The position numbers and the translations under genes are program-made. From contig OZ024743.1 in the NCBI GenBank assembly GCA_964016885.1, positions 27,714,001-27,778,000 of the forward strand: a stretch of DNA of 64,000 bases, in the 5' to 3' direction. Source of the stretch: Eledone cirrhosa (Eukaryota). The notes under the pieces are model-generated. The model was given only the letters and a program-made list of their open reading frames with translations, was not told the DNA's origin and ran no database searches. The stretch's first letter is position 1. The number at the start of each line of letters is the position of its first letter. Positions 1-64,000 of this stretch are shown here, in pieces.

Positions 1-1200
1 GAATGAATATTAATGAACAACAACACTAATATCATGTGTAAGTCACACTAAGATAAAAGTATTATACCATATACCGACTAACAGATAGTTAAGAAATAAT
101 GGACCAACAGAATACATCCCATGCGAATGAAAGAAACTCGGAAGCATCTTTATCGACACAATATATTAATGCTTAAGGCAAAGCTAAATGCAAAATGTTG
201 TTAATAGGCAACATTGAATTACTTGTCCCAACAATATGTTATAATAATATTATTCACAACTGGGTGCTAAATTAATAGACAAAACTAGACATAAAATTAA
301 TCAGGGTAAACAATAATGCTTTTAGAATATAAATATTTCAAATCTGACAGAATGATTATATTAACAAGGAATTCAGGTCGTTGGGAGTTTTGTGCAACCA
401 GAAAACTATTATAGAATATCAAATACGACAATAAATATGTCTTGTAAATTGCAACGGAAGATTAATATATAACGATGCAAATGGGAATAATACGAAAACT
501 TGCTCCTATCTTCGAGGAAAGTAATAAATACAAAACAAAGGTTGTAATAACAAAGATTTTCAAGGGAAACGAAATGCAACTACAGAAATTCTGAAAAAGG
601 CCAACGAAGCTAAAATGCAGAAATGCATTAGTATATCAAATGATGGCTAGAAACGCTCCTCAATGACTAATAACTGGAATAAATAATAAACTAAATGCGG
701 TGGAAAATAGAGAATATCCACAATACATTCTGCGAAGCTCAAAACGCAGGGTTAAGACCAAAGAGTTTTGATTACCAGAAACCACCCAAATCGTGCAATG
801 ATGTAGAATATAATAAGTAAATACAGGATATGTGGGGAGTGGTGTGTCTCAATTAACCACATTTTCTCTGGGTATTCAGTCTTAACCACGAGATAACGCA
901 TATAAAGACATCTCGAATTTAGAACACTCATATAATACAATTTATGCAAATATAAAATACTGACAGAAAATTGGTGATTTAAGCATATAATTGACAATAG
1001 GTAGGAGAATGTCAGAAGACGATCATATTCTTGAATATGTCGTCTATACAGGCAGATACATCAATGTTAATCGGATAGATGCTGTAGTCAAGGATATCTA
1101 TATAACTACTAAACGTAAGTGTGACATTATCAAAATATATAAATCTTTAAATATGAATAGCCAGGACGTTGGCATTGATAATATAATAGGTAGTGGGTGA
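1..1200 (+). mobile_element. Possible heavily decayed Penelope-like element
   Basis: ORF 991-1200 resembles a GIY-YIG C-terminus (E.V..TG..I.....KD.Y...RK...I.I.K..NMN..D.G). An N.EYP..I.R-like thumb remnant lies near 700-750. Many stops. Confidence 0.35.
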
Positions 1201-3367
1201 CTAAATAGGATTCAAATAAACATACACACAAACTTCTAGACTTAGACACACAAAACACATTTAGAGCTATAGAAAAAACAGTGCACGTATCTGCTGTACC
1301 CCCCTTCCCCCACACACACTTACCAATGAATGCACCCGATAAAACATTAATAATTTATTTTAATTGCCAAAACAATAAAAATTCACAAAGTCATATATGT
1401 GTTTGAGTATAAATATATAGAGAGAAATGACACAAAGACAATATATAATTAAGTACTTAATAATCCGTTACAACGGATATTCTGTAACGTATAATCTTCC
1501 TTACTGTCATAAAGAAAATACAAATGAGAAGTTTGATATTCATACCTTTCCGTGTAGAATCTGATCTGGTTTAGTGCTTATCCGATACTGATAGAAAATT
1601 ATCTTACTGAATGAAAGCGCACATTTATAGATCATGATTACATGTTGCTGACTTAGATATCAGGATGGTTTGATTAATTATCGTTTCCTTTTATAGTGTG
1701 AGACACATCTAATGGCGACGACGGAACTTATTGCATTCGGGAACAATAGTTTAATATTATCTTGAAGTTCGCCAACAGAACTATACATCAAAAACAATCA
1801 CCTTGCCGACTAACGAAGATCAGATTTTCCACTAAGCATGTTAATTAATTTTGTGAAATTATTGCTAATGTCTTTGTATTATCTCTCATTTTCTTTCAGC
1901 GTCGCTAACAATTCCGTCTAAACATTTCTTTTCTTTCTTTAAGAAGAAATTTTGAAGTAATTGAGAATTTTTAGCGTATGTTCACATCATCATTTACTTA
2001 ATTTATCGAAATTTCTGTCAATTGCTCACATGTGATATAAAATTTAACTCATTAAGTTTTTATATATGAAAGATATCGTTATTCACGTCGTGGTATTAAT
2101 TGTATATAGTTGTTCTTTTGTCTAGGTCAGATCTGATTGAGCAAACCTATTAATATAGGTATTCATGTCATGAACGTATATAACATATTAGTTAGAGAGT
2201 TGGACTCATGATAATAAGGTGTTCGATTCCTAGACCGAGCATTCCGTTGTGTTCTTGCGCAAGATGCTTCATTACACTTTGCATGATTTAATTGGTGCCG
2301 ATACCTGTAGAATACCGGCGAAACATCATATGATGTGAACCCTTAGACGAGGCCAGCTAAACCGGCATAAGTTTGAGCTTTAAATGTCATTTTTCCCTTT
2401 CTGGAGAATCATTTTTGTAAGACTGCATTATCTATACTTTTCTCAAAATTGAAGGAAATATTTTGAGGGAGATTCAGTGGCTATCCTTAGCAGGTGAATG
2501 AACACGAAGCACATCAGCTCCCCGAGTGCTATGACGTAAGTTGTAAGTCGATTACAATATGACAATATAAGAGAGAAGTGGCAAAGTGCCAACTACATGG
2601 TGACATATCTTCATTGGTGGCAGAGTATCTCTTCAATCGTGTAACTGTAATTGAGCATGAGACATTGTTCACTGACCAATATGTTGATAATATCTCAATA
2701 CATGCGTATGCAATTATTTAAATACACACACAAACACACACGCGCACTTCTATATATATATATACGTTGCGAAAATCATTATATCTTAGTGATTCGAATG
2801 TATGTGAATCTAAAGAGAGTATGGAAATATGTATGCTTAATGTGTCAACAGTATATATATAGGAAAAGAGTCAGGACCACGACGGCTGAGCTTCGGCCGC
2901 TTCGACGGCTAAACATATATAGAGGGAGTTCGTCTGTTACAAATTATCGACTTTATATTTCTCCATTGAAAGGCGCCTCTAACACACATAGCCCTTTACA
3001 TTTATTAAACCGAAACAAATGTGGCATTAGTAACATAAAGTCTGAACAGACCAATATATTGTGTTTGCTAGAAGCTTACATCTAAATATTGGTACCCAGC
3101 ATAAATTCTCGTACGCTTCTAAGGCATAAATCTAAGTTTTTGTTAAGAAGTATCTTGTCATAGTTTTGCTAGTATTTCCTTTATTGATTTTGTAGAGAGG
3201 GAAACTGAATTCAAATATCTTGAACATATACATATAGATTTTTACTTAGTAGATAGAAAAGAGATACCACAATGAAATTTCTTCTCGACCACGTCCATTA
3301 CTCCAATTTATGCCAATCATATTAACAGACATTATAAGTTCTTTAACGGCTATTTGAACATCAGAAG

Positions 3368-3398
<31 letters not shown>

Positions 3399-3652
3399 CA
3401 AACGCACACATGTCTGTGTAATGCTCATCAACTTACGTTTTAATTCCATGAGAAAGATAAACACTTAATCAAACAACTCATCGTCAAAATCTACATATAT
3501 GTAGTTCACGTTGTAATTAGTACAAAAACTGAGGTAAAATTATTCTAAAGTGCCCAGTGAGATATTTATGGGACAGAAATGAAAAGGAATATAATATCAT
3601 ATCAATATCACCCCCCCACCCCCCGAGGTTAACTTTGCCTTTCATCCTTACG

Positions 3653-4104
3653 ATATATATATGAATGTATATAGAGTGTATTTTGCAATAATACAGTATG
3701 CTTAATTAAAAGCATTTTGAAGACCATACGCTATTGTTTTAAAATACTGACAATGTCACTTATTTAAATTTTCAGCATATATATATCGCTATTACGGAGC
3801 ACAAATTCTAATTTTCAATTTCTGCTGGAACGGCGACCGCTCTATATAATCAGTTCTTGATTATTACTGGAATTCTATAAGAATCCAACACACATAATTT
3901 TCAGCAAACAGGAGGAGTAGTGAGCTTTGATAAGTACCAAAAAATACGAAACAGAGCTCTGTCAGTTTATCTCCTCTGTTTGCTGAAAATTTAAATAACT
4001 GACATTGTCACTATTTTAAAACAATAGCGTATGGTCTTGAAAATGCTTTTAATTAAGCATACAGTGTATTGCAAAATACACTATATATACATTCATATAT
4101 ATAT
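3653..4104. repeat. Inverted-repeat insert in (TA)n containing an HHR
   Basis: Arms at about 3653-3778 and 3981-4104 are reverse complements. An inner stem ttttcagcaaacag/ctgtttgctgaaaa is also present. Confidence 0.85.
3922..3968 (+). ncRNA. Hammerhead ribozyme, U3-A8 core variant
   Basis: gagct TTGATAA gta ccaaaaaa tac GAAA cagagctctg TC agttt. All three stems pair, stem III is palindromic and the cleavage triplet is GUC. Confidence 0.7.
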
Positions 4105-4157
4105 AGCTATTTCAGGACACCAATTCTACTTTTATATATATATATATATATATAGTA

Positions 4158-4931
4158 CTAGCAGTAAAGCCCGGCGTTGCTCGGGGTCGCTCAGTAGCTG
4201 TGTTAAAGTTACAATGTTAAGTTTCTTTTTTGGCTTAAAAACTGTAGTGTCTACTGTGCAGACTTGCATGTGGTGTTTTTGATTAATATTCCCTCAACCA
4301 ACAATATGCCTTATGAAGTTAAGAAAACATAACGATAACCCGAATGTTATAACAAAAGAGGATGCTGGGGATAAAAACTGCACTGGTTATTTATTAACAA
4401 AGATCGAAAATGTAAACACTGCAACGCAGAGAAAAACATTAGCGTAACCAAATTATCAGTTATGTCTGTCTGCACGCCTATATCACCTCTCTGCACGACT
4501 GTCTGTCTGCACGCCTGAAATATTTGCTTGTTTTACGTAGTCTTTAAATAGACTTGTTTTCAAGTAAAAATATTGTTTTAAAATGCTTTTAAATGGAAAT
4601 GAAGCAAAACGGAAGCTTAGTGTTCGAATGTTCGTGTATCGTGTTAATGTCATTTTAAACGCTGAGAAAGCCAGCGTAATTTTTTACGTAAGACGCTCAA
4701 TGTAAACAGAACAAAGGGAAATAACTGATAACTTACGCTCAAAAATCGATACATTATATTCGATTTCGTCACATAGGGTGGGTCAATTTGAAATTTTTTT
4801 TTTCCGATGTCTTCGCTAGGGCTCAATGTACAAGTATAGCAATTTCGGTGCAATTCCGTGAGAGATTCTAAGAGGAGATGTGTGCCAAAAATCGATAGAC
4901 AGACAGACAACCACAGTTTTATATATATAGA
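4158..4931 (-). mobile_element. Non-autonomous Helitron
   Basis: Minus strand starts TC(tatatatataaaactgtgg) and ends with hairpin cccgagcaacgccggg followed by CTAG. Inserted between A and T. (TGTC)n lies near the 5' end. Confidence 0.85.
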
Positions 4932-5240
4932 TATATATGTATGCGTGTGTATATATACATATACATATATATATGAGAAAGTGATATCCTTGTTCGATCA
5001 TTATACCAGAAGCTTATTTTTTTAAGCAGACACTATTATTGATTTAGGTGTCGCAGAAACCCTGTACTGGATTATACCATAATTTCCAAGGGTCCGGGTA
5101 AATATTTCATTCATTTATTTTGTTTGTCTCGTATAGCTTGCTTCGTTATTTTGGCTTAGGTGATTGATGGAGCGCTTGCGAACACAAATCGGAAATTGCG
5201 TGTCACTTATTTCTACCCGCCACGATGCGATTCTCGCTGA

Positions 5241-5279
<39 letters not shown>

Positions 5280-5685
5280 TATCAGAGATAATGTTACCTT
5301 GGAAATATTTATTAGTCATAATGTATTTCGGATGTAACATCCAGTATCAAGAGAACAGGTGGAAATCTCTCAAATGTTCCGGAGAACGTTTCTGTGATTC
5401 TTTGTAGTTCGTTTTTATACAAAAATGGCCTAACTACTAAATATGGTGAAATATTTAGTGAAATCTATTGTTGTCTTTTGACATTGTTATTTTATCCTAC
5501 TATTTCCACGTTTATATTTCCTATTTGGTACACTTTATAGACACACAGACACACGCATACATACATACATGCATACATATATATATACGTATATATATAT
5601 ATACATAAATATATATATATATATCGTATATATATATAGTACATATACTGGAATTGAACTATCAAGACCGTACATCAACTCATGT

Positions 5686-5749
5686 ATTTTATCTGATGAG
5701 GACGTACTGAAAAAACACCACAGTACCTTCGAAATATATATAATAAAAC
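5686..5749 (+). ncRNA. Minimal hammerhead ribozyme in a solo pLTR-like insert (about 5640-5890)
   Basis: ttttat CTGATGA ggacgtactg..cagtaccttc GAAA tatata TA ataaaa. Confidence 0.8.
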
Positions 5750-5890
5750 ATATATTTTGTTTATATGAATGTTTTCATTTATTAATATTTTGAATAATAT
5801 TAATAACTCTAGAAAACTTTCTTGTAGAGTGCTTTTAATCTATTGTAAATCTATATTCATTGATTAATCAATGAACCATATTAATCTTAG

Positions 5891-5930
<40 letters not shown>

Positions 5931-6800
5931 ATGTCACTCTTCAGCGCTACTGGTAACATGAATGGCTCGACTAAGTCATCTAAGTGAAATCTTTCTAATT
6001 TTTTCACCCCAACTTTTCAGTCGTAATTTATCTTTCTATTATTTTTCCGATCGAGGAAAACAACGTGGACGAATTCTGAAGAAACAAATCAAAATAACCT
6101 GAGTTACCGCCCTTTTTTTAATGTAGGCACGATTGTAAATTAACGCTTGCGGGCCGCCTATCTCATGCGGCCCGCTTCTCGAAAAATGTTGTCCATGCCT
6201 GGTCTAAAAGGTGCATCTCTCTTCTCATAGTTATGCACACCTGTCCCCACAAAATTCCATCTCACAATTTGGTACATTTATATTTTTATACTTTATTTAA
6301 GACCACACTAAAGAAAAATTACTAAGCTAGCATCTTCCACTACACAGCTCACATTACCATATTACGTGAGAAGTCATACCACCATACAATCCTTTACACC
6401 ACTTTTGATATGCTTAGCGACTATTTTTATTAATCGCATATAATTAAATTTAATTTTACACATTTGTGATCCATTACGGCTTAAATAGGTTCCTAATTTG
6501 CCTTAAACAGGTTTCTAATTGTTCTTAATTGTAGCACCGGCACTTATTACCCTTCTTGTTTAGAATGCCAGTGATGCAAAAAACTAATAGCATGAGTGAG
6601 CTACAAACTTTCTTCCAAAGTATTGGAAAGGTTGTACCCCAAAACATTTTTCCATTACTCAGTTTTCACAAGTGGTTTTCATTTTGTAATAATAGAGTGA
6701 TGTAACATTTATTTAGGACGAATTAAAAATGAGCAATATTTAAATGTTTTGTGAGTTCATAACCCAGTGCATGCCCTTCGCAAATTTTCAATGTGAAATA

Positions 6801-7002
6801 ATGATTTCTATGAGGTACAAGGCCAGCAATTTGGTGAGAGGGGAAAGTCGATGAAATCGATCTCAGTGCATTACTGGTGATTTATTTGATCGACCCCGTA
6901 AGGATGAAAGACAGAGCTAACCTCGCCGGGATTTGAAATCCTAAAGGGCCATAATTCTATGCCACGAAGCATTTGCTCCGACGCTCTACCAATCCACCAC
7001 CC
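6801..7002 (-). mobile_element. Same SINE family
   Basis: Same core sequence, diverged. Confidence 0.72.
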
Positions 7003-7681
7003 TTGTTCAATATGAGTGTTAGTTAGGGTAAAAAATATTGTTTAGAGAATAAATAATTCAACAATGACACTTGCAAGTGAAAAGATGAAGATACTAGATA
7101 TTAAACCCATTGCCATACACTACAGACAATACTGCCAATCAGCTTTTACAGTTCTTGTTTGCTAGTGTATCCGATTATCTGCTTATCTCCCTTTTGATGT
7201 ATTTATTAAATTTGTTCTTTTGTGTGTAGATTTTACTGTAAACTATAGTTGTTGTAACAACGTCCACTTTGTGGAAGACTGCTTTTAGCCATTCAAAACC
7301 GAAACACACACAAAATACGGTTAAATCATTTTAAACGAATCAGCGTTCACCAGAGATTTGTAGCCTACCTGAGACTTTCGAAATTTCGGAATATCATATA
7401 CATATGTAAATACACACATACATATGTAAATACATACATGATGGCTGCCCCCTCGTTATCGAGTATGGCCATTGCATGATATACCATTATTAATAATTAT
7501 TAATTAATTCTATCATGCAAAAGATATTTTTTAAAGTGAGGAAAGAATGTGCACAGAGCCAATCTCACTCTCTGAGCGACAATAGCGATAACCTGAAAAG
7601 AAGAAAATATCAACATCATCGGTAACTACATACATACATATATACATACATATATACATACATACATACATAAATACATAA

Positions 7682-7721
<40 letters not shown>

Positions 7722-8355
7722 ACACATTTATATACACATTTCCTACGCATTTATTCACTGTACGTTTAATTACATTAATGTATAGAAATCTATGTTATGG
7801 TTAATTCGGCCTAAATAATTGTTACATTAATCCATTACCGCAAAAAGAAAGCCATTTGTGAAAACTAAATAATGGGAAAATTTACTATGAAATACATTTG
7901 ATGTCTTTCAGTGCATTTTGTTAATAGGTTAATGTTAAACAACTGTAATTATATTGTAGAGTACTACAATAGAGAAACTTTTACTGCGCTCGGTGAATGA
8001 TTCTTCAACTATTTTTCCCTCTATGTGTATAATTCATACATGAAAAGCCACGTGGGGGACAGATAAAAATTGCACCACAAATAAAGCTTCCTGTATGTCT
8101 ATTTCATTCTGGTACAAGGGACTAGGAGGTCAATGTAAACATTTAATAATATGTATTTGTTCCGTGCATCAAAGTGTTTGGCGCATGAAACCGAGCAGGA
8201 AACAGCACAGAACATCTAAAGACCCACTTAGAATTCTTTCCTCTTACTTATAAACGATACGATGTCTATCAATATACCATGGTTCTAGAGTAAAGTTGAT
8301 ATTTATTTAGCATTTATATGTATATGTTTGCACGTGGATTCTGACTGTATTTATG

Positions 8356-8410
<55 letters not shown>

Positions 8411-8449
8411 CACACACACACACACACACACACACAGATGAGATAGATA

Positions 8450-8735
8450 GATTTCTTTATTAGCCACAAGGGTGCACAAAAAAAGGGGACAAAACAAAGA
8501 CACATGCCGGGGATTTTACATACAATCGTGTAAAAATAAGAAACAAACAAATATAACAATCGAAATACCCAATAGGGGGGATGCGCCACAAATGGGTTGT
8601 TTAATACACCGTCGATAGAACAACCCTCAACTTCAGGAGCGTGTTGAGCAAGTGCTCCTTTCTTCCTTTTGCTCTCTTCTTCAACCTACAGGTTTATATT
8701 CAGAGAAGGCCCAATCACTCGGGCCATTTTCGGTG

Positions 8736-8736
<1 letters not shown>
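8450..8736 (-). mobile_element. 3' end of a non-LTR element inserted in (GATA)n, possibly Tx1-like
   Basis: Minus strand ends aataaagaaatctatctatc. (GATA)n flanks both sides. Confidence 0.45.
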
Positions 8737-8804
<68 letters not shown>

Positions 8805-9123
8805 TTGATATAGATATATATATATCTACTTATAAGACCTGAAATCTCATGGACTCATATAGGGGCCAACATTATATTTAAACAAGACGGAGCTCATTCT
8901 TCTTAAGGTGTGAATATAGTCAATTTCTTTCAGAGATAACAAAGACGTGAGAAGAGGAAGAATCAACCCCACTGATGGGTTTATATGTCACAGTCGAAAG
9001 TATTAAAGACCAAGCTCACCTCAGTCTGGTTTGAAATTAGAATGCAGAAAGACAGAATACATGACATGTATGTATATATAGTGATATAGATATATAGTGA
9101 TATAGATATATAGTGATATGTAT

Positions 9124-9298
9124 GTTTATTGCAATAAATTTTCTATTGCTGATTTAATCATATAGAGTTAATATTTCAGCATTAGCGGACCCCCTCACAC
9201 AGACTTACACACAAATAAGATATTGAGGGGGTCCCGCTAATGCTGAAATATTAACTCTATATGATTAAATCAGCAATAGAAAATTTATTGGAATAAAC
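9124..9298. repeat. Inverted-repeat insert
   Basis: Arms 9124-9196 and 9223-9298 are reverse complements, separated by a spacer of about 26 bp. Confidence 0.85.
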
Positions 9299-9304
9299 AC
9301 CCAT

Positions 9305-9719
<415 letters not shown>

Positions 9720-10530
9720 TAAATAGATGAACACAAACAAAACACGAGATAAATTTACACAGTTATATTAGGTATGCATAGATATATATAACTGAAATCA
9801 CTCAAGCATATCTTATTTAATCTCTTAACTAAATTAATATAAACTAGCTTATACTCTCTTTTTGTTTTCTATTAACATGCCATGGGACAGAATCGTATTC
9901 TGTATTCTATTTATCTGTAAACAAAAAACATTTGCTTTAAATATTTTTTCTATTTACTTTGCAGTTATGATATTTTAATGTTATTTCATTGAAAACATGG
10001 CATGAATACATAAATGTATCTGAATTAAAATGCATCCTCCGTCAGTTACGGTGATGCATACACCAGTTGGTGTTTGAATGGAAGTATTTATTCATTGAAA
10101 TCATAGTGCAATTAGCTGAGTATTCCTTTACGGATAGACATTGATAGTGACATTATTTAGAACCAAAGCATTATTTGTTGATATATTATCAAGGTTTTTC
10201 TATCCTATGTGTCACTTTTTTCAAATGTAGTGTAACTTTTTTTATGTCATTCAATGTTTTCTTTAAGAATGAGTGTTTGAGGGATATTCAGCTGCCATTT
10301 CTAGTATGTTGGTTGGTCATATTAAGGCTTCCAGAATGATTCACGAGGAAGAGTGGGACAATGTTACTCCTTTGACGGGCTTTCAGGGAGCTTTTGTCTA
10401 CACAGCTTCCTTAACAACGTTTTAACTGACCAAATGCTACTGCAGAAGACACCAACATTACTGCACAATTGTATCAAACCCGGTGCATTAAGACTGCAGC
10501 GATACGTATTTCCGACCCACTCAGTTATAA

Positions 10531-10575
<45 letters not shown>

Positions 10576-10582
<7 letters not shown>

Positions 10583-10786
10583 GTGAGGTTTTTTTTCCAA
10601 AATGAAAAATAACCGAGGTGTCCTACACGAGTGAAAGTATAAAGAAAAAAAGATGAAATCGAAAATGCAACTGGAGTCTTATTTAAAAAATATATATATA
10701 TATTTATTTGGTTCCTTTACCGGTTTCGAAGTTCTTCTGCTTTTCAAAAGTAAAGTTGAGATGAAGGGTCTGTGGTTTTTCTCACA
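10576..10786 (-). mobile_element. Short (about 210 bp) copy of the U3-A8 HHR family; HHR at 10715-10750
   Basis: Reverse complement of about 37231-37438, flanked by (TA)n/(CA)n. Confidence 0.85.
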
Positions 10787-10789
10787 CAA

Positions 10790-10867
<78 letters not shown>

Positions 10868-10890
10868 TGTATATATATATATATATATAT

Positions 10891-11078
10891 AACGAAGGAG
10901 TTGTGCTAAGGAACAAGATGGACCAGAACGCACCAGAGTACTCAATATTTAGGGTAGTAGAGTGGGTAATAGGAAAATGTATGACCCCGACGGCAGAGCT
11001 GAAGCCGTGTCGACGGCTATTTCCAGAAATAGCCGTCGAAACGGCTTGAGCTCTTCCGTCGAGATCATACATTTATCC

Positions 11079-11080
<2 letters not shown>
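10891..11080 (-). repeat. Fold-back insert of the ccttcgtt family, carrying the 3' half of an HHR
   Basis: Palindrome centre about 11024; GAAA cggc..gccg TC ggggtc. Homologues at 2860-2912, 18543-18735, 20965-21095, 37549-37662, 62894-63035 and 63217-63343. Confidence 0.8.
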
Positions 11081-11105
<25 letters not shown>

Positions 11106-11111
<6 letters not shown>

Positions 11112-12352
11112 TAACAGATTAAAGTTTAAGCAAAGAATCGCTGCTTTCACCCTTAACGGGATCCTCTGAAACTAACAAAGTCAATCTGTAAACGCAGAAC
11201 TGGATATTTCAAAAAACGTTGCAACCGGAGGAAGACAGGGAGACTATACTTTGGTTCGTGGAAACGTTCGCTGGCTAAGAACGGGTACGACATTAATAGG
11301 AGCGGTGAAAAACAATTACGCGCAAAGACAGAACCACGTTTATGGTATAATAGAGGTCGTAGACTAATGTTCTCTTAGGTGGTGCATAGAGACGTTCTCT
11401 GGCGATGAACGAAAAAAAACGAAGATAAGACGTCATTTGGTTGACTTACGTCTCCGAACATTCGTGTATTTACATGTAGGTATGTGTGTGCGCTTGTTAT
11501 ATACGTATTTATTTATTTATATACGTTTATATAATTATTTATTTGTATACACGCTTACACACACACACACACATATTTATATGTGCGTGGTTTTGTTTAC
11601 CTATGGTAAGTTTTTGCGTATGCTTGTGTATGTTCGTTTCTGTTTGCGTGTATGTATTTATTTATTTCTATTACTTCTGTATTGTATTTATTTACTTTGT
11701 TCTTAACTCCGTAGCGGAGATTCATTCGGTCTCCTAGTTAGAATTTAGTCTACGACTTCTGCTATACCATTTACGTGGTTTTGTCTTTGCGTGCTATTGT
11801 TCTCCACGCTCCACATATGACGTATTATCTTGGTTTTTTCGTTCATTGCCAGAGAACGTCTCTATGCACCACCTAAGAGAACATTAGTCTACGACCTCTA
11901 TTATACCATAAACGTGGTTCTGTCTTTGCGCGTAATTGTTTTTCACCGCTCCTATTAATGATGTATTCCGAGGTTAACTTTGCCTTTCATCCTTACGGGG
12001 TCGATAAAATAAAGTACCAGTAATACACTGGGTAATTGCTGGCCTTGTGCCTAACGTAGAAACAATTATATTCGTTTTTTCCCGTTCTTAGCCAGCGAAC
12101 GTTACCACGAACCAAAGTATCGTCTCCCTGTTTTCCTCCGGCTGCAAAGTTTTTTGAAATATCCAGTTCTGCGTTTACAGATTGACTTTGTTAGTTTCAG
12201 AAGATCCCGTTAAGGGTGAAAGCAGCGATTCTTTGCTTAAACTTTAATCTGTTATTTTAATAAATATTTTCTCTGCGGTTCTTATATATTTGATATATAT
12301 TTATCCTTATCGAGCCCTCTTTGGATTTTAGTCTTCAAATTTATTATTATTA
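11106..12352 (+). mobile_element. pLTR-like element with an approximately 330 bp inverted arm, an HHR-like motif at 12194-12242 and a SINE inserted in the right arm
   Basis: 11106-11440 is the reverse complement of 11815-12260, excluding the SINE at 11967-12075. Motif gttt CAGAAGA tccc gttaa gggt GAAA gca..tgc TT aaac. Fragments at 16470-16575 and 31022-31088. Confidence 0.8.
11967..12075 (+). mobile_element. Same SINE family, 5'-truncated, interrupting an inverted arm
   Basis: Core is present here and absent from the mirror arm at about 11286. Confidence 0.8.
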
Positions 12353-12353
12353 C

Positions 12354-12387
<34 letters not shown>

Positions 12388-12409
12388 TATAAATGCTATA
12401 TATATATAT

Positions 12410-14455
12410 AATGGAAAAATTTGAACAGGAACAAAACAGAGAGGCAGTACAACGAATGTTTATTAATTTCACGCTCTGGAGAGTGCGGTGGTGGTGGGGA
12501 ACGACGTTTCGGGCATAAGCCCTTCCTCAGGTGAGAAGTGTGTGGGAACAGAGTTCAAAGGGTGTGTAGGGTGTGGTGGAGAGACATATAGCAAAAGGAA
12601 ACGGTGCGAATGAAATTTAAAAATAAAAATAAAAATAAAGCATGATCAAAATAAAAGGAATGAAATAAAAATGAATATAAAAGCATGATCAAAATAAACT
12701 GAAATTAAAAAGGGGTAAAACAGGTGGTGGAAGGGTGTGGGGTGTGTAGGGGTCGTGGCGGGTGGAGTGGGGAGAGGGAGACGGGGTATCCGAGCGGGGA
12801 GGGCTGAAGGTGGTGTGTGTGTGTAGGTGTACGTGTGTGTGTGTATGTGAAAGTAAGGATTGGGGGAAGAACGGAGTTGCATGTTCAGGAAGAGGTGTGT
12901 GTGGGGGGGATGTTGTAGGTCGGAGTGTCTGTGCGTGTTTGGATACAGGGGTGGGGGGGGAGTAATCAGGAGGCTGAGGGTGTAAATATGTGGTGGAAAG
13001 CACGTGTGTGTGGGGTTTAAGCGTGTTGTGGGTGTAGGTGGTGTGTGGGAGAAAAAATATTTTGGTGTGTGTGTGTGGGTGAGTTATATAGGTGATTCCG
13101 TAAGAGGATGGTTGAAATGTTGGTAAATTCCTATGATGTTTAGTAGATTCCGTGGTGGTCAAGTTCCACATACGAGTATTACATGAAGAGATGGTCGGAA
13201 GAGGAGAGATGTGGGGTACGCGCGCAACAGGAAGTGGTCAAGCGGTGGGAGTGCTGTGAGTCTGTTTGTGCTGGAAGGTGGTCAGAGGGCATAGCAGCAG
13301 TCGGGTGTAATGGTAAAGGGGCAAGGATGGGTAGGTGTGAAAGTTGGAGTGAGGAGGGTGTGTGTGTGTATTAGTAGAGGTGTTAGTGGGATGAGTGAGT
13401 GTGGAGCGAGGGTGTGGGTGGAGCGGGGAGAGAAGGGTGTGTGTAGTTCTATGGAGGGAGTGTGGTGTACTGGTGTGTATGTAGTTTGATGAAGGGGGTG
13501 TTAGTGGGTGTTAGTATACGGGAGGTGGGGAAAGGGTTGAATGCAGGTGTGAGTGGGGGTTAGTGGTGGTAGGGTGTGTAGAGTTGGTGGTGTACGAGGG
13601 TGTGTGGGTACGTGTGCGTGGGGTTGGGGAGTGTTAGTGATGTTAGTTGCGTGTGGGGTGGGTGGTGTAAGTGGGTGCGTGTGTTCGTGTACTTGGGGTC
13701 AGGGGGTGTTAGTGAGGTTAGTTGCGGGATGGTGGGATGGAGGTGTGGGGGTGATGGTTAGTGGTGGTAGTAGGGTGTGTGTTTAGTGTGAGCGCGTGTA
13801 TATATGTGCCGGTGGGTGTGTGCGTGTGATAAGGAGGGGGAGGAGAAGAAGGGAGGGATGTTAGTATGTCAGTTGGGGAAGGGTGGTCGGATGAGGGGGT
13901 GGAGTGGAGGTGTTAGTATTGTTAGTTGTGGGGTGGGCGGTGAAAAGAAGGGGTGTGTTAGTGGTGTTAGTGGGGGATATGTGTGTGGGGGGGGGGGGGT
14001 CGAAGGCTAAAGGAATAAGGGTGGGGGAGTTCAGGCCGGGGGAGTGTGGATCTGTAAGATGAAGATAGTTCTTTGTTCGACTCTAAGGAGATTGGCGGTT
14101 GTTCCGTGGCATTGGAGTAGGCCACAGAACTGTGAAGGATGGCGGTGCGGAATGTCCAGGGCCACCAAAGTGGCGGGCCATGGGGGAACTACCACCGAGA
14201 CGAATATCCCGGTGGTGCTCAGTGAATCGACGCCAGGCGACATAAGCGAAGTCCGTAGACTAGGTTGGAGGAGGTGCAGCGGAAGGCATGCCGGACAGAG
14301 AGAGAGTGGACGTTGGGACCCTGGAAGGTGGTGGTGTTGGTGATGTGGGGACAAGTTTTGCAGCGGGGCCTAGAACAGGGAAAGGAACCGGGGGGGGCAG
14401 AGCGTGGGTTTGGGGGGGTAGGGAGCTGTGGACGAGGAGGGTGCGGAGATTGCGT
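12410..14455 (-). mobile_element. Neptune-type Penelope-like element, 3' part (endonuclease, long C/A-rich 3' UTR, pLTR with HHR)
   Basis: GSFPCSRPRCKTCPHI..GP..FRCTSSNLVY, then CGLLQCHGTTANLLRVEQRTIFIL at 14030-14450. HHR near 12500. The direct repeat atataaatgctatatatata flanks both sides. Confidence 0.8.
12500..12534 (-). ncRNA. Minimal hammerhead ribozyme of the Neptune-type element
   Basis: Minus strand reads cac CTGAGGA a gggc ttat gccc GAAA cg TC gt. Stem III is the palindrome ACGT. Confidence 0.65.
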
Positions 14456-14476
14456 ATATATTATACATATAAATGC

Positions 14477-14507
<31 letters not shown>

Positions 14508-14522
14508 ATCATACATTTATCC

Positions 14523-14600
<78 letters not shown>

Positions 14601-15617
14601 CATTTATATGTTTGCACGTGGATTCTGACTGTATTTATGTACACACACACATTGATGAGAAAGATAGATAGATATGTATGTGCGTAAATGTGTATGTGTG
14701 TGTGTGTGTGTGTGTGTTTGTGTGTATGTGTGTGTGTGTGTTTTATATACACTCTTATACCTGTTCTATCTTTCTCTCTCACCCACCTATTGACTCATAC
14801 AAGTGATATTTATCGGTTGGTCGAAATATCCCGGATTCGAATCCTAACCAGCGCGTTAATTCTATATCACTGTCTAATCACCTGTTGGCCTTTAATATCC
14901 GGAAAGGTTTTTTGGTACTGCCATTGTTTTACTGTTGCACCGTATTCACCATGCTACTTGGGGAATACAGCCGAATGCTTCCATTCTATGGTTACAGCGA
15001 TTCGAGACAGATTTTCTCTAATCTATTTTTTTCACTCGTTAATTTGTGTTTGATTTGAGATATGTTGGTTGAGTTCTCATGGAGGGGCCATAGCATAGAA
15101 TCTCGACTCCTAGCCATCCCGTAAGTTTCTGAACCAGTGTCCAATCAGTTGACAGTACTTTGATGACGCGTAGGGATTTCAGTCACTAATGTACGACTGT
15201 GTCGCATGTCACATTTATTGCCAACACGGACTGGAATCGAATTCTGATTTGTTCGGGTGTTTTGTGATCCCTGTTCAAATCTCATTGATGCCAACTTTAC
15301 CTTACACCAGCCGAGGGCTGTCGGAATATTTGAAGTCTCATAGTTGAAGTCTCAGATAAAAAAATGTTATGGTATTTCTCTCCGGCTCTTTGCCTTCTTG
15401 ATTAAATAACACCCTGACCTATTTCGATGTATGAGATAATCATTCACCAGGTTTAACGCTATACCTTGGCACTTGGATGCCTTTAACGAAATCTACACTT
15501 TTCAAAATATTCGGGCCAGGTTTTTTACTTTGATTTTACGTTCCGTTCTCTCAGCAGTCTCAAATTTCCTTGAAGAGGCGACGGGTACTCCCTTTCCCTA
15601 CTTGATACTAAAACAAA

Positions 15618-15722
15618 ATATTGGTTTCTTATATAGGCAAAAGGGCCAGCAATTTTGGGATAGGGGGAAGGTCGATTAAATCGACCCCTGTGCGTGACTG
15701 GTACTTTATTTTATCGACCCCC
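15618..15722 (-). mobile_element. Same SINE family, 3' half
   Basis: Matches 29133-29235. Confidence 0.72.
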
Positions 15723-15906
15723 TGTCTGCTTAAAACTATAAGCTTTTGGTATAATGATTGAACAAGGAATATCACGTTATCAACAGGTATTATGCTCTGC
15801 GCCAGCTTTTATGAATGACGCAGGGCTTTATTAAAAACACATGCGTAACTCACAGGGGAAAAAACCCCAGACAATTATATTGTGTTATTTACTATGTAAT
15901 TAAATA

Positions 15907-16225
<319 letters not shown>

Positions 16226-16327
16226 TATATATATATATGTGTGTGTCTGTGTGTGTGTATATTTAATTACATACTAAATAACACAATATAATTTTCTACG
16301 GAAATACTTAGTACACACACACACACA

Positions 16328-16467
<140 letters not shown>

Positions 16468-16569
16468 GTAATAATAATAAAACGTGAAGACTAAAATCCG
16501 AAGAGGGTTCGATAAGGATAATATATGTTTCAAATATGTTGCGATCTTCGCTTAAACTTTAATCTGTTA

Positions 16570-16605
<36 letters not shown>

Positions 16606-16611
<6 letters not shown>

Positions 16612-17090
16612 ATTAGTCCTTCATCAGTGATCTTCCAACCTTCATTGGTATTTCATCGCTTTAAAAAATCATATACCTCTAGTTGGTGCGAGCAATAACA
16701 AATAAAGTTATTGGGACAAGTAAAATAGGGTGAAACGAGCGAGACATGTAAACAAACAACGATGGTATGGCAACGGAAAGATAGGAAGAGACAAGCATAT
16801 GAAACCTGTAAGCTTAAGCTTGGTGAATTCATGGGCTTGTCTCTTCCTATTCATGTGCTTGTCTCTTCCTATCCTGTCTCTTCCTATCTTTCCGTTGCCA
16901 TACCATCATTGTTTGTTTACATGTCTCGCTCGTTTCACCCTATTTTATTTGTCCCAATAATTTATTTGTTATTGCCCGCACCAACTAGAGGTATATGATT
17001 TTTAAAGCGATGAAATACCAATGAAAGTTGGAAGATCACTGATGAAGGACTAATTTTATTCATATGTAACCTATGTGCAACTTTCTCATA
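16606..17090. repeat. Inverted-repeat insert with arms of about 185 bp
   Basis: 16606-16795 versus about 16875-17060. The spacer contains aagcttaagctt and tandem tgtctcttcctat. Confidence 0.85.
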
Positions 17091-17093
17091 TAT

Positions 17094-17216
<123 letters not shown>

Positions 17217-17322
17217 GTGTGTGTGTGTGTGCGCGTGTGTGCGTGTGTGTATGTATGTGTGTGTGTGTGTGTATTATCCCAAATATTAACAAATGAAGAT
17301 AATCACATAATCAAAATATATG

Positions 17323-17392
17323 CTTTATTATATATATTTTCGAAGGTTACTGTGTTGTTTGTTTTTCCAGTACGTCCTCGTCAGATAAAATA
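17323..17392 (-). ncRNA. Hammerhead ribozyme, same family as 5686
   Basis: Minus strand reads ttttat CTGACGA ggacgtactg..cagtaaccttc GAAA atatata TA ataaag. Confidence 0.7.
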
Positions 17393-17569
17393 TATGATTT
17401 AATATATGACATACATCTACGGTCTTGATATTTCAATTCCAGTATTGGCAGTGATTTATTTCATCAAATCTCAACATTTTTATACCACAAAATAATATGA
17501 TAAACTTAAAGAAGAAATGGACGTGCAGCGAATACATATATATATGTGTGTATATATATATAAATATAA

Positions 17570-17765
17570 AATAATTGTCTCTACTTTTGGCACAAGACCA
17601 GCAATTATCCCAGTGCACTAATGGTACTTTAATTTATCGACCCCAAAAGATGAAAGGCAAAGTTAACCTCGGCGGGATTTGAACGGAGAGTGTAAAGGGG
17701 CGTAACTCCCTGCTGAAAAGCATGACGTCGACCCCTTTACTGATACTGCCAAAGCAAGCACCCCT
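17570..17765 (-). mobile_element. Same SINE family
   Basis: Same core sequence. Confidence 0.78.
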
Positions 17766-18279
17766 TCATATATATATATATATAAAATAATAATACCATG
17801 ACAATTCGATACAGAATCGAACCTTGAGCTGATCAATAGCGAAACGCGCGTCACCAATCAATAAACGCAATGAAGGCTTACAAATCGTCCTTGTATTATG
17901 ATATTACACTCTGTTTAGCTCTACACCTGCTACTGATCTGAACCTAAATATCGAGTGCTCAAGCGATACTTTTGACGAATAGAAGTTTACCCAACACATA
18001 GTGCATTGTATATGTTTGACATGATTTCTGGGATTATTTCAAATTTCCCTGAATATTCGATCAATCACTCAATTAGGCCTGTCAACAATGAAACATACTG
18101 TTTTTTATTATAGACCAACATGAGTGTCAATTTGATCGAATATTGATAAGAATTGAGGGAATCGACAATACACACACACTCACTCACACAGACAGACACA
18201 CACACACTCACTCACTCACACAGACAGACACACACACATACACACACACAGACATACACACACACATACATATATATAT

Positions 18280-18332
<53 letters not shown>

Positions 18333-18372
18333 CGAAACATAAGTCAATTGCATGAACTCATAATCCTTTATT

Positions 18373-18430
18373 TACTGCTATATATATTTCGATGATAGCC
18401 ATTGAATGGCTATGACCTCATCAGGCAGTT
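18373..18430 (-). ncRNA. Minimal hammerhead ribozyme in a short insert (about 18329-18505)
   Basis: Minus strand reads actgc CTGATGA ggtcatagccattcaatggctatcatc GAAA tatata TA gcagt. Stem I pairs over 5 bp. Confidence 0.85.
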
Positions 18431-18503
18431 AGTCAGTTCTTAGATATGCCAGCTCTGTGTGTATAGTGTTGATGGTATCAGAGCCTTGGGACATATATCT
18501 TTT

Positions 18504-18542
<39 letters not shown>

Positions 18543-18545
<3 letters not shown>

Positions 18546-18735
18546 AAAAAGAGTCAGGACCCCAACAGTTGAGCTCCGGCCGTTTCGACAGCTAGTTCAA
18601 AATTAGCTGTCAAAAAGGCCGGAGCTCAGCCGTCGGGGTCCTGACTCTTTTCCTATTACCCACTCTACTACCCATAGTATCGAGTACTCTGGTGCGTTAT
18701 GGTCCACCTAGTTGCTTACCACACTTCCTTCGTTA
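18543..18735 (+). repeat. Fold-back insert of the ccttcgtt family
   Basis: Centre gacagcta gttcaaaat tagctgtc. Ends in ccttcgtt followed by (AT)n. Confidence 0.8.
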
Positions 18736-19542
18736 TATATACATATATATATTTGATCTACATAGTTTTTTCGACACGACAGACTATTTCTTCTAAAGTA
18801 GTCATGTTAACCACTGTGACCATTTCTATGTATATTTCTCTGACTTTTCAAATTCTCTCCACTCTCTTAGCCACCCATTACTTCCTCATGTCAACGAAGA
18901 AGCAAGACGTGTTTCTTTTTTATCAGACCTTGAAGCCACCTTTCATTTGCTTTGGCGTCGTGTTTCCTTTGTGTCTTTTCCATTCTCCAGTTTAATGACT
19001 GGCTTCTGTAATTTATTTAAGGACAATTTCCATGCTTTAGTTTTCAGCTAATTCATCTAATGTAACGTTCTATTTTCTTGTCTCTCTCCTGCTAATTGTC
19101 TCATATAATTTAACGTATCCGCTCCATTCAGTTTGTTATTCACTCCTGCGCATCTATTATGCTTCATTACTCAAATTTTTTCTGTCTGGTTCCCAACAGC
19201 CGCTGTGATAAGTTTCCTAGTGGGTGGGGATATAGTCTAAACGTTGGTCGTTAATCTCCTTAAATTTCCTTTCATATCTATGGACGTTAGATTCGATGGT
19301 TGACGATCGGAAAAATGTTTGTTCTGTTTCTACTGTCTAAAATATGATTTATATATACCCCCCCCCCCCACACACACACAACAACAACACATATATATAT
19401 ATATATTTGTGTAAGGCCTTGTTTGCAAGTGTTTGACGGGACGTATGTATCATAGACAGACTAAAATAAATTTGTTGGACGGGTCATGCGTCAATATCGA
19501 CGAATAAAATCATTATGTATATATAGGAATGCCTATCTCTCA

Positions 19543-19570
<28 letters not shown>

Positions 19571-19574
<4 letters not shown>

Positions 19575-19830
19575 TGTAAGCCATCGCCGTATTTTGACTA
19601 AAGAAATTAAAGAAATTATTTAGCCTGATAGTGGGGTCAAGAACCCTCGGAGAAATGGAAAAAGATGAGTATTGACGTACGTCAATACTCATCTTTTTCC
19701 ATTTCTCAGAGGGTTCTTGACCCCACTATCAGGCTAAATAATTTCTTTAAATTTCTTTAGGTCAAAATACGGCGATGGCTTACATTTATAATAATTTTCA
19801 AACCCGCCCGCTGTTTCGAAAATAGTCTTT
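19571..19830. repeat. Spacerless palindrome in (TA)n
   Basis: Centre tgacgt|acgtca at 19678/19679, arms about 108 bp. A single-arm homologue lies at about 30346-30440. Confidence 0.9.
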
Positions 19831-19868
<38 letters not shown>

Positions 19869-19888
19869 CAATATATATATATATATAT

Positions 19889-19943
<55 letters not shown>

Positions 19944-19953
19944 ATATATATAT

Positions 19954-19992
<39 letters not shown>

Positions 19993-20121
19993 ATATCCAA
20001 AATTAAGATAAATTAAATGAATTTAATCTAAATCAAAATTATGGGTGTCATGCCGGAAAGGCATGCGCCATATCACCCGGAAAATAAGCTCTAAGATTCC
20101 AACAAGTAGGTCCGAGCATTT

Positions 20122-20338
20122 TATAATAACTAGAAATTGATTAACATATACGTAAACATGAATAATCACAGGAGATAATTTTTACAAGTGTTGCACCACA
20201 CATAGCTAGGTAGGTAACTAAGTTCTAGTCAACTTTATTTAGTTACCTACCTAGCTATGTGTGGTTACACACTTGTAAAAATTATCTCCTGTGATTATTC
20301 ATGTTTACGTATATGTTAATCAATTTCTAGTTATTATA
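20122..20338. repeat. Inverted-repeat insert
   Basis: Arms of about 100 bp around the spacer gttctagtcaactttat. A single-arm homologue lies at 43079-43210. Confidence 0.88.
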
Positions 20339-20340
20339 TG

Positions 20341-20409
<69 letters not shown>

Positions 20410-21128
20410 ATACATACATACAAATAATAAATGACATCCGGGTCAATGATGCTAAAACAGCAAAGATTCTAACCAGCACCGGAAATGTCCATAACAACGG
20501 TGAAGTATGCCGGTGATGTATGCATATAATAGATACATATCATGTCTGTAGATATATGAAAATATGTATATGTGCACATATAATTGAAACCATAGAGATC
20601 AACATATGTAGTGACATCCATACTTGCGCCCATATGTTAAAGAAGATAGACGTTCAATATTAGTTAGCTGATATTGCCAAAAACAAGATGATGTATGACA
20701 GAATAAAGGAAAGACACAAAATAAGAATCCAGTTACTGAGGAGGTCACGAAAGAGCTTTGACAATAAACAACCATATAAACAACCTTCCTGTTATTGATC
20801 CAACCAACTGGAAATTTGTAATAATAGGTACGTGTGTTTTTATTGGCAGCATGAGACCCTCATAAAGTGTAACAGTATCTGTCGCAACACACGTTTCCAG
20901 ATATGAAATTAAGAAATCTTGCAACACTAACTCATAAACGAAATATATATATATATATATATATAACGAAGGATGTGTGGTAAGGAACCAGGTGGACCAT
21001 AACGCACCAGAGTACTCGATACTTGGTGTGGGTAATAGGAAAAAAGTTAGGTCCCCGAAGGCTGAGCTCCGGCCGTTTCGACAGCTAGATCTGAACTAAC
21101 TCAGTAGTGCTAACACTGACTATTTTCC

Positions 21129-21168
<40 letters not shown>

Positions 21169-22288
21169 TATATATATTTGGATATATACGAAAATAAGAG
21201 AGAATGCAAAAAGTACATAAAAAATATGTAATAAATCAGGGAAAGATTGAACAAATGTCAGAAAGCAATTAGTATAAATTAGTAAAAAAATACCAATATA
21301 CCCTATATCTTCAAATAATAGTCAAGCAATGTGCACTGTATTACGGTAGGTAGCGGCATACCGGTAGATATATTGCTTATGGTAATATCGAGTCATTATG
21401 AGATATAAGTTGATTGTACTAAGCTAGTCTGTTAAGTTTGATGGATACGAGTAAAAGACTAAATGTAAATATTTATAAGAGTTACGCGGCCTTGTATTAT
21501 GGATTTTTTTTTTATTTACGAGGACATGTGCTTTGATGCATAGAATCAGTACTATTACTGTAATTCATTGTCGTTTTGTTTTTATTAGTTTAGAAACCAG
21601 TTCAGCTTCTGCTACAGATATGTTACTTAAACTTATAGTCGACCCCATAAATATGATCTTACAAAATGCTCTAAAATATTCGACTTTTACACGAGTATAT
21701 ACGATAGATAAGTTACTTTTTAAAGATAAGGAATATACAGATAATAATATACATAATATGAAAAAATAATAAAATACACATAACAAATAATACCATGGTA
21801 AATGTAAAAAAAAGATAAAACACTCTTAACTCCCGAAGGAAGTATAAGAGTATTGTCCTGACGCATGACCTGATTTTGGCATTATAAATCTGGTGGGACA
21901 CAACCCTCTACTAGTCAGAATACAACTGATTTTTTGCAGAGCGACAGAGAAAAAGGAGGTGAGGAAAAGGAGAGAGAGAGAAGCACTGGACTGATATTTA
22001 TTGATCTAAAGTGGATCAATCCAGGACGGTCTAACGATTCTGACAATTAATAAAGTATGAAAGTAAAGTATTAAATATTAAAAGGGAATAAAATTAGTCA
22101 TGCATTTGTAATAATGTAAACACATCTCTGATTATAAAGGACTTCATCTAGCCAGAATAATTATATATTTTCCATTTAATTGGTCCCAAAATATTCTAAT
22201 TCATTGTAAACAGATTGTTATTTTAGTGGTAATGTTTGGTAATGTTTTAAAATTTAACATTATCAAAGAGTGTAACTCTCTCTCTCTT

Positions 22289-22354
<66 letters not shown>

Positions 22355-22355
22355 T

Positions 22356-22431
<76 letters not shown>

Positions 22432-22938
22432 CCTCTCTCTCTCTCTCTCTCGCTCATTTTGTCACACACACATACACACACTGCCCTACTAAGTGCTAAC
22501 TGGGATTTAACAGTTGCTGAGTATATCTCCACGGAATTCGGTAGTGAGTTGGCAAAAATTTAACAAATTCATCAAGGTATTCAACATTAGTTAAATATGA
22601 TCAGCGACTTGTCGATCATCAAATCATCCAATAAAGAATTCAGTGTTATTGATATATCCCGCAATTAATTATGGTCATCAACAAACATTAATATAGCCTA
22701 TATTAAACAATTGCTAATCGGGTCAATAGGTAAAAAGACTGAAGAAAATGCTGATAATTACCCAAACTAGCGCCAGTTTCAATAAACCCGGACTGATAGT
22801 AATAATTGCGTAAAATCGTATATATTCCAACAGCCAATTGTAACATCTGGAACCTGCAATGGGTCATCAGTGGATCTGTACGGTAAAACTGCTCGTATAT
22901 ATAATAAATATTATTATTTTTAATATTGTTATTATTAG

Positions 22939-23129
22939 TTTCTGATTTAAGCACAAGGCCAACACATTTTAGGAGAGAACGACGATTAAATCGACCCCAG
23001 TTCGTTATTGCTACTTTATTTTATCGACTGCGTAAGGATGAAACGCAAAGCTAACGTGGTCGATAAAATAAAGTACAAGTAACGCACTGAGATTGATTTA
23101 AGTTTTGGGCTTTGTGCCTAAATCAGAAA
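22939..23129. mobile_element. Head-to-head pair of SINE 3' halves
   Basis: 22939-23055 (-) and 23057-23129 (+) both end in gtgc.taaatcagaaa. Confidence 0.7.
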
Positions 23130-23169
23130 GCATCATTTATTTATTTTGGTACAATGTTGATGTTGACTA

Positions 23170-23865
23170 TAGGCTCCATTTCAGAGCTTTAAGATAGTAA
23201 GAATTGCTTTCTGATCTTCTAGATGATGTCTATCAGTTTTCTCATTCTTTTGCAGTGCGTGTCTAGTAGGGGATACTTTTTGCACAGGCTCTATACCAGA
23301 TCAAATTCGATTTTAGAAAGATTATCTGATTCACATGCTATTGCTCCTATAATTATCGGTACAAGTATAAAATTATTTACTTCACCCTTAATAATTTCAA
23401 AGTTTCCTATTTGTGGTCATTGTAGTAGATTTTCTTCTCCTTTTCTTCATTCTTTATTCTCATGTTAAAAGGGCAAACTACCTCCACAATATAGAACTCC
23501 TTCCTTTCTTTCTTGATTGCCAACGCTATATCTGGTTTGTTGCCATCAATTTTGTTTCCGTTTGTATTGCAATATCCCATAGAATTTTGACTTTTTCACT
23601 TGGCAGCGGTTCCATACTTTGAAACCAAGTGGTCATACCATTATTCATTGCAATTAAACCAAACTCTTTACATTCTCGCCAATGTATTACAGCTAACACG
23701 TTATCATGCCTCCATTTACTATATTTATTTTGAGCCAGTTGTGAGGATTTCTGAGACAATATCGCTAATTGTCTCATTCACTTTTCCAAACATTCTACAA
23801 TATGGTGATATGACCACGTTATCCTCATCGGCTTTAATGTATTTGTACTTATCGCCTGGTCATAA
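23170..23865 (-). mobile_element. Decayed R4/Dong-type RLE LINE fragment
   Basis: LAQNKYSKWRHDNV..IHW, KILWDIAIQTE, and downstream IVEVVCP-like and IIIGA-like motifs. Confidence 0.7.
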
Positions 23866-23869
23866 GTTG

Positions 23870-24090
23870 CCATAATCAAATCCTTCAAGGTGTTAACAAC
23901 GGGGTTGGCGCTTGTCATCAGGCTTGTGGTAGAGGAGGGGCAAATATTCGCAATCGCGATCTGTACACAAAACACGCGATACATCAGAGAGATTGTATTG
24001 AATAAACCTGGCTTCGGTGGAGCTCTGATCAATCGAAAGTTTACGAAAGAGTCGACCAGCCATATCTGGCGGCTGTGATCCAGCATAGAC
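23870..24090 (+). mobile_element. L1/Tx1-like RT fragment
   Basis: KVL..GLALVI..VVEEGQ..AI..RYI....NKPGFGGALIN..K..RVD..YL pattern of RT domains 2-3, frameshifted. Confidence 0.55.
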
Positions 24091-24095
24091 AATCA

Positions 24096-24192
<97 letters not shown>

Positions 24193-24469
24193 ATAGAGAA
24201 GTAACACACGAATTGATATATTTAAAAATTAGGAAAAAAGAAAAAAAAAAACACTAGAAAATGCTAAAAAAAATTTCTCTCAGAATACCAACAAAACATT
24301 TATTTACAAAATAGGAATTTCTGCATTAATTGTACCGGTTTCAGCTTGTACTCTTTATCAAACGACGGAATGTATAAAGCAATTGAATTACATATTAATA
24401 AGAATAATAAGAATATGGGTGGAAAATGTTGTTTTTACATACATATTTAGGGAGAAAAGTTCACATTTT

Positions 24470-24705
24470 TGCCTGTAGTTTTCTTTCTTTCTCTCTTAGT
24501 GTTGACCTTAGCCTTACCAACAGTGGGAGTAGCAGAGAAAGAAAACTACAGACACAAATGTTCTTTTGAAGAGTATTATTTTTGGACAGCTGGGTGTCTT
24601 GAAATTCCCCTCACAGAGCCAGTCAGATGGCTGTGTAGACTTTGTCACTGACGACCCGACCACGTAACAGCTTGTACAGATGGCTTATTACCAGTAGTAC
24701 AGAGA
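24470..24705 (-). mobile_element. Old 5' fragment of the RTE-derived family
   Basis: Minus strand tactggtaa..gtacaagctgt..tggtcgggtcgtcagtgac aligns to the family X head. Confidence 0.55.
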
Positions 24706-27700
24706 AGGGAATATACATACGTAAAAATCTATATACTTAGTACATACATGTCATAATCACAAACGCACACACACATATATATACATATATATATGTCTGT
24801 GCGTGTGTGCATGTGTGTATTTGTGTATTCACGCACACACACACATAGACACAACTCACATTTCCGCTGAGCAAGATATATCTTGGTAAGTTGAGATTGC
24901 ATACCATGAATTTTACACCTCTCATATTGAAAATACAAGCTATCTCCCAAAAAGGTATAAAATAATGTGTGAAATTGAGAAAATGTTGCAATAATAACTT
25001 GAAGATTGGTGTGTCCATGTTGAATAAGCTTAGAATCCAGCTGCATAAATAAAGTATACCTACCCTACTGTATTCTAACCTACTTCGATATTTGCGCATA
25101 GATGATAAAATATATATAAATAGTAATAATATAAGGATTAACGTTATGTTCGTCAGATTTTGGACCAAAGAAAACGTTACTCACGATCTAAAGAAAAAAT
25201 AATGTGTTGCATTTATAATACACCATAATTGCCTCAGGCCTCAAAATCGAGAGAATGAAAGAGAACAAAACAGTGAATGATGAGGAAATGAAAATCACAT
25301 TATTCTATGATATGAATTTTTCATTATAAACAAACAACTGCAGTACAAACGTGAGAATTTATAAAAGCACCACAGATATTTCTAATTAAAACTTCAATCT
25401 ATAAGCTTTTCACAGACTTCAATAAATTATAGCTGCCTTTAGTGCAGTTAGTTTTAATATCATAGGACTGGTTCCTGGTAAAGAGCGCAATGTATAGCAT
25501 TCAAACGTCTAAACTTAGAAATACAACAGCATATTTATAACAGATTTTAGTTTATATTTTGCAAAATGTATAGAAATTAGAAACATGGTATATAAAGGTA
25601 ATCTAAAAACTCAGAAATTAGTACAATGTGTTTTTTAACCTTTGGCAAGCCTTTGGATGCTTCAAGTGAAATGAACATGACAAAGAATAGAGAAAATATA
25701 GTGAAGTTAGAAATGTTTTGCATTTGGAAAGTTGAAGCATATTTCTAGTCTGTACAGTATTTGAAGAAACTCAATGTGAAATTGTAAGCGTGTATCATCT
25801 ATCTAATATGATATCACATTTATCCAATATAGTTTAATTATTCACATTAGTAACCAATAAGTAATAGTACTTCGTTATGCTTATTGTTAATTTCTCATGA
25901 GGCAATTACAATGGTAATAATAGTGGAATATGGACTAAATGATTTATAGTATTTCATTTTACTCTCAGCTATTCTCGGAGTTTGGATTCAAACATGATTT
26001 CTATTCTCCCAAATCGTAATTACAATATTTATCAGATAAAAAAAGTGTAAATCGAACCTCCGTCAGTTCCGATGAAAATGATTACACTTACGAGGACACA
26101 GTTTTCTCCTACTTAATTTCATTCACAAGTCTTTGGTTGAACTAAGGCTAGAGTAAAAATCACTTGGCTAAAATGCCACGCTGTAGGATTGGATTTCAGA
26201 CCTTACTATTTCAAACAAAACTTATTCTCGACTCGGTCAAGGCATCATAAACGTACTTTCAACAGATTAGATTTTCATCAAGAACGGATATTTTAATAAA
26301 CATTTGATGCTAACCATATATTCACTGAATTCATTTTGCAAGGCCAGTAGACTGGCAGATTCGGTACAAAGATGGATAATAACCTTCAGATATGTAATGC
26401 CTTCCCTTTATATTCTGCATTCAAATCTCACTAATATCATATTTGCTTTGTATCGACCCGTAATCGATAAAATAAGTACCTGTTTCATACTTAGGATTTC
26501 AATTTCATCGACTATACAAAGTTTGTCTTTTACATTTTTCAGAAATCGAGATTAATCCTTGTGTAATGACACATTTCAGATGAATATTTGCAATTCTTGT
26601 CAAGATTAAGGAGGTTCACGAATTAATAGGATACCAGACAAACAGTCATTCATATCATTACATATGTGTTACTTTCTACTGTGGCTAATAGATAATACAC
26701 AGGCCCCATTACATCTACGCCCAGCGGTGTACCATGGCGTTGTATAAATTCCCCGCCATCGCCCTATAGAACCTATGCGTGTTTTGATGGCTTGGGGCGT
26801 TGGGTTCAATTATGCCCATTTAAAATGTCATATATGATAAACTCGTATCTTATATGAGATTCATCTTATATGAGATTCATTTCGCATCCAGTTTAATCCA
26901 AAATACTATTCGGTCAAGTCTATCTTAAAACACGGGTTGGCAATTGAAGTATTTAGATTAAATATGATCGATTTCTGTCAACAACGCTAAAGGTCTGAAG
27001 TTGCTGAGTATGAAATGTTTTGTCTACTTCGAAACTGACATTTAAAGCTAGTTGATATATTGACACATTTCTAAGGGTCAGCTCCAACAGCTGAGACAAG
27101 TTATGCCAAGCTGTGACACGTTGATGTAGAATAGACATAAACAACTTTCTCAATGCCATAAAAAAAATGTTATAAGTATCAGAATATATGAAGTTGTTAA
27201 CTAGCTTGGGTTTAGGGTCTAAAATGAAAAGATTTCTCGCGAACAAACACAGTGAATGATTATTATACTAGATTTTAAAATCTATAGTAGTCAAAGGTTT
27301 CCTTTTACAACAAGAATATCTCGCAATTTGTTTGTGGTTCCAGTGCTTTTACATACATAAGGGAATTTTTAATTCCCTATATATGATAAGTATTAAAACC
27401 TGTTATACTGATATAAACCGAAACCAGAGGAAGTGTTTTATTATCATTAGAAGCAAACCTTGAGTGGGGTATTTTATCACTTAGCATTTTCTAAACAAAA
27501 GTAGTAAATATAAATGCATCAACAAAGTGCTCAGCGTAATAAAAACAATATCACTTCCCATGCATTTCCAATGCTTTATCAGGGTCTCACCGTTAAAAAA
27601 AAAGGTTTATACTGAGTTATGTTTCCACTATCTTCTAGATAATGTTAACTCGGATATGCAGTGTTGCGTTTCTTGAACTAATAAAAGTTACATGATATCA

Positions 27701-28120
27701 GACTTTGAAAGTTATTTTAGCCGAATAGAGCTACAGAATATAATTTGAATAAAAGAGATTGTGAGGTGCTTAAATTGTAGATGATATGAATGATTTTATT
27801 CAAATGCTGGTTATGTTACATCTCCATGTAGGATATTGATTTCTAATTTAAGCATAATGCCAGCAAATGTTGGCGAGTAGTAACGTTGATAAATCAACTC
27901 AAGAAATAATTAACAGGTACTTTATTTTATCGACACTAAAATGACAAAGTCTAGGTTGACATTGGCAGGATTTATACTCAGAACAAATACAAATATCGTA
28001 ATTTTATCTGACGCTCTTCCAACCCTGCCAATCCACCATCCATGTTTCTGTGGAAGTTATTATCTACGTATTGAAACACTACACATCAAATGCAATCAAG
28101 ATGTTGCAGAAACAATATAT

Positions 28121-28298
28121 AATTATTTCTACTTTTGGCAGCAATTACCCAGTACATTACTGGTACTTTATTTTATCGACCCCGTAAGGATGAAAGGCAA
28201 AGTTAACCTCGGCGAGATTTGAACTCAGACCGTAAAGGGACGTAACTATACTGGAAAGCATGGCGTCAGACTCTCTACCGATACTGCCAATCCACCGC
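28121..28298 (-). mobile_element. Same SINE family
   Basis: Same core and B box. A degenerate neighbour lies at about 27840-28035. Confidence 0.8.
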
Positions 28299-29132
28299 AA
28301 TATATAATGTTTAATGTTAGATGTAATGTAGGGATACATATAGATATAGATATATAATATACTTATGTTGTCGAAAACATACATATTTTTTAACACAAGG
28401 AAGTTGATAGAATATTACCATTCGAACTTCCACCAAACGTGAGCATAACAAGTCTAAATATAGTTGTTTATGACAGAAAAGAAAAATACAAATCAGAGAT
28501 GATCTTCCTAGCAGTGATGATGGTATCTCTCCAAATTAGACAAAATGAAATTATGGACAACTGCTTCCAAACACACTACTTCTCTACCTACACCGTAAAT
28601 TTACAGATTTACACATAATTATACGTCCTCTTGGCTATGTTAGTATATATGTAAGAGACAATCTTTACAGCCCAAAAGGGGATCAGTTAACAAATACCAA
28701 TATATTTCTTTTCACTGTTAGTATGTAAATTTCAGCGATACACCTATATTTCTTTGTTAAAAAACAGCTCCTTATTTATAGCATAGGATAAAAAAACAAA
28801 AGCAATATTGTATACATATTCCAATACAAGAGAATGAAGGAAGAAGGAAACAATTGTTGAGTATGCTTTACTGGTACAGTCTTCCTTCCTGGTTATATCC
28901 AAATATTTTCAGTCAAAATTATTTAACACGTTTCTGAAGATGAGCTCTTTTGATAAAGATATTCGTTTCTTTCAAACTACGGTGAGTTATTGCTAAACAT
29001 AGAATTAATCCGAAAACTTTAAAAACAAATCAATGAAATAACAAGAAAAAAGTGACTAGGAGTACAAAGCAATTCATTATATATGATGGTTCTTTGATGT
29101 CATTTTACGGAGCATAACTTTTTTAAAATCAA

Positions 29133-29355
29133 AATATTGGTTTCTGACTTAGGAACGAGGCGAACAATTTTGGGGGAGGGGAAAGTCGATTAAATCGACT
29201 ACAGTTCATTACTGGTACTTTATTTTATCGACCCCGTAAGGATGAACAGCAAAGCTAACCTCAGCGGGATTTGAACTCAGATCGTAAAGGAGCGTAACCC
29301 TATACCACAAAGCATGCTGCCCTGCGCTCTAGCGATACTCCCAATCCATTGCCCT
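29133..29355 (-). mobile_element. tRNA-derived SINE with a conserved central domain (Meta/MESC-like), full length
   Basis: B box gagttcaaatcc and core tttgc.tttcatccttacggggtcgataaaataaagtacc. TSD-like ttttaa..caaaatattg on both sides. Confidence 0.8.
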
Positions 29356-30218
29356 TTTAACCAAAATATTGAAGCCATAACATTAGTTTCCTCTCAGACG
29401 TTTGGAATGTAGAATCGCCGTATAATTTCTAAGGTTTTGTCAAAAAAATTTATATTGTCATATTTACATTGTGACCTTTGTTTACCGTACACCCTATGAT
29501 GTGGGATTCTGCCACGTAGGTTGCTGATATTGTTTTCTATATTCTTTATTCATCTAGGGGGATTATTCTTGGTGATCTCATTACTACATACTTTGCGGGT
29601 ATTTTCTACGTGGTTTTAATTCTGAGGTAATAGAAACTGTATACAGACAGACATTGATTTTCCAATAACTTTTATCACATAAAATCGTATTTTCTCTATG
29701 AATGTCGTCAATAGCTGTAAACATCAGTGTGCTGGTTTGGGGGAAAGCACATTAAAACACGGATGGTGCGAAACTTTAGAAACATTCTTCTGAAACCCGG
29801 GTTATAAATTGTTTTTAAGCTGTATATGTTCTGCAGCCATCACTTTCGGTTTGGTTTTATAATTTTTCTTTCTTGGAGGTGGCGGGGATCACTTCATACT
29901 TTCTGCAAAAACTTACAATAAGTCAACTGGAATAGTATCAACAATTTAAGACAACATTCAAAGTTTACTTAAGATTTTTGTTGCTATTCTGCAGGTTACA
30001 TAGATACATGCATACATATAAAATTCTAAAGTAGATTTTCTAGTCCGGCCTTCTTTTATTGTTTTAATGAATACTTTACTCTGTTCCTGCACCAGCCCTG
30101 GATACCACATTCACGGTGCATAGTTTGCATGATGTTGAGGACTTTAATTAATTTGTTGAATCATCGTTCACCAGCCCGAATACCAGTTCTACCCATTGGT
30201 AAACAGCCTAACATAAAT

Positions 30219-30294
<76 letters not shown>

Positions 30295-30485
30295 TATGCA
30301 TGCGTGTGTGTGTGTGTGTGCATGTGTGTGTGTGTGTGTGTGTGTGAATACTCATGTTTCCATTTCTTAGAGGGTTCTAAAAACCACTATCAGGCTAAAT
30401 TTCCTTTAGTCAAAAATACGGTGAACGCTTCTATTTCTCTTATACATACACACTACACACACGCACATATATATATATATATATA

Positions 30486-30948
30486 CAGGGGTTGGACAAA
30501 ATAATGGAAACACCTTAAAATTTCAAACAAATTTATTTTAATATGGGGTTAGGACCGGCTTTGTGCAGCTCCCGGTGAACAGTTTTTGTGGAAACTGGGT
30601 TCCGAGGTGGTTATTAAGCTCTGCAGTAATTTTGGGAGCTGTACTTTTGTGATCCTTTCTAACAATTCACGTAAGAGTCCGACGGTCCCTATCTGAAAGT
30701 TTTGGTTTTCTTCCGGAGTTTTGTTTCGACGAGGAGGTTTTTCCCTATTTCTCAAAGGCTGACATTACTTTCGAGACAGTACCTCCTGATACACAAAAGA
30801 TGTCGGCTGTTTTCGTTACGCTGGCGCCTGCCATACGAGCACCAACAATTTGAACTCTTTGAAAGTCCGATAGATCTGTCATTTTTATGAATTTTAATTA
30901 CCTTTTTCTGATGATATCTGAAAAGAAAACGAAAGAACTTTGATAGAC

Positions 30949-30950
<2 letters not shown>
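30486..30950 (-). mobile_element. Tc1-like transposon remnant with one TIR and the N-terminal transposase
   Basis: TA+caggggttggacaaaataatggaaacacc. Minus-strand ATG at 30882 reads MTDLSDFQRVQIVGARMAGASVTKTA..SGRKPKLSDRDRR..HRELHKAG. Confidence 0.85.
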
Positions 30951-31023
<73 letters not shown>

Positions 31024-31089
31024 TGAAATAACAGATTAAAGTTTAAGCAAAGAATCGCTGCTTTCACCCTTAACGGGATCTTCTGACAG

Positions 31090-31298
<209 letters not shown>

Positions 31299-31477
31299 TT
31301 ATATCTGTATTTTTAACCACTGGTCAATCAATGATAAACATTGATTGCCAAATAAATTAACCTTGGAGATATAAAATATACAGAAGCGAAAACCAACCAA
31401 ACAGTGAGTGTGTTCTGTTGTTATTTCTGGCAATATTATAACAATATGGCCCTCTCCAAGTATAACAATATACATAT

Positions 31478-31519
<42 letters not shown>

Positions 31520-31887
31520 CAAAATAAAGATCCGAAGGCATGGTATAAAATTCCAATCATTTTAATCATGACACATTAAGAGATATATCGATCGTGTAGC
31601 CATGATCGATTATCACTGTCTCGTCAGGTGAAAATGAATTGTCTTCAAATCCTTGATATGTTCACTCACAGAGTTTAGTACCTCATATGAAGATCAAGCA
31701 GTCAAAAGACGGCGACTGCTATCGTCTTCAGTTAGGGTCATAACACTGATACAAATACTCCGTTTTACATCATCTAGCTGTTCCCTTAAATGGAATTGGA
31801 GATATACAAAAGCGCGGAGAACTTAATATTGCTAACAAAAATTGGACCGTATGACACAACCAATAATACACCTTACTATATAACAAC

Positions 31888-32010
<123 letters not shown>

Positions 32011-33072
32011 ATATTGTTTTGTTATATATATATATTCATTTGTTGCATCAGCATCAAAGTCTTCGTATTTATGTAACGTCTCAGGAGAACATCAGTTGGT
32101 TTGAACTAATCGCTTTCCAAATCATCGACCGCATCATACAACAGTAGTTTGAGGAAATAATCGAGATGACTCTACTGAGAATTGATCCAGCATTGCAGAA
32201 ATGGTTTATACGTAACCTTCAGCTGCTGAGAATTGGAATGATATTTATATATAAATGTATACATGTATGTATGTATGTATGTATGTATGTATGTATGTAT
32301 GTACGTATGTATGTGTATATGTATGTGTATATGTATGTGTATATGTATGTGTATATGTATATGTATGTGTATATGTATGTGTATATGTATGTGTATATGT
32401 ATGTATATGTATATATATGTGTATATGTATGTGTATATGTATGTATGTATATACGTACGTATGTATGTACGTACGTATATCTGAATGTATGTATGTATGT
32501 GTGTATATGTGTATGTATCTCTGTGTATGTATGTGTTTGTATGCATTTATGTGTATATAAGTGTTTGGATGGTCTCACCAGCATTAATAAAACTATACAC
32601 CTAAAAATCTCTATAGTTTTACATGCACCTACCATGCTTATGTATAAATATTGATTGCTCATTTTGGCATCAGGCCATAAGTTGTAGGATATGGGAATAG
32701 TTGAATCTTTCGTAATATATCACTGACACGTAATTTAGGAAAACATGCGCCGGAACATGCTACTTGACACCACAACGTATATATTGTTCGATGTACATCT
32801 CTTTCTACCACTCGACTGCTTTCGTTTATTCATAAATACTTCAGAGGTCGTTTAATGACAGAAACGAATGACTGACGCCTTGCAGTGTTTAATTATATTT
32901 CTTCAAGTATTGAGATCAAATCCTTCAAAAATGACATTTTTATTTTCGTTATTTTTCCATGGTTGATTTTACCGAGTTTATACATAGAAATCATAATTTA
33001 GTTGGCAGTTCTCATTTCGAATCATATTGGAGTTGAAATAGCATTTCATTTGGTGAGTTCCATGAATTATAT

Positions 33073-33140
33073 TTCAAGTCGATTAATGGAATCCGTTCAA
33101 GCCGATTAATGGAATCCGTTCAAGTCGATTAATGGAATCC
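33073..33140. repeat. 23 bp tandem repeat, three copies
   Basis: ttcaagYcgattaatggaatcc(g) occurs three times. Confidence 0.9.
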
Positions 33141-33386
33141 TTGACTCACCAAAACAGCCGAGCCGTATACTTATGTATGAAATCAACGGTGATATAAACA
33201 ATGCGTGTGAAGGAAAGGTGTTTTATTAATAAAAGAAATATATTAATAAAGGGTAAAGCATGTACGTGATGAAACAATTGCATACATTTGAATACATACA
33301 TATATGGATATAGAATCCTTCTGGTGAAACACGTGTTCTTAACTATGGTTTGGTAATATGTTGTGGGACAAGCTCTCTCTCACGCT

Positions 33387-33531
<145 letters not shown>

Positions 33532-33558
33532 TATACATATATACATATATATATATAC

Positions 33559-33732
33559 ATAGAAAAGCTTCTACAGGAATAGAACTGTTTCATTCGTGAG
33601 AAATCATCAGCTTCCTGATGATTTCTCACGAATGAAACAGTTCTAGTCCTGTAGAAGCTTTTCTATATTAAATGTTCATATTCTGCTTTGTATTGAGTAC
33701 CTTACTTACTGTGGTTACCCCCGATTGAACCC

Positions 33733-33737
<5 letters not shown>
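33559..33737 (+). repeat. Palindromic HHR insert in (TA)n; HHR at 33611-33657
   Basis: cttc CTGATGA tttctcacgaat GAAA cag ttctagtc ctg TA gaag. 33559-33610 is the inverted copy. A fragment of the same family lies at 49444-49494 (-). Confidence 0.8.
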
Positions 33738-33780
<43 letters not shown>

Positions 33781-34024
33781 GGCGATGAATTAGTTTTGCG
33801 AGGTTTTTTAATATGAGATCGTGTGTCGAAACAAGTATTGTTATACTTCGGGAGGGTCATATTTGTGTAATATTGCCAGAATTAATAACAGAACACACTC
33901 ACTGTTTGGTTGGTTTTCGCTTCTCGCTTCTGTGTCTTTTATATCGGTAATCTAACTACTCGGTCCTCAATGTTGCCATTGACTGACCGACGGTCAAAAA
34001 TAATACAGATACAATATAGACACA

Positions 34025-34086
34025 AACACATATATATAGTTTATCATAAATATTTCGTTGCACATCTGCAACATCGTCAGTGGTGC
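34025..34086 (-). ncRNA. Hammerhead ribozyme in the PLE 3' region; mutated mirror copy at about 36321-36380 on +
   Basis: Minus strand reads cca CTGACGA t gttgca gatg tgcaac GAAA tat...ata TA. Stem II is perfect and stem I is weak. Confidence 0.6.
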
Positions 34087-34285
34087 TATCGTTTCCTCCC
34101 GTTGCATTGTATGTCTACGCCATTTTTATTCAGTCTGTCTATATATTTATTTATTTATTTGCTTGTTTGTTTATTTTATTTTGTCTTCTTTGCGCATGCG
34201 TTTGCGTGTGTGTATAGTGTTTTGTTTGATGTGTGATGGGTGACTAGTGTGTGTTTATGTGCTTGTTGTTATTGTGCTTGTGTAT

Positions 34286-34324
<39 letters not shown>

Positions 34325-34343
34325 TTTTATTTTATTTACTTAT

Positions 34344-35668
34344 TTATACTTCTCTTAGGTCAGTGTTGTTTGTTTGGGTGTTGTTGTTATTCCATTCATT
34401 CTTTCTGTTTAGTCTTGGTCTTCTAATTTCTATTTCACTGGCCTCTCTGATCTGTCTATCTGCTGGGTCATTTCTATGTTTAGATATTATTCTAATTTCT
34501 ATGTTGTTTATGTTACCGTCATGTTGTTGTCTACCATGTTCGTAATGTACTGACCCGTTTTTTCGTCCTTTTAGTTCCCCCCAGTGTTGGTCTATCCTTT
34601 CACCTATGCTACGAGCTGTCTCACCTATGTATGTTGTTGTCATGTTTCTGTACGTACCCTCTGTACATCTTATGCTATAGACTACGTTTCTAGTTTTACA
34701 GTTTATCCGGGGGTTTACCTTACATATGATACATTTCCTATTGGTACAGTGCGTTTTCTTAAAGGGGTAGGTTTTGCTGATCGGGGATTTTATGGTGGTT
34801 CATGGCTTTTCTACCACCTTAATTTTTAAGTGGGTCTTTCCCAGGGCCTTTCTACACTGGTTAGCTAATTTCCCTCCAGGGGTAGCGTCCACAAACATGA
34901 CACTGTGGTATCTCTGGTTGTCGTACCATGAGGTGGCTTTCCCTATCTTATGTCTAGCCCTATCTAAGCTATTCCATGATTTGCTCCTGTATAATGGGCA
35001 AATTCCTTTCATGTCCAGTTCTATGAGGGTCTTATACTTCTCCATGGCTCCTTCGTATACTCTGACTCTGTCTCTTTGGTTGTAGCCAGAGAACTGCATG
35101 CGGTTGATGAAGTGTTGGATGTGTCTTTCCATTTCTGTTGGGTCGCACATGCGGGACACATTCTTCATCACTTGTACCAAATCTGCGATCAGAATATTAA
35201 ACTTAGCACTACTGGACATTGCTGAGTTTTTTAGTATCAGGTATTTGGAGGCCATGGGTTTAGCATAGTGTGAGTGGAGAATTTGGGCTCTCTCGTCTAT
35301 AGTGTTAATCCAGAGTTATGTGTCTAATACAGGTAGTCTATTGTTAGGGTGTTTGGAAGGGAAGTCGATAGTTACAGTTATACTCTGGTGTATGGAATTA
35401 GCTATCTGCTGGATGCTTTCCATTGTGCTACGTTCTAAATCAAACTTGTTAGTGCTCTCTAGTGGGGATGTTCTTATAACTATATTGATATCGTCTACAT
35501 AACGAGAGTACATGATGAGGTCTATGGAGCTCTCATTAAGGAGATCTTTAAGTCTCCTTTCCCACCATACCATGAAAAGGTTGGCAACATCACCAGCTAT
35601 GCTGACGCCAATGGCTGCTCCCTCATTTTGGGTGTAGATCTTCTCGTTGAACTTAAATATGTGGCCCA
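34344..35668 (-). pseudogene. PLE reverse transcriptase and GIY-YIG endonuclease, disrupted
   Basis: FKFNEKIYTQNEGAAIGVSIAGDVANLFM, RYVDD, LPVLD, HYAKPMAS, FSGY, VMFVDATPGG; NVVYSIRC..YIGETARSIGER..H..RQIREA..LNRKNEW. Stops and frameshifts are present. Confidence 0.88.
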
Positions 35669-36074
35669 CTGTACCAATAGGAAATGTATCATATGTAAGG
35701 TAAACCCCCGGATAAACTGTAAAACTAGAAACGTAGTCTATAGCATAAGATGTACAGAGGGTACTTTCAGAAACATGACAACAACATACATAGGTGAGAC
35801 AGCTCGTAGCATAGGTGAAAGGATAGACCAACACTGGGGGGAACTAAAAGGACGAAAAAACGGGTCAGTACATCACGAACATGCTAGGCAACAACATGAC
35901 GGTAACATAGACAACATAGGAATTAGAATAATATCTAAACATAGAAATGACCCAGCAGATAGACAAATCAGAGAGGCCAGTGAAATAGAAATTAGAAGAT
36001 CAAGACTAAACAGAAAGAATGAATGGAATAACAACAACACCCAAACAAACAACACTGACCTAAGAGAAGTATAA
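35667..36074 (+). pseudogene. Duplicated GIY-YIG endonuclease domain in the inverted arm
   Basis: CTNRKCIICKVNPRINCKTRNVVYSIRC..TYIGETARSIGER. Near-identical to the minus-strand copy. Confidence 0.85.
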
Positions 36075-36568
36075 ATAAGTAAATAAAATAAAATAAATAA
36101 ATAAATAAATAAATAAATACATACACAAGCACAATAACAACAAGCACATAAACACACACTAGTCACCCATCACACATCAAACAAAACACTATACACACGC
36201 GCAAACGCATGCGCAAAGAAGACAAAATAAAATAAACAAACAAGCAAATAAATAAATAAATATATAGACAGACTGAATTAAAATGGCGTAGACATACAAT
36301 GCAACGGGAGGAGACGATAGCACCACTGACGTTGTTGCAGATGTGCAACGAAAGATTTATGATAAACTATATATATGTGTTTGTGTCTATATTGTATCTG
36401 TATTATTTTTGACCGTCGGTCAGTCAATGGCAACATTGAGGACCGAGTAAGTTAGATTACCGATATAAAAGACACAGAAGCGAGAAGCGAAAACCAACCA
36501 AACAGTGAGTGTGTTCTGTTATTAATTCTGGCAATATTACACAAATATGACCCTCCCCAAGTATAACA

Positions 36569-36685
<117 letters not shown>

Positions 36686-36696
36686 CATATATATAT

Positions 36697-37438
36697 AAGG
36701 AAAAAGATGAAATCGAAAATGCAACTGGGGTCTTTTTTTAAAAAAGAATATATACTTATTTGGTTCCTTTACCGGTTTCGCAGTTCATCTGCTTTTCAAA
36801 AGTAGATTTGAGATTGTTTGGCACAAAATTCTCTAAATGGCTATAAAAAAATTCCAAAATACGGGCGCAAAATCTAATGTACTTGTTCACGTGACAGACA
36901 TAATTTCATTTATAACCAATCAAATTATATTTATTAAAAAAAGCCTTCGTGAGCCACTTTTTTTTAAGTACAAAGAAATTTAAACACAAACTGGCGCGAA
37001 AGCTGATGTGATTATTCACGTGACTGCATCAACCAATTAAACTTCACTAATATATGAAAAAACAACCTGAGCCCCCATCCCCCTTTTTGTTTGAAGAACT
37101 TTGTAACGCGAACTGGCGCAAAATTTATTATACTTATTCGCCAACCAACCAAATTACTTCTCTAAAAACCTGGCATTTCGAGCCACTTTTTTCCATATAA
37201 AACAGAAGTAACATTCAAAGACCAACCAGATGTGAGAAAAATCACAGACCCTCCATCTCAATTCTACTTTTGAAAAGCAGAAGAACTGCGAAACCGGTAA
37301 AGGAACCAAATAAATATATATTTAAAAAAAAAAGACTCCAGTTGCATTTTCGATTTCATCTTTTCTCCTTATACTTTCACTCGTGTAGGACACCGGTAAT
37401 TTTTCATTTTGTAAAAAAAAAAACGTCACTTTCTAATA
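36697..37438 (+). mobile_element. pLTR-like element with promoter-like repeats, a U3-A8 HHR (37267-37302) and an inverted left arm (36697-36812)
   Basis: ctt TTGAAAA gcag aagaa ctgc GAAA ccgg TA aag. The mirror copy is at 36767-36802. Confidence 0.8.
36850..37230 (+). promoter_or_regulatory. Putative element promoter: three approximately 125 bp subrepeats plus a TATA box
   Basis: GGCGCRAAA at 36864, 36993 and 37115; CACGTG at 36888 and 37017; CCAAT at 36916 and 37033; TATAAAA at 37196-37202. Confidence 0.55.
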
Positions 37439-37504
37439 ACATATATATATATATATACATGGCGGCGAAATGGCAAACGTTTTTGTACGTCGGATAGAAA
37501 GCTT

Positions 37505-37550
<46 letters not shown>

Positions 37551-37659
37551 CGAAGGAAATGTGGTAAGGAACCAGGTGGACCATAACGCACCAAAGTACT
37601 CAATACTTAGGGTAGTAGAGTGGGTAATAGGAACGAGTAGGACCCCAACTACTTGTTCC

Positions 37660-37702
<43 letters not shown>

Positions 37703-37824
37703 AGGAGGTGAGTTTTATTGTAGCACAATAAAGCAATGCAAATATCGGATAAGTAGCACTCCACAGTTTATAGAACTGGAGTAAAAATAATATAAGATCA
37801 AAATATGGTTAAAAGAGTTCCATG

Positions 37825-37895
37825 TATTTTATTATGCGCATTTCAAAAACAAATATCATCCTGGGATGATATTTGCGTTCTCATCAGATAAAATA
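37825..37895 (-). ncRNA. Hammerhead ribozyme, inverted copy in the Naiad left arm
   Basis: Reverse strand reads tattttat ctgatga gaacgcaaatatcatcccaggatgatatttgttttt gaaa tgcgca ta ataaaata. Confidence 0.85.
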
Positions 37896-38159
37896 GGGAG
37901 ACATGATATGAAACTTAAAAGACACTTGCGAGCAGTGAAGTGTTAAATCAACATATTAAAAATAAAGTAAGAGATTGGGGAAAAAAGGAAGAGGGAGAGA
38001 AGGAAAAGGTAAGGAAGAGGAAGAAAGAAAATAAAGGATGACGGGGGAGGAGTATAAGAAGGAAGGAGGAGAGAGGAGGAGAAATGAGTGAGAGAGAGAT
38101 AGCCTTTAATACTGAGAAATACTGTCTCACAGAGAAAATAAAAAAAAAACGTTGTAAGA

Positions 38160-39623
38160 CTAGAGCTGATACTTCCAACAATTTTCATATCACAATAGGT
38201 TCGTCGGATTCAGCCCAATTGACGGACTTGATTAGTATCTTTATTTTGAATTCTTTAAATCGGAAAATTCCTCAACTTGGCGGTGGAATTTATCTTGACG
38301 ATGCCCTTTTTACTGTCTTAATCTGTAACTTAGTTAACCTTAATATTATTAAGAATAATATACTTGATGTATTTAAGCACCATAACCTAACAATTGAATT
38401 TGAAAACAACATCAAACTAGCTAACTTCCTGGATATATCCCTTAATCTTGACACCAGTCTATATTACCCTTACCATAAAGACAATGAGAATCTAAATTAT
38501 GTTAATTTTAAATCTAATCACCCCACTAACGTTAAAAATGCTATAGTCAGTAATGTTGGAAAAAGAATCTCAAATCTATCCTCTAATAAAGTTATCTTCG
38601 ACGCTAATGCCAATTATTATAATAATGCGTTTTACAAAGTCGGTTATCCTGATAAAATTAAATATAATAAAGAAACCAATCATCGAAGGACTTATAGTAA
38701 AATAGTTAGTTATGAACATTCCAATAACTTAAATAAAAGACCTAGATACAAAAATATGATTTGGTCCCACGCTCCTTTTTCTCTATAGTAATATTCCTAA
38801 ACTATTTTTAAGGGCCTTAGATAAATGATTCCCTCCCTCGCATATCTATAGTAAGATCTTTAACAAACATACAATCAAATTCTCTTATTCCACCACTTCC
38901 AACATCTCTAACATTATCTCTAAACATAATAATAAAATATTAAATAATAAATTATGTCCATCCAACACTGAGCGTCATAATAATAGCAATAGTAAACCCG
39001 ACGTCAATGTTAACTCTAGGCTAGATTCAGTAAATTTCTATACGACGTCAAACGTAACTTTGTCGAATGTTCATAACACCAATCTAAATCAGGAAACTAT
39101 AGTACCTATCGTAAATAACTTCTCCAATCCAATTCCTTCTATAAATAATACTAGGCCACTTGTTAATAACTCTGGTATTTTCTCTAATCGTAATTGTAAT
39201 TGCCCTGTTAGAACTAAATGTCCTCTTAATAACCAATGTCTTGATAAACATTTAGTGTATGAATGTAAGTTTATAATTGGTACTAATTCTTTTACGTATT
39301 TTGGTTCCACTTCCACTTCCTTTAAAGCAAGATTTTATAATCACAATTCGTCTTTTAAATACCAACTTAAAAGAACTATCACGGCACTCTCAGAACTCAT
39401 ATGGTCCTTAAAAGACAAAAATATTAACTACAACATCTCTTGGAGGAAGGTTTGCAACGCCTATCCTTACCGGAATTCTTCCCTATCCAGAACATGTAAT
39501 CTCTGCCTAGCCGAGAAATTTACCATTATCTCTAATTTTAATTCTATAATAAATAGATATACGGATTTATTTTCGCTCTGCTTGCATAAATCCCATAGAA
39601 CTTTTCATAAAGTATACAGCTAA
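38160..39623 (+). pseudogene. Naiad-type PLE RT-thumb-GIY-YIG polyprotein; partial, with a frameshift near 38785 and an in-frame TGA at 38826
   Basis: RT motifs FHITIGSSDSAQLTDL, GIYLDD, NFLDISLNL, YVNFKSNHP, KIFNKHTIKFSYS. Endonuclease motifs CNC..CPLNNQC..VYEC..YFGST..FKARFYNH, TALSELIW, CNLCLAEK, CLH. Confidence 0.88.
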
Positions 39624-40563
39624 TATCTCAATACCTAATTAGTTTAAAATCTTCTTTTCTCAAACGCTTTTATATCTTTTACAAATATACCCATCTTTCT
39701 ACCTTATTTCAGTATATTATATTATACAATTTACTCATTCTATTTTTCTTCTTTTTTATACTTTTTTCCTTTCTTCCTTTTTATCTTTTTGAATTTCTAA
39801 TCTATAATCTGTAACTTTTACTTCTCAATTACTTCTTAATTCATATTATTACTCACTTTAGCATTTTCCTTATATTCTTGGCCATACAAACTATATTTTT
39901 AATATATACTAATATTACCATTAGTAAATTTTGTAAACATATATATATATTTTGACGTTATATTTTTCTTCCTTAAATTATATTCTTTCTTCTCTCCCTC
40001 CGTGCTCGTATTAAACCTATTATTTACTTTTTCATATTACAATACATATAAAAAATCTTAAACCCTCACTAATTCCTCTAAGTTCATAATTCATTTAATC
40101 TCTTCCTCATTCACTATTTCTATTTTAATAATACATATTAATAAATTCCTTTTCGCACATATTATTAAACCCTTCAATATATAAACCTTAAATAAATACT
40201 ATTCTTGAATTCCTTTTTCTTTAATCATAAACATCACCATTCATAATCCTAATTAACTTTTAATTTCAATTTTTTTTTAAATATGTATTATCTTACAACG
40301 TTTTTTTTTTATTTTCTCTGTGAGACAGTGTTTCTCAGTATTAAGGGCTATCTCTCTCACTCATTTCTCCTCCTCTCTCATCCTTCCTTCTTATACCCCT
40401 CCCCCGTCATCCTTTATTTTCTTTCTTCCTCTTCCTTACCTTTTCCTTCCCCCCTCCTCCTTTTATTTCCCAATCTCATATATCCATCTTACTTTATTTT
40501 TCATATGTTGATTTAACACTTCACTGCTCGCAAGTGTTTTTTAAGCTTCATATCATGTCTCCC

Positions 40564-40634
40564 TATTTTATCTGATGAGAACGCAAATATCATCCCATAA
40601 TTATATTTGTTTTTGAAATGCGCATAATAAAATA
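40564..40634 (+). ncRNA. Minimal type I hammerhead ribozyme in the Naiad pLTR
   Basis: tattttat CTGATGA stem II GAAA tgcgca TA ataaaata. Stem I pairs over 8 bp and stem III is the palindrome TGCGCA. Confidence 0.85.
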
Positions 40635-40656
40635 CATGCAACTCTTTTAACCATCT

Positions 40657-40690
<34 letters not shown>

Positions 40691-41469
40691 TATATTTGAC
40701 CGAAAAGGAAGTTTTATCTACAGTAACGAAATTCTTAAAACAGTTTCTTTTAATATTCTAACAACGAACACTTGAACACTTGAACAACATATCTGTTTAT
40801 GCATGAATTTCGTAGTTTCTTAGTGTGATATACAATGGCTTTTAATTTAAGTTTGGCTTCGTATTTGAAAACATCTGGGTTTTATTTTTTCTTTCCTGCC
40901 TCCAGATCCAAACTACCCTTATGTGAATTACACCATTCTACTTTTGCCTTTTTAAATTCGCGATCTGTTTACAAAAGCCTTTGATGCATTATTCTGTCAT
41001 CGTAAGTGCTACCTTACAGCACTAAATAGTCTCCTAAATCAAAGTTTTCCGAAACGTGCTCTGAAAAGGGAAAAGGTCCAGATATTCCCCAAACTTTTCC
41101 CTATTACCTTCAAATTAAACATCAGATAATATACAGTAATTTATGCGAACGGCAATCATATAGACCTCACTTCTCGTTCAGAAATTGCATAATATACATA
41201 AACTATTTATCTTGCTCTATTCAAAAGAAATGAAACATATAATGGGGCCTACACGTCTTTTTTCATATTTTGAATCGCAATTATTCAGCACAGCTGGAGA
41301 ATCAGCTGCATTTATAACAAGGAGTGTCTTTAACTCGTTACATGACAAATACCACAGCGGATTCCTTCAATAAACACACGCTATCAGTTTCTTGTCAAAT
41401 GTATATGTGTTTTACTTGTGTATGTTGTACATACATACATACATGGATACATACATAAATACATACATA

Positions 41470-41731
41470 CATGGTGGCTGCCAACTCGTTTTCGAGTACA
41501 GTCACTACTTTATATCCATGTAGGAGAACCCCTACCGATAGCGCTGAACGAGTGTGGCTTTTTAGTCCAGCCAGCGACTTGAACACTCTGGTACAAACAC
41601 TACACTTGTGACAATTATTGACACATAGTGCTGGGCCCATGGTACCATGTGACGACAAGTGCTGACAGATCTCCAGATATAAAGTAATGCTTGTGCCGTG
41701 AAGCTTTTATAGTGAGCAAAGGCACTGCACA
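41470..41731 (-). mobile_element. Family X, 5'-truncated copy
   Basis: 3' 260 bp of family X in reverse orientation. Confidence 0.75.
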
Positions 41732-41771
41732 TACATACTTACATACTTACATACTTACATACATACATACT

Positions 41772-41838
<67 letters not shown>

Positions 41839-41918
41839 ATATAATATATATAATATACATATATATATAATATGATATAATATATATAATATACATATAC
41901 ATATATATCGTAAAGCAA

Positions 41919-41963
<45 letters not shown>

Positions 41964-42163
41964 TAGATAGATACACAGCTACATCCACACAATCAAACAC
42001 ATACATGTATATCTTTCTCTCTCTTGAGTTTATTTATATATATATATTTTATGTATTTATCTTTTATTTATTTATTTATCTTTCTTTCTGCTGATCTTTT
42101 TTCAAATATATATAAATATAAATATTAAGAAGAAGAGGGGAGAGAGAGAGAGAGAGGGAGATT

Positions 42164-42244
<81 letters not shown>

Positions 42245-42555
42245 AAGAGAGGGAGAGACTGCATTGATTTCGTCTAGGGCTGTACCTCAAAACATTTGAT
42301 AAACTATAAAATACAATAGAATAACTACATGGTATTGAGGTGAAACGCTTCAGAACATGATTGCAATTTACCAGTTGATAGACATAGTTTGAAACAATGA
42401 ATTGATTTAAAATTGTAATAATGTCAGAAGTTATACAACTTGGTGTCAAATTGTTAAACCTTTAGTGATTTAGATTGTGGTGTATAAAACACAACACATG
42501 GAGTAATTTAATAAATTTAACATACAAACACACACACACATATATATATATATTA

Positions 42556-42628
<73 letters not shown>

Positions 42629-42632
<4 letters not shown>

Positions 42633-43060
42633 TAAACGGAATAGAAAATGCTGACAAATTGTTCACAGTTGAAAAATGGTTTAATTAGGAATAAAAGAGT
42701 ATTAGTGATTGTATGGGTTAGTATTCAGTTGTGGTTTTAAGTGTTTAAGTTTTTACCGGTTGCGCATTTCTAAATGCTTTTCAAAAATAATTTTGAGATA
42801 GAGTGTCCGTGCTGTTTGCTCTGATCAGAGCAAACAGCACGGACACTCTATCTCAAAATTATTTTTGAAAAGCATTTAGAAATGCGCAACCGGTAAAAAC
42901 TTAAACACTTAAAACCACAACTGAATACTAACCCATACAATCACTAATACTCTTTTATTCCTAATTAAACCATTTTTCAACTGTGAACAATTTGTCAGCA
43001 TTTTCTATTCCGTTTACCAATATATAATAACTTGTGTGTTACACCTCTATTCTTTTAACT
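42629..43060. repeat. Spacerless palindrome with 196 bp arms; relative of the U3-A8 family
   Basis: Centre ctga|tcag at 42824/42825. Arms 42629-42824 and 42825-43020. HHR-like ttgaaaa gcatt taga aatgc gcaa ccgg ta aaa. Confidence 0.9.
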
Positions 43061-43372
43061 ATATATATATATATATATCAACTAGAAATTGATTGACATA
43101 TATATATATATATCTAAAATAAACATATGAAACAATCACAGGGAATAATTTGTAAAAGTGTGTAAGCACACATAGACAGGTAGGTAACTAATTAAAGTTT
43201 AACTAGAACTTTAAAAATAGATACGTTATAAATTGATTAATCTTCTTGTATATATTTCATTAAAGAAATATATTTCACCATTAATCGATCAGTAAACCAC
43301 AGTAGCCAAATTACGAATTTTCAACAAGAGAGAAGATCTAACTATTTGTGTTTACACAACAAATTTAAATCT

Positions 43373-43609
43373 GCTTTTCAAAAATAATTTTGAGATAGAG
43401 TGCTCGTGATTTTTACTCTAATCGATTAGAGCAAAAATCACGAGCACTCTATCTCAAATTTATTTTTGAAAAGCATAAGAAATGCGCAACCGGTAAAAGC
43501 TTAAAACTAAAACTGAATACTAACTAATACTTATTACTAATTTATATTTATTCGTAATTAAACTATTTTTCAGTGGGAAAAATTTGTCAGTATTTTCTTT
43601 TCCTTTTTA

Positions 43610-43612
<3 letters not shown>
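43373..43612 (+). repeat. Second, diverged fold-back copy of the same family
   Basis: Centre taatc|gatta at 43423/43424. The right arm is homologous to 42825-43020. Confidence 0.8.
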
Positions 43613-43664
<52 letters not shown>

Positions 43665-43668
43665 CACG

Positions 43669-43733
<65 letters not shown>

Positions 43734-43796
43734 GCATATATATACTTGTATATATATACATGTATATGTATATAAATATATGTATATATAGATATA

Positions 43797-44684
43797 TACG
43801 AGGTGTGTCAGAAAAGTTCCAGGACTGATGTCACAAAAGATTTATTTCAAACCCAAACTTCACACTAAGAGTTTTCTCCTTCAAAGTAATCCCCCTGGAA
43901 TATGTAACTGTAATCTTGGCTCTCTGCAGCGATCAAAATGTTTTTTCATAATTTTATATACATATCCTCTGTTTCAGGTCGTCAAGCAATGAGCACAGAG
44001 CAACGAACAAACTTGAAGTTTCTGGTACGGTTGGGGAAAACTCCGTCAGAAACACTGGGATTGCAGCAGCAAGTGTATGAAGATAAGACGATGTCACGCT
44101 CACGTGTTTTTGAGTGGTGCAAGATGACTCCAGGAGCGGAAGGCCCTCAACAACCAGGACTGAGGTCAACGTTCAGCGCGTAGGCAGATGGTGCGTAGCA
44201 ATCGTCGGCTGACTGTTCGACTGATGGCAAATGAGCTGGGCATGAATCGAGACAGCATCTGGAAGATTCTCACTGAAGATTTGGACATGCGGAAAGTCTG
44301 CGCGAAGATGGTGCCAAAACTGCTGAACGATGACCAGAAGGGTCGACGCATGCAAGTGTGCCAGGACATCCTTGAGGGTCTTGAAACCTTTCCAGACTTG
44401 CTAGGGACAGTCATCACCGGTGATAAGTCATGGGTCTTCGAGTACGAGCCGGAGGGGACCCGTTTTGTAGATGTGGACGACATCAAAAAGGCTGTGACGA
44501 CGGAAGTGCGGAGGATCCCGGAAGAATCCTTCCAGGAGTGCAAGCAAGCGTGACAGAAAAGGATGGAAAAGGGCATTAGACTCCAGGGGGATTACTTTGA
44601 AGGAGAAAATTCTTAGTGTGAAGTTTGGGTTTGAAATAAATCTTTTGTGACATCAGTCCTGGAACTTTTCTGACACACCTCATA
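43797..44684 (+). mobile_element. Internally deleted mariner transposon with 103 bp TIRs
   Basis: TIRs at 43797-43899 and 44582-44684, TA flanks. EQRTNLKFLVRLGK, RSGRP, KVCAKMVPKLL, ITGDKSW, GDYFEG. The second and third catalytic Asp regions are deleted. Confidence 0.92.
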
Positions 44685-44761
44685 TATATCGTATATATCT
44701 GTATATGTATATATATAAATATATGTGTTAAAAGTCATAACATGAAATGTAATGTACGTTG

Positions 44762-44814
<53 letters not shown>

Positions 44815-45305
44815 TTATTTATATCATATCAACGTACATTAGATTTTATGTTAAAACTTTTAACACACTTTTTTATCATATAGGTTGTAATGAATTTCCA
44901 TCTTTCTTGCCGTTAGGTATCGTCCATCAAATATTTCTATAATATATCTTACTAATTACAATAGAAACATAAATCATAAATCATAAACATTAGACATATG
45001 CATGAATAAATGCAAACATTATAACGCAAATCCTTCCCACCCAGATATACATCAACACTGTCAGTGTGATAGCTATGTGTTTGATCGTCTGCTAGTTTGT
45101 ATGTAACTACAGCACAATGAACGTGCTAATAATTTATCCGAGAGTCGCAATTTAATATAGATAAAATACTATAAGATCCGTTGGCTTGAGTTTAATTTAT
45201 TTAAAGTTGCATTAAGTTAATGTATGTATGTATGTATGTATGTATGTATGTATGTATGTATGTATGTATGTATGTATGTATGTATGTATGTATGTATGTA
45301 TAAAT

Positions 45306-45913
45306 GTCAGGTCACCAGTTGGTGCTACTGGTAACATGTATTCCAGTACAACCTGTCCCATGGTCGGGTCGTTGGCGACTAAACTGGCAACCCCACCAAG
45401 GTTTCTTGGTGATGAGGGTGACTTTGGACATTCTGCAGGACTAAAAACAAAACCTGTCAAAGGGCAAAGGAGCTCTTAAGAGTCAATGGCCATCCAAAAT
45501 CACCGGGAGAGATGACCCCTTAGCCTTTGTCAAGGCAGAATTCTAGGAGAAGGAAAACTCTGATATAACACCTGCAACCCTGATGGTATTCAATGATGTT
45601 GACTTGTTCTTCTTTTTGGTAAATATCATCTTGGTTAAGAGAGTGGGACTGGCTTTGTGCAGTGCCTTTGCTCACTATTAAAGCTTCACGGCAGAGGCAT
45701 TGCTTTATATCTGGAGATCTCTCTGCACTTGTCGTCACATGGTACCATGGGCCCAGCACTGTGTGTCAGTAATTGTCACAAGTGTAGTGTTTGTACCAGA
45801 GTTTTCAAGTCGCTGGCTGGACTGAAGTCGCACTCGTTCAGCGCATCGGTAGGGGTTCTCCTACATGGATATAAAGTAGTGGCCGTACTCGAAAACGAGT
45901 TGGCATTCACCAT
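45306..45913 (+). mobile_element. About 610 bp non-autonomous RTE-derived bipartite element, family X, full length
   Basis: RTE-like 5' motif ggagaaggaaaactctgat, C2H2 remnant CSVCTRVFKSLAGLKSH and a (TATG)n tail. Confidence 0.75.
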
Positions 45914-45985
45914 GTATTTATGTATGTATTTATGTATGTATATATGTATGTACGTAGATATGTATGTATGTATGTATTTATGTAT

Positions 45986-46360
45986 GTTCTCCTGGTTTTA
46001 TAATTTCACAAAGTTTTACCAATAGAGAGAGAGTCGGTTTCTAACATAGACACAAGACTCTCTCATTGGAATTTACACAACATCAACTAGGTAGATATGT
46101 ATGTATGTATGCATGCATGCATGTGTAGATATGGATGTTATTGTATGTGTGGATGTGTATGTTTTGAGTTGTATGTGTGCATGTGCATATGCTTTGCATC
46201 TGTACATGTGTATATGCAGTTATTAGATGCAACATTTTTGGAATGTTTTACATATTTTTACTGTTCCATTAATGGATTGTACTTGTAATTTCCTAACTAG
46301 TTGTGTTCTTTATGTTCCTGTGAAGCTTCTCAAGATTTGTATTGAGGCAGTTACTAACAT
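45986..46360 (-). mobile_element. R4/Dong 3' fragment
   Basis: Reverse complement of about 50520-50883. Confidence 0.8.
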
Positions 46361-46563
46361 GTAGTTACTAACTATGTATGTATGTATGTATGTATTTATG
46401 TATGCATGTATGTATTTAAGTATGTATGTATGTATGTATGTATTCATGTATGAATGTACGTACACATGTATGTAAGTATGTATGTATGTGCGTATGTATG
46501 TACGTACATATATATGTACGTATGTATGTATGCATTTATGTATGTATGTATTTATGTATGTAC

Positions 46564-47022
46564 GTTCTTCTGGTTTTATAATTTTGGAAATGTTTACCAA
46601 TAGAATGAGAGTCGGTTTCTAACATAGAGACAAGATTCTTTAATTGGAATTTAGATAGCATCAACTAGCATCAACGTGCATGCGTGTGGACGTATGAATG
46701 TTATTGTATGTGTGGATATGTATGTTTTGAATTATGTGTGTGCATGTGTATATGCATTGCATGTCTACATGTGTACATAAAGCTTATAGATGCAGAATTT
46801 TGGAATGTTTTACATATTTTTACTGTTCCATTAATGGATTGTACTTGTAATTTCCTAACTAGTCGTGATCTTTCTGTTTCTGTGAAGTCCAGTTTCTCAA
46901 GATTTCTACTGAGGCACTTACTAATACATCCCAGTGCCCCAATACTCACAGGTATAATCTGAAGGTATAGTCTAGGTGAAGTATCTACTGCCTTCTCATT
47001 AGTTCTAGATAGATATTCTCCT
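46564..47022 (-). mobile_element. R4/Dong 3' fragment
   Basis: SIGALGCIS..LVRKLQVQSINGTVKICKTF plus the same 3' UTR. Confidence 0.82.
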
Positions 47023-47169
47023 ATGTATGTATGTATGTATGTATGTATGTATGTATGTATGTATGTATGTATGTATGTATGTATGTATGTATGTATGTTT
47101 GTATGTATGTATGTATTTATGTATGTATGTATGTATGCATGTATGTATGTATGTATGTATGTATGTATG

Positions 47170-47860
47170 GATAACTCCGATATAAAACGTTCGGCTCAGT
47201 AGTTACCGATGATGTTGATCTTTTCTTTTTTTCGGGTTATAGCTACTGTCGTTCAGAGAGTGGGATTGGCTCGGTGCACAGTCTTTCCTCACTTTAATAA
47301 AAAATATTCACACGCAGGCATTGCATGATAGAATTTATTAATAATGGTATATCGTGCAATGGCCATACTCGATACCGAGGGGGCAACCATCATGATCATC
47401 ATGTATGTATAAGATTGGGAAACTCTGAAAAAAAAAGAAACCAGTGGCTTCGGAAGAATCCGATGATGTTGACCGGTTCTCCTTTTCGGGTAGTGTTTTC
47501 GATACTCAGAGAGTGACATTGGTTGAGTGCAAGGCCTTTCCCCACTTAAAAAAACCTTCAAAGCACAGGTATTGCATGTTCAGGATATGTTACAGGTTGG
47601 CCGTAGCCTAAAGGTGCACCAAACTCTATAATCTGACAAACGATTGCAGTTCTCCTTTTCGGGTAGTGTTTTCAATGCTCAGAGAGTGGGATTGGTCGAG
47701 TGCAAGGCCATTCCCCACTTAAATAAACCTTCAAAGCACAGGCTTTGATTGTTCAGGTTATTTTACAGGTTCATGTGACTGGCCGTAGCCTAAAAGTGCA
47801 CCAAACTCTATAATCTGACAAAGGATTGCAATATTCTTTGCAGAGATTGCAGCCTTCATG
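47170..47860 (+). mobile_element. Tandem RTE-derived elements (47170-47403 and about 47415-47860, the latter internally duplicated)
   Basis: Same central motif and 3' end. 47170-47403 matches 7437-7628 (-). Confidence 0.65.
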
Positions 47861-47869
47861 TATGCATTT

Positions 47870-48525
47870 TTTTTTTTTGCAAGATTCTTGTTGCGAAATC
47901 GTGTGTCGAAGCAGATATTGTTATATTTAGGTATGGTAATTTTACCATTAAAAAACACAGGCACTGTATGAATTCACTTCATCATTAGTAGCTTTTCGTT
48001 CTTTTGCTAAATCTTGCCGTCACTCATCCTGTGACTACCTCAATCAGTATTTGTTCTTCTTCTCTGTCTCCTCTTTTTTTTTGTCTTGTTCCGCTTACAC
48101 CGTCTTGTCTTCTGTGTTACGTTTTCCTGTCTGTGCACTGCGCATGAATTTGTGTCTGTGCCTGTGTAAGTCTCCATGTATTTTGCATGGGTATGTGTGT
48201 CTTGTTTGCGCGTGTATGTGGGCTTTTATATTCCACTATTTGCATGTGTCATCTTTTTTTTCTTCTCGTGTATCCTCGCGTGTTAAGACACACACACGTG
48301 CCAAACAGATAGACACACTAAAGTACAGGAGCCAGCGCATGCGCAGAGAAGATAACGTACCTCAGAAAGACAACGTGAAATAAACGGATCAAGACCAAAC
48401 GAAGAGAAAAAAGAAGTACTCATTGAAGAGGTTACCGTATGTGTGACGGAAGATATTTGACAAAATAAACAATAACTAATAATAATAAAATGAAAGTCAA
48501 ATAGCCTAGATTTTTTCTTCAAATA
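47870..48525. mobile_element. Old pLTR-like insert with diverged inverted arms, related to the 33780 element terminus
   Basis: Shares atcgtgtgtcgaa.ca..tattgttata with 33818-33845. Degenerate HHR-like motifs at about 48007-48050 (-) and about 48420-48460 (+). Confidence 0.45.
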
Positions 48526-48548
48526 TTAACAAACACACACACGCACAT

Positions 48549-48662
<114 letters not shown>

Positions 48663-48800
48663 CAAGTTAGATCTGTGTATATATTTACACATTCGGTAAT
48701 CGAGACTGCAACAATGCATATGTAAATATGCACATTTAGAATATCTAACGCACATCTTAATACATACATACACACACACACACATATATATATATATACA

Positions 48801-48854
<54 letters not shown>

Positions 48855-49114
48855 TTTATGTAGATATGTATGTGTGAATGTATATTCATACACATTTGAT
48901 GTGGTTTGGGGTTTAGTTTTCTTATAATATCATTACGTTATTCTCTTTTTTATAATGGTTATAACTTCCAGAGATTCGTTGACTGGATAATAAACGTATA
49001 AATTTTGTGTAATGAACGTAAAACATCATATTATATATAGTACTAGTTAGTGTTTTTGTGCATGTGTTGGACCTCCGTTGAAACAAGGGAATAGTCTACT
49101 TAAGAAATTAACAT

Positions 49115-49355
49115 AAAACTTGCTGAGCATTCCACGGTCTCGGCTTACAAAAATGTAATTGTCAGAAAGCTGCAGTGTGACGCACTGGGTGAAAGGTTGG
49201 AGCTTTGAGTTATACGTTCAACACCTTTTGGTCAACAAAGTGGAGCGAAGCAATGTGATATATAGTGTCTTGTTCAGGGACACATCGCGTCACCCAGAAT
49301 TGAATTTACCACCTTACGATCGTCAGTCATACACCCTGACAACTACGACATACGC
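49115..49355 (-). mobile_element. Decayed tRNA-derived CORE-like SINE
   Basis: Minus strand gtgtccctgaacaagacact after a degenerate tRNA-like head. A similar head lies at about 2185-2290 (+). Confidence 0.5.
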
Positions 49356-49358
49356 ATT

Positions 49359-49427
<69 letters not shown>

Positions 49428-49502
49428 CATTTATTTATTTATTGTAGAAAGGCTTCTACAAGACTAGAACTGTTTCCTTCCGGAGAAATCCTCATGTATG
49501 TT

Positions 49503-49669
<167 letters not shown>

Positions 49670-50359
49670 TATGTAGTTTGTATGTATGTATTTATGTATT
49701 TATGTATTTATGTATTATGTATTTATGTGTGCATAACACATGTATATAAGCACAAATATGCATATGTACATACATACATATATACATATATACATAATTG
49801 CACACATGCAACTCAAAACATACACATATACACATACAATAACATCCATATCTACACATGCAGGCATGCAGACATGCATACCTATCTACCTAGTTGATAT
49901 TGTGTAAATTTCAATGAGAGAGTCTTGTAACTATGTTAAAAACTAACTCTCTCTATTGGCAAAAATTTGTAAAATTATAAAACCACCAGAACATACATAC
50001 ATATATGCAATCATACAGACATAAATAAATAGATACATACATACATGAAATCGTACGTATATGCATACATACATACTTACATATATATATGCATACATAC
50101 ATGCAATCATACATACATGCATACATACATATATGCATGCATACATACAATCATACGACCAAAAATAAATAAATACATACATACATGAAATCGTACGTAC
50201 ACTCATGCATACATACTTAGACGCATGCATACATACTTACATATAAATGTATATATGTATGATTGCATACATACATACATACAATCATGCATACATACAT
50301 ACATACATACATACATACATACATACATACATACATACATACATACATACATACATACA

Positions 50360-50883
50360 TGCACAGTAGTGGAAGTTAGCTGCCCAGCAGATGCAAATAT
50401 AATATCAAAGATTAGCGAAAAGTAGAATATTTATGCAGAACTGATGAGAAATCTGCAGATACTCCACCCTGATTACACCTTCAGATTTATGCCTGTGATT
50501 ATTGGGGCACTGGGGTATTTTAGTAACTGCCTCAATACAAATCTTGATAAGATAGGCTTCACAGGAACAGAAGGAACACAACTAGTTAGGAAATTACAAG
50601 TACAATCCATTAATGGAACAGTAAAATTATGTAAAATATTCCAAATATTTTGCATCTAATAACTGCATATACACATGTACAGATACAAAATATATACACA
50701 TACACATATACAACTCAAAACATCCACATCCACACATACAATAACATCCATATCTACACATGCATGCATAAATAATCTACCTAGTTGATGTTGTGTAAAT
50801 TCCAATGAGAGAGTCTTGTGTCTATGTTAGAAACCGACTCTCTCTATTGGTAAAAAATGTTGAAATTATAAAACCAGAAGAAC
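50360..50883 (+). mobile_element. R4/Dong 3' fragment, second family
   Basis: VVEVSCPAD..EK..Y..PVIIGALG..GTVKLCK plus 3' UTR, ending in (ATAC)n. A UTR-only copy lies at about 49770-49992. Confidence 0.85.
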
Positions 50884-50992
50884 ATACATATATGCATACA
50901 TACATATATGTAATCATAAACATACAAACATTCATACATACATTCACACATTCATACATTCATACCTTCACACATTCATACATACATACATT

Positions 50993-51586
50993 CATGGTGG
51001 CTGCCAACTCGTTTTCGAGTACGGCCACTACTTTATATCCATGTAGGAGAACCCTACCAATGCGCTGAACGAGTGTGACTTTTTAGTCCAGCCAGCGACT
51101 TGAAAACTCTGGTACAAACACTACACTTGTGACAATTATTGACACATAGTGCTGGGCCCATGGTACCATGTGACGACAAGTGCAGAGAGATCTCCAGATA
51201 TAAAGCAATGCCTGTGCTGTGAAGCTTTTATAGTGAGCAAAGGCACTGCACAAAGCCAGTCCCACTCTCTTAACCAAGATGATATTTACCAAAAAGAAGA
51301 ACAATTCAACATCATTGGATACCATCAGGGTTGCAGGTGTTGTATCAGAGTTTTCCTTCTCCTAGAATTCTGCCTTGACAAAGGCTAAGGGGTCATCTCT
51401 CCCGGTGATTTTGGATGGCTATTCACTCTTAAGAGCCCCTTTGCCTTTTGACAGGTTTTGTTTTTAGTCCTGCAGGATGTCCAAAGCCACCCTCCTCACC
51501 AAGAAACCTTGGTGGGGTTGCCAGTTTAGTCGCCAACGACCCGACCATGAGACAGGTTGTACTGGGATACATGTTACCAGTAGCAC
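50993..51586 (-). mobile_element. Family X, near full-length copy
   Basis: Reverse complement of family X, in (ATAC)n. Confidence 0.78.
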
Positions 51587-51624
51587 TAATACATACATTC
51601 ATACATACATACATACATACATAC

Positions 51625-52611
51625 AAAAAAGAAATATCATTAGAATAGCGACTGATCTTGAGGAGAGATATGGAATAAAGCCTGATATAAATCTCTCACC
51701 CAGAGAAATCGGAAGATCCTATTCAATGTTCAAACAAGATAAAAAAATTGACCAATTTACAGAAAAAGTTGTGCATGGATACTTGAGGCGTAAAACACAG
51801 ATCATAGAGGGGATAAACCACTCAAAAAGCCTGGCATGGAGTTCCGACAAGTTTATGACATCACACCTTGAGGGATATCTCTATGCAATACAGGAACAAG
51901 AACTCGCTACCAAATATCTGCTGCACAAAAGAGGAGGGCCAGCAGCTGACAATAAATGTAGGCTATGTAAAACAAAGATCGAGGATGTAAGCCACATTGT
52001 TGCCAGCTGCGAAAGAATGTCATCTCGCTACTACCTCCCCATGAGACACGATGGGATAGCTAGAACCATCTGGAACGCACTTCGGAAAACAAAATTAACA
52101 ACAAACGAGGAAGAATATATTGAGACAGATGGCACTAAGGAATACTGGTGGAACCTGAAAATAAAAACTGCCACCAAATTAAAGCACAACCGGCCTGATA
52201 TTGTAGTTTGGGACCACACATTGAAAACGTGTTCTGTTGTGGAGATCAGCTGCCCACTTGATGTAAACGTTGTCAGAAAAATACAGGAGAAGGAGGACAT
52301 CTACGGACCATTGATGAGGAGTTTACAAATCCAGTATCCAAGATACACCTTTAGCTTCATACCCATCATTATTGGTGCTACGGGTTATATACCAACCCGC
52401 TTGGACCAAAGTATGACTGAACTTGGATTTGCGGACAAAAAGCGCAGCTCCCTAATTCATAGTCTACAAATGGCTGCGATAGCTGGCACCTTCAAAATTT
52501 GCAAAACATTCTTGCGATTCAAGGGATGGCAATTTCTTTTCTTTTACAACCTTGCCACCAGGAAGGTGGCCGGTCAAAAAAATATACTCGAAATTAAGAG
52601 AAAGAGAAAAC
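51625..52611 (+). mobile_element. R4/Dong-clade non-LTR retrotransposon, 3' part with CCHC knuckle and restriction-like endonuclease
   Basis: AIQEQE, CRLC..EDVSHIVASC, RHD, HNRPDIVVWD, VEISCP, EKEDIY, IPIIIGATG. Flanked by (ATAC)n. Confidence 0.9.
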
Positions 52612-53152
52612 ATACATAGATACATACATACATAAATACATACATACATACATACATACATACATACATACATACATACATACATACATACATACATACA
52701 TACATACATACATACATACCTTGCCACCAGGAAGGTGGCCGGTCAAAAAAAAATATACTCGAAATTAAGAGAAAGAGAAAACATACTTACATACATTCTT
52801 GTACGTAAACATATTTCTATGCAATCCTATTTACTACATGTTTCGTGATTGAGAAAATTTCAGAAGAATGAATGGAACAGAAAATGAATCCTCATTATAA
52901 TATAAAGATAGTGGTTCTTGACCAAATTATCTGATCAAAATCTTTAAGGATAAAAATGGAATATCTCTACCATATATCAAATAGTCCCCAATACCGGCAT
53001 TACCATCCTCAGCGCCATCTATATTATATTTTGATATTGCGTCCCAATGTTGACTCAATAAAAATCTCATTCAGAGTTTCAATCATTTCTTTGATTGCTT
53101 TGCAAGATATGTCGTAACCCTTATTTATTTCGCTCGTTCGTTCGTTCGATCA

Positions 53153-53660
<508 letters not shown>

Positions 53661-54079
53661 TTATATATATATATATATATATATCAACTAACTACATATC
53701 AATCCTTTTTCCGCTTCGATTTTCAAGGAATCTCTTTCCTGATCAGATACCTCATGAATGTAAACAGAATAAATAATGCAGCTCTATTATGTGACTAAAG
53801 TACATCACGCCCTCTAACCCTTGGAGTATCGCGTATTTTATTTTGCATCTGTAACTATTGTTTTCCTGAACAAAATACGTCAGGTAACTTAATGAGTTTC
53901 CGACTGATTCTAATTAAAGAATAATTGATAATTATGTGCATGATTAGCAATTCAGTAATTTCGAGTCATTTATCACATGTGTTTATGCATCTGCTCTGTT
54001 TGTACGATTGTTTGCGCGAGCGTGTGTGTATGTGAATGAGAGAGAGTGAGAGTGAGGAAAGGGAGAGAGAGAGGGAGAG

Positions 54080-54193
<114 letters not shown>

Positions 54194-54404
54194 CGTGAGA
54201 TATTATGATAGGGAGATGGTTAGAGTGATAGAAAGAGATCTATTTTAATAAAAATCGAAATAAATGCTATTAACTGACAACATGCTATAGGAAACAATAA
54301 GGTACTCAGGAGTCCATGGAGTCTCTTCCACTTGCAATTCTATTAACTGACAAGGATTCTTAATAGTTGTTATTGAAACTTAATTCATGCGTTTGTACAT
54401 GTAT

Positions 54405-54745
54405 ATATGTGTTGTAGGAATTCACTTCGTATCCACATAGTTTCAGGCTCAATCCCACTTCTTGGTGTCTTCTACTATAGTCTCCGGTTGATCAATGCCT
54501 TGTGTGTTAAATTTGGTTGACAGAAGGGTGTGAAAGTCCGTTATATATATGCGTATGTTTGAATGTGTATGTATATATGTATGTGTGTGTGTACCTGTGT
54601 GTATTAGTTGCTCATCAACAAGAGATTGATAACATATTTTCCAGACTTGAAAGTACTGGGGTCAATATGATCGACTAAATCCCTTCAAGGGGATGCTCCA
54701 GAACGAATGCATTCTAATGACTGAAACCAGTATGATTATAAAAGA
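54405..54745 (+). mobile_element. Decayed tRNA-derived CORE-like SINE with an internal microsatellite
   Basis: ggctcaatccca B-box remnant, gtgtcttctactatag and tail atcgactaaa.cccttcaagg..atgactgaaac. A related piece lies at about 26120-26240 (-). Confidence 0.55.
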
Positions 54746-54761
54746 TTACGATGTGTGTATA

Positions 54762-54876
<115 letters not shown>

Positions 54877-54883
54877 ATATGTA

Positions 54884-55825
54884 TGTCCTTTGACGGATCC
54901 TATCTTGCATCCCGCAGGGTGTCCAGAATCCCCTCCTTTATTACCTGGGAGTGAAAGGCCCCCAGTTGTTGTCACAACACCTTTCTGGGAGAGGGAAACT
55001 CTGAAAAGGAAAACATCCGATGATGTTGACCAGTTCACTCACGGGTAGTGTTTTCGATGCTCAGAGTGTGGGATTGGTTGAGTGGAAGGCCTTTCCCCAC
55101 TTAAAAAAACCTTCAAAGCACAGGTATTGCATGTTCAGGATATGTTACAGGTTCGTGTGGTTGTCCGTAGCCTAAAAGTGCACCAAACTCTATAATCTGA
55201 CAAGCGATTGCAGTACTCTTAGCAGAGTTTGCAGCCATCATGTATGTGTGTGTATGTATATATGTATGTATGTCCTTTGACGGATGTTGTCTTTTATCCC
55301 GCAGGGTGAGTAGAATCACCCTCCTCACCAAGCAAGCTTGCCGGTTTAGTCGCCGACTACCCGAACATGAACAGGTTGTAGTGGATTACATGTTACCAGT
55401 AGCGCTGAAGGGCGACCTAACATAAAGGGTGGTGGAACTCAGGAGAGCCAACGGCCATCCTATGAATATATATATATATTTTTCTTTTGTGGAGCGAGAG
55501 ACTCCCAGTCTTCATTACATCATCTCTCTAAAAGAAGGTCACTCTGATATAAAACCTGCCACTTCGTTTGAATCCAATTATGAAGACCAGTTCTACTTTC
55601 GGGGTAAATGCATTCGATGATCAGAGAGTGGGATTGGCCCCGTACAAAGCCTTTCCTCACTTAAAAAAGCTTCAAGCACAGACATGGCTTGATATGTGAC
55701 ATTTTTGCATGGTATTGCTGGCCATAGGCAGGTCCCTAGCATAAGTAAAAATCCATGTCTGTGATGTTCATGCTTAAGGATCATGCGATGTCATTACTAG
55801 AAATCGAGTTGCAGCTATCATGTAT
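54884..55825 (+). mobile_element. Two RTE-derived elements related to family X, each with an inverted 5' segment
   Basis: Shared gag.gtggga.tgg..ccttt..cacttaaaa..gcacag motif and a gcagc.atcatgtatg end. Inverted heads at about 54884-54965 and 55272-55422. Confidence 0.65.
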
Positions 55826-55869
55826 GTATGTATGTATGTATGTATGTATGTATGTATGTATGTATGTAT

Positions 55870-56140
55870 GTTAAGAGAGTGGGACTGGCTTTGTGCAGTG
55901 CCTTTGCTCACTATAAAAGCTTCACGGCACAGGCATTGCTTTATATCTGCACTTGTCATCACATGGTACCATGGGCCCAGCACTATGTGTCAATAATTGT
56001 CACAAGTGTAGTGTTTGTACCAGAGTTTTCAAGTCGCTGGCTAGACTAAAATGACACACTCGTTCAGCGCTTCAGTAGGGGTTCTCCTACATGGATATAA
56101 AGTAGTGGCCGTACTCGAAAACGAGTTGGCAGCCACCATG
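55870..56140 (+). mobile_element. Family X, 5'-truncated copy
   Basis: 3' half of family X between (TATG)n tracts. Confidence 0.75.
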
Positions 56141-56277
56141 TATGTATGTATGTATGTATGTATGTATGTATGTATGTATGTATGTATGTATGTATGTATG
56201 CATGTATGTATGTATGTATGTATGTATGTATGTATGTATGTATGTATGTATGTATGTATGTATGTATGTGTATGTAT

Positions 56278-56887
56278 GTCAGGTCACCAGTTGGTGCTAC
56301 TGGTAACATGTATCCCAGTACAACCTGTCTCATGGTCGGGTCGTTGGCGACTAAACTGGCAACCCCACCAAGGTTTCTTGGTGAGGAGGGTGACTTTGGA
56401 CATCCTACAGGACTAAAAACAAAACATGTCAAAGGGCAAAGGAGCTTTTAAGAGTCAATGGCCTTCCAAAATCTCCGGGAGAGATGACCCCTTAGCCTTT
56501 GTCAAGGCAGAATTCTAGGAGAAGGAAAACTCTGATATAACACCTGCAACCCTGATGGTATCCAATGATGTTGACTTGTTCTTCTTTTTGGTAAATATCA
56601 TCTTGGTTAAGAGAGTGGGACTGGCTTTGTGCAGTTCCTTTGCTCACTATAAAAGCTTCACGGCACAGGCATTGCTTTATATCTGGAGATCTCTCTGCAC
56701 TTGTCGTCACATGGTACCATGGGCCCACCACTATGTGTCAATAATTGTCGAAAGTGCAGTGTTTGTACCAGAGTTTTCAAGTCGCTGGCTGGACTAAAAA
56801 GTCACACTCGTTCAGCGCATCGGTAGGGGTTCTCCTACATGGATATAAAGTAGTGACCGTACTCGAAAACGAGTTGGCAGCCACCAT
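56278..56887 (+). mobile_element. Family X, full-length copy
   Basis: Same ends as 45306-45913 and near-identical. Confidence 0.78.
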
Positions 56888-57500
56888 GTATGTATGTATG
56901 TATGTATGTATGTATGTATGTATGTATGTATGTATATATGTATGTGTCTATGTATTCTTCCGTGTATATATGTGAATTCACAATACAAGACTAGCTGTTT
57001 CCATATTTTGTCATTTAATAGCTGATAAATTAGATTTTAGGATTGACAGCTGCTTTCGTTGTCGTGTATCAGGCAGACATTCATAAAATCTTTCCAGACG
57101 TAAAAATGTCGTTTTTATAATATGTCCTTACTTTTAAAAACGCTATGTTGAAATCTGTGAAAAAATGTGATTATTATTTATTTCTAGCGCATTGAACAAT
57201 TACGTGGGTGTGCTTACTGGTTTTGAATGTTTGCACTTTAATTACAAGGCAATAAACACATTTTCGATACTTTTTTCATTGTTTGGCATAAATTTCAATG
57301 TTTATAGTGTCATGAGAGTTTGTGACGACACCGATTTTATTGCCAAAAATATGAATGAGACGAATTCAATGACACAGCATGCTATAGCAAGACAGTGACC
57401 TAAAAATTGAGAATTGGAGATGATGCTTTACAGTATATCAATTACTTTACCTTTTCTTGCTGCTTGATGACGAATGCTCGAGTATTTATGTTTGGGTATA

Positions 57501-57628
57501 AAGAAGAAGAAGAAGAAGAAGAAGAAGAAGAAGAAGAAGAAGAAGAAGAAGAAGAAGAAGAAGAAGAAGAAGAAGAAGAAGAAGAAGAAGAAGAAGAAGA
57601 AGAAGAAGAAGAAGAAGAAGAAGAAGAG
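57501..57628. repeat. (GAA)n microsatellite
   Basis: Uninterrupted GAA run. Confidence 0.98.
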
Positions 57629-57769
57629 TTTAATATATACTAATATTTTAACTGCGATGTTTATCTTAGCGCGTTTTGTGTTAGTGTATATTGATTTTCT
57701 AACCACTCAGCGTTACATTTCAGGATATGTCTGAGACAAGGTTTGACAAAACACCAAGAACCCAATAGA

Positions 57770-58705
57770 AGCTCCAGTATCGGAATTTCTGTGACTCGTA
57801 CAAGCAGACCCAGGAGCAATTTCATGCATTTTATGGAACAGACAAATCTCCGATCAAAGGAAATATGCAAAACTGGGTGAAGAGGTTTGAGACCTATAGG
57901 AGAATGGAGATCCTCAGTACTATATCTGAGGATCGTCTCACCGATCCTGGGCGACCAACGAAACGTACACAGAAAAGTATTGGCATGGCCCGAAGCTCTG
58001 TTGAACAGGGTTCAAAACGAACGTTGCACATAATATGCCAATCCTTGGGTTTCTCCACAACAACTTACAGAAGGGTTGTCAAAGGAGATCTCAAGAAATA
58101 TCCCTATAGAATATAGACTAAACAAAAGCTTACTGTAGCTGATAAGCCAAAGAGAAAGGCTATAGCTGAGAAAATACTGCAGAAGATGAAAAACAACCCC
58201 AATTTTCTTTTCATCTGCTGTAGACCTCAGATGAAATCCCCTTTCACTTAGAGGGAAAGACAAACTCTAAAAACAATGTTTTCTGGACGTCCGAAAACCC
58301 CACTGAGGTGGCTGTAGAACCTTTCCATTCACCTGAATGTACAGTCTGGGCTGCCATTTCTGAGATGGCCCATTCCTTATCGTGGAAAATGGTGTAACAG
58401 ATACAGTCACAAAGGAACGCTATGTGGAAGTTATGAAAGACTTCAAATAGGAATTACAGACCATGTATCACTCTCTAATAAATAATTCCTACAAGATTGA
58501 GAAATCCCTCATCTCCAATGTGTCACGTGAATGACTGAAAGATAACTTTGGAAATCGTGTAATCTCTTTGAAGACTTATATTGAATATCACACAGCCCTG
58601 ATTTAAGATTATTTTTTCTTTCGGGCTATCTGCATGATAGGATATATCTCAAAACACCCAGGACCATCACTGAATTAAAGGAAAACATCAGGGAGGATGT
58701 TTTCC
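57770..58705 (+). pseudogene. Decayed Tc1/mariner-superfamily transposase, rosa/Visitor (DD41D)-like
   Basis: NWVKRFE, GRP, DLKKYPYRI, SDE..FHL.G, FW.SENP, TVWAAIS, HSPDL, GYL..IY..P.TI.ELK, read across frameshifts. Confidence 0.75.
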
Positions 58706-60759
58706 TTTAGTTGATCTCCGAAAAAAGTTATGTAAAGTAAGTTTTGCCAAAATATTTAATTCCCATTTCATAAATGCCCATGACCTCTAAAGAAATAAAA
58801 TACATTGTTCACATTTTACCGTAACAAACACGATGTTGAAATATTTGTGGGAGAAATGGTTTCACTGCGAAAAGGAAATAAAGCGAAATGTGATAAATAT
58901 GACGCCAGAACGCTTCACCTTTTATCCATAAACTGCCTTACTATAGTTTGTTGTCCCTAGCCATTTAGTAATGGTACACTATTCCTGGTTGCGTAAAATC
59001 ACATACCGCAGTTACTGAATTACATCTTTTTATTGATATTATCATATCATATTATATACTATCTTTAGTAACAAGTCTCTAAAGACAATCAGATAATGGC
59101 TAAATCTGAAAAATACATCCTCATTCCTAAGCTCATACATACTTCAGCAAGAATATTAGAAATTGCAATAATAATAATGGCTTCTTTTATTGCCAATTCT
59201 GTAGCAGCTGGCGGACAATACAAAGCATAAAAAATAGTGCTGGAGGTTACAAGAGAAGAAAATCATATAAATGTAATGAAATAGAATGCGTGAAAAAAAT
59301 TATATATGTATGTATACATACATATATATGTATATAGAGAGATATTAGAGTAGAATAGTGTGTGTGTGGTACGAGAGGGATTTACAGTCTATAATGTGTC
59401 ATTCCAAATCGATATTGTTCGCAAGTCACAGATGCAGTACTCCAAGCTATGTTGAAAAGCCGACAGGTGAATACGGCATGGAAATAGAAGTCCTGGTTTA
59501 ATTTGAAGAAATAATTAACAACTTAAGATCCTTTACTAACTCTCTTTGTTTTTAATACGACTCCCTGCCACGCACAGTCACACATTTCATTCTCAAAGTG
59601 ACTGTAGAAAAACATGCAAGAAGACTAATTAAGTTACAGTTCAAGTTGAATCGTATAATTTGTTTTCTTTATGACTTTCAAAAGAACAGCTTTTTCAGTA
59701 GGAATCATTTCTAAAGCCTTCATAACGAATGAAAACTTTTGAATTAAAGTATTAATAAACTATCTGTGCACTCTTTACTAGAGGTAGGTCTAGACCTATC
59801 TAACTATCGAGATTCCAATGTTTTGTAGTAAAGTTGATGTGTGCTTACTATCGTTGCTAATAGTGGTCTTTGTGATTTTCTTCATGCCACCATAGTTATA
59901 ATCGCTCTTGATTTTATTGATTATTATTGTTAATGTTATCGTTGCTTCTATCATAGATGTTCGGTTGGTAGGCACGCCAGGCTCTCCTCATATCTCCATT
60001 AGTTTTGTAATCATTGAGTTTGGCATATCAGACGTCTCGCCTTCGATGACTTTGGCTGTTTTATTTAATCCTCTTTTTACTTTCCAGATGCGCCTTCATC
60101 GTTTGATTTCCTATGGTGTTTTATACATTTTTGCAATTGTTTAAGAGAGAGAATTGTTGAAGTGATTTTACAGCCGCGAGTATTTTCTAATGGTCTGCTC
60201 CATTCTTTTCCAGTTCATATCTATATGTTACTTTGTTATGCGCAAACAGCCGTCGTTGATATCGCAGTTGTTGCTGCCGTCGTTGTTTTACAGTCACGGC
60301 AGTAATAGCTTGGAAGTTTTAGATTTTTTCGAGATAAGTGAAATCTTTTAAGTAAATTATTCTACGACATTTTTAGACCCTGAATTTCCTGTCCACATAC
60401 ATCTTTAAAGCAGGTGTGTTCGGAGATTTTTAATAGGCTTCGGAAGAAGGAGTAATCGTACCCCTATTGTAATCTCCAAACAATTACATTTGAAAGTCAA
60501 AATGTAATTAGTTCCCTTAAAATTCTGCTTACGACCGTCATTAACACTTTATTCTGCTACACATCTGCCAATATCATATTCTTCATTTATAAATCAAACG
60601 CACACGCACGTACGTGTGTGTAAACAAACACAATTATACATACATAAACACACCATCACCTACTTGCCTGCCCGCGTCACACCTCATGATAATCTTTTCT
60701 CCTTATGTCTCTCCTAACTTTGCACTTTTCTGATAAATGTCTATCGGCCTATACGTTGA

Positions 60760-60817
<58 letters not shown>

Positions 60818-60824
60818 TACATAT

Positions 60825-60884
<60 letters not shown>

Positions 60885-61876
60885 GTACATATATACATAT
60901 GTATGCGGGAGTGGGGGCGCATATACTTATGTGTGTGCATTTCCATTAGTATTGTGTGCATTTCCATTAGTATCAGTTAGTTTTTATTTCCCCCAAATGC
61001 TATTTCTCTGCCATTTCTTGAAATTGATTTAACCTGCTGAATATATTTTTCCACCTTATTCTTCGTTCGTATGTTTATCACTACCACTACCATAGATACC
61101 ACCCCAGTGAATGATTTACAATATCAGCTTGAAGAAGTATCTTTGACAATTTAACTGCCAATTACTGTCTGTAATTCGAATAGGCCAATAGTAAAGTATA
61201 CATGTTCTTTAATTTTAGAGTAGTTGTTTTTTTTTTTAATTCGAAATCCATAGAACTCAAGTAATATTTAGTAGTAATATATATTGTTTATGCCCCATTA
61301 TTGTTTATGTTAAATTGGCAATTTCATTTTAGCTAAGCTATAATTTAATGTGAAACATGTTAGTTATTGTAGCATATTGTTATTTGGGCGTAAATGGCAA
61401 TTTGTTGTACATACGTAGCTATCAGTGGCTTGCTTTGTTTCAAATCATTGTAGTTTTTCCTATGATTTTGATGGTAATGTTTCAGTGATGGGAATAACCC
61501 TAATAGCAAAGTACGAGAAAATCTTTTGCATCAATAGCTATAGCAACGTCAACCATAATAATATATCGCTTAACTATGCTTTTAATTTTATTTGAATAGC
61601 TACTTTAACGTTATGTTTCATTTACAGGCATGTATATCTCTAATTTATAACTCCGCAAACATCTATTATTGTAACCATCATTAAAATATTTCCTGGTCCT
61701 CGTATAAACCAATTCTCCTTCTTATTAAAGTGCAGCTAAACAAGCACACAAGTTTACTGTGTGATTAAGGGAGATTGGATTTCAATACTACAACCTTGAG
61801 CTGGGCATTGCTTTTACGTGCGTTTGGTAGAAATGAGCTCTGCCAATTCCCATCATAAATATATAAATATAGGAAA

Positions 61877-61947
<71 letters not shown>

Positions 61948-62357
61948 AATAAAGCGAGAAGAGGGCGGAAAGTTGAAATTGCTTTAAAAATGTTTATCTT
62001 TCCGGCATCCTGCCGCTTTATTCAATAATGTTTAACTCCGTCCACGCGCCACCAACAAGATCTTACATAAAAAATGATCAAGCTACGTCAAGTTGAGCGC
62101 TTTTCATACTAATGCATCATAGTTAACTATACAGAATGAAAAGTTCTATTCAATAGTGAACCACCAACTTCAATGTGTGTCCTCAGAGGACGGCATGTAT
62201 ATGTGAAGGTATGTATATTTCCTCTGATAATTTGTAATATTTTTACATAGATCTTAAACATGATATACATATACATCCCAGAAACGATCGTAAAATGATG
62301 AATCTTTTTAATATACGGAACTTGTTCTTTGTTTTTATTTCATTGTTTTTATTAATT

Positions 62358-62454
<97 letters not shown>

Positions 62455-62822
62455 GTGTGTATAGGTTTAAATATCAATAAAGCAACACGTAGGAAAACAG
62501 AAAAAGTAGGCAAACGAACAAGAGCATCCATTCTCCTCACATGTTAATTCGTGCATAAAGCTTGTATTGCGCAATTATATTCAAGTTTGACAGCGGCTGA
62601 AAGAACAAGTCGTTGGAGCAATGCGTGAAAAGCCATATAACAATCAAGTGACAAACCAAGGACAAATGAACGCAGTTAATACGAAACTTGACGGAAGCAC
62701 GACTAGCATAGAACAATGTAATTTGTGTAGTAAAGTAACGATGGGAAGAGAGAAATAGAGGTGGACTTCCGTCGAAAAAGGATACAGAGTTAAGAAGTAA
62801 GAGTAGAGCAGATAAAGTCTTG

Positions 62823-62854
<32 letters not shown>

Positions 62855-62893
62855 CATACAGATGTGTGTATGTAAATATATACATATATATAA

Positions 62894-63382
<489 letters not shown>

Positions 63383-64000
63383 GAACATTCTCCCTCTCTC
63401 TCTTCCCTCTCACACTCTCTCATTCTCTCTCACACTCTTTCTGCCATTCTTTCCTTCACTCTCTGTCTTAATATGTATATATATTTGTGTGAGTGTGTAT
63501 GTGTGTGTGTATGAATATATGTATGTATATATGCATATATATATATGTATTTAGGTACGTACATATGTATAGACAACTTAAAGCTTCTATGATCGTACTG
63601 TATTCCATAGTACGTGTGAGAATTAAAAACCTATTATTTACCCAACAAAAAAAAATTTTGACGACTGCTCTTTAAAATGTCTCAAATATATTTTTATATA
63701 CAACTAGAAAAAAGTAAAATGTTTCTTAGTTCGTTGTAGAGCTACTGGTAGTGCGACTACTGCTGGATAGTGCAACACTGTCTTCTGTCCGTGTTTCTTT
63801 ACTCACTTAATCAATAAATACTGCTAACTTTGTTGAATATGTGACGGCATCAAATTTGAGGTTTAGCTTTTACGTGAATATAAAAAAAGTTTGTCTTCAA
63901 CGAAATACTTGTGTGATAAATTGACCTTGAAGAGACGTAGCAAAACGTATACACACACACACACACACATACACACACACACATATATAAATAAACACAC

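Follow-up and report, generated by a model that had tools for sequence, protein, structure and literature searches.

GIY-YIG Penelope elements, and in particular the Neptune-like ones, are the closest described relatives of the element reported here. The accounts in PMC8557442 and PMC3846280 give them a reverse transcriptase (RT) with a C-terminal GIY-YIG nuclease and a Cys motif before it, partial tandems, inverted 5' arms, an optional tail, microsatellite targets and a hammerhead in the pLTR. Solo pLTRs (PMC3846280) and pLTR start sites (PMC8557442, PMC2377424) are already in print, and a putative TATA box plus Inr as well as 5' palindromes were noted in rotifer pLTRs (PMC3846280). The only Penelope promoter mapped in vivo, that of D. 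virilis Penelope, is described as internal and TATA-less; its start lies inside the upstream pLTR, so that a partial tandem is needed for expression (PMC2377424). For the anole Poseidon element PAc, internal priming, AT-rich targets, extension of both strands and use of uncut RNA were reported in vitro, no cut ends were found among the RNA reads, and the main text contains no analysis of the 5' ends of genomic copies (PMC11167929). The U3-A8 variant of the minimal type I hammerhead, with a palindromic helix III, was described in PMC4209133, where single motifs stayed uncut in vitro and a circular template was proposed for more-than-unit copying. These sources leave as open questions how the promoter is regained after retrotransposition and what the hammerhead does (PMC4209133, PMC11167929, PMC8557442).

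We analysed a window of 64,000 nt from the Eledone cirrhosa genome (assembly GCA_964016885.1, contig OZ024743.1, positions 27,714,001 to 27,778,000), whose host assembly is 3.0 Gb long and (TA)n-rich. The element found there (family A) shares the features listed above for Neptune-like elements, but most of its copies consist of the pLTR alone and have a sharp 5' end at the putative start, and its tail has 65 nt, compared with the 30-40 nt reported for Neptune-like elements. The centring of its palindromes on the sense start speaks for a sense template rather than for the antisense self-priming that PMC3846280 proposed. As in anole PAc, two internal priming sites appear to bound the tail and the targets are AT-rich; in PAc, however, the ORF contains the priming sites and the ribozyme contains the ATG, whereas in family A all of these are in the 5' UTR (PMC11167929). 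The transcript probably starts inside the upstream pLTR, as in D. virilis Penelope, but the promoter appears to be of TATA type and to lie upstream of the start (+1), and short copies would therefore lose it. The hammerhead is like those of Penelope-like elements and non-LTR retrozymes (PMC4209133, bioRxiv 10.64898/2026.07.22.740005) in its U3-A8 type I form, its palindromic helix III and its mostly dispersed single motifs, but the short copies, unlike retrozymes, are bounded by the putative start and priming sites and not by the ribozyme cut. The element class itself is known, and the new part is the contrast between two templates: in the passages cited here and the listings of our literature searches, neither a majority class anchored at the start site nor its contrast with ORF-bearing copies came up.

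The parent element in the window

The initial annotation placed the long copy at 36850-37438; its 3' limit was kept, while blastn moved its 5' start to 36814. The inverted arm of this insertion begins at the first putative priming site and adjoins (TA)n. Self-alignment revealed three imperfect repeats of ~125 nt in the promoter part, containing words that we take to be E2F-like, E-box and CCAAT-like, and in other copies the equivalent of this part runs upstream into a GIY-YIG/RT ORF. In the downstream direction, 132 exact matches continue from the pLTR past 37438 to an ATG ~25 nt later, and a second repeat was located downstream in 33 of 40 fetched junction loci, mostly 4.5-5.2 kb away. Since the repeat enters the ORF and a second repeat follows downstream, family A is an autonomous Penelope-like element with RT and GIY-YIG and with partial tandem pLTRs.

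Table 1. Features of families A and B in the window (positions in window coordinates; +1 denotes the putative transcription start)
Feature	Position	Strand	Remarks
Short copy	10576-10786	-	From +4 to tail end; aligns to 37231-37438; microsatellite setting
Short copy	16010-16225	-	From +3 to tail end; aligns to 37230-37438; (TA)n setting
Inverted 5' arm of long insertion	36694-36814	-	Copies 37255-37373; 91%, blastn
Long copy	36814-37438	+	5'-truncated 3' end (pLTR) of ~4.7-kb Penelope-like element
Promoter part / 3' UTR, 5'-truncated	36814-37227	+	From self-alignment and motif positions
TATA box, TATAAAA	37196-37202	+	At -32 here, at -30 in most copies
Initiator-like CCAGATG	37226-37232	+	Putative +1 = A37228, upstream edge of the 5'-end peak
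Short-class region	37228-37438	+	Equals the 5' UTR before the ORF in tandem elements
Minimal type I hammerhead	37270-37299	+	Read from the sequence; predicted cut after 37299
Tail	37374-37438	+	Between putative priming sites 37373 and 37438, short TA run beside each
Family B head-to-head pair	42629-43060	.	Centre near +1; tail on right arm, none on left
Family B head-to-head pair, second subfamily	43369-43615	.	Short left arm; centre near +1

A single ORF encodes RT followed by a C-terminal GIY-YIG, according to the order of domains in the translations; in these decayed copies GIY-YIG (E=1.4e-5) scored above the cut-off and RVT_1 (E=1.8e-5) below it. Family A has the traits of EN+ Penelope-like elements, namely an inverted 5' arm, an optional tail and a hammerhead motif in the pLTR. 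The translations also contain C-x4-C-x2-C before GIY-YIG, which corresponds to the Neptune-clade motif CX2-5CxxC as defined in PMC8557442; Nematis has the motif too.

Clustering of copy 5' ends below the TATA box

The TATA box and the initiator-like motif lie exactly where they had been annotated, with A37228 located 32 nt below the first T, and alignment confirmed the starts of the two short copies at the equivalents of 37231 and 37230 (about 37230 in the initial annotation). The putative +1 precedes the hammerhead core by 42 nt, in agreement with the earlier estimate of about 40 nt. For the 5' limits, we used a 21-nt tail anchor with 7,416 exact genomic matches and took the first 100, recording the 5'-most reach over both arms; like the other samples of this study, these come from the first contigs, in order of matching, and not from random draws. 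In particular, 17 limits lay above 37120, 7 in 37120-37224, 59 in 37225-37238, 3 in 37239-37299, 9 in 37300-37316 and 5 lower, so that the ends are clustered and not scattered, as had been anticipated, and roughly a quarter of the sampled copies reach above the TATA box. The 59 peak matches include two that are arms of one insertion and three from one tandem locus. Compared with a uniform distribution of the 83 limits (out of 100) ending between 37120 and 37373, the peak has a binomial p of ~1e-54. Its upstream edge is sharp: 20 limits fall at 37227, 11 at 37228, one at 37225 and none at 37207-37224, and those at 37227 are mostly fold-backs, in which the C is attributable to either arm. As a genomic pattern, this peak is solid.

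TATAAAA was present in exact form at -30, -31 or -32 in 144 of 157 long copies, and the spacing between TATA box, initiator and 5' end is common to three families (A, B and C), which is the main ground on which we call +1 a Pol II start. The peak likely marks the start site of a TATA-type Pol II promoter, and the thousands of copies would amount to a fossil 5' RACE that maps the likely start to a base. The base before +1 is C in 5,474 matches, G in 529 and A or T in 460, where a signal of a cap-derived G is confounded; in most of the 30 G loci that we read, microhomology, slippage or a point change within a long copy accounts for the G. In contigs of two runs of uncertain kind, possibly the assembly's own DNA, depth rises at +1, a rise to which we gave no weight. 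Splicing at the CAG was also considered and is unlikely, given that the AG is retained in the copies and that these have no upstream exon in common.

Templates of the short and the ORF-bearing copies

We used 40 of the 132 pLTR-ORF junction copies as a contrast set. Among their sense arms, 11 stop downstream of +11, 29 pass +1 and none ends in the +1 window; the ends of the 29 arms are scattered from -14 to about -1860. The inverted arms of ORF-bearing insertions pass +1 in 19 of 20 cases, one stops at +23 and none at +1, and the first 30 junction copies had given the same picture. Full copies made from an mRNA that begins at +1 would be expected to stop there often, but none of the 29 arms does, as against 59 of the 83 limits in the general sample (Fisher p ~1e-12).

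Across all fetched loci, 72 arms ending near +1 join a sense arm that starts at or after +1, 38 join microsatellite, 19 are unclassified and one joins upstream element sequence (locus L007); the search design enriched this set for such arms, and 71 + 9 further arms ran past +1. In fold-backs, both arms carry the same subfamily marker (19 out of 19). The contrast between ORF-bearing and short copies, the pairing of arms and the shared markers together point to one kind of template per insertion and two kinds overall, and because a +1-ended arm is rarely paired with a longer one, the RNA behind the short copies seemingly lacked the ORF and the upstream promoter. Linear pLTR-only transcripts are the likely source of the short copies, and the promoter-bearing tandems likely come from a template without a 5' end at +1. 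The latter would be a circle produced by two hammerheads, a jump to a second RNA or a read-through transcript, which we rate about equal. The 5' and 3' pLTRs of one element differ by 1.7%, compared with 2.8% to other copies with the same marker (10 usable elements out of 33), a difference that speaks for the circle; the own pLTR partner ranked first in 4 out of 10, and the comparison does not separate circle from jump. The absence of cut ends from the anole RNA reads (PMC11167929) speaks against a circle.

The explanation that we consider probable as a whole is run-off copying at +1 of mostly pLTR-only transcripts. Many promoter-bearing 3' ends would fire RNAs from +1, through both priming sites and into the flanking (UA)n, and such a pLTR-only RNA, with its single minimal hammerhead, would stay uncut. 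The enzyme of the element would nick (TA)n and prime inside the RNA at +146 or +211, in which case the RNA need have no defined 3' end. The reverse transcriptase would then run off the 5' end of the linear uncut RNA at +1, the likely reason for the sharp stop of most copies at A37228, and two run-off cDNAs, or one snapping back, would produce head-to-head palindromes centred at +1. ORF-bearing tandems would arise from the other template, in which the promoter precedes +1.

The same start site could also be combined with short copies that arise as cis-acting misfires, by priming within the full-length mRNA's 5' UTR, and with whole-ORF cDNAs that jump to the 3' repeat of a second RNA and regain the promoter in this way. 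The 5' UTR of tandem elements does contain both priming sites, and the cross-family junctions at loci L103 and L176 (see below) show jumps or joins between templates. We nevertheless regard this alternative as unlikely: an RNA with two repeats should make mixed insertions common, but none of the 20 inverted arms ends at +1 and one mixed case was seen, and almost every long cDNA would have to jump, but few of the short ones.

Nearly all sampled copies end at 37438: sense arms end at this position and inverted arms usually start at 37373, with short TA runs beside both positions, joined to (TA)n. The 3' ends of ORF-bearing elements are found at the same places, 18 out of 33 at 37438 and 11 out of 33 at 37370-73, and the copies have no poly(A) tails but run into (TA)n. 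These two shared 3' ends fit internal priming on (TA)n targets, which better explains the 3' end because ORF-bearing copies share it and the ORF follows ~25 nt later. In the initial annotation the substrate was a discrete Pol II RNA of ~210 nt from the pLTR promoter, copied to its 5' end, which we read as an RNA with a defined 3' end that is copied over its whole length. The nearly uniform end at 37438 and a template seemingly without ORF would suit such an RNA, but it is improbable given that the 4.7-kb elements have the same 3' ends (29/33), that the second end at 37373 is also used, that poly(A) tails are absent and that internal priming was established in vitro (PMC11167929); with ends shared by ORF-bearing elements and priming sites matching those of the anole element, a discrete RNA is not required. 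That part of the proposal is unsupported, together with the defined 3' end, whereas a promoter-derived substrate agrees with the TATA- and initiator-spaced 5' ends in three families, which place its putative start.

It is very improbable that the 5' boundary is an RT stall or a processing site within a longer RNA. Family A has a predicted weak hairpin that spans +1 to about +32 (37228-37259), but a stall would be expected at the 3' foot of the hairpin; moreover, the ORF-bearing cDNAs traverse this stretch in 29 out of 29 cases, and an unrelated family has the TATA spacing as well.

We also compared 77 copies by subfamily. The numbers of long and short members per subfamily marker were 6/21, 16/20 and 1/6, with 1/6 unassigned, mean distances were 5-6% both within and between the long and short classes, and labels of nearest neighbours agreed in 0.62 of cases versus 0.56 after shuffling (p=0.24). 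Since every subfamily includes short copies, these do not form their own SINE lineage but were made repeatedly from each subfamily. The promoter motifs, in addition, lie upstream of the copied part, which is not the case expected of a SINE, and non-LTR retrozymes do not match either, as the sampled copies are monomers or head-to-head pairs and not head-to-tail hammerhead units. A short SINE-like master, derived from one old truncation and self-amplified, would account for the many copies and their uniform ends, but is hardly credible with long and short members in each subfamily, like distances within and between classes and short copies devoid of a promoter. Many of the short SINE-like repeats found in such genomes would, on this pattern, be by-products of pLTR transcription that lack a promoter.

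Hammerhead motif, related families and other repeats

The family A hammerhead is a U3-A8 variant with a 4-bp helix II and a palindromic helix III, and its core words were kept in 254, 250 and 235 of 267 copies (about 90%). The Rfam search returned no ribozyme match; what it did list were spurious miRNA matches that fall short of the gathering scores. The cleavage site is intact in the short copies, which span it. The earlier view that they were copied without hammerhead cleavage fits the main class, while for a minor class the start may be the cut itself. Raw junction counts at 37275, 37290, 37296, 37300 and 37302 were 9, 50, 71, 105 and 66, and became about 4, 8, 12, 70 and 35 when insertions with further 5' sequence were subtracted (adjusted counts scaled from 9-30 loci per position). 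The resulting 5'-end step at the predicted cut (37300) would speak for a circle but is weak and only suggestive, confounded by TA microhomology and an AT-rich stretch next to the site. A reading with three RNA species is possible but doubtful: uncut pLTR transcripts from +1, a minor set of hammerhead products starting at 37300, and a unit-length circle, cut by the hammerhead and ligated, that would rebuild the promoter-bearing partial tandem through rolling reverse transcription. If true, the copies would hold an in vivo trace of the circular-template model, and the presence of a dimer-dependent ribozyme in every pLTR would be explained. In one head-to-head pair (L313/L314), both arms stop exactly at the predicted cut, with a foreign, near-palindromic insert of 20 nt between them.

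The palindromes that had been annotated as related to the long copy belong to family B; they are centred at 42824/5 and about 43423/4 and, as had been claimed, fold back within ~4 nt of the equivalent +1. Family B has 7,907 anchor matches, with CATAAAA at -31/-32 and TCAGAT at +1; 28 of 78 arms end between -6 and +11, 44 are longer and 6 shorter. This family is related to A by shared ancestry, so it is not independent of A. At position 13 of its hammerhead a C stands in 58 of 59 copies, and the two junction copies that were read also carry the promoter; the core change counts against a universal circle route. The hairpin pairing at +1 looks kept in family B (42821-42850). At loci L103 and L176, a family A short copy directly abuts promoter or 5' sequence of family B, which suggests cross-family template switching or co-insertion.

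Family C has no blastn similarity to A or B. Its promoter, read from only 3 loci, has TATTTAAA at -29 and a TCAGT initiator, and 54 of 58 arms in the fetched flanks end between -6 and +11, with an anchor near +12 that hides shorter copies. No ORF was linked to this family and no standard hammerhead was recognised in it. Window sites of family C are 10893-11073, near 18550-18733, 20966-21100, 37550-37655 and 62897-63258; its anatomy comprises a fixed 5' end below a TATA-like box, a tail, fold-backs, TA targets and a strong hairpin.

Another Penelope-like element, family D, occupies 37690-40660, with ORF pieces at 38042-39623, an inverted arm with tail at 37802-37972 and a canonical CUGAUGA hammerhead word near 40572. 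Among its 15 matches in the fetched DNA there was no sign of a short class with a fixed 5' end. A further rearranged Penelope-like copy lies at 33957-36449, where long inverted repeats surround RT and GIY-YIG-like fragments (34344-35843 on the minus strand and 35463-36074 on the plus strand). Finally, 44164-44553 holds a fragment whose translation we take to be a mariner-like transposase, and 45319-45826, 51052-52619 and 56291-56828 hold pieces of a non-LTR element with a zf-RVT match.
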